Below are positions 1-64,000 of a stretch of DNA of 64,000 nucleotides, one piece after another. The notes beneath the pieces are model-generated. The model had not been told where the DNA came from and did no database searches. It saw nothing but the letters and a program-made list of their open reading frames with translations. How positions within the stretch are numbered: the first letter of the stretch is position 1; the number at the start of each line of letters is the position of its first letter. Position numbers and translations under genes: made by a program. Origin of the DNA: Vitrella brassicaformis CCMP3155 (taxonomy: Eukaryota > Protista > Chromerida); assembly GCA_001179505.1 (NCBI GenBank), contig CDMY01000850.1, positions 1 through 64,000 on the forward strand, written 5' to 3'.

Positions 1-509
1 CAGACGTCCCTTTCTCGTTGCATGCGCAACAGGGGGGCCCGCCGCCGTCTCGCGGGATGAGGGTAGGTGGAGGGGGTTGGGTGTAGTCCGATACACGCCC
101 GCTCATCCGAAAAGGAGGAGAAACAGCCGAGAAATCACCAACTCAATCATGGGGGTAAGTAACCTCTAGTGGATCCTGAGTGAGGTCTTGTCATGTGTGT
201 CGCCAGGAAAATCATTGCTTGCATCGTCTGATTCGGGAAGGAGATCGGCAGCACAGTCCTTAGCGGGACGTTGTTTGTTGCTGATCGGTTCAACTCGCTG
301 TCCGACGGCAGTGTTTTGGTTTCGATTGTTGTCCGTCAGCCAATAGCAACGGCAACATGGCCCAGCAGGCGGAGCAGCGGTGCCTATTCTGCCTCAGTTC
401 ATGACGGACAACTTCGACAACATTCGGGCCTTGCAAGAAGGGGGATAGGGGAGAGGTGGCCGGCTCAAGCCAAGCCACATGCGGCGGCGCCCGACCTGAA
501 CCTGGCGGA

Positions 510-2117
510 AGCGGCCGAGGGCTTCGCTGTGCCAAGGGCGATTGACGTCGTCGTCAAGCTGGTATGTGCCATCGAGCGAGTCCTGCACCACGGAACATGC
601 ATGCGTGTGGGAATGCAATGATTCATAGTGTTTGTTTGTCCCTCATTTGCATGCAGAGTTATGGGCAGACCAACACGGCCATTCTCACAAGTAAGAGACC
701 TCGGCATGCACAAGACAGACGTACACACAGAAGCTACAGCGAAGCCACGCACACACATACAGACGGCCGTCTGCATTCAGGCGAGGCTACCATTTTGAGC
801 CGGCCTGCCATCGAAGCGTGCCCCAACCTGATGTCGCACTTCGGCTTTATGGTCATGCCGAGCGGGCCGTTCGGGAGCAAATAGTTCGGGAGGCTCCTCA
901 TGACTGCGGGTGGGCCAAGTCCGTCCAGGACCCCTGAGATCCCGCAAACGACCCTCACGCGGTTAGCACATACACACACATCCATACACATATACATATA
1001 CACCCACACACACTCTCCCTCTCTCACTCTCTGTCATCCCTGGCTGACTGCGTGTGTTAATTGATTTCCTTGTCTGTCTCTATTATTATGTGTATATGCT
1101 GCAGTGGGTGGGCGGGTGCGGCCAGTCGAGACGCGCAAACGGGCAGCAATGCAGCAGCAGGGAGTCTTTACTGCTGCTGAGTGCGCCCAGCGTAGTTACT
1201 GCACGGATTTCCGACTCACCGGACAGCGATGACTCAACCCTGTCCCCTCACTGCTCGGCACCAACTACGGCACGCAGGCGGACATCAGCGCCCTAGGGCA
1301 GACGTTGTTTTGGCTGCGGTACGGCTATGCGCCATTCGCGATGGTCGTCAACCCACACAACCGCCACGTAGACGATCTTCGCCACGACCATCCAGCCGCC
1401 CTGGTGGACATGATACGGGTATACGGCGAGCCGATAGCGGACGGAGTGTGGCCTGCTGGAGCATACGGGCTGGCGGGACAGACAGTGGTATGTGAGTCAG
1501 TCAGCAGCAAGGGAGGGGGTGAGCAAATTGGGGGTGAGGGAGGAAAGGAACCCAGTGTTACCGACTTTTCTTTGTCTGTCTGTCTGCCTGTCTGCCTGTG
1601 TGCCTGTCTGTGTGTGTGTGTGTGTGTGTGTGACGTGCAAGGCACCCAAGAAGTTCCCAAACGCCGCTCGCAAGGTAGGCAGATGGGCACACACATCCAT
1701 TCATTTGCTTTCGCACGCCGTGTGTCGCTTTGTGTTGTGTAGGTCTGGGTGGCGAAGCAGAAGCCTGCCGCCGAGGTCGCAGTGAAAGGAATACTCACGC
1801 ACAGAGAAGGGGGACTCGTCCGTGTGTAAATGCACACCCCCTTTTTGTCTGCAGGCCGTCCATCGCTGCTTACATTTTATATTCGCTCGACATCTTTTCC
1901 CCTCCGCCACGTGTCTCCTCTGTGGAGCTGTGCTGTCGCTCTCATTTTCGAATCCATCTGGTACGTACAAATCCAGCCTTCGTCTGCAGATTCTCCTGAC
2001 TCTCTTGCCCCCAATTTGGCGTCTCCTGAGAGGGCTCAGGAGAACTGGCTCAACAACGAGGAGATCAAGGCTCCGACGAACACACTCAGATGCAGCCGTG
2101 CCGGACTTCTCTTGTAG
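510..2117 (+). pseudogene. Degenerate protein kinase-like locus (spliced, internal stops)
   Basis: Frame at 1203-1340 reads TDFRLTGQR*LNPVPSLLGTNYGTQADISALGQTLFWLRYGYAPF, resembling kinase subdomains VII-IX (DFG...APE...YG..ADIWSLG...G..PF) with a TGA at 1230. Upstream pieces DVVVKLV (~545) and EATILSR..CPNLM (~783) resemble the N-lobe; stop at 882-884. Boundaries approximate. Confidence 0.5.
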
Positions 2118-2587
2118 CGCTTGAATTGCTGCCTGCATTTCCCGCGCATGATTTAGACGGTCCCGCCATCTGCGCATCGAAGGTGAGCTGTCAAGGCAGA
2201 CTGATTGACTCCGTATACGTGTTTCGCGTCTGTGTGTGCAGAGCGATCGCTGTCTACACCTCATCCCTGTTCAAGATTGGCTGCTGTGCATCGGTGACTT
2301 TATTCCCGGCGGCCCCAAAGGTCCGTAAGTGAGGGAGACACAAAATAAGAGAATCATGAATGTTTCTTCATGTCTCCTTACCTCTCTGTTTGCCTTCGCA
2401 TATTTGGCCGCTTCGGCGGCCACCGAGAGATCTACCAAGTGCCGCCTGGCAGTCACCGAGGTTGGCGTTTGTCAAGTTTACAGATGTGAGACGATGATAC
2501 ATACATGTAGGTACACAAAGAGACTGACAGACAGACAGACAAAGAGAGAGACCTTACAGACAACGCAAATTGTCTGTGTGGGTTGTG

Positions 2588-3979
2588 TGTATGCAGGTCG
2601 GTTCGGCCCCTGCTGGTGCTGGCGGCCCTGGGAAGACCTCCACTCCGACGCCTGCTCCCATATTTCGCACATGCATGCCTGATGAATCACTGTTTCTGTT
2701 TGCACAGGACTTTCCGGCCCTCCCTGGCGGCAAGACGGCAAAGAAGAACGACACCGCGCAGGTACACAACTGCTGAACACGTGAGCACACACAGCAGACA
2801 CCCATGTAGCATATGTGCCCCTCACTGCAGGACGACAAGGCGTTGGTCGAGCCGAGCTGGAAGACAAAGATACCCGTGGGACGCACCAACAAGGTGCAAA
2901 GGAAAACAAAGACCTGTGCACATCGGTGCATGATCGACACAGAGACATTTGTGCATTTTTGTCTATGACCAGGTCCGTCCGCAGAAAAAGCACGTCCACC
3001 ACCACCACCGCCACAACAACGACAAGGTGCGCAGAACATCCTTCCCCACCCCCAACACATGCCACACATTGCCTGCATATGTATCTCTGTTTGAATCTCG
3101 TGTGTGTAGAACATCGAGTGCTTCTGGTGCCAGCAGCGGGGCCACAAGATACGCCATTTCCCTGAGCTGCTGGCACTGCCCGCGGATGTGCGGCGGGCAG
3201 TGCTGGGCTGAGGCCCCCACACCAGACCACTGCACGTGGTCGCAATCGTCGCTGTCAGCAGTCGCGCTCGAAGCAGGTATGCGAAGCAGGGAAGAGCGAG
3301 GGATGTCAGGAGCCATTCGTGGCTGTGCTATGATCTTTTGATCTTTCACAGCAGGGCATGTCAGGAGCCGGCTCGCCCATAGCGAGCACGAAAAGCGGTT
3401 CTGAGAAGGTGCGCAGAGTGACACGCATGTGCGCATACAGATGCCTGCACGTCTGTCTGTGTTCGTGTGTGTCTTCCCAGGAGTTCAACAAGAAGCCGGT
3501 CAAGGTTTGGGTCCCGAAGGAGCCGGTCACGGTCAGCCCAGAGAAGGCGTGGAGGGTCATGTATGTGTGTTGTGTGTGTGTGTGTGTGTGTGTCGTGCAT
3601 GCAGCCTGTGATAGCTGGTTCCAAGGATCTGGACAAGGTGAGCGCAATGCACGCGTGCTTCACACATGGATGTGTCGACGAATCACTGCTGTGTTTCCGT
3701 CTTGTGTGTGTTGACCTCACAGGGGTTTCCGGCACTTCCGGGCGCCAAGACGGCCATCGAGCAAGAGACCACTGAACTCACACAGCAGACACGCATGTGG
3801 CGTTTATGTGCACCTCTCAGGACGAGAAGGCCTTTGTCGAGTCGAGGATGTGTGTGTCACCGCAGAAGGCAAGACAGAGCAGGAGATCAAGGCCATCATG
3901 CTCTATCGTATGACCCTCCTGCAGCCCGACATGCAGGTGTCTGCGGAGGAGGTGGACTTCTTCCACCGGTATGCAATCA

Positions 3980-4017
<38 letters not shown>

Positions 4018-4330
4018 CATGGACATATACAAAACGTGTCTCTCGTTTCAGCGCCCTGTACCCGGATCCGGCTCTGCGCTGGGACGCCGACCAGCTCTTT
4101 GCCCACCCGTGGATCGCACCCGTCCCTGCCCCTGCCCCTGCTGCCGTGCACCGCCGCATGCAGCTATCCAGCAGGAGATCGACAGCACCAACTACAAAAC
4201 TGTGACGGCACAGGCGGCGGCGAGCAACTTGAAGAGGCAGCGAGAGGCCCTGGAGACCGTGGACGCCACCGGTGACGTTGAGATGGGCGGCCAGGTGTTG
4301 AGGAAGTGTCGGCGTCTGTTGCATGGCAAC
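2588..4330 (+). pseudogene. Decayed or chimeric locus: degenerate CCHC zinc knuckle plus kinase C-terminal tail
   Basis: Short GT-AG exons. Exon at 3110 reads NIECFWCQQRGHKIRHF (CX2CX4HX4 with last Cys replaced by Phe), stop at 3209. Exons at ~3880-4115 read EVDFFHR|ALYPDPALRWDADQLFAHPWIA (kinase subdomain XI-like), followed by a frame change. Could be two separate remnants. Confidence 0.4.
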
Positions 4331-6294
4331 TGGCCACGCTTTTTTATGTTCCTAATTGCATCTGCCCTGTATGTCATTCGTTTCGCTTTCTACTAGCACC
4401 AGGGCACATAATGGCTGGCTGTGTTGGGTCGTGTACAATACATGGACGTATGCGTAGGTCTGCCAGTGGGGAGAGGCAGAAGCTGAGGGGAGAGAAGGTC
4501 GGCTCGTACGTTGGCATCACGGCAGAGGACGCCGTTGTTGTTCTGTGTTCAGTTTGTCGTTGGGATCGATTGCTGCCTGCATTCTATATTTGCGTGTCTC
4601 TTCACTTAGGGAAGGGTGAAAGGAAGGACAAAGGGACGGACGGGGGAAGGGTGGTGAGTGTCAAGTGCTGCGGCCGGCCGGGGGGGCAGGCGGGCGGGCG
4701 AAAGAGATAGAGTAAGGCACACATCGAGCCTAGCTGAGGAGTTGAGAGCGATCGTTTTGTTCCTTATTTGAGAGGGTGTTTGTGGGAGGGACCCGGTGGG
4801 CGGGTGGGCGGACAGGGAGAGGGACAGACAGACCGAGAGAGGGAGACCCCTGTGTGTGCCGTGTATGTGTGTGTGCCGTGTATGTGTGCATTATGATGTT
4901 GTACATGTGAAGCATTGGATGGACAGAGTGCCCCTCGGGTCTCGCATACATGGTTCTGTCTCATTGTGTGCGTCTCAATGAATGCACTGATGCGGTCGTT
5001 CAATCAATTGGCTGGCAACCGAAAAATCGACCGTCACTGAAAAAGAAAGCATCCATGGCATGCAGCTGCTGAGAACGGGGAGAGGGGAGGGAGGGAGGGG
5101 GGGAGAAAGGGGGCAGGTCATATGCGCTATGTCTCTTTCGAGTGCTTGCGCGTGTGTCGTCGATCCAGCATCCATCCAAATTGCGTGCCCTCTCTCACTG
5201 AGAGAGGGCACTCCACACTCTCTGTGCCTGTCTCATTGTCGGCTCCCCTCTTGTTTGTTTCACACAGACCAAACAGCTCACAGGTGTAAGAGCTGTATAT
5301 AAAAATGAGAGAAGGCCCGCTCGCTCGGTCAGGGACGGAGGGAGGGGTGGGCGGATGGGCTGAGCTGCAGATCTGCAGCTCATTCGCTCACTCAACTCAG
5401 CCACGCACCCCTCCATGGCATGTCTGTCTGTCTGTCTGTCTGTGTGGTGTGGTGTGGTGTGGTATCTACACAGTGTAGGCACGCATCAGGATGTGTAGAG
5501 GAGAGACGAGAGGAGAGAAAACGCACGCTCACTCACTCTCTCTGCTGACCGACATTGCGCAGGGCTGACCCTCATCTCATTTCTCTCACAATCCTACTTA
5601 AGGCCGTACATGAAGGCATCAAGGAAGGGGGCAGGCAATATGCGCATCATTGGACTAGGCTGAGTAGAAAGGAAGGTGCGAAAAATCAATCTTCTCAAGA
5701 GAGATTTTACTCCACACGCAGCCAAGCTGAACAGCCTGGCAATCAGTGGCCTGCCTGCCTGCCTGGATGTGTCGCCGATGACGCCACAGTCTACCAACCT
5801 CACCCGCCCACTCACTGATTGATACACACCCACAGCCGAAACACTCTCTCACACACAGATAGACACACACACACACACACACACACAGATCCATCCATCC
5901 ATCCACTCACAGACATTCACACGGCCCGCCCCATTCACCGCTGTCTGTACAAAGAGAGGCACTGTCTATCTTACGAACCTACGAAGCGAAAAGAACCCAA
6001 CCCGCCCCGCCCCACCCCTTCCAGCCATCCAAGAGCTAGCTACACCATTCAGTGTAAGGCCAGGCGGGGGTCCCTCCCGCCACCACACACATCACATCAC
6101 ATCACACACGCAGTGTGTGCCGGTGCAATTCAGTACCGCACTGCACACACGGGGGTGGTGGTCACCCCTTCCGCCCCTCTCCCTCCCTCCCTCCCTCTCT
6201 CCAAGAAGCGCAATACGGAAAACAACTGGCCAAGCCAGACAGGTAGGTAGTACAGCCGCCACTGTATACAGATCTCTCGCACACGGCCGCCCGC

Positions 6295-8268
6295 CTAGCC
6301 CATGATAGGGACGGTTTTCCTGAGAGAGAGATGCAAAGACACACACATCGCCGGCCAGTGCTAGGGGCGATCCGTCTTTGTGTTGTGGTGTTTTTTTTCG
6401 CGTGTGTGTCCGTCCGTACATGTCTACTAGCCGCTTGACGGTGTTGACGATGTGCGGGGAGTTCAAGCCAGCCTGAAGGACACACATAACACAGACAGCA
6501 GATGTGGTTGGCGATGGGCAGTGGGTGTCTGTGTCGCTGCTTACGTCATCGTATTGCTCATGTTGGCTGCCAGCTTCAATAAACCGGTCAGGCAACACCA
6601 GAGGACGCACCTGACGCACACACACACACACACACACATATGCAGAGAGCCCTCCCTCCCACCCTTCCCCCCAACCCCTCATCCCATCCACTACCCACCT
6701 TGCATCTGCCGTCGTCAAGAAGCCCATCCAGAGCCATAAAGTGCAAAACATGGTCGCCAAACCCGCCCACCGACCCCTCCTCAACCGTCACCATCGCTCG
6801 GTGTGTCCTGGCCAGCCGCCTGATGAGGTCGATGTCCAGCGGCCGCATAAATCGCGCATCCGCCACGGTCACACCGAGGTCGGGGTTCTCGCTCTCGAGA
6901 GCATGGGCGGCCTCGATGGCCGCGCTGAGCCGCGTGCCGATAGAGAGGATGGCAACCTGATGGGTGGGTTGATGTCACATGAGAGGGGTGAGGGGATGCA
7001 TAACCAGGTTTTGTCGTGGGAAGGAGTCTATGTGTGTGTGTGGGGGGGGGGGGGGGGGGGGGGGGNNNNNNNNNNNNNNNNNNNNNNNNNNNNNNNNNNN
7101 NNNNNNNNNNNNNNNNNNNNNNNNNNNNNNNNNNNNNNNNNNNNNNNNNNNNNNNNNNNNNNNNNNNNNNNNNNNNNNNNNNNNNNNNNNNNNNNNNNNN
7201 NNNNNNNNNNNNNNNNNNNNNNNNNNNNNNNNNNNNNNNNNNNNNNNNNNNNNNNNNNNNNNNNNNNNNNNNNNNNNNNNNNNNNNNNNNNNNNNNNNNN
7301 NNNNNNNNNNNNNNNNNNNNNNNNNNNNNNNNNNNNNNNNNNNNNNNNNNNNNNNNNNNNNNNNNGGGGGGGTACCTTGCTGGGAGCGTCTTCGTTGGCC
7401 TCTTTGATGATGCGTCCCTTGCCGATGGGCACTGCAGTGCCCTTGGTGGGCATCTCGTCCAACCCATAGCTGAGATACAATCGATGGATGGATGGCACCA
7501 CATGGCCCACAGACGGCGGGGGCGAGATGCCCAGCGTGTTTCTTCCTCACTTGAAGTGTTTGTTGAGGTACTCCAGGCCATATCCGTTGCCGCGAGGATA
7601 CCGCACGGCCGACGGCTTGTCATCGATCTCATATGCAGTCTGATCCGCACACACACGCACACACACACGGGCGTGCACATTCGCGTGTGCCGTTGTCACA
7701 GGCAGTGCAGTGGCTGTAGAGGTCAGCACTGACCTGGATGTGGTTCATGAGTTCGACCTCATCGCTGGGGGCCATGATAACCAGGTCGGGCAGAGTGCCC
7801 AGGTAGGCCAGGTCGAAGGAGCCGTGGTGCGTCGCACCGTCGGCGCCCACCAACCCGGCACGATCCAAAATAAACCTGCAAAACACAGAGGTGGAGGGTG
7901 TGCATTCCAATCTACAGAAGCGGGTGCAGGGTTGTGGCGTGGCGTACCTGACGGGCAGCCTTTGGAGGACGCAGTCGTGTATGACCTGGTCGTATGCCCT
8001 CTGCAGGAAGGTCGAGTAGATGGCGCAGAAGGGCTTGATGCCCTCACACGCCAACCCAGCCGCAAAAGTCACCGCATGCTGCACACCACACAGGATAGGC
8101 ACAAATCAATCAGATGCCACCCACCCACCCACACAACACATGTGCAGCGTGTTTGTCTCACCTGCTCGGCGATGCCGACATCGAAGGTCCTCTGGGGGAA
8201 CTTCTTGGCGAACTGCGCAACACCCGTCCCGCCAGGCATCGCAGCCGTTATCGCAACCTAAACACACG

Positions 8269-8300
<32 letters not shown>

Positions 8301-9861
8301 CCGATCGATGACGTCCCTCACACCACACCACACCCAGGGCAGCGCAACCATACCACTTTGGGGTCCTCTGCAGCGAGTCCAATCAAGGTGTCTGCAAAAA
8401 TTGAGGTGTAGCTGGGGGCGACCGTCTTGGGCTTGTGCTGCTTCCCGGTGGCGATGTCGAAGGGCCCCACGCCGTGCATCTTGTCGGACGCCTTCATTGC
8501 CGGAGGGTAGCCATACCCCTTGTCGGTCTTGACGTGCAGCACGATCGGCTTGGTCGTGTCGGTCGTCTTGAAGTTACGCAGGATCGGCACCAGGTTGTCC
8601 AGGTCGTGGCCGTCGACTGGACCGACGTAGTAGAAACCAAGCTCCTCGAACAGGGTGGCACGCTCGCCGCTGACGAAACCACGCGCGTACTCGTCGAGAC
8701 GCGCACTCACATCCTACACACACACACACGTGGATGATGCAGGCACACACACACACAGATAGAGAGAGAGAGAGAGAGGGGTGTGTGGGGAAGGGGAGTG
8801 TTTCGTACCTGGATTGGTTCAGGGAAGAGTTTAGAGAAGCCTTTGGCGACCTCACGGAAGTTCTTAAACCGCTGAGACGACAGCAGGCGGGCCGTGTAGC
8901 CCGACAAGGCACCGGCCGGGTCAGTGCCGCCTGCAAATGAAGGAAGCATCAAGACACACACTGGGTGCCCGCTGTCCGTCTGTCCGTCTGTCTGTCTGTC
9001 TGACCAGCTGAGGCAGTGCCGGTGGGCAGCGAAACCTGTCCGTTGTCGTTGAGGATGACAATCATGCGTGACTTGAGGTACCCGCAGTTGTTCATGGCCT
9101 CGTACGCCATTCCGCCGGTGATGGCGCCATCCCCGATAACCGCCACGCAGTTGTTCCTCTTCTTGAACTGCAGGCTCCGCCCCACTGACATGCCCTGCGC
9201 GGCGCTGATGGAGGTCGACGAGTGGCCCGCACCGAAGGCGTCAAAGGGCGACTCGGACCGCTTGGCAAACCCCGACAGGCCGTCCTTCTTCCTTATCGTC
9301 AACATGCGATCCCGCCGACCTGTCAGGATCTGAACAGACTCAGACAGACAGACAGACAGACAGACAGACAGGCAGGGAGACAGTGAGTGTCTGAAGGTCA
9401 GTCATGTGTCGTGTCCGTGTGTGGAAGGGTGTACCGACCTTGTGGCAGTAGGCTTGGTGGCTGACGTCCCAGACAATGCGGTCATCTGGCGCGTCGAACA
9501 CGTGGTGCAGCGCTACCGTCAGCTCCACCACGCCGAGCGATGCGCTGAGGTGGCCGCCCGTCTGTGACACCGTCTTGATGACCTCCCACCTGACCTCATT
9601 CGCCAGCTGCTTAAGCTCCGGCAGCGACATGCCCGTCATGTCAGAGGGCGACCGCACTCGGTCCAGGAGGGGCGTGGAGTGCGGCATGTGGAATGACGCC
9701 GAGTGGGGGGAGGCGGATGCATGGACGGCAGTCCGCCGCTGTAGGCGCGGCTGCTGGGTCCTCGAGGGAGCGGGGGAAAGCGGCGGGGTGGTGTGGGGGA
9801 CGAAGCATTGTGCCACGCTGACGAGGAGGGCGATGGTGAAGAGAAGGATGGAGGCCTCCAT
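6295..9861 (-). CDS. DXS: 1-deoxy-D-xylulose-5-phosphate synthase, plastid-targeted (MEP pathway), multi-exon
   Basis: Motifs [46 protein letters not shown]-binding [71 protein letters not shown]. Leader [22 protein letters not shown] is a signal peptide followed by a transit-like region. Last exon inferred (…VDMKTVPIMG*, stop at 6295). Confidence 0.97.
7066..7365. other. Assembly gap (300 N) inside a DXS intron
   Basis: N run flanked by poly-G; DXS exons on either side appear contiguous in protein sequence. Confidence 0.99.
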
Positions 9862-10080
9862 CGTCAAAGTCAAGCGGCGGTGTCTTCCTCCCTTCCACAC
9901 TGGTGCAGCTAACTGCAGACAGACTCGATTGCTGAAGGAAAGAGGACGGCGCTAAGGCATGCAGTGTGCACGCACACCTGCTCAGCGGGACAAGCCTCAA
10001 ACACGCGGATCTGATCTGCGTCCAGTGGTGCGAGCTTAGCCGGCCGAGGGAAGATCCCGCAACCATCTTTCGTTCGAAGC

Positions 10081-12193
10081 ATGGCGTCACCGCCAAGCCA
10101 CCTCTGTGTGTGGATCTTCCCGTTATGCGTCGTTTGGTTATTGCTCTTGGCCACACACCTGTCCGCCTTCGCGCCGCCTTCAGCCGCGCAGACACGGCAG
10201 CCTCTCCTACACAGGAGGACACACCTACAGGAGCCGCTCCGCCACGGCCACGGCCACCCAGCAGCTGATTTTAATGGCCCCTCAGGAGGCAGGCGGCACG
10301 TGCATGTCGAGACGGCCCTGAGCGCGTCCGCCAGTGGTGCTGCTGCCGCGGAGGAGGCCGGCGATGCAGAGAGGCGAGGGGAGGTTGACCGCCTACTGAA
10401 CGTGCTGGAGGACGGGGCGCTTTTCAAGAACGTCAGTGCGCCGCTGATCTTCGACGCGCTGTCGCAGGTGGAGCGGCAGACGTCTGTGGGTGAGGCGTTC
10501 GTGTCTGACCGTGCCAGCGAGGTGTCTGGCGGGCCGCTGGGCCACCAGGGCGGGCAGGCCATCGACGACCAGACCTTCTCCGTCATCTACACCAACACGA
10601 CGTGGCTGCCCTTCATGAGAGGATACCTGTCGGTGCCGGCCACTGCGCGTCTCACGTGGGTCGAGGACACCCAGTTTGAGCTCAAGCTCATCCCCACCAG
10701 CACCACCAGGCAGCCGGAGCACGTCGTCAACATCCACCAGGTGCGATGCCTCATGTATGAGCCCGTCAACGGCGTCCTGGCGCTGGCCACCTTCGAGAAC
10801 ACCCCCTCGTTCTTTCTCCTGAGGCGGAAGGATGCTACCCTCGATGACCTGGTCGTCTCACTGGGCGGCCCCGTGCAGTTCGAGAAGATCGCCGAGCAGG
10901 TGCTGACGGACTCGCTCGTCGCCGCCATGGACAGTGACACTGACACTCTGGCCTCCTCTGCCTCTGCCTCTGCCTCTGCTGCTGGTGGGGGGAAGGGGGA
11001 TGCATCGCGAGAGGGGGAGAGGGAGGAGGAGGGCACTCCGGCGGCGGTGCTGCGTGCGACCAAGTACGTGGAGGATGCGGTGAGGTTCCGCGACGCCCAG
11101 TGGAAGGGCGACAAGGTGGTGGCGCATTTGAAGGTCATCGAGAGCTACAACGAGGACCAACGGAGGAGGAAGGCAGAGAGGGAAGCGGCAGCAGCAGCAG
11201 CAGGGGCGTACGAGGCGCCTTCCCCGCCTTCGCCGGAGATGGCCTTCTTCAGCCGAGTGGTCAACAAGCTGATCGAGGACTCGGCAGCAGAGGGGTGGTT
11301 CTGTGTGGGCGCTCTCCGCGACTGCCCCCTCTCCACAGAGGCTGCCGACACCTCCACCCCCACATCCATATCCACATCCACAGAGACCAGCGACAGCATT
11401 CCTCCTTCCCGCGCCCTCTCGTGGCCGTTCTTCGCCGCTTTGCCGGTCTTCGGCATGGGCGTGCGGTTTGACGTGTCGATGGAGGAGGAGGAGGAGGGTG
11501 TCGAAGAAGCGGCGGATGGTGCTGATGATCCGCTGGTGAGGCTGCAGATGAAGACGCCCTCGTGGCTGCCTCCGTCTGACGTGACGGGTCGGGTGGTGCT
11601 GGGGTCGAATGGCAACCTCGCCATTCATGTGGACGGGGGGTACCTCCTCTTCAGAAACGTCCGATTGGTGAGGGAGTGGGTGGGTGGGCCGGCAACGAGG
11701 GATGGGGTCATGGGTGTCAGGCCAGGCTGATGACGTGTGTGTGTGTGTCTTATCTGTCATGGTTGTGCAGGAGCGTCTCCGTCGCCACGCGAATGCGCGC
11801 CGTTACGCGCAGGAGATCATGGATCTGGAGGCCAAGGACCGAGTCTACACACAGAGGGACAACCTAGCAGGTCACTTAGCCCGGGCACCCACAGCAAACA
11901 CAGCACTCACACACCCAGACACAGACCCACACATGTCTTGTTTGTTGGCGTGTGTCCACCAGGGTACCGGTCGACCCGTGCCGCATGGGAGAAGGCCCTC
12001 GAGAAGCTGGACGAGCGGCTGGGGACGTCGTTCGCGCGGTCGCAGCAGCTGCTGGAGGTGGCGCCCTTCCTCCCCATCATCCTCGTGGGGCTGCTCATAT
12101 CGGCACAGGTGGCCGACAAGACCATCATAGAGAAGCTCCTCTCGCCCAAGGAACTGCCCCTCTATCGCATGTTCGACGACTCACTTCACCTAT
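10081..12193 (+). CDS. Hypothetical plastid-targeted protein with C-terminal hydrophobic segment, about 3 exons
   Basis: 549-aa ORF starting MASPPSHLCVWIFPLCVVWLLLLATHLSA-FAPPS (signal peptide plus SAFAP motif). Further exons ~11772-11870 and ~11962-12193 end FLPIILVGLLISAQVA...DDSLHL*. Confidence 0.75.
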
Positions 12194-14009
12194 AGCCAGT
12201 GGCTATAGGGCTATAGGGGAGGGAGTGAGAGAGGGAGAGCGGGGGCGGAGAGAGAGGGGGGACGGATGGAGGCAGCGGCAGCATGTGTGTGGGGGGAGGG
12301 TGGTGTGTAGTGTAGTCAAGGCGGTGTTCGATAGGCGAAAAGGGGAGTGAGTGTTTCGAGGGAGGCAGACCCCCATCTGTGTGTGTGGCGTGGCGAAGGG
12401 TGGGATGGGATGGGTGTCCGTGTGCGAACGAAGCGGTCAGTCAGTCAGTCAGCTGCCTGCTGACTGATCAAGGGAGTGAATGTGTGTGTGTGGTTGGGTG
12501 GCCAGGCTGAGTGAGGCTGAGTGTGTGGCTAACTCCCCTACCAGGCAGATGATGTTGTATTGTATGTCACTCACGAATGGCTTCGTTGCTTTTGGTTGAT
12601 CACGGTTCGAGGAACGCCGCGTGTGCAGAGGAGGGAGGGAGAGGACATCGATGCAGCAGGTCGCTCGGGTGAGTGATGCGTGTCTGTGGATACACGAGGA
12701 CAGGGAGGCCGGGAGGCCGGGGAGGGAGGGAGAGAGAGAGAGGGAAGAGAGAGTGGCGCGCTCACCATTTTTGTTCCCTCCCTCATGTCTGTCCTGCATA
12801 CCGATGGATGGATGGCATGGACGATGTGTGTACCATACATAGCTATGCATAGAGGATACAGTCAGTGGTGTTTGTGTGTAATCGGATCAATCGATGGGGG
12901 CGGGGCGGCCCAGGGGTCTCTCCCCTTTTTGTTTTGGACGGAAGAGCCCAGCCCGTGTTGGCTGCCTGCCTGCCTGATGTTTGTCTGTCTATGTGTGTGT
13001 GTGTATGTGCATATTATTATGCGTGGCGTGTGTGTTGTGTGTGCGGCCGTCTGTCTGTCTGTCTGTCTGTTATGTAAGATAGAGCTAACCTGCATAGCCA
13101 CGCACGCAGACACACACGCTCTTTCCCCTCAATTGGTATGTGTGTGTGTGTTTCTCTGTCTCTGTCTCTGTATGTCTGGGAGTGAGGTCATCTCATGCAT
13201 CGATTGCAATGGGGGGGCACACACAGAGAGGAGGGCATAGGGCAAAGCAAAGGGGGAAGGAAGGAGAGTTTGTGGAGGGTGTGGTGTGGTGTGGTGTGGC
13301 GTCCGCCAGTCAGCCCGCCAGCCAGACTGAGTCAGTCAGCTGTCTGTGTATATGTGACGTCATGTGGTGTGCCTGCTGTCCTGTCCAGAGAATGACAAGG
13401 ACCAGGAGAGGCACACGGCCGTGGCTGAGGGAGTGTGGGAGGGAGAGAGTGAGTGAAAGAGTGTGGGTCAGTCAGTCAGTCGTTCACTCCCAGAAAGGCA
13501 GGCAGTCAGGCGGGCCGGAGGTTTTAATTTGCATCGAGTGACTGAGCGGTTGGGTGAGCGCGGTGTCACGCTTGGCGTGTATGTCTTATACACGTCTGTC
13601 TGTCTGTCTGAATAGCAACTCCGATGGATGGATGGAAAAGATGAATGAGCCACGATTATTACAAAAAGGCTGTCCTGCTTCTGACAGTGTTGCTGTCATC
13701 CTGCTGGTGATAGGCTCGTAAAAGGAATTCCTCGGATTGCGAGCTGTCCTTTCTCCGACCCCCCCTTTCCCCCCCTTCCTTTTGACTCAATGAGGCACTC
13801 GGCTCCTGGAGAAGCCCCAGCTGCGGTCTGATTGCTTCTTCTGACACGTCTTTTGTCGTCGTCCGGTGGGGTAGCGTGACGCGCCGTCGCGCTGAGCGCC
13901 GTCCGCCATCATTCGTTTCCCTTTTTCTCTCCCGAAGCGTCCGCAACCGCCTCGTGCGCCCTTGCCCGCCAATCATCAGCGAGAGGCAGCAGGGGCCGAG
14001 AGAACTGAC

Positions 14010-17000
14010 ATGGGCGCCTGCTGCAGCAGCCAAGGGGCGCAGCAAAAGGCGACAGCCAAGAGGACAGCAGGTGCAGCAACTGGAGGACCAGCAGGAGCAG
14101 GGGCAGCAGCAGCAGCACCAGCAGCAGCAGCAGGAGGGCCACCGTCGAGGCCAGACGACTTGTCACCTCCCAGCGAAGTGAGGGACATCGAGAGCAGCGC
14201 GACGGCCAGCCGAGGGGGGACAAGGAAGCCGCCACAGGAAGGCCGGTCGGCGAGGCCACTCGAGTCTGCTCCGCTGCCCGCCAGTGCCCTGCCGGTATCT
14301 CGGCTGCCTGTCCCGAGCCCGGACATGAATCTGTCTGAGGAGAATGGAGCCTCCAAGAGGGGCGGTGACGATGCAGAGGAGGACCCCTCTATCTTCCTCG
14401 AGTTCTCCCCGCGCAACGCCAGCAACCGCATCGATGTCTTCACACACCCCGAGAAGCCGGCGCCGCTCAGCGACCAGGACAAGGAGAGGATGGTCAACCA
14501 GCTCATCAACATCACCCACCTCGATCGCGGCGAGGCGCTGAGTGCCCTCGAGTCGTGCAATTTCGACATCGACGAGGCAGTGGGGTTCGCCCTCGCCGCG
14601 GGGGCATCGCCCGCAATGGCCGGCGCCTCGCGGTCCGAGCTGGCCAAGCGGCAGAACCAGATTCTCCCCTCCCACCTGAAGCGTTCGCAGACGGTGTCTG
14701 AGATTCTTCTCGAGTCGTCGATAGTGGGCCAGTATGTGATGCTGCCGTGGAACGAGGCGGACGCCGACATCCGCCACAACTTCTACTACGAGCAGGCGGC
14801 GAGTGACGAGAGGCGGCGGGGGGCGCGGCTGCCCAACAGCGAGCTGTTCACCGACCCGGAGGGGCAGATCACTCTGTCGACGCGGCAGCAGCAGCGGTTC
14901 CACGAATGGCGCCGTGTGCGGAACGCCATCAACGAGCCCGTGATTGTGCTGGACCGGCCGTCGAGCCAGTGCATCCGTCAGGGCTTCGTGGGCGACTGCA
15001 GCTTCCTGTCGTCCTTGTCGGTGCTGGCCGAGTTCGAGAACAAGTCGTCCATTCCGGTGCTGACGGGCCTCCTCTACCCCCAGGTGTCCCACAGCGACGC
15101 CAACCGCATCCTGCCGGTCATCAACCCCAAGGGCATGTACGCCTGCCGCCTCTACTTCAACGGAGTGCCGCGCCGGGTGGTCATCGACGACCACGTGCCG
15201 GTCCGGCGGGACGGCAAGCTGCTGGCGGCCCACTCGTCCAACAAGCGGGAGGTGTGGGTGACTCTGCTGGAGAAGGCCTTCGTCAAGATGATGGGCGGCT
15301 CCTACTTCATGCAGGGCAGCAACCCCGGATCAGACCTCTACCACCTCACTGGGTGGATCCCCGAGACCATCCCCTTCAAGGCCGACGTGCACATCGAGGG
15401 CGAGGACCCCCAGCCCCACCCACACCCACACCAGCACCAGCACCAGCACGCCGACCAGTCGATAGCGGCCACCAACGGCCACGGGGGGGTGGGCACCAAC
15501 GGGGGCGGGTACAACTTCAGCAGCGGGGAGCGGATCGACGGGCGGAGCCCCAAGTGGCTGCGTGTGTGGGGGGAGCTGTCGAGTGGGCTGGCGGAGATGC
15601 GCTGCGTGGCCTGCCTGGGCACCAGCGATGTCGAGGACGCCGCGCCCTCGGGTCTCGACTACCCTGAAGGAGTCTCCATCTCCTCAGGTGACCTGAGGCA
15701 CACAGGGCTCGGCACGCTCAGTCACTTATAGAGACACCGACACACCGCCGCGCACACATGCGCTGCGTTCTGTTTGTTGCATCACTCACTCAGGTATCGT
15801 GGCTCGTCACGCGTATTCGGTGTTGGGTTGCCGTGAGGTGGGGGGCCATCGGCTGCTGTACGTCAAGAATCCGTGGGGCTGCATACGGTGGAAGGGCAAG
15901 TTTGCTCCGGGCGACAACATCAGCTGGACACCGCAGATGAGGAGGGCACTCGACTATGACCCTGAAACACAGGTGAGGTGAGGTGGGTCGGGAGAGAGAG
16001 ATAGAGAGACGCGTCGAGCCATGCCATGTGTGTGTGGGGGNNNNNNNNNNNNNNNNNNNNNNNNNNNNNNNNNNNNNNNNNNNNNNNNNNNNNNNNNNNN
16101 NNNNNNNNNNNNNNNNNNNNNNNNNNNNNNNNNNNNNNNNNNNNNNNNNNNNNNNNNNNNNNNNNNNNNNNNNNNNNNNNNNNNNNNNNNNNNNNNNNNN
16201 NNNNNNNNNNNNNNNNNNNNNNNNNNNNNNNNNNNNNNNNNNNNNNNNNNNNNNNNNNNNNNNNNNNNNNNNNNNNNNNNNNNNNNNNNNNNNNNNNNNN
16301 NNNNNNNNNNNNNNNNNNNNNNNNNNNNNNNNNNNNNNNNGGGGGGGGGGGGGGGGGGCTGAGTGAGCGAGTGTCTGTCTGTCTCTTATTTACCCATTTG
16401 TGTATGTGTGTGCGTGTGTGTCATGTGTGTCGTGTGTGCTGCAGGCGTCGTATGACAACGGGTGTTTTTGGATAGAGTGGAACGACATCGTGCAGTGGTT
16501 CTCGCACCTCTACATCTGCTGGAATGCCACCTGTTTCCCCTACCAGTCGGAAGCACACAGCCGGTACCCCACACCACAACACACCACACCACACCCCTCC
16601 AACGATCCACACACGCCTCTCCTGCTCCCCTCTCTCCCTCTATCGTATCAGTTGGGACCGTTCGTCGCACCTGGCTCAGTCCTGCCTGGCCGACGACTCC
16701 CACCTGGTGGCCTTCAACCCCCAATTCCACCTCCGCATCCACCCCCCGTCCATCGACCCCAACCGCCGCAGGCCCCCCCCAGACAGCCGCCCCTCAGACG
16801 CCCCACACAGCACCAACACAGGGGGTGGGCAGGACAACAGCAGCAGCAGCAGCAGGGAGGATTTCTTCAGCGAGGAGGTGGAGGTGTGGATCTTGCTGAG
16901 CCGCCATGTGCGAGAGCGGAAGAAGGCCTTGTCCCAGAAGTACCTGGCGGTTCACGTGCACACGGGGAGCGAGCGGGTGACGTGCCCGCCGCCGCCGGCC

Positions 17001-18581
17001 AAGCAGGGGGTGTACTCGAACGGTGAGTGCAGCCTGGTCAAGCTCAGGTGCCTCGGCAACAGTGAACACAGCCTCAAGACCCTCGACTACGTCCTCGTCG
17101 TCTCACAGTACTCACAGAAGGTGGGATGGGTGACCATCCCCTCTCCACATACACAGATACACATTTACCCCTCCACACACGACGAACGGCTGCTCTGTGT
17201 GTGTGTGTGTGTGTCGACAACAATACTCAGGAGGACTTTAACTTCACGCTGAAGAGTTACAGCCACGTGCACACGACGCTTCAGGAGCTGCCGCCGATGA
17301 TTCCCGACTCGTGGCGCAGCCAGTACATCACTGGCGAGTGGGTCAAGGAGACGGCCGGGGGCTGCAGCAACGACCTCTGGAAGTACTTCATGAATCCACA
17401 CTACCGCATACACATGCCCGAGGCCGCAGAGGTCGTCATCTTCCTCGAGTGCCCTGTGGTATGTATGTATGTATGCATACGGCGGTCACCACACCACACC
17501 ACACGAGTCGAGACGCACGCAGGTATGCAGTGAATGGCGTGTGATGGTGTGTGTGTGTGTGTGTGTGTGCAGGAGCACTCTGTCAACGTGCGCATCTTCC
17601 GCAGCGCATTTGCGTCGCCCCGTCTGCTGCGCACGGGCAAGGCGCTGTCGTCAGGCCCATATCGGGCTGGCTGCTGCACCGTCAAGGAGAAACTCGAGGT
17701 CACCATCGACACACATCGACACACACGATTGTCACGCCACTCTATACGTCTCTCTCCCTCTCTGTGTATGTGTATGTGTATGTGTATGTGTGTGCAGAAG
17801 GGTTTGCATACGATAGTGTTGTCGACATTCCGTCACGGCGAGACGGGCGCATACCAGCTGTGTGTGCACTCGCCCTACTTCCCCGGCCGGCTGTTCCCCC
17901 TGCCCGTCGTCACGCCCCTCCCCTGGCCGCACGTGTGCCCCCCGCCGCCGCCCATCGAGTACGTCACATTTGTGTACCCGGACACCGGCGGGGGCGCGGG
18001 GGGCGCCGCCACATTTAGGCAGAGATACGCTATCAGGACCACACAAACTACTCTGGTATGTCTGTTGGATTGGGTTGGGGGGATTGGCACGCCACTGTGG
18101 CGTGTGAGAGGCTCGATGGATGTCTTGCTGGCTCTCTCTCTGCATGTCTTCAGGTGAGTTTGCGTCTGCAAGTGGTGGAGCTGAGTCCGCCCGACGCGAT
18201 GCCGTCCATGGTGCTGTCCAAGCAGCGGGGCGGACCGTCGGGCCCCGGCTCCCTGGTCACCATCAAAAAGAGTGACCTTGAGGGCGGGCTATCTGACGAC
18301 GGACGCACCACTTCATCCGCCGCCACCAACCTGTACCAGGAGCAGGTCTGTGAGACAGGCAGGGAGAGAGCGACAGACGACACCCACACAGACTTACGAG
18401 ACGATTGCTTATGTGTGCTGTGCAGCGTGTGGTGACGTTGACGCTTGCCGAGTTGGAGCCGACGCGTGACGACAGCACGGTGGTCCTCGATGTGGGGTCG
18501 ACACTGGGCGAGGCGGCCGTGGGCTCCTTCGTCCTCTACATCTACACGGACGTGCCAGTTAACGCATCGCCCGTCAAGTGA
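14010..18581 (+). CDS. Calpain-7/PalB-like cysteine protease with N-terminal acylation motif and UBA-like domain, multi-exon
   Basis: IRQGFVGDCSFLSSL (catalytic Cys ~14997), LLEKAF.K, GSN.G.DLYHLTGWIPE, RHAYSVLG (His), YVKNPWG (Asn). Calpain-III-like exons follow (WVKETAGGCSND...FMNPHY). N-terminus MGACCSS; UBA-like VNQLINITHLDRGEALSALESCNFDIDEAVGF. Confidence 0.92.
16041..16340. other. Assembly gap (300 N) in a calpain intron
   Basis: N run flanked by G runs. Confidence 0.99.
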
Positions 18582-18731
18582 CTGAGGGAGGACTGATCGC
18601 TGGCTGGGGCGGGCGTGATTGAGCAAGTGGGGTGGCATGGCATGGTGTGGTGTAGTGTGCTCTGGTGTGGTGGGGTGGGGTCAGATTGCATTATTGCATT
18701 TGCGTCGCATTGCGCTGCGTTGCGTGAAGCG

Positions 18732-18766
<35 letters not shown>

Positions 18767-19568
18767 GTGGAAATACCTCGTATCGAGTCTTGTTGGTTGG
18801 TTGATTGGTTTGTCGGTGGATCGATCAAGTCAGTCAGTCCGCCGTTGGTTGGTTTGGTCATTGTTTGTTTGGCGGCTGTTGGAAGCTGTTGGTTGGCTGT
18901 TGGCTGGTGCGCAATTGATTCATCATCAGAATGAGCACACACATCAATCACATCCCCCCGTTGATTGATCCCTTGCGGGTTGCTCCCATCGTAGTCTGAT
19001 TATTGCCTGCCTGCCTGCCTGGCTGGCTGGCCGGCTGGCTGGCTAATCGATCCCGATCCCCTGCCTGCTGTCATCTTTCGTTGGTTGCTTCCTTGCTCCC
19101 TGTCGTCTGCCTGCCTGCCTGCCTGCCTGCCTAGGTCTCGCACTCACCGTGTTTACTTGTAGATACGCTGCTGTGGTGATGAAGAGAAGGCGGTGGTTGG
19201 CGGCGGAGTCTTTGTGTGTCGCCTGGCCTGGTGGATGGACCGGACCTCTGTGCCTGACTGACTCCCTCCCACCCAGTTTGCCTGTCTCTGCTGAATGAAT
19301 GATGGTTTCAACCCCCATGCAGTAAGTTAATCTGATAGAGTGCGCCATTCAGCTGACTGGGTTGCTTGTTCAGCGAGTGCATCATAAACCCATCCAGTCA
19401 TAGCGGGCGTCGTCAACGCACCAATGCTCACACACATCCATCCATCCATCAGGCTGTACAGGACACACAGACAAGACAGTCAATGCTAAATGAATGAACC
19501 ACCAAAGAGAGAGAGACCCATCCCATCCCAAATGCTGACATGTACACAGTGTCACCGTCATCCTCTGA

Positions 19569-19793
19569 TCACCCTCCCGTCCCCTCGACAGCCCTTGCTT
19601 GCCTCCTCCTCTCGTCGGCCATCCTTTTGACTTCACGCAGGGCCCTCTTCTGCGCCATGACCTCCTCCGCCAGGTCGGGCTCGTCCAGATCTGGCCGCAT
19701 GTAGAAGTGGACCACAAGACCGCCGGCGATAAACGGAACCGTGCACGCGCCGAACAGCTTCACAAAGTCCCTCATGGGCATCCCAAACGGCAT
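19569..19793 (-). CDS. BRAWNIN/UQCC6 (DUF4516)-like mitochondrial microprotein, 74 aa
   Basis: MPFGMPMRDFVKLFGACTVPFIAGGLVVHFYMRPDLDEP aligns by eye with recalled human BRAWNIN MPAGVPMSTYLKMFAASLLAMCAGAEVVHRYYRPDLTIP (MPxG, K-F, AG..VVH...RPDL..P); single TM helix. Confidence 0.75.
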   Translation of the reverse strand: MPFGMPMRDFVKLFGACTVPFIAGGLVVHFYMRPDLDEPDLAEEVMAQKRALREVKRMADERRRQARAVEGTGG

Positions 19794-20050
19794 CCTGCCT
19801 TTTTCTGCTGCTCTGCTCACAGCCTTCTGCACGACTTCTCGGTGATGCGATCGGCGACTTCTTCACAGATCCATGGAATGCAGAAGACGGACAGTGCTGA
19901 GGCAGAGGAGAATGCGGAGGCAGGAGCAGATCGACGGCAGCAGCGGTTTCAGATCGACAAGTGCGAGCTTGGAAAGGAAAGGGCTCAAAGGGCCCGCTGC
20001 AGATCTCAGTCCATTCGCGTCGGGATTTGGTCGGCAAGACAGTTCTGTGC

Positions 20051-21479
20051 ATGATGCTGCTCCCTGTGCACGGCCCATCTCTGCTGCTACTCATCCTTTC
20101 AGCCGTCTGCACCAGCGTCGCCTCATCTCTCATCTCGAGGAGCCATGCTGCCCCGCGGCGGCCCGCCTTCATCGCATCTCCACCCTTCATGCCATCGACA
20201 CGACGTGGCGCATTCAGACACACACCACGATCACCATCAGCGCTAGAGGCGACGCGCACGGCCACGCCCCCCACCGACTTAGAGCTCAAGAAGAGCCAGC
20301 TGAAGGAGGTCATTGCCCGCGAGTACGCGTCGATGTTTGACCCGATGGAGAGGCAGTTCTACACACCACAGGTGGAGTTCATCGACCCGCTCAACAGCTT
20401 CAAGGGCGTCGACAAGTACCAGGGCAACGTCGACTTGCTCGGCGGGCGGAGTTTGTTGGGCAGGGTGGTGTTTCGTGACGCCTACATCCACCTGTACACC
20501 TTCACAGACCTGGACGAGTACCGCTTTGAGACGAGGTGGACGCTGGGGCTCACCATGAAGGTCCTGCCGTGGCAGCCAGAGGCCGTCTTCACAGGTAGGT
20601 CAGTCCATCCAGAACAGGAGGGAGCAGAAGACAGGACAGCTGACGCAGCGTCGTTCTCATGTGCTTCCTTGGCGCCTTTCAGGCATATCTCGGTATACCA
20701 TCGACGACGAGGCCCGTGTGGTGCAGCAGAAAGACTTCTGGGACAGCGTCAACCTCGAGAGTGGCGTCTATGAGGAAAAGCCCCGCACTCTCGGCATCGC
20801 TGACCTCATCATGCAGCTGCGGCCACAGCCAGACCCCCTCAAGGCATCTGCACGGGAAGCGCCCAGCGAGCTGCTGCGGCGTGCCAAGACCTACCAGGTG
20901 CGTAAGTACGGGGCCCTCAAGGGGCTGTCAACCACGGCACTGACGGGCGCCGAGGGCAACCTCACCCCCGAGCGCGTCATCCACGCGGAGGAGAAGATCG
21001 AGGGCTATGCCGCCGCCGCCAATGCCGCCAGGGGCAGGGCGGAATTTGTCCCCTGCCTGCCCTACATCGTCAAGTACGAGCTGGACGGCGGCGACGCGCT
21101 GCTGGGAAGGGCGTCGCTGGCGACGGCAGGCACCAAGTGTGAGATCTTCGGTCCCATCCGTGGGCCGGGCCCCGACTGGATGCCCATCCTCCCCAAACCC
21201 ACCGACCCCACCCTGGGGCTGTCGTCCAGCGGCTCGTCCATCCTGGCCTCTGCTGTGGTGAATGACCCAGGCAACTGCCGCGACATCGAGACGAGCATGC
21301 AGAAGCTGGTGGGTGACCTGCAGAAGGACGGGCTGCTGCCGAGGGACGAGGGGGAGCTGTGTGAGTGCGTGCCTCGAGTGTTTGTGACGCGGGGGATGAA
21401 GCTGAGTCGGCTGAGGCACGATGAGGTGTGGATACCCCTCCCACCTGGCACACACCCCTGGCAGGCACTGGAAGAGTGA
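20051..21479 (+). CDS. Plastid-targeted DUF2358 (SnoaL/NTF2-like) plus SOUL haem-binding-like protein; intron 20595-20682
   Basis: Signal and transit leader. DUF2358-type VEFIDPLNSFKGVDKYQGN...ETRWTL...LPWQPEAVFTG|ISRY...QKDFWDSV, then a SOUL-like region ELLRR..YQVRKY...LPKPTDP...HDEVWIPL. Splice restores TGIS. Confidence 0.75.
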
Positions 21480-22250
21480 GTGAAGAAACAGACAGGGGCC
21501 GCGTAGGGGAGGCTGGGGGCGGTGAGTGCCGTGCCTGTTCGAGAGAGTGGTCGGGCGAATGCAGCACAGGCAGCTCAGGAAGGAATGACTAGTAGGGTGA
21601 CCAGTTTATGGTGTACGTGTTGTGTGAGTGTGTGCGTGAGTGTGGACGCGATGTGATGCGTGGATTGGATGCATTGATTGCAATGCAATGCAAGTGCGTC
21701 CGTCCGGGCCGTGCGGAGGAGGAGGGAGATTTTGTCTCATCGAGTGTACAGAAAGAAAGCCTGAGGGAGCGAGGGAGGGATCTGTCCAACTGACCGAGGC
21801 AATCAGATCAGATTCCTCCGCCCGTCTGCCTGCCTGTCTGTCTGTCTGCTTGCATGTGTGTGGATTTCTCGTTTGTGTGCGTGCTGTGAGTAGAGAGGGC
21901 GTCATACAATACATGCGTGTGTGTGTGTGTTGACCTGCCCCATGGACTGGAGGTGTCTGAATGTGTCAGTCAGAATATATAAGCCAACTGGCTGTTTACA
22001 CAGAGAGAGACAGAGGGATGTCTGTCTGTCTGTCTTCCTACGAAAAAAAGGCGTGTGTGTGTGTGTGTGTTGAGTCAAATGTACACTGACACACACACAC
22101 ACACACGTGAACACGAGCCCTCCCACTCCCCATCCCCCGTTGTCCCGATCGATTACACACACATCGAGCGCTCGGGAGAAAAATACGTTGGTACGTCTCT
22201 CGGTCGGTCTGTCTCGCTGCGATCCGATCCATCCATCCATCCCCGCATCA

Positions 22251-25200
22251 TCAGACACCAGGCACCGAGGGTCCCTCACTCACACTCTGCTCTTCCCCCT
22301 CTGTATCTGCCTCCCCCTCCAGTGCCTTGTCCTTGCCCCCCTTGGCCCTTGGGTCAGGGGTGTAGTCGACATCTCGCACCGTGGCAGCCGTCGGTCTCTC
22401 GGGGCTGCCCATCTCAGCTGCAGGCTGCTTCTCAGGGGACGATGGTGTAGGGGACTCCGGGGATGCGCCGTCATGGTCAGCCGGGGGCGGCTGGTCGGGG
22501 CTTGATGTGGCTGAGCCGGTGGCACCGCCGCTACCGCTGCTGCTGTCACTCTGGCCGATGATGGACGAGCCGCTCGGGGGCGGCTTGACCACCATCTTGC
22601 CGTCGGGCGTAAATTCTACCCACATGTCATCGTCGTCGTCCTCTGCATCATCACTGGGGCGCGGCAAGGCGGCAACTGGTTCGGGGTGGTCCGATCGCTT
22701 GGCCTCGGTCGCGAAGAATGCCCTGCGTGAAGGAAGGGTGGGGGAGAGGAGAAACAGAGACAGGGATGGATGGATGGTGTGGTGTGGTTCGGTTAGCTTA
22801 GGTTACGCACTTGAATTTGCGTTTCTCCTTGGCCTCCTCGTCCGCCTGGATCTTCTTGACCTCACGGAGCAGCTTACTGCATGGCATTGCATCCAGCGCA
22901 CACAAACGAAACAGAGAGAGAGATGCATGGATGGATGGATGCATGGATGGATGGTGGATGTCTTCACTGTTTTGCCTCGCCTGACCTACCTGAGTTGTGT
23001 GTCGTTCGGTGTGACGTCGAGTGCTCTGATGACGTCCTTCTTGGCCTCATCGAAGTCCTTGGACTCCAAATGGGCGCGCGCACGGCGGTAGAGGGCCTTG
23101 ACCAGGTGGGGGTCCACGGCCAGCACCTCCGTGCACCGGCGGATCGTCATGCCGTAGTGCCCCAACTCCAAATGACACGCCGCCTGCACCCACACACACA
23201 TGGGGTGGCGTGATGGGCTGGCCTGGGCTGGTGTGCCTTCATGGTGCGTCGACGCACCTCATTGAGTTTGCAGAGGGTAGTCAGGCGTTTCCTCTCCTGT
23301 TCGATCGCACGGTTGGGCGCCACGAAGGAGAGGACCCCCGTCGCCCGCGTGTAGTGTCGCACGGCGTCCTCACACTGCCCCGACCGGAACGACGTGTTGC
23401 CCTGCTGCTTGCACTTCTCACCCCTGCAGCCAACACACCAACACACATACGCTGTATGTGTCCGCTTTTCGGTCCTCGTCGCTTACTCTTCGAGCCGCTG
23501 TCTGGCCTCGTCTGTGGTGACGATGGCCGGCGCTGCCTCGCGGCGGGCTGTCAGGTTGATCGTCTCTGCTGGCTCACTGAACGAAGGAAGGACACAGACA
23601 ATGGAGTGGGTCACATGCTTGTGTAAGGGGGTTCGATCTCCACTTGACGTACGTGTCTTCCTCGATGATCTCTGCGTCGTATTTGCCGGAGGGCGGCACC
23701 TGGCCCAGCTGCCGCTGGTGAATCGTCTCGCCAACTGACCAGATCTTGATGTCGTCATCGATGCCTGACACACAAATGCATTCACGCGTGTGGACGCGTG
23801 TGTGTGCGAGAGTGTGTGTGTGTGCGAGAGTGTGTGTGTGTGTGAGTGTGTCGGTGTGTGCCTTGACCTCACCTGAGGATGCGAGTAGTGGTAGGGATGG
23901 GTGTGGTGCGATGGAGTTGACGATGACGCGGTCGCTCTTCATCTTGCGCAGCAGGCGGCCCGTCTTCTTGTCCCAGATGAAGATGTGACCGCAGTCGCCA
24001 CCCGTCGCCACGTAGCCCTCGTCGCAGAATATGAAACGAGCCTGTCGGTTTATATATTTGTGGCAATGAATCGAATGCATTACAGGTGCTGTGTTGTGTT
24101 GTGTTGGTCTGTGTGCTGTGGTGACCTCTCACCTCCTTTGCAAATGTTTCGCTGTTGAGCCGACCCTTGTAGCTCTGCACCACCTGCACACACACGCATT
24201 GCATTGCATTGCATTGCATTGCCGCCCAGAAAGACAACCGCAAACGCATCCATGTGTGTGTGGTTGTGTCATGTGGGTCACTTGTGAGCAGAGTTCGATC
24301 TCCCTGACAGTAATGGCGGTGTACGTCCGCGTGTCAAACATGCAGATGTCGCCAGGACTGCACATACACACACACATCAGACATTCAAATCGCCCATTGT
24401 GTTGTGTGTTGGTGTGGATCCACAACGCACCGGTAGTTGACGAGCAGTTCTCCCTTGGTGGACCAGTCGACGTCACTCACACCAACGGGCTCGCCGCGGA
24501 TGGTTCGACGAACAGTGTCCCTGCACTCACACACGCATGCTCAACACACGTACAAACGAAACATCTGAGCAATCATGCATGTCAATCGGTGGGGGCTGCA
24601 CAGACTTGATGCCGTATTCGCTCTCGGTGAGTTCCTTGGGCGCGCCCCAACGCTGCAGAGGCGTCTCGCTGACACACACAAACACACAGAGAGAGAGGGA
24701 TGAAAGGACCCACTTAGGGATGGCTGTGTGTGCACGGTGTGTCTGTACTTGTCCTTGCGGAGGTCATAGATGCGAACTATGGGATCGTTGCTGCCGACGG
24801 CGAACAGATGGGGATTGGATGGACTCACACGGACAGCGTTGCAGGCTATGTCTGCACACACAACAAAGGAGAGTGCTGTGTGGTGTTTTGTGGTGTGGTG
24901 TGGTGCGGTGTGGTACAAACCTCCGTTTGGTCCGTCGATGGTTTCGTTGAGACGGACGGCCACGGTACTCTTGTCAGTGCGCAGGTCGAACAAACGCACA
25001 TGAAACGGCTGACCGACCAGCACACAGCACGCAAGACATACACTCACTACACAGCTGACTGAGGTGAGGCGAGGAGAGAGGAGGCTAAGAGAAGACCGTC
25101 CGTCTGTGTGTGTGTAGTGCACCCACCTGTACAGTGCATAGGAAGAGGTTTCTGTCGTCGGGTAAGAAGTCGATCTTGACGGACATCGGCCCGGCGCCCC

Positions 25201-26219
25201 ACAGCACCTTGCCCCCATCACCCACACGCACATCCGTCAACCTGACACACAACACAACACACAACACAACACCACGACACAACACATCACAACACGATAC
25301 ACACAGGCAGCGAGCAAGCAAAGCCTCATGGACGCTACACTGCCACCCCTTGATGTGATGTGTGTGCTGCCACCCCTTCCCCTGATGTGTGTGTGTGTTG
25401 GGTGAGCTTACACGACTCTGCCATCGGCGCCGCATGACACGGCCTTGCTGTCGTCAGAGTGCGGCACGAAGCGGGTGCCCTGCGTTGTGACACAGAAACA
25501 CAGGGAGGGAAAGGCCACATGACCAATGCGAGTGCCGTGTGCGTGTGTGGGGTGTTGGGTGCGCACCAGTATGTTGTGTGTATGTGCGGTGGGGACGCGG
25601 TGGAGCAGACGATAGTCAGACGACCAGAAACACTGACACACACACGCACGCAGAAGGAGCCGAAGCAAAGTGAACGTTGAAGCAGTCAGTGCTTCTCTTC
25701 TCGCGTCGGTTCTGCTCAGCCACTCCCTGAGTCACCCATTCCATGCTTGTGCTCGCTCACCAGGTGGACGTCGTCCGATCCCGACACCAAACGAGTCCCA
25801 CTACCATTCCAGTCCTGGTCATGCGAATCGAATTAACCACACCAACAGACACACACACACACGAGCGAAGGAAACGAGATGAATGAATGGATCGTCCATC
25901 CCCCTTTCTTTCATGTCATCTCTCTTACGATGCTGTTGACGCAGCCTCTGTGCGAGGTGAGCTTCTTGCTCAGTTCGAGCCGCTTGACAAACACAGGACT
26001 GCCGACAATGCTCTGCCGCACATTAGCACCAAACGGCCCATTACTCAGACGGGTGGGGTAGCCCTGCCGCCGCTGCGTGATGCACTCGAGCAGCGACGCT
26101 GGGCGGCGGACGGAATGGGTGCTGCTGCTGGAGGGCTCATGGGAAGACGACGCCTCTGCCTGCATCTCCTCTATTTTTCTTGCTTGGTTCCTCAGGAATC
26201 GCTTCTGTTTCTTAGCCAT
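22251..26219 (-). CDS. DCAF8-like WD40 protein with C-terminal FKBP/cyclophilin-type TPR domain, many exons
   Basis: KRLELSKKLTSHRGCVNS, WNGSGTRLVSGSDD, AVSCGADG, FAVGSNDPIVRIYDLR, YVATGGDCGHIFIWDK, VNSIAPHP..PLLASSGIDDDIKIW (DCAF8/DCAF6 family). Then CKQQGNTSF...LNE and KALYRRARAH TPRs. Start and stop approximate. Confidence 0.85.
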
Positions 26220-26330
26220 ACACTCAACTACAGCCTGGAATCGTCGTTTGTGCCCTCTTTTTCGTCGCTTTCTCGGATCGCGAGCTGAAAAGTGCTGCGA
26301 GCTTCCTTGGAAGAAGCAGATCTCCCCCCC

Positions 26331-26968
26331 ATGCAGGCTGCCAGGAGGCAAGCAGTGAGGACGAAACCTCCTTCCCTATTTGCTTGTGGGGCAGCCCGCG
26401 CACACGCGTCATCCTGCGTCAGGACGGTCCGACGCAGCATGCACAGCTCTCAGCCACGTGAGCCCATCGCGGCCCCTGGATCTGCTCGCACGGCAACCCA
26501 TCTTCAATCTCCACCAACGCCGCTCACCTCCTGCAGTAGCCGGATCCGGGCGTTTTCGAGCGACGCCGGTGGCGGTGAAGCAGACAGTGGTGCGCTGCAA
26601 TGGCATGACAGCGAGGAGGTGGCGGAGAAGCTGTTCGAGGCCGAGCCCAAACTGAACCCGCTCAATCTGCGATTCACACAACTGGTGAGAGGGAGCGGAC
26701 GGACACAGATGCAAACCTGGTGCACACGTCGCGTGTTACGCGTTGTGTTTTGTGTGGCTGTGTGCGGGGTGTTCAGGCCGAGAAGGTGATGGCTCTCGAG
26801 TCGTTTTCTGGGACGCAGAAGGAGTGCAACGAGAAGAAGCTTGAAGCCATTCAAATGGTCAGCCAGCCAGAGCCAGTGGCAGACATGCACGGTTGCTCGA
26901 GTCACCATCCTCGGTGCGTCTGCGTGTGATAGGCTTGGTACGAGCTGTACAAGGAAGAGAACGAATGA
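26331..26968 (+). CDS. iscX: Fe-S cluster assembly protein IscX (YfhJ) with mitochondrial-type presequence; introns 26685-26776 and 26858-26932
   Basis: Spliced product LQWHDSEEVAEKLFEAEPKLNPLNLRFTQL|AEKVMALESFSGTQKECNEKKLEAIQM|AWYELYKEENE matches recalled E. coli IscX ([30 protein letters not shown]...SNEKILEAILLVW). Arg/Ser/Ala-rich leader ends RIRAFSS. Confidence 0.92.
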
Positions 26969-27712
26969 TATGGCGAGTGTGGATAAGTGAGATGATTGTG
27001 CTAGTGTCCCGAGAGGGACTGTTTTTTTCAGGGGTGATTGGCTGGCAGCGTGTATCCATGTCTGTGTGTGTCGAGCGCTGCGTTACTGAGTCACTGAGGA
27101 ATATCTTGATGTCTGCCCCATTCGCAGCTGGCCGGCAGGAGGCAAACGACGCCATGGAGGCCCTTGGCCGGGTCTCTGTGGCAACGTTTCCTTCGCTACT
27201 CGACAATTGTCACCAGTCTTTTCTTTGATGGACATTTCTTCCGTACCCCACCAGCCGTGATCTTGATTCATGCTAGTAAGGGCAAGACGTCAAGGAGACT
27301 GTCCAACATACGCTCACACGGGGTCAGACACACTGAACGAAAACCCGAACTCTCTCTGAAGAGGCAGTGAGCAATACAATCAGCTGGAAGACACGCACAC
27401 ACACCAATCAAAATGGCGCACGTGCAAGCAACGACGTGCGATTGGATTGGCTGGTTAGGAAGAAAGAGAGAGGCATCCGATCGGCCGATACATGCACTGA
27501 TGCACCCACCAGTGGCCACACACCGTGACCCGATGATTCGTTATATGAGTCTGCACCGCAAGACCGTAGAATGGAGACGCCAGGCAGAGCATAGTGGGCC
27601 CTGACACACGTACACACAGAGACAAGCATCCATCAGCACAGTGGCATTCCACATGTCTGTCTGTCTGCAGCCTACCTACCTACCTGTCGGTGTCTCTGCG
27701 TCTCCCGTCTGT

Positions 27713-28864
27713 CTACTGCACCGCATCGACCTGCATCGGATAGCAAACCTGCCCCGGTCTCCCGTCGTGGACCACAGCCGCCTGTCCAGGCAGGTGATAG
27801 TGCACATGGTCACTGAACCGCCCCCCGCCGCTGCGCCGATGCGTCTGCACGGAGAAGGCCGACTGTGAGCTGGTCTGGCTGAAGTCGCTCGATGCATCGC
27901 TGGTAGGGTCCCAATCACACGGGTCGTGGTCTCTGGGAGTGCGCATGCCCGATCTCCGCGGCCTCACGTCTCCGTAGAAGCGCTGCATCGTCTTGACAAG
28001 GTTGCCGTGCTCAGAGTGGTGGAGAAAAGGCTGCACGAACGGCTTCCGGACCCCGATGCCAATGTGGTGAGATTGAGAGGGGAATCCCGCGCCGTGTCCA
28101 TGGTGGACGACTTGCGGCTGCGAGGCTTGGGCCTGCGGCAGTCTGGTCGCCGTCGCCACCTTTGTACGATTCCCTGGCTCCCCGAATATGGGCGGGAGGT
28201 GCGTCGGCGGCCTGGAGTAGACACCGTCACCTTCCTGGTCTCGCTCAATCTCTCCCGGTAGCTGAAACGTGGCTGTCTCGGTCGGGGTGGAGCTTTTCCA
28301 TCCACTGGGGTGGTGATGGTTGTCGGCAGCCGTGGTGCCGTCATGGCAGCTGTTTGGCAAATCGCTGGCCATGCCGATGATGGTGGCGTCGACGACAGAG
28401 CCGGGCACATGCATGGGTGCGCCCCTCAAGTGCCCAGTAATGGGCGGCAGCGAGCCAACCTGCGACCCCTCTGCCACATCATCCCTCTTGTCTCCTCGAT
28501 GGGATATGGGCGGGATGGGCTGCTCATCCGACGGCTCTCCGCCCGTGTTGTTGGTGACCGTGTTGCTCGTCTGGTTCGCCGCAGCCTCCCCCGATGAACG
28601 GTCTGAAGGCCCCACTGAGGGCCCTGTGGCCTCAACCTCATCTCGGCTGCCCCGCCGCACACCCGTCTTGCGCAGTCCCCCGACGAACGATGTGTCTCTG
28701 TCTCCATCGCGTCGTCTTCTGTGTTTGCGGGGCGGGGGCGTGACGAATGTCCTTGCGGGGAGGGCCTTCCACACCAACAAATACAGCAGGAGGACGGCCA
28801 CCCAGAAGAGGGCCCCGCCGAGGTAGCGAAGGGTCTGATCCGTCGCCCACTGGTAGTCACTCAT
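27713..28864 (-). CDS. Hypothetical protein with one N-terminal TM helix and a long disordered tail
   Basis: 383-aa ORF with TM YLGGALFWVAVLLLYLLVWK. An in-frame upstream exon (~29000-29190) may be joined through a GTGAGC...TAG intron. Confidence 0.55.
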   Translation of the reverse strand: MSDYQWATDQTLRYLGGALFWVAVLLLYLLVWKALPARTFVTPPPRKHRRRRDGDRDTSFVGGLRKTGVRRGSRDEVEATGPSVGPSDRSSGEAAANQTSNTVTNNTGGEPSDEQPIPPISHRGDKRDDVAEGSQVGSLPPITGHLRGAPMHVPGSVVDATIIGMASDLPNSCHDGTTAADNHHHPSGWKSSTPTETATFQLPGEIERDQEGDGVYSRPPTHLPPIFGEPGNRTKVATATRLPQAQASQPQVVHHGHGAGFPSQSHHIGIGVRKPFVQPFLHHSEHGNLVKTMQRFYGDVRPRRSGMRTPRDHDPCDWDPTSDASSDFSQTSSQSAFSVQTHRRSGGGRFSDHVHYHLPGQAAVVHDGRPGQVCYPMQVDAVQ

Positions 28865-29954
28865 GATGCGACGCAGCTATGGATGGATGGATGGCTGAAT
28901 GTCAGAGGACAACACGAGGGCGGAATGGGGGAGGAAAGGGGAGAGACGTCCAACAGCCTGTTGATAGAAGAGCCGATAGAGGAGCCGATAGCTCACTTCT
29001 AGAGCCTGTTGCCAGTCGATCAGCCTCGTGGCGCCCGAGAGGGCCTTCAGCAGCGCACGTGGCTCGGAAAAGCGTGACTTCGCATCTCTCCTGTAGCGTC
29101 GCCTGTCCCGCTTCTGCAGTAACGTCTCCAGTAATGCATAGTCCAGGAAACAGACCAGAAGCAGCGTTGAGTAGTGTGATGGTCTCGCCAAGCCGAGTGA
29201 CTGCCGAGTGACCGTCGGAGGATGCGGATGGCAGTGGCAGTTTTTCCGAATCGGGGGGTTCGGTCCCTCTGTTGGGGGCCCTGCCGATCGCCGAGCTGCT
29301 CGGGCACGAATACATTTGCTGCATGGCCAAGCTTGTTTGTCATCGTCTCAGTGTCCCGTTTTCATAGCCCGTCCGTCCGTCCAAGCTACAGATCTCTCAT
29401 CGAACAGCAGCAATCTATACACCCAATACCCATCCACGATATGAAGATACAAGACGTACGCGCACACAAACAGCCGTATCCCAGTCACATCATGAGTATC
29501 CCTTTCCCAAATAAGAGCAACATTGCCGATCGATGCACTAATCTGATAGATATACCAATAGGCAGGCAGGCAGGCACAAACACACCAGGTCGGCAGGCGC
29601 CCAAACCATTGCAGGACACCCGTGTGTATCACCCACCCACTCGCCTTTACGTCAACCACACACAACGACACCAATAGAGCAAAAGAGGGGATGCTTTATT
29701 TACCCCAAAAAGTGGATCAGCAAAGTAAGCCATACCAATACCATGCCGCTGCCTGCCTTCGTATTTCGTCCATCCCCATCCATATGCTCACAAGCTGATT
29801 ACCAAGCCGCGCTTTTCGTCACTCCTGGGCGGTCGCACTCTCGGCCGGACTGGTGTGGGCCGAGACGTAGTGGTCAAACCACAGCTTCCTGACACACACA
29901 TCCAGCCAAGCCCCTCTGCTGTGTGAACGTCGATGGCGTCGTCCTTTTCGTTTC

Positions 29955-32089
29955 TCACTTGTAGACGAGTCCGTAGACCTGCCAGTGCCCCTCCAGCACA
30001 CTCAACAGCTGCACTGTCGTCCGGTTGATCGCATCCACCGAGAACTTGAGCTCCCAGGGGCTATCGCCCATCGCTGTCGACGACAGAGGGAACGCCGCCT
30101 CCTCGTCCGGCCGGGAACCGCCACGTGCAGACATGGGTCTACTCGGCGGGCGGCTGGCCGGCCGGCTGGGCGGTCTGCTGCCGGGTGTCGTGCGCGCGGT
30201 TAGGGCGCCCTCGACGGCCGTCTGGAAGGCGCCGAAGACACGCTTGAGCAGCACTTGCAGCACGGCACTATCGCTCGCCAGACACTTGCGCAGCTTCTCC
30301 TTCGGACACAGAGAAGGGCAAACACCATGAGATTGCGAAACATCTTATGACGTGTTAGGGGTGTTACCTTAAGGCTCTCTTTCTGTTCGTCGGCGAGGAG
30401 CGTAGGGCTTGGCGTCGCGGCGGACTGTGTGTCCTCGGGAATGGCGGTCTGCGTCTGCTGCTGACGGGCATTCTCAATGATCACACGATCAATGCACAAC
30501 ACCAACACCTCACTGAGACCTGCACACATACGGAGAGACCACATTTGAGTATCCCCATTGCTTGTCTGTCCTTCTCTCATGTTTTATTCCGATTCGCTCG
30601 CTCACTCGTGATGGATATGTGTGGCTCCTGCAGCGACGCTTCGACGGCCTTGTACACTTGCTCCACCAGCCCCTTGTCCGCCACTTGGCTGGGGAACAGG
30701 GGCGTCGCCAACACGGCCACCAGCGCCAGCACAGCCGCACGCTGCAGGCCGTCCTGCACCCCGTGCAGACGCGACAAGTCCAGCCGCAGGGGCTCCGGGC
30801 AGTCGCCCATCTGCAGGGGCTTGTCGCTGGCTATGAGCTCGGCCATCCTCTGTACAAACACGGGGTACACTGGCGGCAGGGCAGCGGCGATCTCGGCTTG
30901 TGAGGGAGGGGCCGCGGATGGCGGGCTGGGCGAGCGGGGCAGCGTCAACGCGGGGGCGTCAGTGAAAAGGAAGGAGTTGGTGCGTGCCAGACCGATCTCG
31001 CCTGATGGACATCACACGCAACTGTCGGTGTGAATGTTGCTGTGCCTTCGCCCTACCCACTCACGCACCTCTGTCGAGCATCTTAGCGAAGTGCTGCTGC
31101 TCCATCTTCTGCCGCTGGATGCCGTTGATCTGACTCATGCGCCACTGCTGGATCTCGCTCTCCAATATGTCCAGCCGACTAAACAGGTACTTCAGGCTCT
31201 CGATAATGGCCAAATGAAACCCCTGGAGGAACGCGGCCGCGTCCTGCTCGCCAAGGCCGGCGAGCTTCTGCTGCATCTCGGTGAACCATTTGACGGTCTG
31301 CTCGTGTCTGAATGGCGACTCGAGGTCGTGCAGCGAGGTGACGAGGAACCCGATGACGGACTGCAGGGCTGAGGGGTCGAATGTCTTGGTCTCTACTTGC
31401 TTCTTGACCAGGTCCAGGTCAAGACTCTCCAAGAACGCCTCGCGACGCTTCTCTGCGCCAGCCACAGCCACAGACAGACAGACAGATTGGTCTGTCTGCG
31501 TCATTCATGGGGGTGTTTGCTTCTCAGTACCAGGTATGTATCTGGCCATGGTGTTTCTGAGCTCGTTGAGGTGCTGCAGGACGATGTCATACTGTGGCGG
31601 TGACTGGTCGAGGTACCACTGTGTGTTGTCCCAGAAGGCCTTCTTCATCGTCTCAGCCACCCTGTTGGCGAGCGCCTCCTCGCGATTCATGAGGCCCACG
31701 CCCTGCACGAGGCCGTGCTGGCTGATGCCGAACCCCTCGTTGACGCGCATGGCGTGCAGGTACATCCACTGGCTCGTCATCGAGTTGAGGGCCGCCGCAT
31801 AGGCGTGGAGGTGGTCAAGGCCCTTCTCGCCATATCTCTGGCAAAACAGACACAGAATGATTCCCTCCATGCTTTCTCCTTTCGTGTGGTTCCTCTCTCT
31901 ATGTACCTCTGCAAGTTGCGCCATCTTTTGTTTGAGGCTCTGGAGGTCCTCGGCCGTGGCGAAGCCGATATTGCTCGAGATTTTCTGCAGGAGGGCCTCA
32001 CACTCCTTGACGAGGGGATCATTGGGAGCGACAACACCCTCAGCTGGTGACGGCTCAGTCGACGGGATAACAGGAGAGTTCGCTGACAT
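29955..32089 (-). CDS. T-complex protein 11 (TCP11/SOK1) family protein, multi-exon
   Basis: MKKAFWD...YDIVLQHLNELR, ESLDLDLVKKQVETKTFD, LESPFRH, LKYLFSRLDILESEI, YPVFVQRM, EPLRLDLSRL, EGHWQVYGLVY are typical of TCP11. Confidence 0.85.
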
Positions 32090-32254
32090 CGTCGCAGCAA
32101 GCTGATGACACAGGAACCGCTCCGGTGAGGATCACGAGGCTATGGGGAGTGCCGAGAGGCCGCTACCAATCTCCGGGGCCCGCCGAACCAGTTGCGAGCC
32201 TGAGGTCTGTGAGCTTAGCTCGCAGAAGAACTCGTTTGCTCGAAGACAGGAACC

Positions 32255-33673
32255 ATGTCCAAGCGAGGCCGACAGGAGGATGCTTTTGTGGAGGATGAGG
32301 AGATCGACGAAGATCATGCTAGCGATCTCGATGAAGAAGATATCATGGATGAAGGCGTGGCAGACGGCGACGGAGATGAGGAAGAGGATGGCCTGATGGA
32401 CGATGACCAAGGCGAGGAGGACGAGGACAGTGAGGATGAACTCCAAGACGAAGAGATCGACGAGGAGCAGGTGGGCCACGACTCTCATGACAAAGATGGG
32501 ATGGTATGGATGGATGCCTCATCTGCTGCGTGTGTGGCTGTAGGAAGCGCGTGACGCTGACATGGATCAATATGTCAGGGCCGAGGAGGCAGGTACGCTC
32601 GTCCCGGGATGAAGGCGCTGTCTGATCCATCCATTGTGTGTGTCGTCTAAACGTCTGCAGCCAAGATTGGGAGCGCCGTGGCCGAGTCTGGAGCCATCGT
32701 GCCCGTCAAGACCGAGCCATCGGCGGAGCTTGACAAGATTGCTTCGTGTAAGCACAAACAGGAATGTGGCTTCTCTTAGTACCTGGTGTTGCTCACCCAG
32801 CCATTTCTGAGATACTGTCGAGGCCCGTCAAGGGCAAGGGACTCATGGCTGAGGTATCAAGGGCAAACCACAGGCAGGCCCTCGATTCACTGAGCACCCC
32901 ACATTCTCGTTGGCGTGGTGTAGGCCCCTGTCCTCTCTGAAAGGAGAGACCTCCTGCAAGCCGTTGACGTACGTAGCGATTCCATGACACCTACAGCTTA
33001 GGCGTACCACTGACGGCTGTGGTGCGTGTGTGGTGCATGTGTGTGTGTTCAGGAGAGGCGTCAAGAGGAGAAGCTGCGGCGGCGGCTAGCGCACGAGAAG
33101 AAGAAGCTTCGGGAGGCCGCCCACCAGCCGGTGGATGTCCTGCAAAAGGACTTTGAGCGACAGCTCAAGAAAATAGCGACTAGAGGAGGTGAGTACAGCC
33201 GTGAGAGAGAACACACCCGCATGTTTGCTGATGTCGTCTGTCTATGCGTGTGTGTGTGTGTGTGTGTGTGTGCAGTGGTGAAGTTGTTCAATGCCGTTAT
33301 GGACTACCGCCAAAGACAGCCGCGCATCGATGCAGAGCACAAGAGAGAGGAGCTGAAGGAGAAAGCGAAAAGACACCAGCAGCACAAGGCGCGAAGGCTG
33401 GCCAAGAAGAGCAACGGTGAGGTTAGGAAGACGTGGGATCACATTTGCCGACACACACACACATTTGTGTGTGCGCGCTATGTATGGGCAGTTGAGGCGG
33501 ATGAGCGAGGGAAAAAGGCCTTCCTTGCTGTCCTCAACTCATCCAAGAATGCCCCTCCTGCAGCCAAGGGCAGTGCATTCAATGTCAAAGAGCAGGTCAA
33601 GCAGGAGGACGTATCCTCCTCCAGCAAACAGATGGTGAATGAAGCAGAATCTGGTTCTGGCCGACTTACTTAA
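32255..33673 (+). CDS. RRP15: Ribosome biogenesis protein RRP15-like, multi-exon
   Basis: Acidic N-terminus, then FERQLKKIATRG|VVKLFNAV, the Rrp15 signature. The 3' end is uncertain (33673 or ~33720). Confidence 0.85.
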
Positions 33674-33929
33674 GTTGTCTTTCACGAGTCGTTGTTGGAT
33701 CTCTGTGTGCAGGTCGTGTGATGGATAAATCACGCGCAGAACAGTGAAGTGTGCCAGTGCCAGTGTGTACAGTGTGTGCCCGCCGTGTACGTGTGTCTGT
33801 GTGTGTATGCGTTGCTGTGTCTGTATGATTGACTGACACATACATATGTGAATCAATCAATCGGCACTGCTTTGCTTGTCATTTCCGCTCGACTGACTGC
33901 AAACGACGCCGAATCGATCACAAGCAACG

Positions 33930-34725
33930 ATGATGGGCTGCAAGTACCTTCTGCTGCTCTTGGCTCTCGCTGTCGTGCCGCTCTCGTCTGCTCGCTCTCG
34001 CCTGCTGCCCGGCCTCGGCCTGTCGTCTGTGTTTGGTGGCGGTGGAGCCGCTGCACCGCCGGCGGGCATTGCACCAGAGGAGGAAGTCGCACCTGAAGGT
34101 CAGTCACACACAAACAGAACCAACACACTCCTAGCTGTCTCCCGTGCATCTGTGGCTGCATCTGTCTCTGTGTGTGTGTGTGTGTGTGTGTCAGAGGAGG
34201 CTGGTCCACTGACGTCTCTCGACTCGCTCATCGACGACCTGCACAAGGAAAGTGTGCGGCTCGATCAGGAGATAGCGGGTTTGAAGGTCCAGGGCGCGAC
34301 GCTGCCCGAGGAGCGAGCACTGAAGACGCCCCTGCCTGACGTCAAATCCACACTCGAAGCAGACAAGAGAGCCCCGCCCGCTGTCATCGTCGTCGGTCCG
34401 TCCACTCACACACAGCCAGCCATACACAGACAGACAGACAGATGAGAGACACAACCTCCCTCCCCGATCCACTCATGCATCAGAGCCCGAGGGTCCCTCA
34501 GCAGAGGAGCGGCTGGCAGCCCTCAAGAAGCGAGACTGCGAATACGAACGAGACCTCATCAAACTGCAGCAGGAAGGTCAGACAGGCAGAGAGACACGCA
34601 AAGGAGACACACACTCGTGCCGATGCATATGTGTGCGTGTCTCTGTGTGTGTGTGTTTAGAGGAGATGTTGCATCCGTCGGCAGCACACACACACACACA
34701 CAGAGGAGGGAGGGACACCCCCCCA

Positions 34726-34756
<31 letters not shown>

Positions 34757-35298
34757 GTCTCTCATCAGAGGCAGCACGCCAGCGACCAGCGAGAGCACCA
34801 GCGATCTGATGAGAGACGAGGAAAGAGTCCTGGACGCGATGATTTTGGTCGTCGGCCGGAACCTCAAGAGGCTCTTCGACGAGAGAGACAGACGCCTGCA
34901 TGCCTCCCCGACAGCAGCAGCCCGTCTGGCCCGGGCGCCGTGCGTCGGGTAAGTCACAAGGACAGCTGAGAGGGGAGGAGGGACGGCTGTGTGTGTATGT
35001 CTATCTCCATACATTTGTGTGCAGTGGTGGTGCTCTGTCTCGTTTGGGCGGCGCGTCGAGTCTCTCTCTATGTCTATCTCCATACATTTGTGTGCAGTGG
35101 TGGTGCTCTGTCTCGTTTGGGCGGCGCGTCGAGTCTCTCGGCTATCGAAGACGACATCACACGGCTGCAGACACAACTGGCAGACCTGCAAAGGGTGAGT
35201 TCGTGGACACGGTGACCACACACACAACCTGCTACCCATTCGCTGTCTGTGTGTCTCTGTCTATGTGTCTGAGTCAGCGACGAGCGGCTCTCGGCTGA
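33930..35298 (+). CDS. Hypothetical secreted coiled-coil protein (copy A), multi-exon
   Basis: Signal peptide MMGCKYLLLLLALAVVPLSSA. Spliced exons give LDSLIDDLHKESVRLDQEIAGLK and IEDDITRLQTQLADLQR|RRAALG*. Confidence 0.6.
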
Positions 35299-35710
35299 GT
35301 CATGTTGGAAGAGACACCGACAGACACAGACACAGACACAGACACAGACGTGTTGATGGACAGACGCGCGATGCATTTCAACTGAAGTGATATGTGAACG
35401 CTTACCACTTGCCCTTTTGTGTTATAGACAGATAGATAGACAGATAGACAGATAGATAGATGGATAGATCCACGTTCTTTCTGTCGACGTTTCTCTTCGA
35501 CATGCAGCTCGATCACACCCCCAGAATCTCTCACACGCTGAGGGTTCATATGTCTGCGCGTGTCTTTTTGGTCGGGTGTGGCTGGGAGGGAGGGAGGGTG
35601 GACTCATTTACTCATTTATTCGATCTTGTGTGCTCCACCACACATATGCACAAATGGATGGAAGCACACACTCGATCACAAATAAGTCCGCGATGGAGAC
35701 AGATAGCAAA
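34003..35710 (+). repeat. Left arm of an inverted segmental duplication (partner 40212-41620)
   Basis: Near-identical exons, introns and 3' flank recur reverse-complemented at 40212-41620. Confidence 0.95.
34996..35139 (+). repeat. 73-bp tandem duplication spanning a splice acceptor
   Basis: Unit TATGTCTATCTCCATACATTTGTGTGCAGTGGTGG...GAGTCTCTC starts at 34996 and 35069; single copy in the inverted arm. Confidence 0.95.
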
Positions 35711-36239
35711 TTGCCGCCATAGACACCCTCGCAAACCTCCACAATGCACACACCACACACATACACAGCCGGCGCAGCACGAGCGAAAACGGCGAGCGGT
35801 GTGTCACGCAGCGCTTGCATTCACTCGCAATGCCATCATATCTCATGTGTCAAGACCGAGACGGATCAGATGCGCAAGCATTCGTGGGAGATGTGTTGCT
35901 CTTTTCCCTAGTTGAGGCGCTTGTTGGGCATAAATGCATTCGTGAGGGCCGTGTGTGGGGCGGCGTGGTGGTGTAGGGGGTGGGTAAAGCGACGACACGC
36001 ACGCACACGAGCCACATATACAGCCCACGCAAGCACTGCTGTCCATCGTGCACATGTGTGTATGGACCGATGAGTTCGGTCGATAGGGCTACGTCTGTGT
36101 GTCTCACAGATGCACTGTGGCAGCGCTGCGCTATCTACCTCCGCCACTTCGTCGTGGCCGTCCTCCTCCACCCCCACCTGGCACATATGGGGGGTGGAAT
36201 GCACACAGCCATCCATCCATCGACCGATGACCCGCACAA

Positions 36240-38974
36240 TGAATGGAAGCAGCTGGTCTAACTTGACCCCTCCGCTGTCTCGCCTTCGTCCGTCATCCGC
36301 TGCTGCTGCTGCTGCTGCTGCTACTGGCGGGCTATCGTCCCACTCGTTCCCCAACTCGCCATCCACATCTGCACACACACACACACACACACACAGAAAA
36401 GGCACACACACATCCGGCTGGACACAAGACACACCCCGCTCACCCGCCCCCCTCTTGCCTGTGTTGGTGAACTCCACCATTGGCTCGCCATCGTCGTCGT
36501 CATCATGCTGCACACTGGGGCGCGGTGGGGCGGCGGCAGCTTCTGAGTGGGCCGATCGCTTGGCGTCAGCCTCGAAGAACGCCCTGCATCAATGGGGAGA
36601 GAGAGCGAAATGGACAAGAGCGGTGTGATGAATATGTGGCTTGGTAACACACTTGAGTTTCCGTCTCTCCTTGGCCTCCTCGTCCGCCTGGATCTTCTTG
36701 ACCTCACGCAGCAACTTACTGCATCAAACAATACAAGCAGAGAGACAGACCATGAAATCGCGTTCGCCTTGGCTCCCTTCGTGCCCTCAATGTCTGCCTT
36801 CCCTGAGGCACCCACCTGAGTTCTGTGTCGTTGGGTGCGATGTCTAGTGCCATGATGACGTCCCTCTTGGCCTCACCGAAGCCCTTGCACTCCAGATGGG
36901 CACGCGCACGGCGGTAGAGGGCCTTGACCAGGTGGGGGTCCACGGCCAGCACCTCCGTGCACCGGCGGATCGTCATGGCGTAGTCCTTCAACTCCAAATA
37001 ACACGCCGCTGCAAGAAATCGACACAACAGACACACACATGGTGTGGCGTATTGGGCGTTCGTGTGCCTGCTACGGGGATACCTCATTGAGTTTGCACTT
37101 GGTAGCCAGGCGGTTCCTCTCCTCCTCTATGGCGGGGCTGGGCGCCATAAAGGCGAGGAGGCGGGCTGCCTTCGTGTACTGTTGCAGGGCGTCCAGACAC
37201 TCCCGCGACTTGAAGGATATGTTGCCCTGGTGCTTGCATGCCTCAGCCCTGTTGCCATCACACCAACACACAATAGATGGGTGTGAGTGTTTGCTCTCTG
37301 GTCCTAGTCACCCACTCGTCAAGTCGCTGTTTGGCCTCGTCTGTGGTGCCGATGGCCGGCGCTCCCTCGCCCTCTCCGTCGATCTCGTTCAACTCGTCCT
37401 GCTCCGAGTCGCCATCAATGTCTGCACACACACACACACACACACATACATATGAGTAAGACACCTAGCAAGGCGGGCTGGACACACCACACAGACCACT
37501 TACCCTCACCACTATCGCCATCGTCCTCCTCCGAGTCACCATCCATATCTGTACACACAAAACACACACCGATTCATCCGACCGACACACTGAGGTGGAG
37601 GCGGCTGGCTGCACACGCACCCTCATCAGCGACTTTCTCTTGCTGGTTGACCACCATGTCTGCGATGGTGCTGCCCAGCGGGCCGCCCACCAGAGAGGCG
37701 GTGGCGGGCCGGCGGTCCTTGAAGGCAGCCGATGCATCACCTACTGGCGGCTCGTTGGTGACGACAGAAACAGTCACTGCATTCAGCAGAACAACACGTC
37801 AAAGGATGGCTCACTCAGCATATAATCTGCTATCTTGTTCCCTCACCTATGTTCGTCTTGTTCTGCGTGTTGTTGGGGAAGATACACAGATCGATCCATG
37901 CGACGAATGGTCTGTCGAACGGCGTCAGCAGCAGAGTCCGATACTCGAGAGGGGGATGGCTACTGTCCACCCTGCTCGCCACGACGGCGGTGCATCCGTT
38001 AGGGGGCTGGTGGGGCGAGTGGTTGAGGAGGCCGTCCAGCACACCGTCGTGAGCATGACTGAGGAGACCAACACATAACAGAGGAAGAGGCCCTGATGGA
38101 TGGATCGATGTGTGTCTGTCTGAGTGTGGTGTTTCCTGCGTACCGGTCCACGTAAACCCATGGAGTGACGCCCCAATTCGCCACTGGAGGGGGCAGGATC
38201 ACCCTCATGACGAAGGCCGACGCCGAGGCATCAGTGATCACCTCAGCACCGGCCGTCCAGCTGCCCCCCTGCTCGCGGATTCGGCATGTGACGGGCGGGT
38301 TGCCGTTGATGGTGTGTGTGTGGTACGGGTGGGCGGGGGGGAGGGGGGGGTTGATGTCCAGCTCGAAGCCCGGCTCGTCCTTGATGGCACGCACACCGCC
38401 GCCCGGCTGGTCGAACAGCTCAAAACGGCCGTAGTGGCCGCCGAAGTTGACGTGTCTGCCGACCATCTTCCACAACGCAATCACACCCGCATCGGCCAAA
38501 TACGCCTACACAGACAGACAGACAGACAGACAGCTGAGTGCCACCTACCCCGCCCCACGCTCATCTGCCCACCTGTTTGCTATCGTGACGCTGCATGTCG
38601 GCCACAGCCAGTGTGATCGGCAGCTGACAGAGGCCCCTCTGCCCCGCGAAGCGCAGCGCATTGGCCACCTCGGTCCACTGCTGCGTGTCCATCAGCCAAA
38701 TGGCCTTCAACACGAGCTTGGTCTCCAGCTGCGAATCGAATGCGATGATGCCGTGGAGCTGTTTGGCCGCCAGGCAGCGCCCCAGCCGATTGCGGAGGAC
38801 GGCAGCCGAGAAGTCTATCTGCGATAGGAAGGCGGCCGTGCATCTGAGTATGCCGATATCCTCGAGTGTGTGGATGGCATCCCGCCCCAGGCTGTGGATG
38901 AAATCGATGGCCTCGTTCTCCCTGGCCGGCGGCAGGGCCTGTCGGCTGCTGGGCACCGTCACGTCATTGCCCAT
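36240..38974 (-). CDS. Chimeric gene: lineage-specific multicopy-family N-terminus, acidic mini-exons, TPR tail paralogous to the WD40-TPR gene
   Basis: MGNDVTVP...IDFSAAVLRNRL...KAIWLMDTQQWTEVANAL, then VRAIKDEPGFELDINPPLP. Phase-1 introns keep the frame through DMDGDSEEDD/DIDGDSEQD exons into APAIGTTDEAKQRLDE and CKHQGNISF...KALYRRARAH. The 3' end is approximate. Confidence 0.7.
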
Positions 38975-39047
38975 AGGCTAATCCACCCTCTGCGAAGCGC
39001 GTAAATTCGCATCCGCATTTACACAAAACGGCCCCTAGTTTTTCGTG

Positions 39048-40205
39048 ATGCGCCAGCTGTCGCTCTTTCTTCCCATCCGTCAGGCAAGAGCATTCACGTC
39101 AAGACGTGCCGAGCACTTCCTTCCCGTTCCACCATTCGATGGCATCTGCAAGAGGGGCGCCCAGGTTTCCACACACGGTCGCGTCAAGCACCATAATGGT
39201 CCTCTGACGTCAGGATGGACCAACGGCAGCGGATATCTATGCACCAAGATCAACGCCAAAAGTTACCTCGTGCATCGGCTCGTTGCGGAAACCTTCCTTG
39301 CCCAGCAGAAGGAAGATCTGCAGCGTCGCACGGAGTCCGCACACGCACTGCAGGTGGATCACATCGACGGCAACAAAAAGAACAACGCCGTCGACAACTT
39401 GCAGTGGTGATCGCAAGACAGATGCATCGGATTTCACGTGGATTGTTGTTGCTGTTCGTTGCTGTTGGCTGCCTGTAGGCTCGATACGAAGCAGCATCGC
39501 GAGAAGACTGCCAGGGAGATAGCTCGTCCCAAGCCCCTCTTTGCCTCGTCAAGGCCTGTCGTCGCTAGGTGTCGCCACACAGGGAGGATCACATCCTTCC
39601 AGCAGGCGGCCATCGCCGCGCGACACTTCCAAGTCCACAGCCTTACCATGTTCAAGACCTTGATTGGCCGCTACCGCCCTTCCTTCCTCAGAGACTACAC
39701 ATTGACGTATGCGGCCCATCGCAATCGGGACGGCGAGCGCTTCAGGACCATCAGCTTTGTCAAAGAGGCATACCACAGCCTCCCACCCTCTCAGAGGCCG
39801 TCGCGCCTCCCCAAAGTCTCCAATCAAGGCAAGTCGACATCAAGACCATCCAGACAGGCAGACAGGCAGGCTTGGTTGTGACGTGCAGGCCGCGTTCGTC
39901 ATGTGAATGGGCACGTGACGGAGGGCACGTACCTGTCCACAGGCTATCGTCGTGTCACGTTGAGGGGGCGCAATTTCCTCGTGCATCGGCTGGTGGCAGA
40001 AGTGTGGCTTGCAGACGAGAAGGCCAAATGGCTGGAGAAGGGGTGCACAGAGGATGAGCTAGAAGTGGACCACATTGACGGGCGGAGGGATAACAATTGC
40101 AGTCAGAACCTAAGATGGCTGCCAAAAAAGCAGCACCAAAGCATGACGGCGAGACGCACATGGGAGAGGAGGAAAGGGGGTAGATCGACGGGGCAGGGGA
40201 TGTAG
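39048..40205 (+). CDS. Spliced tandem NUMOD4-HNH / NUMOD1-like / NUMOD4-HNH homing-endonuclease-type protein (341 aa) with mitochondrial-type leader
   Basis: Exons 39048-39406, 39479-39828 and 39889-40205 total 1026 nt in one frame. Motifs VSTHGRVK...YLVHRLVAETF...VDHIDGNKKNNAVDNLQW|LDTKQH and VSNQG|RVR...FLVHRLVAEVW...VDHIDGRRDNNCSQNLRWLPKKQH. Leader MRQLSLFLPIRQARAFTSRR. Confidence 0.88.
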
Positions 40206-40211
40206 GATCCG

Positions 40212-40866
40212 TTTTGCTATCTGTCTCCATCGCGGACTTATTTGTGATCGATCTGCATGTCGAAGAAAAAACGTGTGTCTATCAAAAGGGCAGTTGGTAA
40301 GCGTTCACATATCACTTCAGTTGAAATGCATCGCGCGTCTGTCCATCAACACGTCTGTGTCTGTGTCTGTGTCTGTCGGTGTCTCTTCCAACATGACTCA
40401 GCCGAGAGCCGCTCGTCGCTGACTCAGACACATAGACAGAGACACACAGACAGCGAATGGGTAGCAGGTTGTGTGTGTGGTCACCGTGTCCACGAACTCA
40501 CCCTTTGCAGGTCTGCCAGTTGTGTCTGCAGCCGTGTGATGTCGTCGTCGATAGCCGAGAGACTCGACGCGCCGCCCAAACGAGACAGAGCACCACCACT
40601 GCACACAAATGTATGGAGATAGACATACACACACAGCCGTCCCTCCTCCCCTCTCAGCTGTCCTTGTGACTTACCCGACGCACGGCGCCCGGGCCAGACG
40701 GGCTGCTGCTGTCGGGGAGGCATGCAGGCGTCTGTCTCTCTCGTCGAAGAGCCTCTTGAGGTTCCGGCCGACGACCAAAATCATCGCGTCCAGGACTCTT
40801 TCCTCGTCTCTCATCAGATCGCTGGTGCTCTCGCTGGTCGCTGGCGTGCTGCCTCTGATGAGAGAC

Positions 40867-40897
<31 letters not shown>

Positions 40898-41620
40898 TGG
40901 GGGGGTGTCCCTCCCTCCTCTGTGTGTGTGTGTGTGTGCTGCCGACGGATGCAACATCTCCTCTGAACACACACACGAAGACACGCACACATATGCATCG
41001 GCACGAGTGTGTGTCTCCTTTGCGTGTCTCTCTGCCTGTCTGACCTTCCTGCTGCAGTTTGATGAGGTCTCGTTCGTATTCGCAGTCTCGCTTCTTGAGG
41101 GCTGCCAGCCGCTCCTCTGCTGAGGGACCCTCGGGCTCTGATGCATGAGTGGATCGGGGAGGGAGGTTGTGTCTCTCATCTGTCTGTCTGTCTGTCTGTG
41201 TATGGCTGGCTGTGTGTGAGTGGACGGACCGACGACGATGACAGCGGGCGGGGCTCTCTTGTCTGCTTCGAGTGTGGATTTGACGTCAGGCAGGGGCGTC
41301 TTCAGTGCTCGCTCCTCGGGCAGCGTCGCGCCCTGGGCCTTCAAACCCGCTATCTCCTGATCGAGCCGCACACTTTCCTTGTGCAGGTCGTCGATGAGCG
41401 AGTCGAGAGACGTCAGTGGACCAGCCTCCTCTGACACACACACACAGGGACACACACACAGATGCAGCCACAGATGCACGGGAGACAGCTAGGGGTGTGT
41501 TGTTTCTGTTTGTGTGTGACTGACCTTCAGGTGCGACTTCCTCTTCGGGTGCAATGCCCACTGGCGGTGCAGCGGCTCCACCGCCACCAAACACAGACGA
41601 CAGGCCGAGGCCAGGAAGTC
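40212..41620 (-). pseudogene. 5'-truncated inverted copy (copy B) of the secreted coiled-coil gene
   Basis: Homology to 34003-35710 starts at LPGLGLSS; the signal peptide and ATG are missing and no nearby in-frame ATG was seen. Confidence 0.8.
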
Positions 41621-42003
41621 GTGTCGCTGTTCGTATTCGCCAACGTGCTGCAGCTACTTCCCAACATGAGCAAAGCGGCAAACCGACACACGGTGCACAT
41701 GTCTTTGTTCATCCATTCGCACGTGTGCAGGTTTCCCCCCTGCACATCGTCCATAAGATACCGCACGACTATCCCACTTAAAATTAGCAAGCTTGGGTGT
41801 CCAGGCACATTCGGATCGAGCTCAAGATGAACGACGAGTTGTGGTGCTGGAGTCGCGTCAAAACGCACGACCTCGCCATTCCTCCATCCGATACTTGACG
41901 AAACCAACAATTGGCCGGACGCCGGCAGTGGATGAGGCGGATGACACATGACAGCGTGTGTGAGCTTTAATAGTCATGACGGTCATAGCATCAATCGTCA
42001 CGA

Positions 42004-42090
42004 TTCTTTCGACGCTCATAGCATTTTTCCCGTGTGTGAGCGAAGTTGCACTGCGCTCACACGAGAGGAATGCTATGAGCGTCGAAAGAA
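42004..42090. repeat. 87-nt hairpin with perfect 22-bp outer stem
   Basis: TTCTTTCGACGCTCATAGCATT (42004-42025) is the reverse complement of AATGCTATGAGCGTCGAAAGAA (42069-42090); inner 9-bp stem GTGTGAGCG/CGCTCACAC with an 11-nt loop. Confidence 0.95.
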
Positions 42091-42422
42091 CGCATGAGTA
42101 CGCCATCGATCCCTTCATCTGTGTGTGTATGTCTCTGTCGGCGTCCATCCGACACCGTACATCCCAACGCACCAAAGCGCCACATCCCTTTGGATGCTTG
42201 GCTATAACTGACCAGCGCCAGGCAGGCCGGGCCAGGCAAACAAACAATCAATCAATCAGGAGGGAGGGAGGGAGGGAGGGCAAGACAAGGTAAGGTAAGG
42301 TACATCGACAAGCCAACCGACCGACCGACCAAGCTCGACCAACAGCAGCTTCCATTCAGCTCACGGCGGAAAAAAGGTCTCTGCTACGGCTACGAGAGTC
42401 AGTCAGTCAGTCAGTCAGTGAG

Positions 42423-45400
42423 TCAGTTTTGCTGAAGCTTCTGGCAGCAGTAGGCAAGAATGTCCTCCTCGTTGTCGCCAAACAACCGGTACGCCTGCAC
42501 GACACACATGGACGGCCGGTGCATCCACCATTCATACACCATTCATCCACCCACCGACCCACCCACCTGCATGCAGTGCTCGAGAGGGAATCCCAGCGAC
42601 ATGACCGCCAACACCGAGTCCGCATACTCGCCACCCTCCCCTCCACCACCGGCACCGGCACCCTGACCGCTCGGCTGCATGACGGCGTCCCCCTGGCCCC
42701 CGAGGTTGGGCGTCGTCGCCGCCACGGCAGTGGCCAACGCCGTCGCGATGGCGGCCGCCTCGCCCTCCACGTCAAAGGGAGCCGGGCCACCACCTAAGTT
42801 GGAGGGGAAGACGAACACGTTGCTTGTGGACTGTGGCTGCTGTGTGGGTGGTGGAGGGGGCCGAGTGTCGACATCCATATGTGACGGGCCGGCACTGGAA
42901 GCAGCTGCCGCAGCAGCAGCTGCTGCTGGGACTGGTGCTGGTGCTGGGACTGGTGGTGGTGGCTGTGGCTGTGGTTGTGGCTGCATGGCGGCAGCGCTGG
43001 AAGACGATGATGCGACAGCTGGCTGGCCGAGGCTCTCGCGGAGGGCGGCCTCCAACAGGGCCCGCTCATCCTGACATGCAAGCAGACAGGTAGACAGAGG
43101 TGAGGTGACGCCAGGTGCTTGTCGGTCTGTCGTGTGCGCGGGCGTACCTCTTCCAGGGAGGATTGGTTGAGCACCGTCTCGAAGATCTCATTGTCCATCT
43201 GCACGCACACAGATGCACATGAGATGGAAACATGACTTCTGCCTCGGTGAGATGCGGTTGTAGGTGACACACCTGTTGTATTTCGTTGCCCTCTTTGCGA
43301 TGGTACTCCTCGCGGGACGCACGCAGCGCCCTCTCCATCTCAGCCTCACCTGTCCTCGCGACACACAAACACACAGAAAAACACACACATCAATACATTC
43401 ATGTGCCCCTGTCTGACAGTCTGAGGGTGTCGTCATCTTTGTTGCTCACGTACTTCTGTGCTCGAATTCGCGTCTTGATCTCTGAATGACCTCGTCCAGC
43501 TGCGTGTCGTCCCCCTGCACCGGGGCGTGCAGGTCACGCTGACACACACAGACAGACAAACAGACCGGTGAAAAGTTCGACTGCAACTCCCCTTTGGTTT
43601 CTCACCTGTCTGCGTCTGTTTCGCGAGCGGCTGATGGCACGGTTCTCCAAACACTGAAACAACCAACCAACGAAACAACCGACCAACCATGGGACGAGAT
43701 GCCATCAACGCACTAGTCGGTGTGTCTTACGCCTGGTGCAGCCGTGGTGAGGGGGCGCTGGCCGTGACGCAACACAATCTGATGCAGGCACACATACGGG
43801 GTGACGGCAGAGGCGCGTCGGCCCGTGAGTGCGTTGGATAGATGGGTGGTTTGTGGTAAGGTTGGTTGACTGACCGAGTTGTAGTGAGAGCCGCCGCGGT
43901 ATGAGAGCCGCATCGGGTGGGGATTGCAGGCGTTGCACGTCTCGTGGAACGTGCGAAGCGCCTCTGAATGAAAGGACAGCGGGAGGGGGCAGGCACATAG
44001 ATGCACGTGTATGTAGCTTGTCCAGGTGTCAATCAAGGTGGCTACCGTACCGTTGCTGTATCCGTATATTTCTATTCTGCAGTCGTACATCTCCGACATG
44101 GCCTCGATCTCCACGTCATCGCCCCACTCTACACCACAGTCACCAAACCCTCACACGCGACCATGACGACATACAAATGCCTTCCCCCGCTCTCGCTCCC
44201 TGGCTGACCTCCGTCTTGCTTCATGCGGTGGACGTGCTCTTCGAAACGGTCCGTCACAAACTGCTGGAAATACTCACGCTCGGCCTCCTGCACACATAGC
44301 ATACAGACAGACATTTGGCTGAGTCGCTCTCTCGGAGTGGAGTATCTGTGTGTTGTGTTGTGTTGTGGACCGGACCGACTGACCATGTATTCCATGCACT
44401 TGGTGCGGACAAGCCTGTGCAGGTCGGGGTTGCCGTACATCTGATCTGCCACCGAACGAAACAGACAATTGCCGTCACTCGCTGAACCACACACACACAC
44501 ACGTGTGTCGACGGGAGAGGGCATGAAGGCGAGTTTGTTGACGGATGGACTTTGTTCCGCCTGAGTTGTTTACCCATGACACGGATGGCGAAGCGCTCAT
44601 CGATCCTCGGCTGCCCGTCCCACTGCTGCTGCAGCTGCTGCTGCGACGCCCCGCTAGCATTGGCACTGCTGCCCTGCCCCCTCCCAGCCCCAACACCACC
44701 AACGCCTGACGCACCACTGTCGCGATCGTCACCCAGACTCTGACAAATCCACACACAGTGGGAGAGAGAGAGACATGCGTCCACTCTGCATTGGATCTTT
44801 CCCTCTCACACCCTCACCTGTTGTCTGGAGCCGCCCCCACCCCCGGCACCAGCACTGTTGCCCCTCCCAGCCCCACCCCCGCCGCCGCCCCCACCGCCCT
44901 GACGCAGCGCACACGAGCTCGGACTCGGCACAGCGGCGTTCTGGTTGCTCGCCGTCGAGTTGGTGCGCGAGCTCACACCCCTGCCACCAGCACCCACCCC
45001 ACGCAGCACCGTCCGCGGGCCGGCAGTAGAGCCGCCACGACGGGCTGTGGGGTTGGTCGAGGGATTGGCCGCCGATGCTGCTGCTGCTGCTGCTGCTAGT
45101 GATGACGTGGACACGGGAGGCTGGTTGACTGGCGGTGGCATGTCGTCGCTGGCGCGCTGGTCCTCGTGGGTGTGTGTGGTGGACGGGCCTGGGTTGGCGT
45201 CTGGCGGGGAGATGGGCCGGCTCAGATCACCAGAGAAGAGTGAGAGGGAGCCCTCCGTGCCACCACCCACTGCCGGCACAGACACATCAGCAGCCATGGC
45301 GTCCCCAGACGGACCGGCCTGCAGGCCCGCTGCAGCTGCAGCTGTGGCCGCGGCAGCTCCATCTGCAGTAGTGGTGGTGGGTGGGGGTGAGGACGGCTGT

Positions 45401-46725
45401 GACTGTGACGGGTTGAGCTGTGATGATCGAGCAAATGCTATGGCGTGGCCGGGCGCCCCAGGCCCCTGTGTGGGCGACCGACTGCCACTGGCGGGCGGGA
45501 CGGGACGCACTGGCACCATTGGGGCAGCAGAGGGGCCAACGACAGGTGGAGCCACGTCGCCACCTGCAGACGAGAAAACCACATATCTTGGTTGAGACGT
45601 GTTGTTGTCAGCTGCGTGTAAGCCTACCCGCGGCCGCCTGCATGGCCTGCTGTGCATTTCTGGGTGTGGCGGTGACGCTGTGGCCTGGCGACGACAGCGC
45701 GGGGCTGGGGGTGCCGCTGGGCGATCCCCCTCCCCCGCCCCCTCCCTGCCCCCCTGCCGCACCCTCATCCGTTGTCCCCTCTTTACAGTTGGCCGCCGCT
45801 GATCGTCTGGAGGCAGGCCGCTTGGCCTGCAGCCACTACAGGCGAGGCAACACCACCACAGCCACGCCGACGTCAGTCAAACACACTGGTGGTACGCGTC
45901 TCGTGTGTGGGTGTGGGTGTGGTGTGGGTTACCGGTGGCTGTCCGGGGTTCTGTCCGTGGCACTGGTAGGGCGGTCTGGACGGCTGGGAGACGCCGGTGT
46001 GTGTGCCGACGGCGGTGAGCCTGTCTGAGTTGGTGGCCACCCAGTCGCTCACTTTGCTGCCCCCCACGCTCTTGTACTTGACCTTGTATGACTCCTCATC
46101 GCGGCCGTCGCGGCCGACCTCGACGATGCGCGCCTCCACCCACTGGCCATGGTGGACGTCACGATAGTCGACACGGTGGCCCACGCGAGCCCTCATGCCG
46201 GGAGCCCCTACATCGCATCAGGAAGGACAACCAACGAGACTCACTCATGTCATGCCATGCGTGTGTCGGTAAGGCAAGGCCCTTAGGGCATTGTGTGTGT
46301 CTTTTGTTTCTCGTGCGTCGGTGGGTACATGGCTTGAGAAGTCTGTCTGAGTTGACGGGTATCCAAATCTCGTTTTGGATGGGCAGCTTGTCCCGGTCGT
46401 GTCGGCGGTTGGCCCCGCCGCTGCCGGCCACGTAGGCCAGCTTGACTGCAGTGTTGTCCTCAGACACCTCCACAACGTGACCCACACGCCAGTCACTCTG
46501 CTCATCCTGATTGAACAGGGAGGGACGACGCCAGGACGACGAGACGACACAACACACACAAGTCGGTGTGGTCTCGAAGCGACAAATCGCCTTGCCTTCC
46601 CCTCGCTGCTGTCGCCCTCTCTGTGTGCTGTGGGTGCTGTGTCGTGTGTGTGTCATGCCCTTCCGCACCTGAAAGTCGAGGACCTCCCCCTCTTTGAAGT
46701 TCTTATCGCCTCCCTCACTCCGCAT
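42423..46725 (-). CDS. OTUD5-like OTU deubiquitinase with two N-terminal Tudor/Agenet-like barrels, UIMs and C-terminal UBA
   Basis: DGNCLFRSVADQMYG (Cys box), WGDDVEIEAMSEMY, RLSYRGGSHYNSV (His box). UIM-like EAEMERALRASREEY and EAALRESL; UBA-like SVLAVMSLGFPLEHCMQAYRLFGDN. Confidence 0.9.
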
Positions 46726-47242
46726 GTTAACGCGCCAAGGACTCACTAACGCAGGCCGACGGGCATCCACAAAACCCTCTCACGCTAACCAGCCGGTCTT
46801 TGACAGAGGGCGTGGGAGGGAGGGAGGGACCAGACGCGATGACCAGCGGAGGAAAAAGAGCCGCCGAGGACGAAACGGGGCAGAAAAAGGCTGTTGCAGT
46901 GAGAGAGTGACGCGCCTGCGAGGCTCTCTGTTTGGTCCTTCCGATGCCAAGCTCGCAAAATCAGAACCCTCCCGCTCTGAAATGATCCCCCCTTGAAGCC
47001 TCGTTTGTCAAGAAGGTATCGCCCCATCGCTGCTTGACCCCACGCGACCCGACCAGCGGTTCTTCTGACTGACCATCGCGGCGACCATAACTCAGGATGC
47101 CGCACTTGGAGCACTTGCCAAACGCCTGACCAGCACATACAAACACAATCCGCGCGGTACTGCGGTGCCGTCGCTTCTTGCCTTGCTGCATCTGGCACAT
47201 CGCAGCTGAGAGGGACAGGGGCTCAGCGACGCAACACCACCA

Positions 47243-50101
47243 ATGAGGGCGGCCATTCAACGGATCTGCACCGCTCCCCAAGTCAGCCGCATCCACGAGA
47301 TCCGCTTCTACGCCTTCTTTGGTAATAATTTCACAACAATCGTGCCCGTACACAACACAACACACACTCAGCAATGACAGTCAGACAATGTGTGTGTGTG
47401 TGTGTGCGTGTGTGAGCAGAGGATGTGTTGATAACGTTCTCCCTTCTCATCATGGCCATTGGCTTCTTGCTGGCAATGGAGGCGGACATGATTTACTGGC
47501 CCGTGTTCTACCTGGAGATGTTCGACAAGGACATCACCCGCAGCATGCTGCTGCCCGTCTACACGGGGCTGTGCATCCTCTCGCCCCTACTTGTCGCATG
47601 GATCCTTTGGGTAACCAAGGAAGAAGAAACGCTCACGAACAAACAGATAGAGAGAGAGACCAATGCAATGTGCGTGTTATGGTGCGGTGCGCCTGTCAGA
47701 TGAAAGTGGAGTCGAGTCCGCTGCGGCTGCGTGCGTTGTCTGCCCGCACAGCCGAGGTGCCCCGTCCCCACCGTGATGGCGTCCCCACCATGATCCCATG
47801 GCCAACGCGGGCACGGGTGCTCTACCTCTCTGCGGCGATCCCTATTCTCGGCTTCACAGTGACGATTGAGTACCTCTCCGGCTATGTCGACCCTTTCCGC
47901 ATGAGCCGATTTGAGCTGTGCTGGCTGACCTGGGTGACGAATGTGGTCATGATGCATTTGTCGGGGGTGCTGGTGGACCTCATCCCCAGCCGCATCGTCA
48001 AGAGGTACGAGTCAGCCTCGCCCCAGAGCTCCCTCCATTCCACCGACCCGGCATCAACGAGCCCCGATAGCGCACCCGATGAGCCCCCCAGCGCCCCTGT
48101 GTCTGTGGCCGTCGACCCAGTGGAGACCGAGACGCTCTGCTACCTTTTCCAAGTGCTGTGCATTATACCCAACAGCGCATTCATCGTAATGCTGATACCG
48201 CTTGCGAGCTACCCCGGCCTGATGGCGTGGCAGCGGCGGGACTATGGCGTGCTGTTTGGCGTCAATGGCGAGGGCGAAGGTGGGGAGGGGGAGGGGCTGG
48301 TGGATGCCCGGCCTTATGTGGACATGATGCGCATCGTGGCTACCGACTCGCTGGCCTTCCTCGGCTTGACGCGGACGTCGACCCACGTGCTGCGGATAGC
48401 GGCTGATGTGATGAGGAAGACGATTCGGGGCAAGAACGCACAGGCCTTCAAGAGGTGGTGTCTGCCCGAGCGCATCTACGGGTCTCGCGAGCTGTTCGCC
48501 CTCAACACCATCATGTTCGCCCACATGTGCATCTTCGCCCCACTGAACCCTTGGAACGCCTTTGTCGGTACGTCGAGTGAGGCGATGCGGCAACGGGTGT
48601 GGACTTGACTGACACATATGCGATCGATGTCATGTGGGTGTCATGTATTGTATTGTATGCAGCTGCTCTGTTCCTGATAACCCACAAGCTGATGCGCATG
48701 GTGCGCATTCGATTCCTGTACGCTGATGCAGAGGTGAGGGAGGGAGGGAGGGAGGGAGGGGGTCGGGAACCATTCACTCCCCTCTTGGCTGGGCTGAGTG
48801 TCCTCTCTTCTCCGACCTGCTGCAGGACACAGCCAGCCATGACGATCGTGTGTTGCCGGTGGCCGTGGCGGCACTTAGCCCCTTCGCCGCCCTCTGCCAT
48901 GTCTTCCTGCTCGCACCACTGGCACTCAGATACACACGTACGCAAATCCATCATCATACCCAATCCATGCCATGCGATCGCTTCTCACCCTCATTTGATG
49001 TGTCCCGGTCTCTTCGTCACGTCAGTGACCGCCCTGACCGGGCTGGCGGTGACGGGGACGGTCGTCACTACGTGGGAGATCTGGCGGAAGCTCACGCAGC
49101 GGAGACTGATGCTGAGGTGCAAAGCCTTCGACAACGACGAGCCTTATGTGGAACCGCCGGCGCCCTCCAGCTGCACCCCCCTCGCGCACAACCAGCTCAA
49201 TGACGACATGCTCGCACAGCATGAACAGCAACACCAACAACAGCCAGACCAACGAGCTGATGATGATGCCCATGAGACGGGACAGGGAGGGGGAGAGGGG
49301 GAAGAGGCCCAAGGCGGCGCAACGAGCCCCGAGGACGGTGCGCAGGGTGGCGGTGCGGACGAGGCGACGCCGATGAACCGCAGCACCAGCCAGCTGGAGG
49401 TGGATCTGGGGGGCACGACGTCTGTTCCCGTGACGCGGTTTCGGCAGGACCTTGACGTGCAGATGGAGGCCATCTCGAGCAGAAGCGACCCTGCCGCTGC
49501 TGCTGCGGCTGCTGCTGTCGCTGACTTTGCGTATCAGATCGACATTCTGTCTCCGCCCTGCTCTCCCACACTGCCGATCGACCCATGGTTCCAGTCGATT
49601 CGGTCGCGGCCTCCTGACTGTCCTCCTTCAGCCCCACCAGCACCAGTTGCCCACTTTCCCGCCCCCATGTCGTTCGTCGCCCTCATGGACGGGGCAAGGC
49701 CGGGCTTCACTGAGGCCTACCCCAGCACCACGGGCGGCTCCAGCAGCAAGATGCAGCCGACATCCTGTGCGGACGAAGAAGAGGGCGATCGGCGCTCCAG
49801 CGACAGCACCCCGATGCAGCGGCCGCGCACCATTCGGCGGTCGTCACCCGAGCTGAGCCCCCCCTCTGACGCGCCGACGTCGGTGCTGTCGCCTTGTGCG
49901 TCGCCACACCCGTCTGTGCGTCGATCGGCCCCTGCTGTGCCGCCACTGGACCTGAGCAAGCTCATACGGCCCCCGGGAACCGTGGCGAGGCGACCGGGTG
50001 CCTTCCCCCCTGTGACGCTGATCAATATAGGCGGTGGGGTAATGTCGTCTCCATCTGTGGTGCGCTCGGACAGCGAGAGCACGCTGGGAGGCGGTGGGTA
50101 G
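47243..50101 (+). CDS. Hypothetical multipass membrane protein with long disordered C-terminal tail
   Basis: Spliced start MRAAIQRI...FYAFF|EDVLITFSLLIMAIGFLL; several hydrophobic helices in ORFs 47425, 47319 and 48599. Exon structure in 48570-49010 is uncertain. Confidence 0.65.
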
Positions 50102-50860
50102 GGAGGTAGGGGGCGGGGGGAGGAAGTGGTTTTGTCGGTGGGCGTTTTGTCGCCCGCTGTGTTATGGATGGGCGTGTTCTGTGGTGTGTGGTTGTTTTTG
50201 CTCCCTACTGTTGTTTGTGAGAGGAAGATTGATTGGTCTTCATTGTTGATGGACGGCTGTTGCTGCGAGCTGACAGGCTGCTGCACATGGTGTGACGGGC
50301 GTGGGTGGTGTGGTGGGCGGAGGGAAGCGACTTTCTTAACCCATTTTCCCCAAAAGAACTGTTTCTCGCCCGCCTCACTGTGTGCACGGCGTGGATGGGT
50401 GGGTGCATGCTATGATTCGTACATGGTCTTTTTCATCGTTTTCCCCTTTCCTCGGTCCTTTTCTCTGAAGGAAGATTCCTTCATCCCTTCGAGTGAGTAT
50501 TGTAGATCGACAGACCGACAGACAGACAGACCGAGAGACGGTAAGGCCTAGGCATGTGTCATTGATGTAACAATGTAAGGCAGGGATTGCGGCAAAGGCT
50601 GCATGGATGCATGAAATGGATGGTCCGATTGGCGCGATGAGATGTGTTATGTCCTGTCTGTGTCTGTGTCTGTGTGTGTACAGACGTCCCGTCCATGTGT
50701 GCGTGCACGAACGTTGCATCTATGGGGGCGGTTGGGTCTGTGGGTCTGTCGGTCTGTCTGTGTGGTGGCAAAAGAGACCTTCCATCGAACAGATGAACGC
50801 TTTTCCTCCCAGCAAGAAGAGAAGCACACAAGTCCGGAGATCGCACACACCCCACATGCA

Positions 50861-53564
50861 TCATCGCACTTCGGCGGAGACGCCTCTCTGGACAACACGG
50901 GTTGGCTCGGCAACTCCTGCTGCTGCTACTGCCGAGCACTCATTTCCTCCCGTCTGTCTGGTCGGCGGCGCTGCCCTCTTCTTGTCTTGTCGCGATTTGT
51001 GGAAGCCCGCTGCGATCTGCTCGAGCGACTTGCCGGATGTCTCGGGCACACTGACGATGGTGAAGAGCAGCACCAGGAAGGTGAAACCACCGAACAGCAA
51101 GAACGTGCCTGCAGTGAATGAATGGGACAGCAGGCTCGTTGATGATGAGTTGTTTGGCTGGGCAGCTGTTCTGAGCCATCCCTTCCTCCCTCCCTGCCTC
51201 CCTGCCTCCCTGGCAAGTCAATAGGTACCTGCGATGGAGAGGGTGTTGAACAGTGTCTCGAATGTCGCCCCTGTGCAGAATGCCAGAGCCCAGAAGGCAA
51301 CCACCACGATGCCCATCCCAAACCCCCTCAAGTGGGATGGCAGCACCTCCGACGCCACGACGTACATCAAACCCGCCCTGACAGCAAACAGCAGCCCAGC
51401 CAAGGGATAGACACATCCATCCATCCATCTGTCCATGTCTGCTTCCTGCGTGTCTCACCACCCGCCCACCCACCAACCCACCAGCATAGGTTCCAGAAGA
51501 ACATGTATAGGAGCATGGCCACGACCGACACTGCTGCAGCACTAGACCACGCGCCCGCCATGGCGAAGGCCGACGCAAACAGCAGGTGGCACATTAGCAT
51601 GCCTGAGGAGAAACGAGCACAAGGATAGTACGGGGGCCCCTCCCTCCCTCCCTCCCTATGTCCCCTTGCACATCTATGTACCTGCTGTGCCTGCGATGAG
51701 GAGGGTCTTCCTGCCCAATTGGTCGACGGTGAGAAAGGTGACAAACACGCCGATTGTCTGCACTAATCCAGGCATACATCCACAAGAGAAGGCAGGCAGG
51801 CAGGCCCACCTTGACAAGTCCAATGCCCACACCTGCGACATACATAGATCAGCACGGGCACACCCACAAATCTCCACAAGGGAGCTCAGCAATTGGAGGC
51901 AGATAGATGCAGCCGAATCGTACCTGCGATGTAGCTGCTCCTCGCCGACACGCCTGCCAGCATCAATACGTCGGTCGAGTACGGCAGCACCGCGGGCGCC
52001 CCAGTCATATTCTGAGACCACACAAACAAACAAACAGCATTCCTGCCATCTGTGCGAAGGGGACCCCCTGTCCGCGTTTTCCTGACTGACATTCGCAGCG
52101 GCACATCCGACAGCGATGGCAAGCTCCGTCCTGTGACGCCGCAACTGACGCCCCAGCCTACACACAGACATAGACACGCCACGCCCAGTTCTGCTGGTTA
52201 ACCGGCACGGTGAATGTCTCACATACGTGACTTGGAGCATCGCCCCCACATTGTCCATTTCCCCCTGACCATCGCCTTGATCGCCCTTCGTCAAGGGAGT
52301 CGCCTCGCCTACTGCTGCTGCTTCTGTCGGCTGCTGCTGCTGCTGCTGCTCTTGCTCCTCCTTCTGCTGCGGTGAATGCTGTTTGCTGGCTTCAAAGGGG
52401 TCGGGAAAGACGTGTGAGAAGTCGAATGTGCCCATTCGCGACTGAAGGCTGCCCCGGCGCGTGAGGGCCTCTGCGCGTCGCTTCTCGCGGATCATGGCGT
52501 GCAGCTGTGTGTCGATGTCCTCCTGAGCTGCCCCCAGCTTGAGCATGGTCTCCTTGGCGACGTCGACACGACCCTGGATGACTAACCTGCACACAAGAAA
52601 ACGCAGACGACTGACTCATGGAGGATTCTTGCGTTGGCGTGACGTTGGCTGCCTGACCATCGCGGGCTCTCAGGCAGCAGGATCAGCCCAATCGCCTGAT
52701 GTGTCGAGAAGACAGGAGGCCAATGCACCCCCTGGACACGTATACATCATGGCATACCCCCACCCACACACCATACCTGCAGGAGTCCGGCAATGGCCAC
52801 CGCCCCGAGCAGTACCCGCCAGTAGGGGGCCGGGTCGGTCAGCATCGCCGCCACACCGAAGCTACACATCACTCCCAAACACTGGCAAATTTCCTGATTG
52901 ATTGCGACAAACGAATGTACAGCCAGCCCGCCGTGGACAAAGACAGTCTTCTCTGCACCTCACTCACCTGGCAGAGAACAAGCTGCCCTCTCTCCCTCTC
53001 GGGCGCTATCTCGGCCACATAAGTCGAAAAGGTCACCATACCGATACCCACACCCACGCCAACCTGACAAGGCACATAGAAAGAGGTGTCCTGCCGAGTC
53101 CCCGAGCACCGCCACTTTCCATCCCTCCCTCTCTACACCCACTGACAATGAATCTTCCGGCCAGGAGGATCCAGTACCGCTGCGCCACCGCCATGAGCAC
53201 TGCAGCAATCACGATGCAGCCATCAGATATGCCCATCGACACCACGCGGCTCATATCCTTGGCCAGAGATCCCGCGAACAGGGCGCCAACCACTGCTCCC
53301 GGCGCAGGCAGGGCGACCATGAGCTGTTTCTCGAAGCACGAGAAGGCGCCGCCGCACAGATTGAACTCAAGCCGAACCGGCTCCAGGATGATGGCAACCA
53401 CCGACAGATCATAGCCCAGCAGCAGACCTGCAGGCCGCAGCGGAAGACAGAGGGAAAGAGAATCTGGGAATGAGGTCCGTTTCTTTGTGCAGATAGCCGT
53501 GCCAACCTGTCAGGGCGGTGAACCCGACCACAAAGTACAGCAGTAAGGGCTTGTTATCTGCCAT
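50861..53564 (-). CDS. MFS sugar porter family transporter, multi-exon
   Basis: GLLLGYDLSVV, GALFAGSLA, LLAGRFIV|GVGVGIG...YVAEIAPERERG, DQLGRKTLL, YVVASEVLPSHLRGFGMG, VPETSGKSLEQI. Confidence 0.92.
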
Positions 53565-53800
53565 CTCTGTTGGGCGTTTACGCGAGCTTAGGGGAGCGCG
53601 ACCACTGGTCTAGGGTAGAACCGAAAAGTGAACCGAAAAGTCGAGAAAGAGCGTTAGCGAGGTCTCGCTCTCGTCCCTCGAAGGCAGCACCAGCCTCGCG
53701 GTATCACTTCAGCGTCCCTGCAGCTCTCCGTCTCACAGCCAGGTCACCCCCTGCATCTCTCGTGACTCTCCCTCCCCTCACAGCCCAGCACAGCATCAAG

Positions 53801-54598
53801 ATGTCGGCCACGGCGAAGCAGTCGAAGGTCAAGAACATGTTCCCGGTGAGCTGGCAGCGAGGGGGGGATGCTGCACGCACAGATCTGGCAGGAGGTGTCT
53901 CACATGGAGTATGTCCCTGTGTGTGGTGCTGTGCTGTGCTGTGATGCGGGTCGGTGTGTTGCAGCCCAACCGTCGCTGTATGTTCAAGGAGCCGACAGAG
54001 CTGCAGCACGCTCGCGGCGGCCGCAGCCGCATCTTCAACCCCGGCGACAAGGTCCGCCTCTACGGATGCGCAAACCACACCAAATGGCTCAGTAAGCACA
54101 CACACGCACACACACACACACACAGGACAGACAGCAGACACCACTGACCTGTCTCTATCTGTCTGTCGCGCTGCGCTGTGTGCGTGTTGTGGCCTGGCCA
54201 CCAACCACATCCCACCAGTCGACACGGCGGACGAGGAGCACTTCTACGTGAATGTCGAGTGGAAGGACGACGGCACGCTCAAGGAGCTCGAGTCCAAGGA
54301 CAAGTTCTGGGACGAGGAGACCGCCGCTGAGGCTGAGGAGGTGCAGACCACAGCACCGCCTGCCCCCGCTGCCGTCCCTGCCGCTGCTCCCGCCGTCGTG
54401 TCCGCCGCCAACGCATCCGCCGGATCGGACAACACGTCGGAGGAACAGAAACGTAAGCCACGCAATTGACTGACGCGATTGGCTCGAGTGGCAAACGTGT
54501 ATTGTATTGGATTGGATTGGCGTGTGTGTTGTGCGCAATGACATGCAGGTTCGTGGTCGTCTGCCGTGGCCAAGGAGCCCGTCGCAGCCAGCAACTAG
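53801..54598 (+). CDS. Small hypothetical protein (4 exons), possible SH3-like barrel and Ala/Pro tail
   Basis: Canonical splices give MSATAKQSKVKNMFP|PNRRCMFKE...IFNPGDKVRLYGCANHTKWL|IDTADEEHFYVNVEWKDDG...|RSWSSAVAKEPVAASN*. Confidence 0.65.
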
Positions 54599-54894
54599 GC
54601 TGGCTGTCCTCATGAGCGTGTCCGTCGTCTTTTTTGCGCTGGTGGCGAGGGCAGCCGAGGCCGGCGTGAGGCGAGCATGGTGGCTCGTGTCTGTCTGCCT
54701 TGCGCATGCCATGCCGGCCTCGTGCACTTATGTTATGCTGTGCGTGGATGGCTGCCTGCCTGCCTGCGTGCGTGAGAGTATGCATGTTTGTCAATAGTAC
54801 AGGTGCGGTGTGTGTGCGTGTGTCGGTTCGGTGAGGGGTGGGGTGGGCGGAGCGAGAGAGACGTCTGTGTACCTGCTTGTGTTGTGTGTGTGGG

Positions 54895-55194
54895 NNNNNN
54901 NNNNNNNNNNNNNNNNNNNNNNNNNNNNNNNNNNNNNNNNNNNNNNNNNNNNNNNNNNNNNNNNNNNNNNNNNNNNNNNNNNNNNNNNNNNNNNNNNNNN
55001 NNNNNNNNNNNNNNNNNNNNNNNNNNNNNNNNNNNNNNNNNNNNNNNNNNNNNNNNNNNNNNNNNNNNNNNNNNNNNNNNNNNNNNNNNNNNNNNNNNNN
55101 NNNNNNNNNNNNNNNNNNNNNNNNNNNNNNNNNNNNNNNNNNNNNNNNNNNNNNNNNNNNNNNNNNNNNNNNNNNNNNNNNNNNNNNNNNNNNN
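54895..55194. other. Assembly gap (300 N)
   Basis: N run after a TG/G tract. Confidence 0.99.
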
Positions 55195-56671
55195 CTTGGA
55201 TGGGCGGTGGTCTGAGTGTCCTCCTTCTCAGCTCAGCTCAGTTCGGCCAGACCGGCTGGCTGGCTGGGTCAGTCAGTATAGCCGTGTTGACTGCAGACAG
55301 GTGAATGCTTTGACTCACATCGACCGAATCGAACCGATACAACAGCTGCCTGCTCACACCCACATCCACGCCTACCTGCCTGGCTTGTCTGCTTCTCTCT
55401 CTCACTCTCTGTCCTGTCCCGTCCTGAGTGGGTGAATTAAGGTACCCCTCTCTCTCTCTCTGAGTGTGCGTGCGTGTGCGTGTCTATCTTTATCTCTCCC
55501 TGTGTTTCTGTTCCTGGCTCTGTCGCAGAGAGCGCCCCAGTACCATGACAGACAGACAGACAGACAGTCAGACAGACAGCCTGTCTGTTGGGCAGCCTGC
55601 CAGCCTGCCAGCCTTAGGCCGCTTCATCTCATCTCGGTAGTGGTTTTTGTGTCGTCAAGTTTTCCTTCTAGTGAACCCCTCACAGTCTACATCACACCTG
55701 CTGCCTCTCTGCCTTTTGTGTGCCGGAGATGACGGACGCTTCGATATATGTCAGCAGCAGTATCGGCGAGCACGGCAGTCCTCCGCGTTTGACTCCGAAG
55801 CTGGTGCTGGTGTGGACCTGAGCGTCCGTCATTCATCGGCACACTGGGAGGTGCAAGACAGAGAGAGGCAGAGCAGAGCAGAACAGACAGACAGACAGCT
55901 GCCTGCCTGTGTTCGTACGAGTGGATTCGGACTCACGTGATGTCCAATGGTTTTGGCGTCTCAATGGCGGCTTCTCGGGGCGGACGCGCGGATGTCAAGA
56001 AGGCGATCTGGTAGAACAGATGCCTTCGTTGCGTCCGGGTGGCGGCATCATTGAGGAGTGGCCGGTGAGACGCTAGATCCTTTTGTGACGTCAGGTCCGC
56101 ATGGAGGCAGATACAGGCAGGTGGTGCAGGTGGGTGGTAGGGGATGCGAGTAAAGGAGCGGACGGATGGGTCTGTGACGTGTCTGTCATTCCGTGTCCAG
56201 TGTTGTGAGCTGCCCTCGCCACACACGTATATGCATGCCCCAGTGGTGGGTGAGTGAGGTGAGTGGACTCTGCTCTGCTCTGCCCCTGCCCTGCCCTGCC
56301 GCACACACGGGCTTCCTGCCTGATTGCCAAACGCCTGGCTGGAGGCCGTGTGGTGTGTGGGTGGCTGGACAGATGGATGGATGGACCCAGCTCGATGACC
56401 CATCTCCGTTAAGAGTATTAGGTGTATTTCAGTAACCCTCGCACTGAGTGGGCCGGCAAACTCATCCCATCCCATCCCAGTCTGTATACAGGTCTACACT
56501 CTTGCAACTCACTCGTCAAGAGCTGCGTGGGTGTGGCAGCTGCGACAAGCACCAGACGGTCACCGACGGCAAGACACACTGCAACGCATCCTCGCCCTCA
56601 TACACTCGCTGATCGATCGTGTCACATTTCACAGCAACCTTGACTTCACTGCTCGCGGGCCGCTGCTGCTG

Positions 56672-58302
56672 CTATGCTGCTGCAGCACTCCCTGCTGGCC
56701 CGTGCCCACCATCAGCCGCCTGGCTGTCAGCCGCCGATACACTGCTGCCCTCTGCCTCTTGCTGCTGCTGCTGCTGCTCTTCCTTGTGCCTGTCCATGAC
56801 AAGCTGCAGCGCCTCGCGCATCCTCATGGTGGTGTTGTGGTCCTCACCAAACACCTCTATTGCACTCTCGATACCCTTCAGACACACACCACATACCACA
56901 CACCATGACATGGCATGACATGGCATGGGGGCGCCGTGCACTGTGTGAGAAGGCTCCCCACCCGTGTGAGTGATATCTTGGCGAGCAGGTTCTGGGCCCT
57001 CTCGGCGTAGGCAAGACCTGAAGCGACATGTATGACACGGCGAGGAACGGACGGACAAAAGGCCAGCCACATCTCTCTGCGTGTGCCGTCAGTGCGTGCG
57101 TGTCTGTGTGTATGTGTGTATACCATACCCAGGTTGTAGTATCCGATTGCGATGTAGGGGGTGTTGGGGTTGCCATCTGTGAGCTGGTAGAGGATCAGCA
57201 GCGCCTCCTCATAGTCCTCGATGGCCTTGCCCGGCGCCCCCAGCTCCTGGTACACCGCACCACGCGCATTCAGCACCTCCGGCAGCGTCGGACACATCGG
57301 CCCGCCCAACTCCTTCCTGAATGAATGGCTCAACCACACAACACACACACACCATGACGAGAGAAGCGGTGAGCACCTGACCGCTTCATTCCTCGGTCGG
57401 TCAGTTGGTTTGTCGGCTGTTTACATGGTGGTGTAAGCCTTTTCGAGCCACTCGAGCGCCTCGTTGGGGTCGCCCTTGTCTCGGTGTGCGAGGCCGATCA
57501 TGCTGTAGCACTTGGCGAGGGGGAGGGTCTCGACGTGCTCGCCCGCTATCCTCTGGTACACCTTCATGGCACGGGTGTACATCGTGATGGCGCGCTCGTG
57601 GTTGGTGTTCTGGTGGTAACTCATACCAAGGTCCAAATACTGATCTGCAGAGGTGGACCACACCACAAACCAACACACAACACACTCTGGTGGGAGTCGG
57701 GTCGTCAGTCATTCTCCCCAGTGAGTGAGTGTGTTGCAGTACGAACCAACTACCGTACCGGCGAGTTTGGGGTCATCCATGGCGCAGACGGTGAGGAGTA
57801 TCTTCATGTGCTGCTCCATGTCGGCGATGATGGCCCGCATCTTGGCCTTGCTGCTCACGTACCCCAGGTTGATGTAGGTGTCCGACTGGGGCAAAAACTC
57901 CATCTCCTGAGGCACCTTCCTGAACAAATCAGACGACTCCGACTCGGCAGCGCCGCCCTCATCATTGACAACACCCGGCTCATCCTCGTTCTCCTTCCCG
58001 CTGCCCTCTGCATCTTGGTGCTGCTGACGTGGGCTCGCCCTGACGTCCACAGGCTCTGCTGCTGAAGCGCTATCTGTTGATGCTCTCGCATCTGCCTGTT
58101 CTGATGGGTGTGGCTGCTGTGGCTGCTGTGATGACAGCGATGACGAGAAGGATCTGGGCTGCATCTGCATCAAACATCCCAGGTGTGGCTGCCGCTGCCT
58201 CGACAGTCTGTGCCGCACCAGGCAAGGCGGCGGGTTGGGAACGAAGCAGGGGAGCAAGCGCGATGACACGAGGGATCTTCGCATCACGTTGTGCAACTCC
58301 AT
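56672..58302 (-). CDS. TPR-repeat protein (kinesin-light-chain/TPR_12-like repeats) with mitochondrial-type presequence
   Basis: LGMSYHQNTNHERAITMYTRAMKVY, LAKCYSMIGLAHRDKGDPNEALEWLEKA, LNARGAVYQELGAPGKAIEDYEEAL, VFGEDHNTT. Arg-rich leader ends PRSFSSS. Confidence 0.8.
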
Positions 58303-58377
58303 CAATCTTTGCTCGGGAGAGGGTTTCGCGGCAGGGTTTCGCCGCGAGCTTAGCTGCTGAGGAGGGATCGGTCAGAC

Positions 58378-59976
58378 ATGGAGACTGGCTCTGCGGTTGT
58401 GGTAGAAGAATCAGGCATTCAGCTTCGGGCATCGCCTCTCACCTTCGGCCTGCAGCAGCTGCAGCAGGTGAGATGGATGGATGACAGGCCATACACAAAC
58501 ACGACACGACATCAGGGATGCCATCCATCATCTGTGTTCTCCCTCCCCTCCCCAGCTGTTCAGTGGGGAGTGTCCGCTTGAGGCGATTGATGACGCGCTG
58601 GTGCGTCATGGTGGCGACGTGGAGAAGGCCACCGAGGACTTGTGTGTGATCATCGAGAGCCTGGCTGAGGGCAAGAGCGGTGCGCAGCCACAGTCCCATG
58701 ACGCAGAAGAGCAGCAAGAAAAGCCGGAGCCTCCTCCTCATCCTCCTGCTGCTGGGCCGAGCGATGCCGATGAGCTCCTAGCCCGACAGCTGCAGGACTA
58801 CGAGTGAGGAGGAAAGGAAGCAAACGCACACACGTGACGTGCTTTATCTATCAGTCAGTCGTGGTGGCCAAACTCTTGTCTGTCTTCCTTTCGTCCTTTC
58901 CCTGGTGTGTTCATTCAGGGACAGCCGTGCCGCCCAAGCCGTCGAGGCTGCGAGGAGGCAGGCGGCACAGCCCAGCGGCAGCAGCGGTGGCGGCGGAGGC
59001 GGTCCTGGCATCTTCCCTCTGCCCAATCTGGGAATACGCAAGCCGCAGTCGTCGTCGTCGCAGCCCCTGGCAGCTGCTGCTGCTGCTGCTGGTGCTGGTG
59101 GAGAAGGGTGGGGCCAGCCAAGGCCGAAGGGCCAGCTTGCGGCAGAGAAGATGAAAGGTCAGGAGGGAGGACACAGAGAAGCAGACACTTCGAAGGCGAA
59201 GGGAGGAAGACTCACAGGCATGTGTTGCGTTGTGTTGCGTGTTGCGTTCAGAGATCAGAGAAAAGATGGGTGACGGCATGAACCGCCTGTTTCGCCGCGG
59301 CAAGAAGGCCCCCGAGCCACGGGGGGCGTATGGCCCGAATCTGCAAGACGAGGGCAGCATCAGCTTTGGGATATCCACAGGCAGGGGGTGGGGAGGCGGC
59401 ACATTCAACAGGGCAGGCGAGCCGGGGGAGGTCGAGCCGCTCACCGAGGCCGATGTCATGGTGGACAGCGTCATGCAAGGTCGGTGGGCGGGACGGACCG
59501 ATGGACCGATGGATGGATGGATGGATGGTGTGTGCTGTGCAGATGCCGGATACACAAACTCTTACGTACCGACGACTGCTGAGGTGAGTGAGTGAGCAAC
59601 GCAGCCACGCAGCCGATGGATGCGATGCATTTCTTTGTGGTCATCCCATCCAATGTGTGTCTAATCTGCGCATTGTTTTGCTTTGCAGGCGGCCCCAAGT
59701 GAGACCCCCCCACCCACTCAGCAGAGTTCTGCCTCGAGCGCACCGAGGACGGAAGGCGGCGACCACTCACCATACAAAGTGCAGTACAAACCGCCGGCAA
59801 ACGGCGACAACGGTACACCCACACGGCCCTCGCAAACCGACAGGACACACACAAGTTGACCCTCACACGCATGTCCTTATGTCATGTCAGCATTCGGTAC
59901 GCCGGCTGCGTCCGAGTCGGTGGATCTCCTAGGCCTGGATGGCCAGACGACCACACAGCAGAGCGGCTCTGCTGAC
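58378..59976 (+). CDS. CUE-domain (ubiquitin-binding) protein, multi-exon
   Basis: LQQLQQ|LFSGECPLEAIDDALVRHGGDVEKATEDL (CUE-like), DELLARQLQ, and a final exon containing DLLGLD. Confidence 0.7.
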
Positions 59977-60420
59977 GGGGCCACCGAGATCTAACCATGT
60001 CTGAGGGTTCTGCAACCGGTGATGCGGTTGTGTTGTTTTTCTACTACCAGCTGCTCGGCTCTTGCACATGTGTAACGTTGTCTAACCGGCCCGCGAATGG
60101 GCATGCGTGAAGATGATGATTCGAGTGATGGCCTTTTGTTCGCGCATTGGATGGATGGATGGATGGATCGATGACGATTGTCGTGTGTTGACGACAGAGT
60201 GTGGACGCGACCAAACGGTATTTCTGTATGGAAGTCGAATTGAGTTTCGTGGATAAAGCGGGCAACGAACGCACAGATGTCCAGTCCACCAATGGTCACC
60301 ATTGGAAGAATCAATAATCACAGAGTCCGGTCGCTCTCCCATATCGATCACGTATGCACACGTCCCACCGACTACACACACGGCAGGCAGGCAGGTAGGC
60401 AGCCCCGCGGCAGACCGGGC

Positions 60421-61836
60421 CTAGAGGCACCTCCTCTCAGCAATGGCGGCCCCATGGTCGTGGAACTCCTGCTTGGAGACCCACCTGGACTGGAAGGACT
60501 GCAGGCTCGCCAGGATGGACCCCCCGATCCATGCCGAGTATCGTCGCTCCACGGCAGCGCTGTGTGCGATCATCTTGATCTTGACGCTGCTGCCCAGGCA
60601 GTCGTCGGCGTTGAGGCTCTTGGCCATGCGGTCGGCCATGCCGGCGAAGAGGGAGGAGCCGCCCGTGCAGATGACGCCCGACAGCAGCTGCAGCGGGATA
60701 TCGGCGTCGCAAGTGTTGAGGCAGTCCACCACCATCTGCGGCACACCCTGATAGTGGCTGAGCCCGGCCTGCTCAGTGCCACTGCCGGTGGCTGCGTCGT
60801 CGGACTGCTGTTCGGGCGTGATGATGATGTCGGAGCGGAAGAGCCTCTCGGGGATGGTGTAGGGGCTGATTGTCCTGGCGGTGATCTGTGTGCCGTCCGG
60901 CAGGATGTAGGGCGGCTGCTCGGCAGCCACGGGCAGCTGGTCGAGGCTGACATTCATGGCATCGGGGCTGGCCACGGCCTCGTCCTCCGCGACTCGACAC
61001 ATGCTCTCCTTGACGAGCCGCAGCGTGTCGTTGCGCGCCTCCCTGTAGTAGCTGGCGTCCACCCGGCCGGCGTCCTGCGGCTGGTTCTCGAATGTCATTC
61101 CGCCGTCTTTGGTCAGGCGCTTGAAGCAGAAGTGGGGGAGGGCGTTGATGCCCTTCTGCTTGAGCAGCAGCCCCAGCTGCTGGTCGAGGAAGTCGCCACC
61201 AACCGGGGAATCCTTGACGCTGTTGGACAGGACGAAGCCGTCCAGCACCGCCGATACCGACGTGCGGGAGGCGCCCATGTCGATGACCAACGAAGTGGAT
61301 CTGCCTGACGCAAACGAGCTCAGCACCGCATCCTGAAGCGACAGTTAACACGCACTCCGCGGAATGTTTTCTTTCTCAGTAAAACTGGGTCGCCGACTGA
61401 CCTTGCAGAAGTAGAGTGCAGGCACCTCATACTTGTTGAAGAGCACATCCATGATGGAATCCCGGAAGGCCTTGCTGTGCCGCGTCGGCTCCGGCAGCAT
61501 CACGGGCGTCTCCTCAAACCGCACCGACAGATCCTTCTCGATGTGCCGGCAGATGGCGTCGAACACCTCGGTGTCCACACTCGTCAGCCCCCTCTCATCG
61601 CGGCTGAGGCACCTGTGCACGCCTAGGTGATCCTTCTTGACGAGCACGTTGAGCGGGTAGACCACGTCGCCCTTCCTGCGGTCGTCGTGGCTGGTGTACT
61701 TGCCCATGGACGACAGGTGGTCCATCTTGGGCGCATCTTCGCCAGCAAAGCCGCACCTAACGGATCGTGAACCGACGTCGATGACGAGGGCGTTGACGTC
61801 ATCGCCGTGGCCGGCGGTCTTCTCCTCAGACGGCAT
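60421..61836 (-). CDS. ARP4: Actin-related protein 4 (nuclear ARP4/ACTL6-like); intron 61333-61401
   Basis: GDDVNALVIDVGSRSVRCGFAGEDAPK, AVLSSFASGRSTSLVIDMG, IPERLF, VICTGGSSLF, ERRYSAWIGGSILASLQSFQSRWVSKQEF. Confidence 0.9.
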
Positions 61837-62084
61837 CCTCTTTTGCTGCGTGCGAGAGATGGATGGATGCAGTGGTCACCACGAGTCGCAGATCCGGACT
61901 GACGGCGTCATCGCTTCAGCGCGCACACATTGGCAGTGGCAGGCGGATCTTCCTCAAAAGAGGGGGTCCGTTCTTCAGGGTTTCACGCCCCAAGGGTAAG
62001 GAACCCTGATCGCTGACAACTCCAAGTGTTACTCCAGCATGAGTGTGAAGCTGATCCGTCCGGCAGGAGCGTAGAGGGGCCAAG

Positions 62085-64000
62085 ATGGGCAACAACCACA
62101 CTGCGGACCGCCACGGTGCCGTTATCGACGACCACACACTCGACTTCCTCCACAAAGCCGACAGAGATGCCCTCCACACGTATGCAAACCACACACGAAT
62201 CAGTGAGGGAGGGGGAGTGGCAGTTGACAGCTGTGTGTGTGTTTGGGTGTGTTGTGCCATCTGTGTATGTGTGCAGCCGGTCGGAGGTCGGCAGCCTCAG
62301 AGTCACGGCCCGTTTCCTCTATGAAGTCGACTTCTCGGCCGCCGTCCTGAGCAGTCGACTCAATCGCTGCCTGGCGGCCAAGGGACTGCACGCCATCATC
62401 GCATTCGACGGTCAGCTGGACCGCCCTCTGCTGCTGAAGGCCATCTGGCTGGTGGACACACAGCAGTGGACCGAGGTGGCCAATGCGCTGAAGTTGGCGA
62501 GGCAGAGGGGCTTCTGTCAGCTGCCCATCACACTCTCTGTGGCCGACCTGGAGCGACACGGTAGCAAACAGGTGGGCAGATGAGCGTGGGGCGGGGTAGG
62601 TGGCACTCATCGATCTGTCTGTCTGTCTGTGTAGGCGTATTTGGCCGATGTGCGTGTGATTGCGTTGTGGAACATGCTCGGCCGGCACGTCGACTTCGGC
62701 GGTGACTACGGCCGTTTTGAGCTGTTCGACCAGCCGGGCGGCGGTGTGCGTGCCCTCAAGGACGAGCCGGGCTTCGAGCTGGACATCAACCCGCCCCTCC
62801 CCCCCGCCCACCCGTACCACACACACATCATCAACGACAACCCCCCCGTCAGATGCACAATCCGCCGGCAGGGGGGCAGCAGCTGGACGGCCGATGGTGA
62901 GGAGATCACTAATGCCTCGGCGTCGGCGTTCATCATGAGGAGCATCTTGGCGGACCCTCCACTGGCCAATTTGGGCATGACTCAATTGGTTTGGGTGGAT
63001 CGGTACGCAGGGCAGACCACACTCAGGCAGACACACATCCATCCATCCATCCATCAGGGCCTCTCCCCTCTGTTATGTGTTGGTCTCCTCAGGCGTGCTC
63101 ACGGCGGTATGCTGGACGGCCTCCTCAACCAGTCGCCCCACCAGCCCCCAACGGATGCACCGCCGTCGTGGCGAGCAGGGGTGACGGCGTGGATCCTCCT
63201 ATGGAGACTCGGCGGCTGCTGCTGACGCCGTTCGACGGCCCATTCGTCGCGTGTGTCACTCTCATCACCTGGGCCGGCACGACCATGGGTAAGAAAGGGA
63301 ACAGAGTTGTTTTGCTGATTGAGCCGTTTTCTGACGTGTGCTGTGTCGCTGAAGGAGTGGGTGTTGCTGTTGTCACCCACGAGCCGCCAGTAGGTGATGC
63401 ATCGGCTGCCTTCAAGGACCGCCGTCCGGCCACCGCCCCTCTGGTGGGCGGCGCGCTGGGCAGCACCATCGCAGACATGGTGGTCAACCAACAGGAGACA
63501 GTCGCTGATGCGGGTGAATGTGCAGTCGCCGCCTCCACCTCGGTGTGTCTGTCGGATGAATCGGCGTGTGTGTGGTTCGCAGATGAGGGTGCGGGTGGCG
63601 ACGATGGCGATGGTGGTGAGGGTAAGTGGTCTGTGTGCGGTGCCCAGCCCGCCTTGCTAGGTGTCATACTCGTGTGTATGTGTGTGTGTGCAGAGGATGA
63701 TGATGACAGTGACGATGACGGCGACAGCGATGAGGGTGAGTGGAATACATGTGTTTGTGTGTGTGTGGTTGGGCCCATTTGTATGTTTGCGTGTCTTGAG
63801 TGCGCAGATGTAGATGGCGACATCGACGGAGAGGGCAATGGCGATGGCCGCCAGCAGCAGCAGCAGCATCAGCATGATGAAGAGGGTGAGATGGGGAAAG
63901 GGGATGACCTAGATCAGAGCAACATACACGCACTCATTGTGTGCGTCATGGCCATCTTTGATGTATGCAGGTTGATCGACTGCGACACTGGTCGGTGGGG
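62085..64000 (+). CDS. Second paralogue of the lineage-specific family gene at 36240-38974; apparent frameshift at ~63150; runs off the window
   Basis: VDFSAAVLSSRL...KAIWLVDTQQWTEVANAL and VRALKDEPGFELDINPPLP, same acidic mini-exons. CAGCCCCCAAC here versus CAGCCCCCTAAC in the paralogue gives a stop at 63225. Confidence 0.7.

What the first reader, a model, noticed from the sequence alone, without database searches (positions are those of the whole stretch)
39048..40205. Intron-containing nuclear gene for a double HNH homing-endonuclease-type protein with a mitochondrial-type leader
Seen: three ORF pieces join through a 72-bp GT-AG and a 60-bp GC-AG intron into one intact 341-aa protein. It has two NUMOD4-HNH modules, each keeping HRLVA, VDHIDG..xNN..NL.W and a downstream His, separated by a NUMOD1/IENR1-like HTH (RPVVAR...SF..AAIAARHF...DYTLTY). 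The N-terminus MRQLSLFLPIRQARAFTSRR is Arg-rich with no acidic residues. Established: NUMOD4-HNH proteins are typical of phage, giant viruses and mobile introns. Inference: a mobile or viral nuclease became intronised and may be imported into the mitochondrion, where myzozoan mtDNA is small, fragmented and recombinogenic. That would be a candidate domesticated organellar nuclease or DNA-binding system.
Basis: partly seen in the sequence, partly recalled or inferred. Interest (0 to 1): 0.82.

Follow-up and report, generated by a model that had tools for sequence, protein, structure and literature searches.

The report
Giant-virus-type double HNH nuclease gene
A nuclear, intron-containing gene of the alga Vitrella encodes an intact two-headed DNA-cutting enzyme that descends from giant-virus-type homing endonucleases and carries a short organelle-style address tag. 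It belongs to a small gene family that is already auto-annotated in public databases, and where the enzyme acts has not been tested.

Summary
Window 39048-40205 (+) is Vitrella brassicaformis CCMP3155 gene CEM35287.1 / UniProt A0A0G4GWA2.

The protein has three parts:
- a 21-residue basic, acid-free leader;
- a complete I-HmuI-like unit (strands, HNH, helix-turn-helix; VIA Z 14.1 against 1U3E);
- a second NUMOD4-like/HNH module without its own HTH.

Both active sites keep the D-H...N...H residues.

It belongs to a chromerid-only clade (at least 6 Vitrella and 7 Chromera genes; support 100/98) that expanded separately in each alga. The nearest relatives are tandem HNH genes of giant viruses; dinoflagellates carry similar genes. 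Family evidence points to long host retention:
- host-like GC3 (0.70 against 0.14-0.28 in viral kin);
- introns that differ between copies;
- one paralogue found spliced in cDNA;
- dN/dS 0.13 for another paralogue.

Leaders are present in 12 of 13 chromerid proteins and absent from viral kin.

Not shown: transcripts of this copy (only DNA runs were served), and any localisation. The mitochondrial reading stays inference. This scan had already found the family on other pieces of this genome.

Verdict: a real gene and a new variant of a known kind, of moderate interest.

The parts
39048..39406 (+). Exon 1: start codon, leader and most of HNH module 1 (residues 1-119 plus 2 nt of W120)
   Evidence: identical to public model P0025
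39048..39110 (+). Leader, residues 1-21. It has 5 Arg and no acidic residue, and 15 of 21 residues are R/A/L/S. It is a possible targeting presequence with an R-x-F|T motif.
   Evidence: AF2 pLDDT is below 50 for residues 1-16. I-HmuI homology starts at residue 22. Viral kin lack it.
39360..39362 (+). Codon of His105, the predicted general base of HNH site 1 (VDH motif)
   Evidence: Invariant in all 51 aligned tandem HNH proteins. The family profile aligns it with I-HmuI His75.
39407..39478 (+). Intron 1: 72 nt, GT..AG, phase 2, in-frame TGA at 39408
   Evidence: The HNH_3 profile and the family alignment run across it without a gap. Its length is typical of 21 cDNA-supported Vitrella introns, 59-105 nt.
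39479..39828 (+). Exon 2: end of HNH site 1 (His126), helices, helix-turn-helix domain (residues 137-200) and start of module 2
39528..39719 (+). Predicted DNA-binding HTH domain, residues 137-200 (beta-beta-helix-helix-beta)
   Evidence: VIA: I-HmuI chain residues 1-173 align to model 22-200 with Z 14.1. The I-TevI DNA-binding domain aligns to 137-199 with Z 5.4. There is no Pfam, PHROG or PDB sequence hit for exon 2 alone.
39829..39888 (+). Intron 2: 60 nt, GC..AG (donor AAG|GCAAGT), phase 1, in-frame TGA at 39879, holds a GACA-type microsatellite
   Evidence: Removing it restores VSNQGRVRH, which aligns without a gap to all paralogues. GC donors were 0 of 21 in the cDNA-supported sample, so this is the less certain junction.
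39889..40205 (+). Exon 3: HNH module 2 (residues 237-341), basic C-terminal helix, stop TAG at 40203-40205
40071..40073 (+). Codon of His298, the predicted general base of HNH site 2
   Evidence: Aligned to I-HmuI His75. Present in 50 of the 51 aligned proteins; the one exception (P0038) is gapped across all of module 2.

Best explanation
This is an intact, host-maintained nuclear gene (Vitrella brassicaformis CEM35287.1). It is one of a chromerid-specific family that descends from giant-virus-type tandem I-HmuI-like HNH endonucleases.

The product is a single chain with two beta-beta-alpha-metal active sites. Residues 22-200 form a full I-HmuI-like unit: N-terminal strands, HNH, helices and an HTH. 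Residues ~225-335 form a second NUMOD4-like/HNH module that has lost its own HTH.

Inferred mechanism: I-HmuI is a monomeric strand-specific nickase. By analogy, one HTH plus the strand elements would position the chain on DNA. Each HNH site would then cut one strand, giving a double-strand break or paired nicks.

Shown:
- the sequence, the gene model as a public annotation, and the domain content;
- intact catalytic residues;
- viral affinity and host-like composition;
- family-wide retention.

Inferred:
- splicing of this copy;
- nuclease activity;
- that the 21-residue basic leader sends the enzyme into an organelle, the mitochondrion being the likeliest. I put organellar targeting at roughly 0.5-0.6.
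For: - Gene model: equals the public protein.
- Domains: HNH_3 twice; PHROG and PADLOC homing-endonuclease families at E 1e-20 to 1e-22.
- I-HmuI likeness: the family profile aligns to I-HmuI residues 5-171 of 174 at E 3e-14. The AF2 model has pLDDT 89.6. I-HmuI is the only significant Foldseek PDB match, E 1.8e-9; VIA gives Z 14.1 over model residues 22-200.
- Catalytic residues: D/H, N and H are kept in both sites in chromerids.
- Phylogeny: the chromerid clade has support 100/98 and Vitrella is monophyletic at 99/94.
- Viral kin: relatives sit in giant-virus contigs, one with RNR, a rhodopsin-family gene, Erv1 and TFIIB, another next to PolB with a histone and TFIIS. Atlas look-alike clusters are mostly Nucleocytoviricota.
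- Composition: GC3 is 0.70, against 0.14-0.28 in viral kin.
- Neighbourhood: ordinary host genes such as Tcp11, Rrp15p and OTU. The family has no terminal repeats.
- Expression in the family: paralogue P0026 is an unbroken ORF on a cDNA-type contig that lacks 21 introns.
- Selection: dN/dS is 0.13 for paralogue CEM17527 against an environmental relative.
- Leaders: 12 of 13 chromerid proteins have one and viral kin have none.
Against: - No RNA evidence for this copy. The runs served were DNA and show only the unspliced form. No transcript-derived protein clusters with it.
- Intron 2 uses a rare GC donor (0 of 21 in the cDNA sample).
- No localisation predictor or experiment. The amphipathic moment of the leader is only moderate (0.52). 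A basic C-terminal helix could equally serve nuclear import or DNA binding.
- The family expanded separately in each alga, and at least one public paralogue model (CEM24381) needs implausible mini-introns. This fits birth-and-death turnover better than a single essential function.
- Activity of either site is untested.
Confidence: 0.7

Rival explanations
1. The enzyme acts outside organelles, in the nucleus or cytoplasm. It could work in host DNA transactions or as a weapon against invading giant-virus DNA. The N-terminal extension would then be a disordered basic tail or a nuclear signal, not a presequence.
For: The leader is short with only moderate amphipathicity. The C-terminus is also basic. 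Lineage-specific expansion into many diverged paralogues is typical of conflict-driven families. The source lineage is giant viruses.
Against: N-terminal extensions that are acid-poor, Arg/Ser-rich and conserved in composition but not in sequence occur in 12 of 13 chromerid proteins, and in dinoflagellate homologues as well. Viral kin lack them. That is the usual signature of targeting peptides. PADLOC gives only generic homing-endonuclease and HNH matches.
Confidence: 0.2
2. The family is still a selfish element: free-standing homing endonuclease genes spreading in the nuclear genome. Under this reading the copy here is parasitic, not domesticated.
For: All characterised relatives are homing endonucleases. 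The genome holds several copies, some reported broken. This locus is bracketed by a 1.4-1.7 kb inverted repeat at 97-98% identity.
Against: Vitrella paralogues are only 40-46% identical, and no near-identical copies exist (this protein's 90% cluster has a single member). Flanks at the six loci are unrelated host genes, and the inverted repeat is absent from the other five. Copies carry spliceosomal introns, one position being shared by four paralogues. dN/dS is 0.13. Composition is fully host-like.
Confidence: 0.08
3. The copy is a dead relic. The two interruptions are not spliced, the in-frame TGA codons terminate translation, and the public model is an annotation convenience.
For: There is no transcript evidence for this copy. 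Another paralogue's public model hides a defect behind implausible introns (earlier notes). Intron 2 has a GC donor.
Against: Both interruptions have exact splice boundaries, typical Vitrella lengths and a pyrimidine-rich 3' end. Removing them restores gap-free alignment to all paralogues and to the HNH_3 profile. The three exons have no frameshift or stop, and every catalytic residue is kept.
Confidence: 0.07
4. The leader targets the plastid rather than the mitochondrion.
For: Chromerids have unusual plastid genomes. Transit peptides are also basic and rich in hydroxylated residues.
Against: Chromerid plastid import needs a signal peptide ahead of the transit peptide (PMC6668581). The first 20 residues have no adequate hydrophobic core: the best 8-residue Kyte-Doolittle mean is 1.6.
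Confidence: 0.06

Closest known systems
I-HmuI (PDB 1U3E), HNH homing endonuclease of Bacillus phage SPO1
   Same: Residues 22-200 are colinear with the whole enzyme: N-terminal strands, HNH motif with Asp-His and the downstream metal ligand, helices and a C-terminal HTH. Profile E is 3e-14 and VIA Z is 14.1 over 160 of 174 residues.
   Different: I-HmuI has one active site and is intron-encoded in a phage. Here a second NUMOD4-like/HNH module follows. The last metal ligand is His rather than Asn. The gene is nuclear, has spliceosomal introns, and carries a 21-residue leader.
Tandem HNH_3 proteins of giant viruses (Nucleocytoviricota), uncharacterised metagenomic families of about 350 aa
   Same: Two HNH modules separated by a spacer of about 95-125 residues, alignable over 76-88% of the length. 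They are the nearest outgroups in the tree and lie in viral contigs.
   Different: The viral proteins start directly at the first module with an acidic N-terminus. They keep a 70-190-residue tail after module 2, where the precomputed Pfam hits place NUMOD1 in one viral example. They mostly have Asn or Gln at the last ligand, are AT-rich and have no introns. The chromerid proteins gained a leader, lost the tail, have His at both ligand positions and are GC-rich with introns.
Tandem HNH genes of dinoflagellates (Biecheleria, Symbiodinium natans, Amphidinium)
   Same: Nuclear or transcriptome-encoded tandem HNH proteins, several with basic, acid-poor N-terminal extensions. A single clade with chromerids is not rejected (AU p 0.27).
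   Different: They keep the C-terminal tail and an Asn ligand, and fall in a different part of the tree.

Membership tests
Pfam HNH_3 (PF13392) | Profile match above the gathering score | tested here: met
   49.5 bits against a cut-off of 24.8, two stretches. Each exon alone scores 27.8 and 30.9 bits.
Pfam NUMOD4 (PF07463) | Profile match above the gathering score | tested here: inconclusive
   22.7 bits against a cut-off of 23.4, at residues 232-262. 6 of 8 family members match at E up to 1, best 4.8e-6.
Pfam NUMOD1 / I-HmuI_NUMOD-like HTH | Profile match in the inter-module region | tested here: not met
   No hit for this protein or for exon 2 alone. Only 2 of 8 paralogues hit PF22083 (E 0.006) and 1 of 8 hits NUMOD1 (E 0.2). 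The predicted fold does resemble the I-HmuI and I-TevI HTH (Z 14.1 for the whole unit, Z 5.4 for the domain). So it works like one, but sequence membership is not shown.
I-HmuI-type HNH homing endonuclease | Beta-beta-alpha-metal site with the catalytic His and metal ligands | tested here: met
   VDH...N...H is present in both modules and aligns to I-HmuI D74/H75/N96.
I-HmuI-type HNH homing endonuclease | Site-specific nicking or cleavage activity | not testable with these tools
   Needs recombinant enzyme.
I-HmuI-type HNH homing endonuclease | Mobile context (intron-borne or free-standing in a phage or virus genome) and homing | tested here: not met
   The gene lies between host genes in a nuclear scaffold. 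The family has no shared flanks or terminal repeats.
Spliceosomal introns | Canonical boundaries and species-typical length | tested here: met
   GT..AG of 72 nt and GC..AG of 60 nt. 21 cDNA-supported Vitrella introns are 59-105 nt.
Spliceosomal introns | Spliced transcripts of this gene | tested here: inconclusive
   Only DNA runs were served, and they show the unspliced form. Paralogue P0026 is spliced on a cDNA-type contig.
Mitochondrial presequence | N-terminal, basic, acid-free, Arg/Ala/Leu/Ser-rich, amphipathic | tested here: inconclusive
   Composition is met: +5 net charge, no acidic residue in the first 21, and 15 of 21 residues are R/A/L/S. The hydrophobic moment is moderate at 0.52. 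No trained predictor was available.
Mitochondrial presequence | Import into mitochondria | not testable with these tools
   Needs a reporter fusion or organelle proteomics.
Endogenous giant-virus insert | Neighbouring viral genes and virus-like composition | tested here: not met
   Neighbours are host genes. GC3 is 0.70 against 0.14-0.28 in viral kin.

The most novel reading that the evidence does not exclude
Nuclear-encoded tandem HNH nucleases, captured from giant viruses and fitted with presequences, are imported into mitochondria of chromerids and dinoflagellates. There they make the breaks that drive the fragmented, scrambled, recombining mtDNA shared by these lineages.
Probability: 0.12. 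Interest if true: 0.85.

Novelty: new variant of a known kind. Interest (0 to 1): 0.5.

Why it matters
HNH homing endonucleases are normally selfish genes of phages, viruses and organelle introns. Here a tandem form has lived long enough in alveolate nuclear genomes to gain introns, host codon usage and an N-terminal address tag, and it has been kept with both active sites intact.

If the tag is a mitochondrial presequence, the family gives a concrete, testable candidate for what cuts and reshuffles the odd mitochondrial DNA of chromerids and dinoflagellates. A review attributes that fragmented, scrambled state possibly to extensive recombination (PMC8554336); I found no agent proposed in the papers I searched.

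A single-chain two-site HNH enzyme is also of interest as a compact double-strand cutter.

The gene itself is already in public databases with an automatic name, and this scan has met the family before. What is new is the architecture, the origin and the leader pattern, not the existence of the gene.

Tried and rejected
- **RNA evidence.** The one run search returned only DNA-type runs (contigs up to 225 kb, unspliced), so the junctions could not be tested.
- **Exon 2 alone.** It has no Pfam, PHROG or PDB sequence match. Its nature came only from the family profile and the fold.
- **Exon 1 word search.** It found only single-module proteins of 126-197 aa because of the length window.
- **Phage records.** 256 matched, but none covers 80% or more of the protein, so cultured phages carry single modules. 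One Atlas cluster labelled Uroviricota may hold tandem forms.
- **Literature.** No paper on this family. The supplements of PMC6668581 do not list the family's Chromera ids.
- **Second copy in the window.** None found. Weak tblastn hits at 60.2-60.9 kb belong to an actin-related gene.
- **Element-like flanks.** Next to the gene there are only (GACA)n repeats. The large inverted repeat around the locus is not shared by the other five loci, so I rejected it as a family terminal repeat.
- **Upstream neighbour.** I tested whether it travels with HNH genes. It does not.
- **Neighbour ORFs.** No Pfam hits. NCBIfam also gives none for the protein.
- **Single myzozoan origin.** Neither shown nor rejected.
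- **dN/dS for this copy.** Not possible, because no close relative exists and the paralogues are saturated.

Full report
**What is there**

The window is positions 1-64000 of scaffold CDMY01000850.1 of Vitrella brassicaformis CCMP3155 (GCA_001179505.1), and window coordinates equal record coordinates.

At 39048-40205 on the plus strand three ORF pieces lie in one frame. They are interrupted by two stretches:
- a 72-nt stretch (39407-39478, GT..AG, TGA at 39408);
- a 60-nt stretch (39829-39888, donor AAG|GCAAGT..CAG, TGA at 39879).

The joined product came back from the database as P0025.

DNA contigs from two studies cover 38939-40242 without a single difference. The sequence, including the in-frame stops, is therefore correct.

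**Are the introns real?**

No RNA run was served for this stretch. The runs laid were genomic and unspliced, and no transcript-derived protein clusters with P0025. Splicing of this copy is therefore inferred. The inference rests on four points.
- The Pfam HNH_3 match in exon 1 stops at profile position 38 of 46, exactly at intron 1, and continues in exon 2.
- After removal of both stretches the protein aligns to seven paralogues without any gap at either junction.
- The boundaries are canonical, and the lengths fall within the 59-105 nt of 21 introns defined by a cDNA-type contig at a paralogous locus.
- That contig (L003, from run ERR558152) carries paralogue P0026 as an unbroken ORF together with a fully spliced neighbour. 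At least one family member is therefore transcribed and spliced.

Intron 2 is the weaker junction. All 21 reference introns are GT-AG. However, its donor fits the usual GC-donor consensus, and no in-frame GT alternative exists.

**The protein**

HNH_3 matches twice. PHROG and PADLOC homing-endonuclease families match at E 1e-20 to 1e-22. The two modules are 42% identical.

The only solved relative by sequence is I-HmuI (1U3E). A profile of eight family members aligns to I-HmuI residues 5-171 of 174, covering module 1 and the whole inter-module region, at E 3e-14.

An AlphaFold2 model built on 51 homologues is confident (pLDDT 89.6, pTM 0.68). I-HmuI is its only significant Foldseek PDB match (E 1.8e-9). 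VIA-align gives Z 14.1, with model residues 22-200 on chain residues 1-173. Residues 137-199 also resemble the I-TevI DNA-binding domain (Z 5.4).

NUMOD4 is just under threshold for this protein, at 22.7 against 23.4 bits.

Both sites keep Asp-His, Asn and a downstream His (D104/H105/N113/H126 and D297/H298/N305/H319). The His general base is present in every aligned row that covers the module. The one exception is P0038, which is gapped across module 2.

**The leader**

An in-frame TAG lies four codons upstream of the ATG, and the next Met is residue 177. Residues 1-21 must therefore be translated if module 1 is made.

These residues carry five Arg and no acidic residue. Their hydrophobic moment is moderate (0.52) and they have no signal-peptide-like core. 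The model leaves them disordered.

Viral homologues start 16-17 residues before the conserved VS motif with an acidic N-terminus. In contrast, 12 of 13 chromerid proteins have 31-112 residues there, and these are basic, rich in hydroxylated residues and mostly acid-poor at the N-terminus. Several dinoflagellate homologues have similar extensions.

This pattern, with composition conserved and sequence not, is what targeting peptides look like. No trained predictor or localisation data were available, and predictors have only moderate precision in chromerids (PMC6668581). Chromerid plastid import needs a signal peptide first (same paper), which is missing here. The mitochondrion is therefore the likelier organelle. 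I put organellar targeting at roughly 0.5-0.6.

**Family and origin**

An exhaustive HMMER search with exon 1 found 2199 relatives. Nearly all of the best 150 have two or more HNH stretches.

The closest are:
- five Vitrella paralogues (CEM13225, CEM15617, CEM24249, CEM17527, CEM24381);
- seven Chromera proteins (Cvel_10696, Cvel_23441 and Cvel_1474; the other four are UniRef/EukProt entries for which no gene id was shown).

In a careful maximum-likelihood tree the 13 chromerid proteins form one clade (100/98). Vitrella (99/94) and Chromera each form one side of a branch. So the family expanded separately in each alga from one ancestral gene. Vitrella paralogues are only 40-46% identical to this gene, so the duplications are old.

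The nearest outgroups and the bulk of the wider family are tandem HNH proteins of about 350 aa in giant-virus contigs. One lies in a 472-kb contig with ribonucleotide reductase, a rhodopsin-family gene, Erv1 and TFIIB. Another lies directly downstream of DNA polymerase B, in a contig that also has a histone and TFIIS. Atlas look-alike clusters are mostly Nucleocytoviricota.

Cultured phages carry only single-module versions. Dinoflagellates (Biecheleria, Symbiodinium natans, Amphidinium) also encode tandem forms. A single clade of chromerid plus dinoflagellate-type sequences is not recovered, but it is not rejected either (AU p 0.27).

Compared with viral and dinoflagellate proteins, the chromerid proteins show four differences:
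- they gained the leader;
- they lost the 70-190-residue tail after module 2;
- they have His rather than Asn or Gln at the last ligand position in both modules;
- their nearest viral relatives share that His in at least one module.

**Domesticated or selfish?**

Evidence for retention:
- GC3 is 0.70, like the host, against 0.14-0.28 in viral kin.
- The neighbours are ordinary host genes: Tcp11, Rrp15p, OTU, and a divergent gene whose start codon is 73 nt away.
- The six Vitrella loci share no flanks.
- Intron positions differ between copies. One position, just after the NL.W motif of module 2, is shared by four paralogues, two of which are truncated there in the public models.
- Paralogue CEM17527 compared with an environmental relative gives dN/dS 0.13 (14 synonymous and 6 non-synonymous changes), with the intron conserved in place.

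Evidence that complicates a simple domestication story:
- The expansions are lineage-specific.
- The public model of CEM24381 needs two implausible mini-introns. This fits earlier notes of this scan about frameshifted copies.

I read this as a host-maintained family with birth-and-death turnover, not an active element.

**Local peculiarity**

The HNH gene and its upstream neighbour are bracketed by an inverted repeat of 1.4-1.7 kb at 97-98% identity (34011-35710 and 40213-41612). The repeat carries most of two oppositely oriented genes. The inner end of its right arm is 8 nt after the HNH stop codon.

Read contigs show about twice the word depth there. None of the other five loci has such a repeat. 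It is therefore a recent local inverted duplication, not a terminal repeat of the family.

**Comparison with the known, and verdict**

The gene works like an I-HmuI-type HNH endonuclease and passes the sequence and fold tests for that catalytic family. It fails the context test for a homing endonuclease, because it is not in a mobile setting.

The tandem architecture exists in giant viruses but is uncharacterised. The nuclear version, with introns, a leader and no tail, is a new variant.

The gene is already in public databases under an automatic name, and I found no paper that discusses it. This scan had already flagged the same family on other pieces of this genome.

The link to fragmented, recombining mtDNA in chromerids and dinoflagellates (PMC8554336) is an attractive hypothesis, but it is untested.

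Noticed in passing
window 34011-35710 and 40213-41612: An inverted repeat of 1.4-1.7 kb at 97-98% identity brackets the HNH gene and its upstream neighbour. The arms carry most of two oppositely oriented annotated genes (33930-35298 plus strand, 252 aa; 40398-41747 minus strand, 254 aa; no Pfam on record). The inner end of the right arm is 8 nt after the HNH stop codon. DNA contigs show about 2x word depth on the arm. The repeat is absent from the other five HNH loci. It could allow inversion of the 4.5-kb segment between the arms.
   Followed up: partly
window 36135-38974 (minus strand); 22628-23541; 62288-63690: The upstream neighbour (619 aa, no Pfam) has paralogous stretches elsewhere in the window: 84% identity inverted at 62288-63690 and 75% direct at 22628-23541. 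Near-identical variants also appear in read contigs over 38650-38908. This is a multi-copy gene family of unknown function that is not linked to HNH genes.
   Followed up: partly
L008:6140-6260 and L010:6096-6230: The public models of paralogues CEM24249 and CEM24381 stop right after NL.WVT(R/K). A GT..AG intron follows, and the reading frame then continues through the missing catalytic His (KMHARL / KVHAQL). The JGI fragment P0029 has the spliced form. The models are truncated by a missed intron, at the position where CEM13225 and CEM15617 have theirs.
   Followed up: partly
L010:5221-5329: The public model of CEM24381 uses two mini-introns (60 and 46 nt) separated by 3 nt. This looks like an annotation patch over a frame defect, as earlier notes of this scan say about a 7-bp duplication.
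   Followed up: no
proteins P0035, P0036, P0312: Dinoflagellates (Biecheleria cincta transcriptome, Amphidinium carterae, Symbiodinium natans) encode tandem HNH proteins, several with basic, acid-poor N-terminal extensions. P0048 and P0040, whose organism is unknown (long metagenome contigs in the same part of the tree), have hydrophobic N-termini that look like signal peptides.
   Followed up: partly
L011:4707-8955: In a giant-virus-like metagenome contig the tandem HNH gene sits 17 nt downstream of the DNA polymerase B gene. This is a typical spot for a free-standing homing endonuclease.
   Followed up: no
L015 versus L009: An environmental Vitrella-like contig (ERZ893784) is about 95% identical to the CEM17527 locus. 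It lacks about 3.4 kb, including an annotated 695-aa gene, upstream of the HNH gene. This is a structural difference between relatives.
   Followed up: no
window 38500-38541, 40353-40461, 40857-40906: (GACA)n-type microsatellites lie in introns and between genes, with very high word depth in reads. Intron 2 of the HNH gene contains a short one (39844-39869).
   Followed up: no
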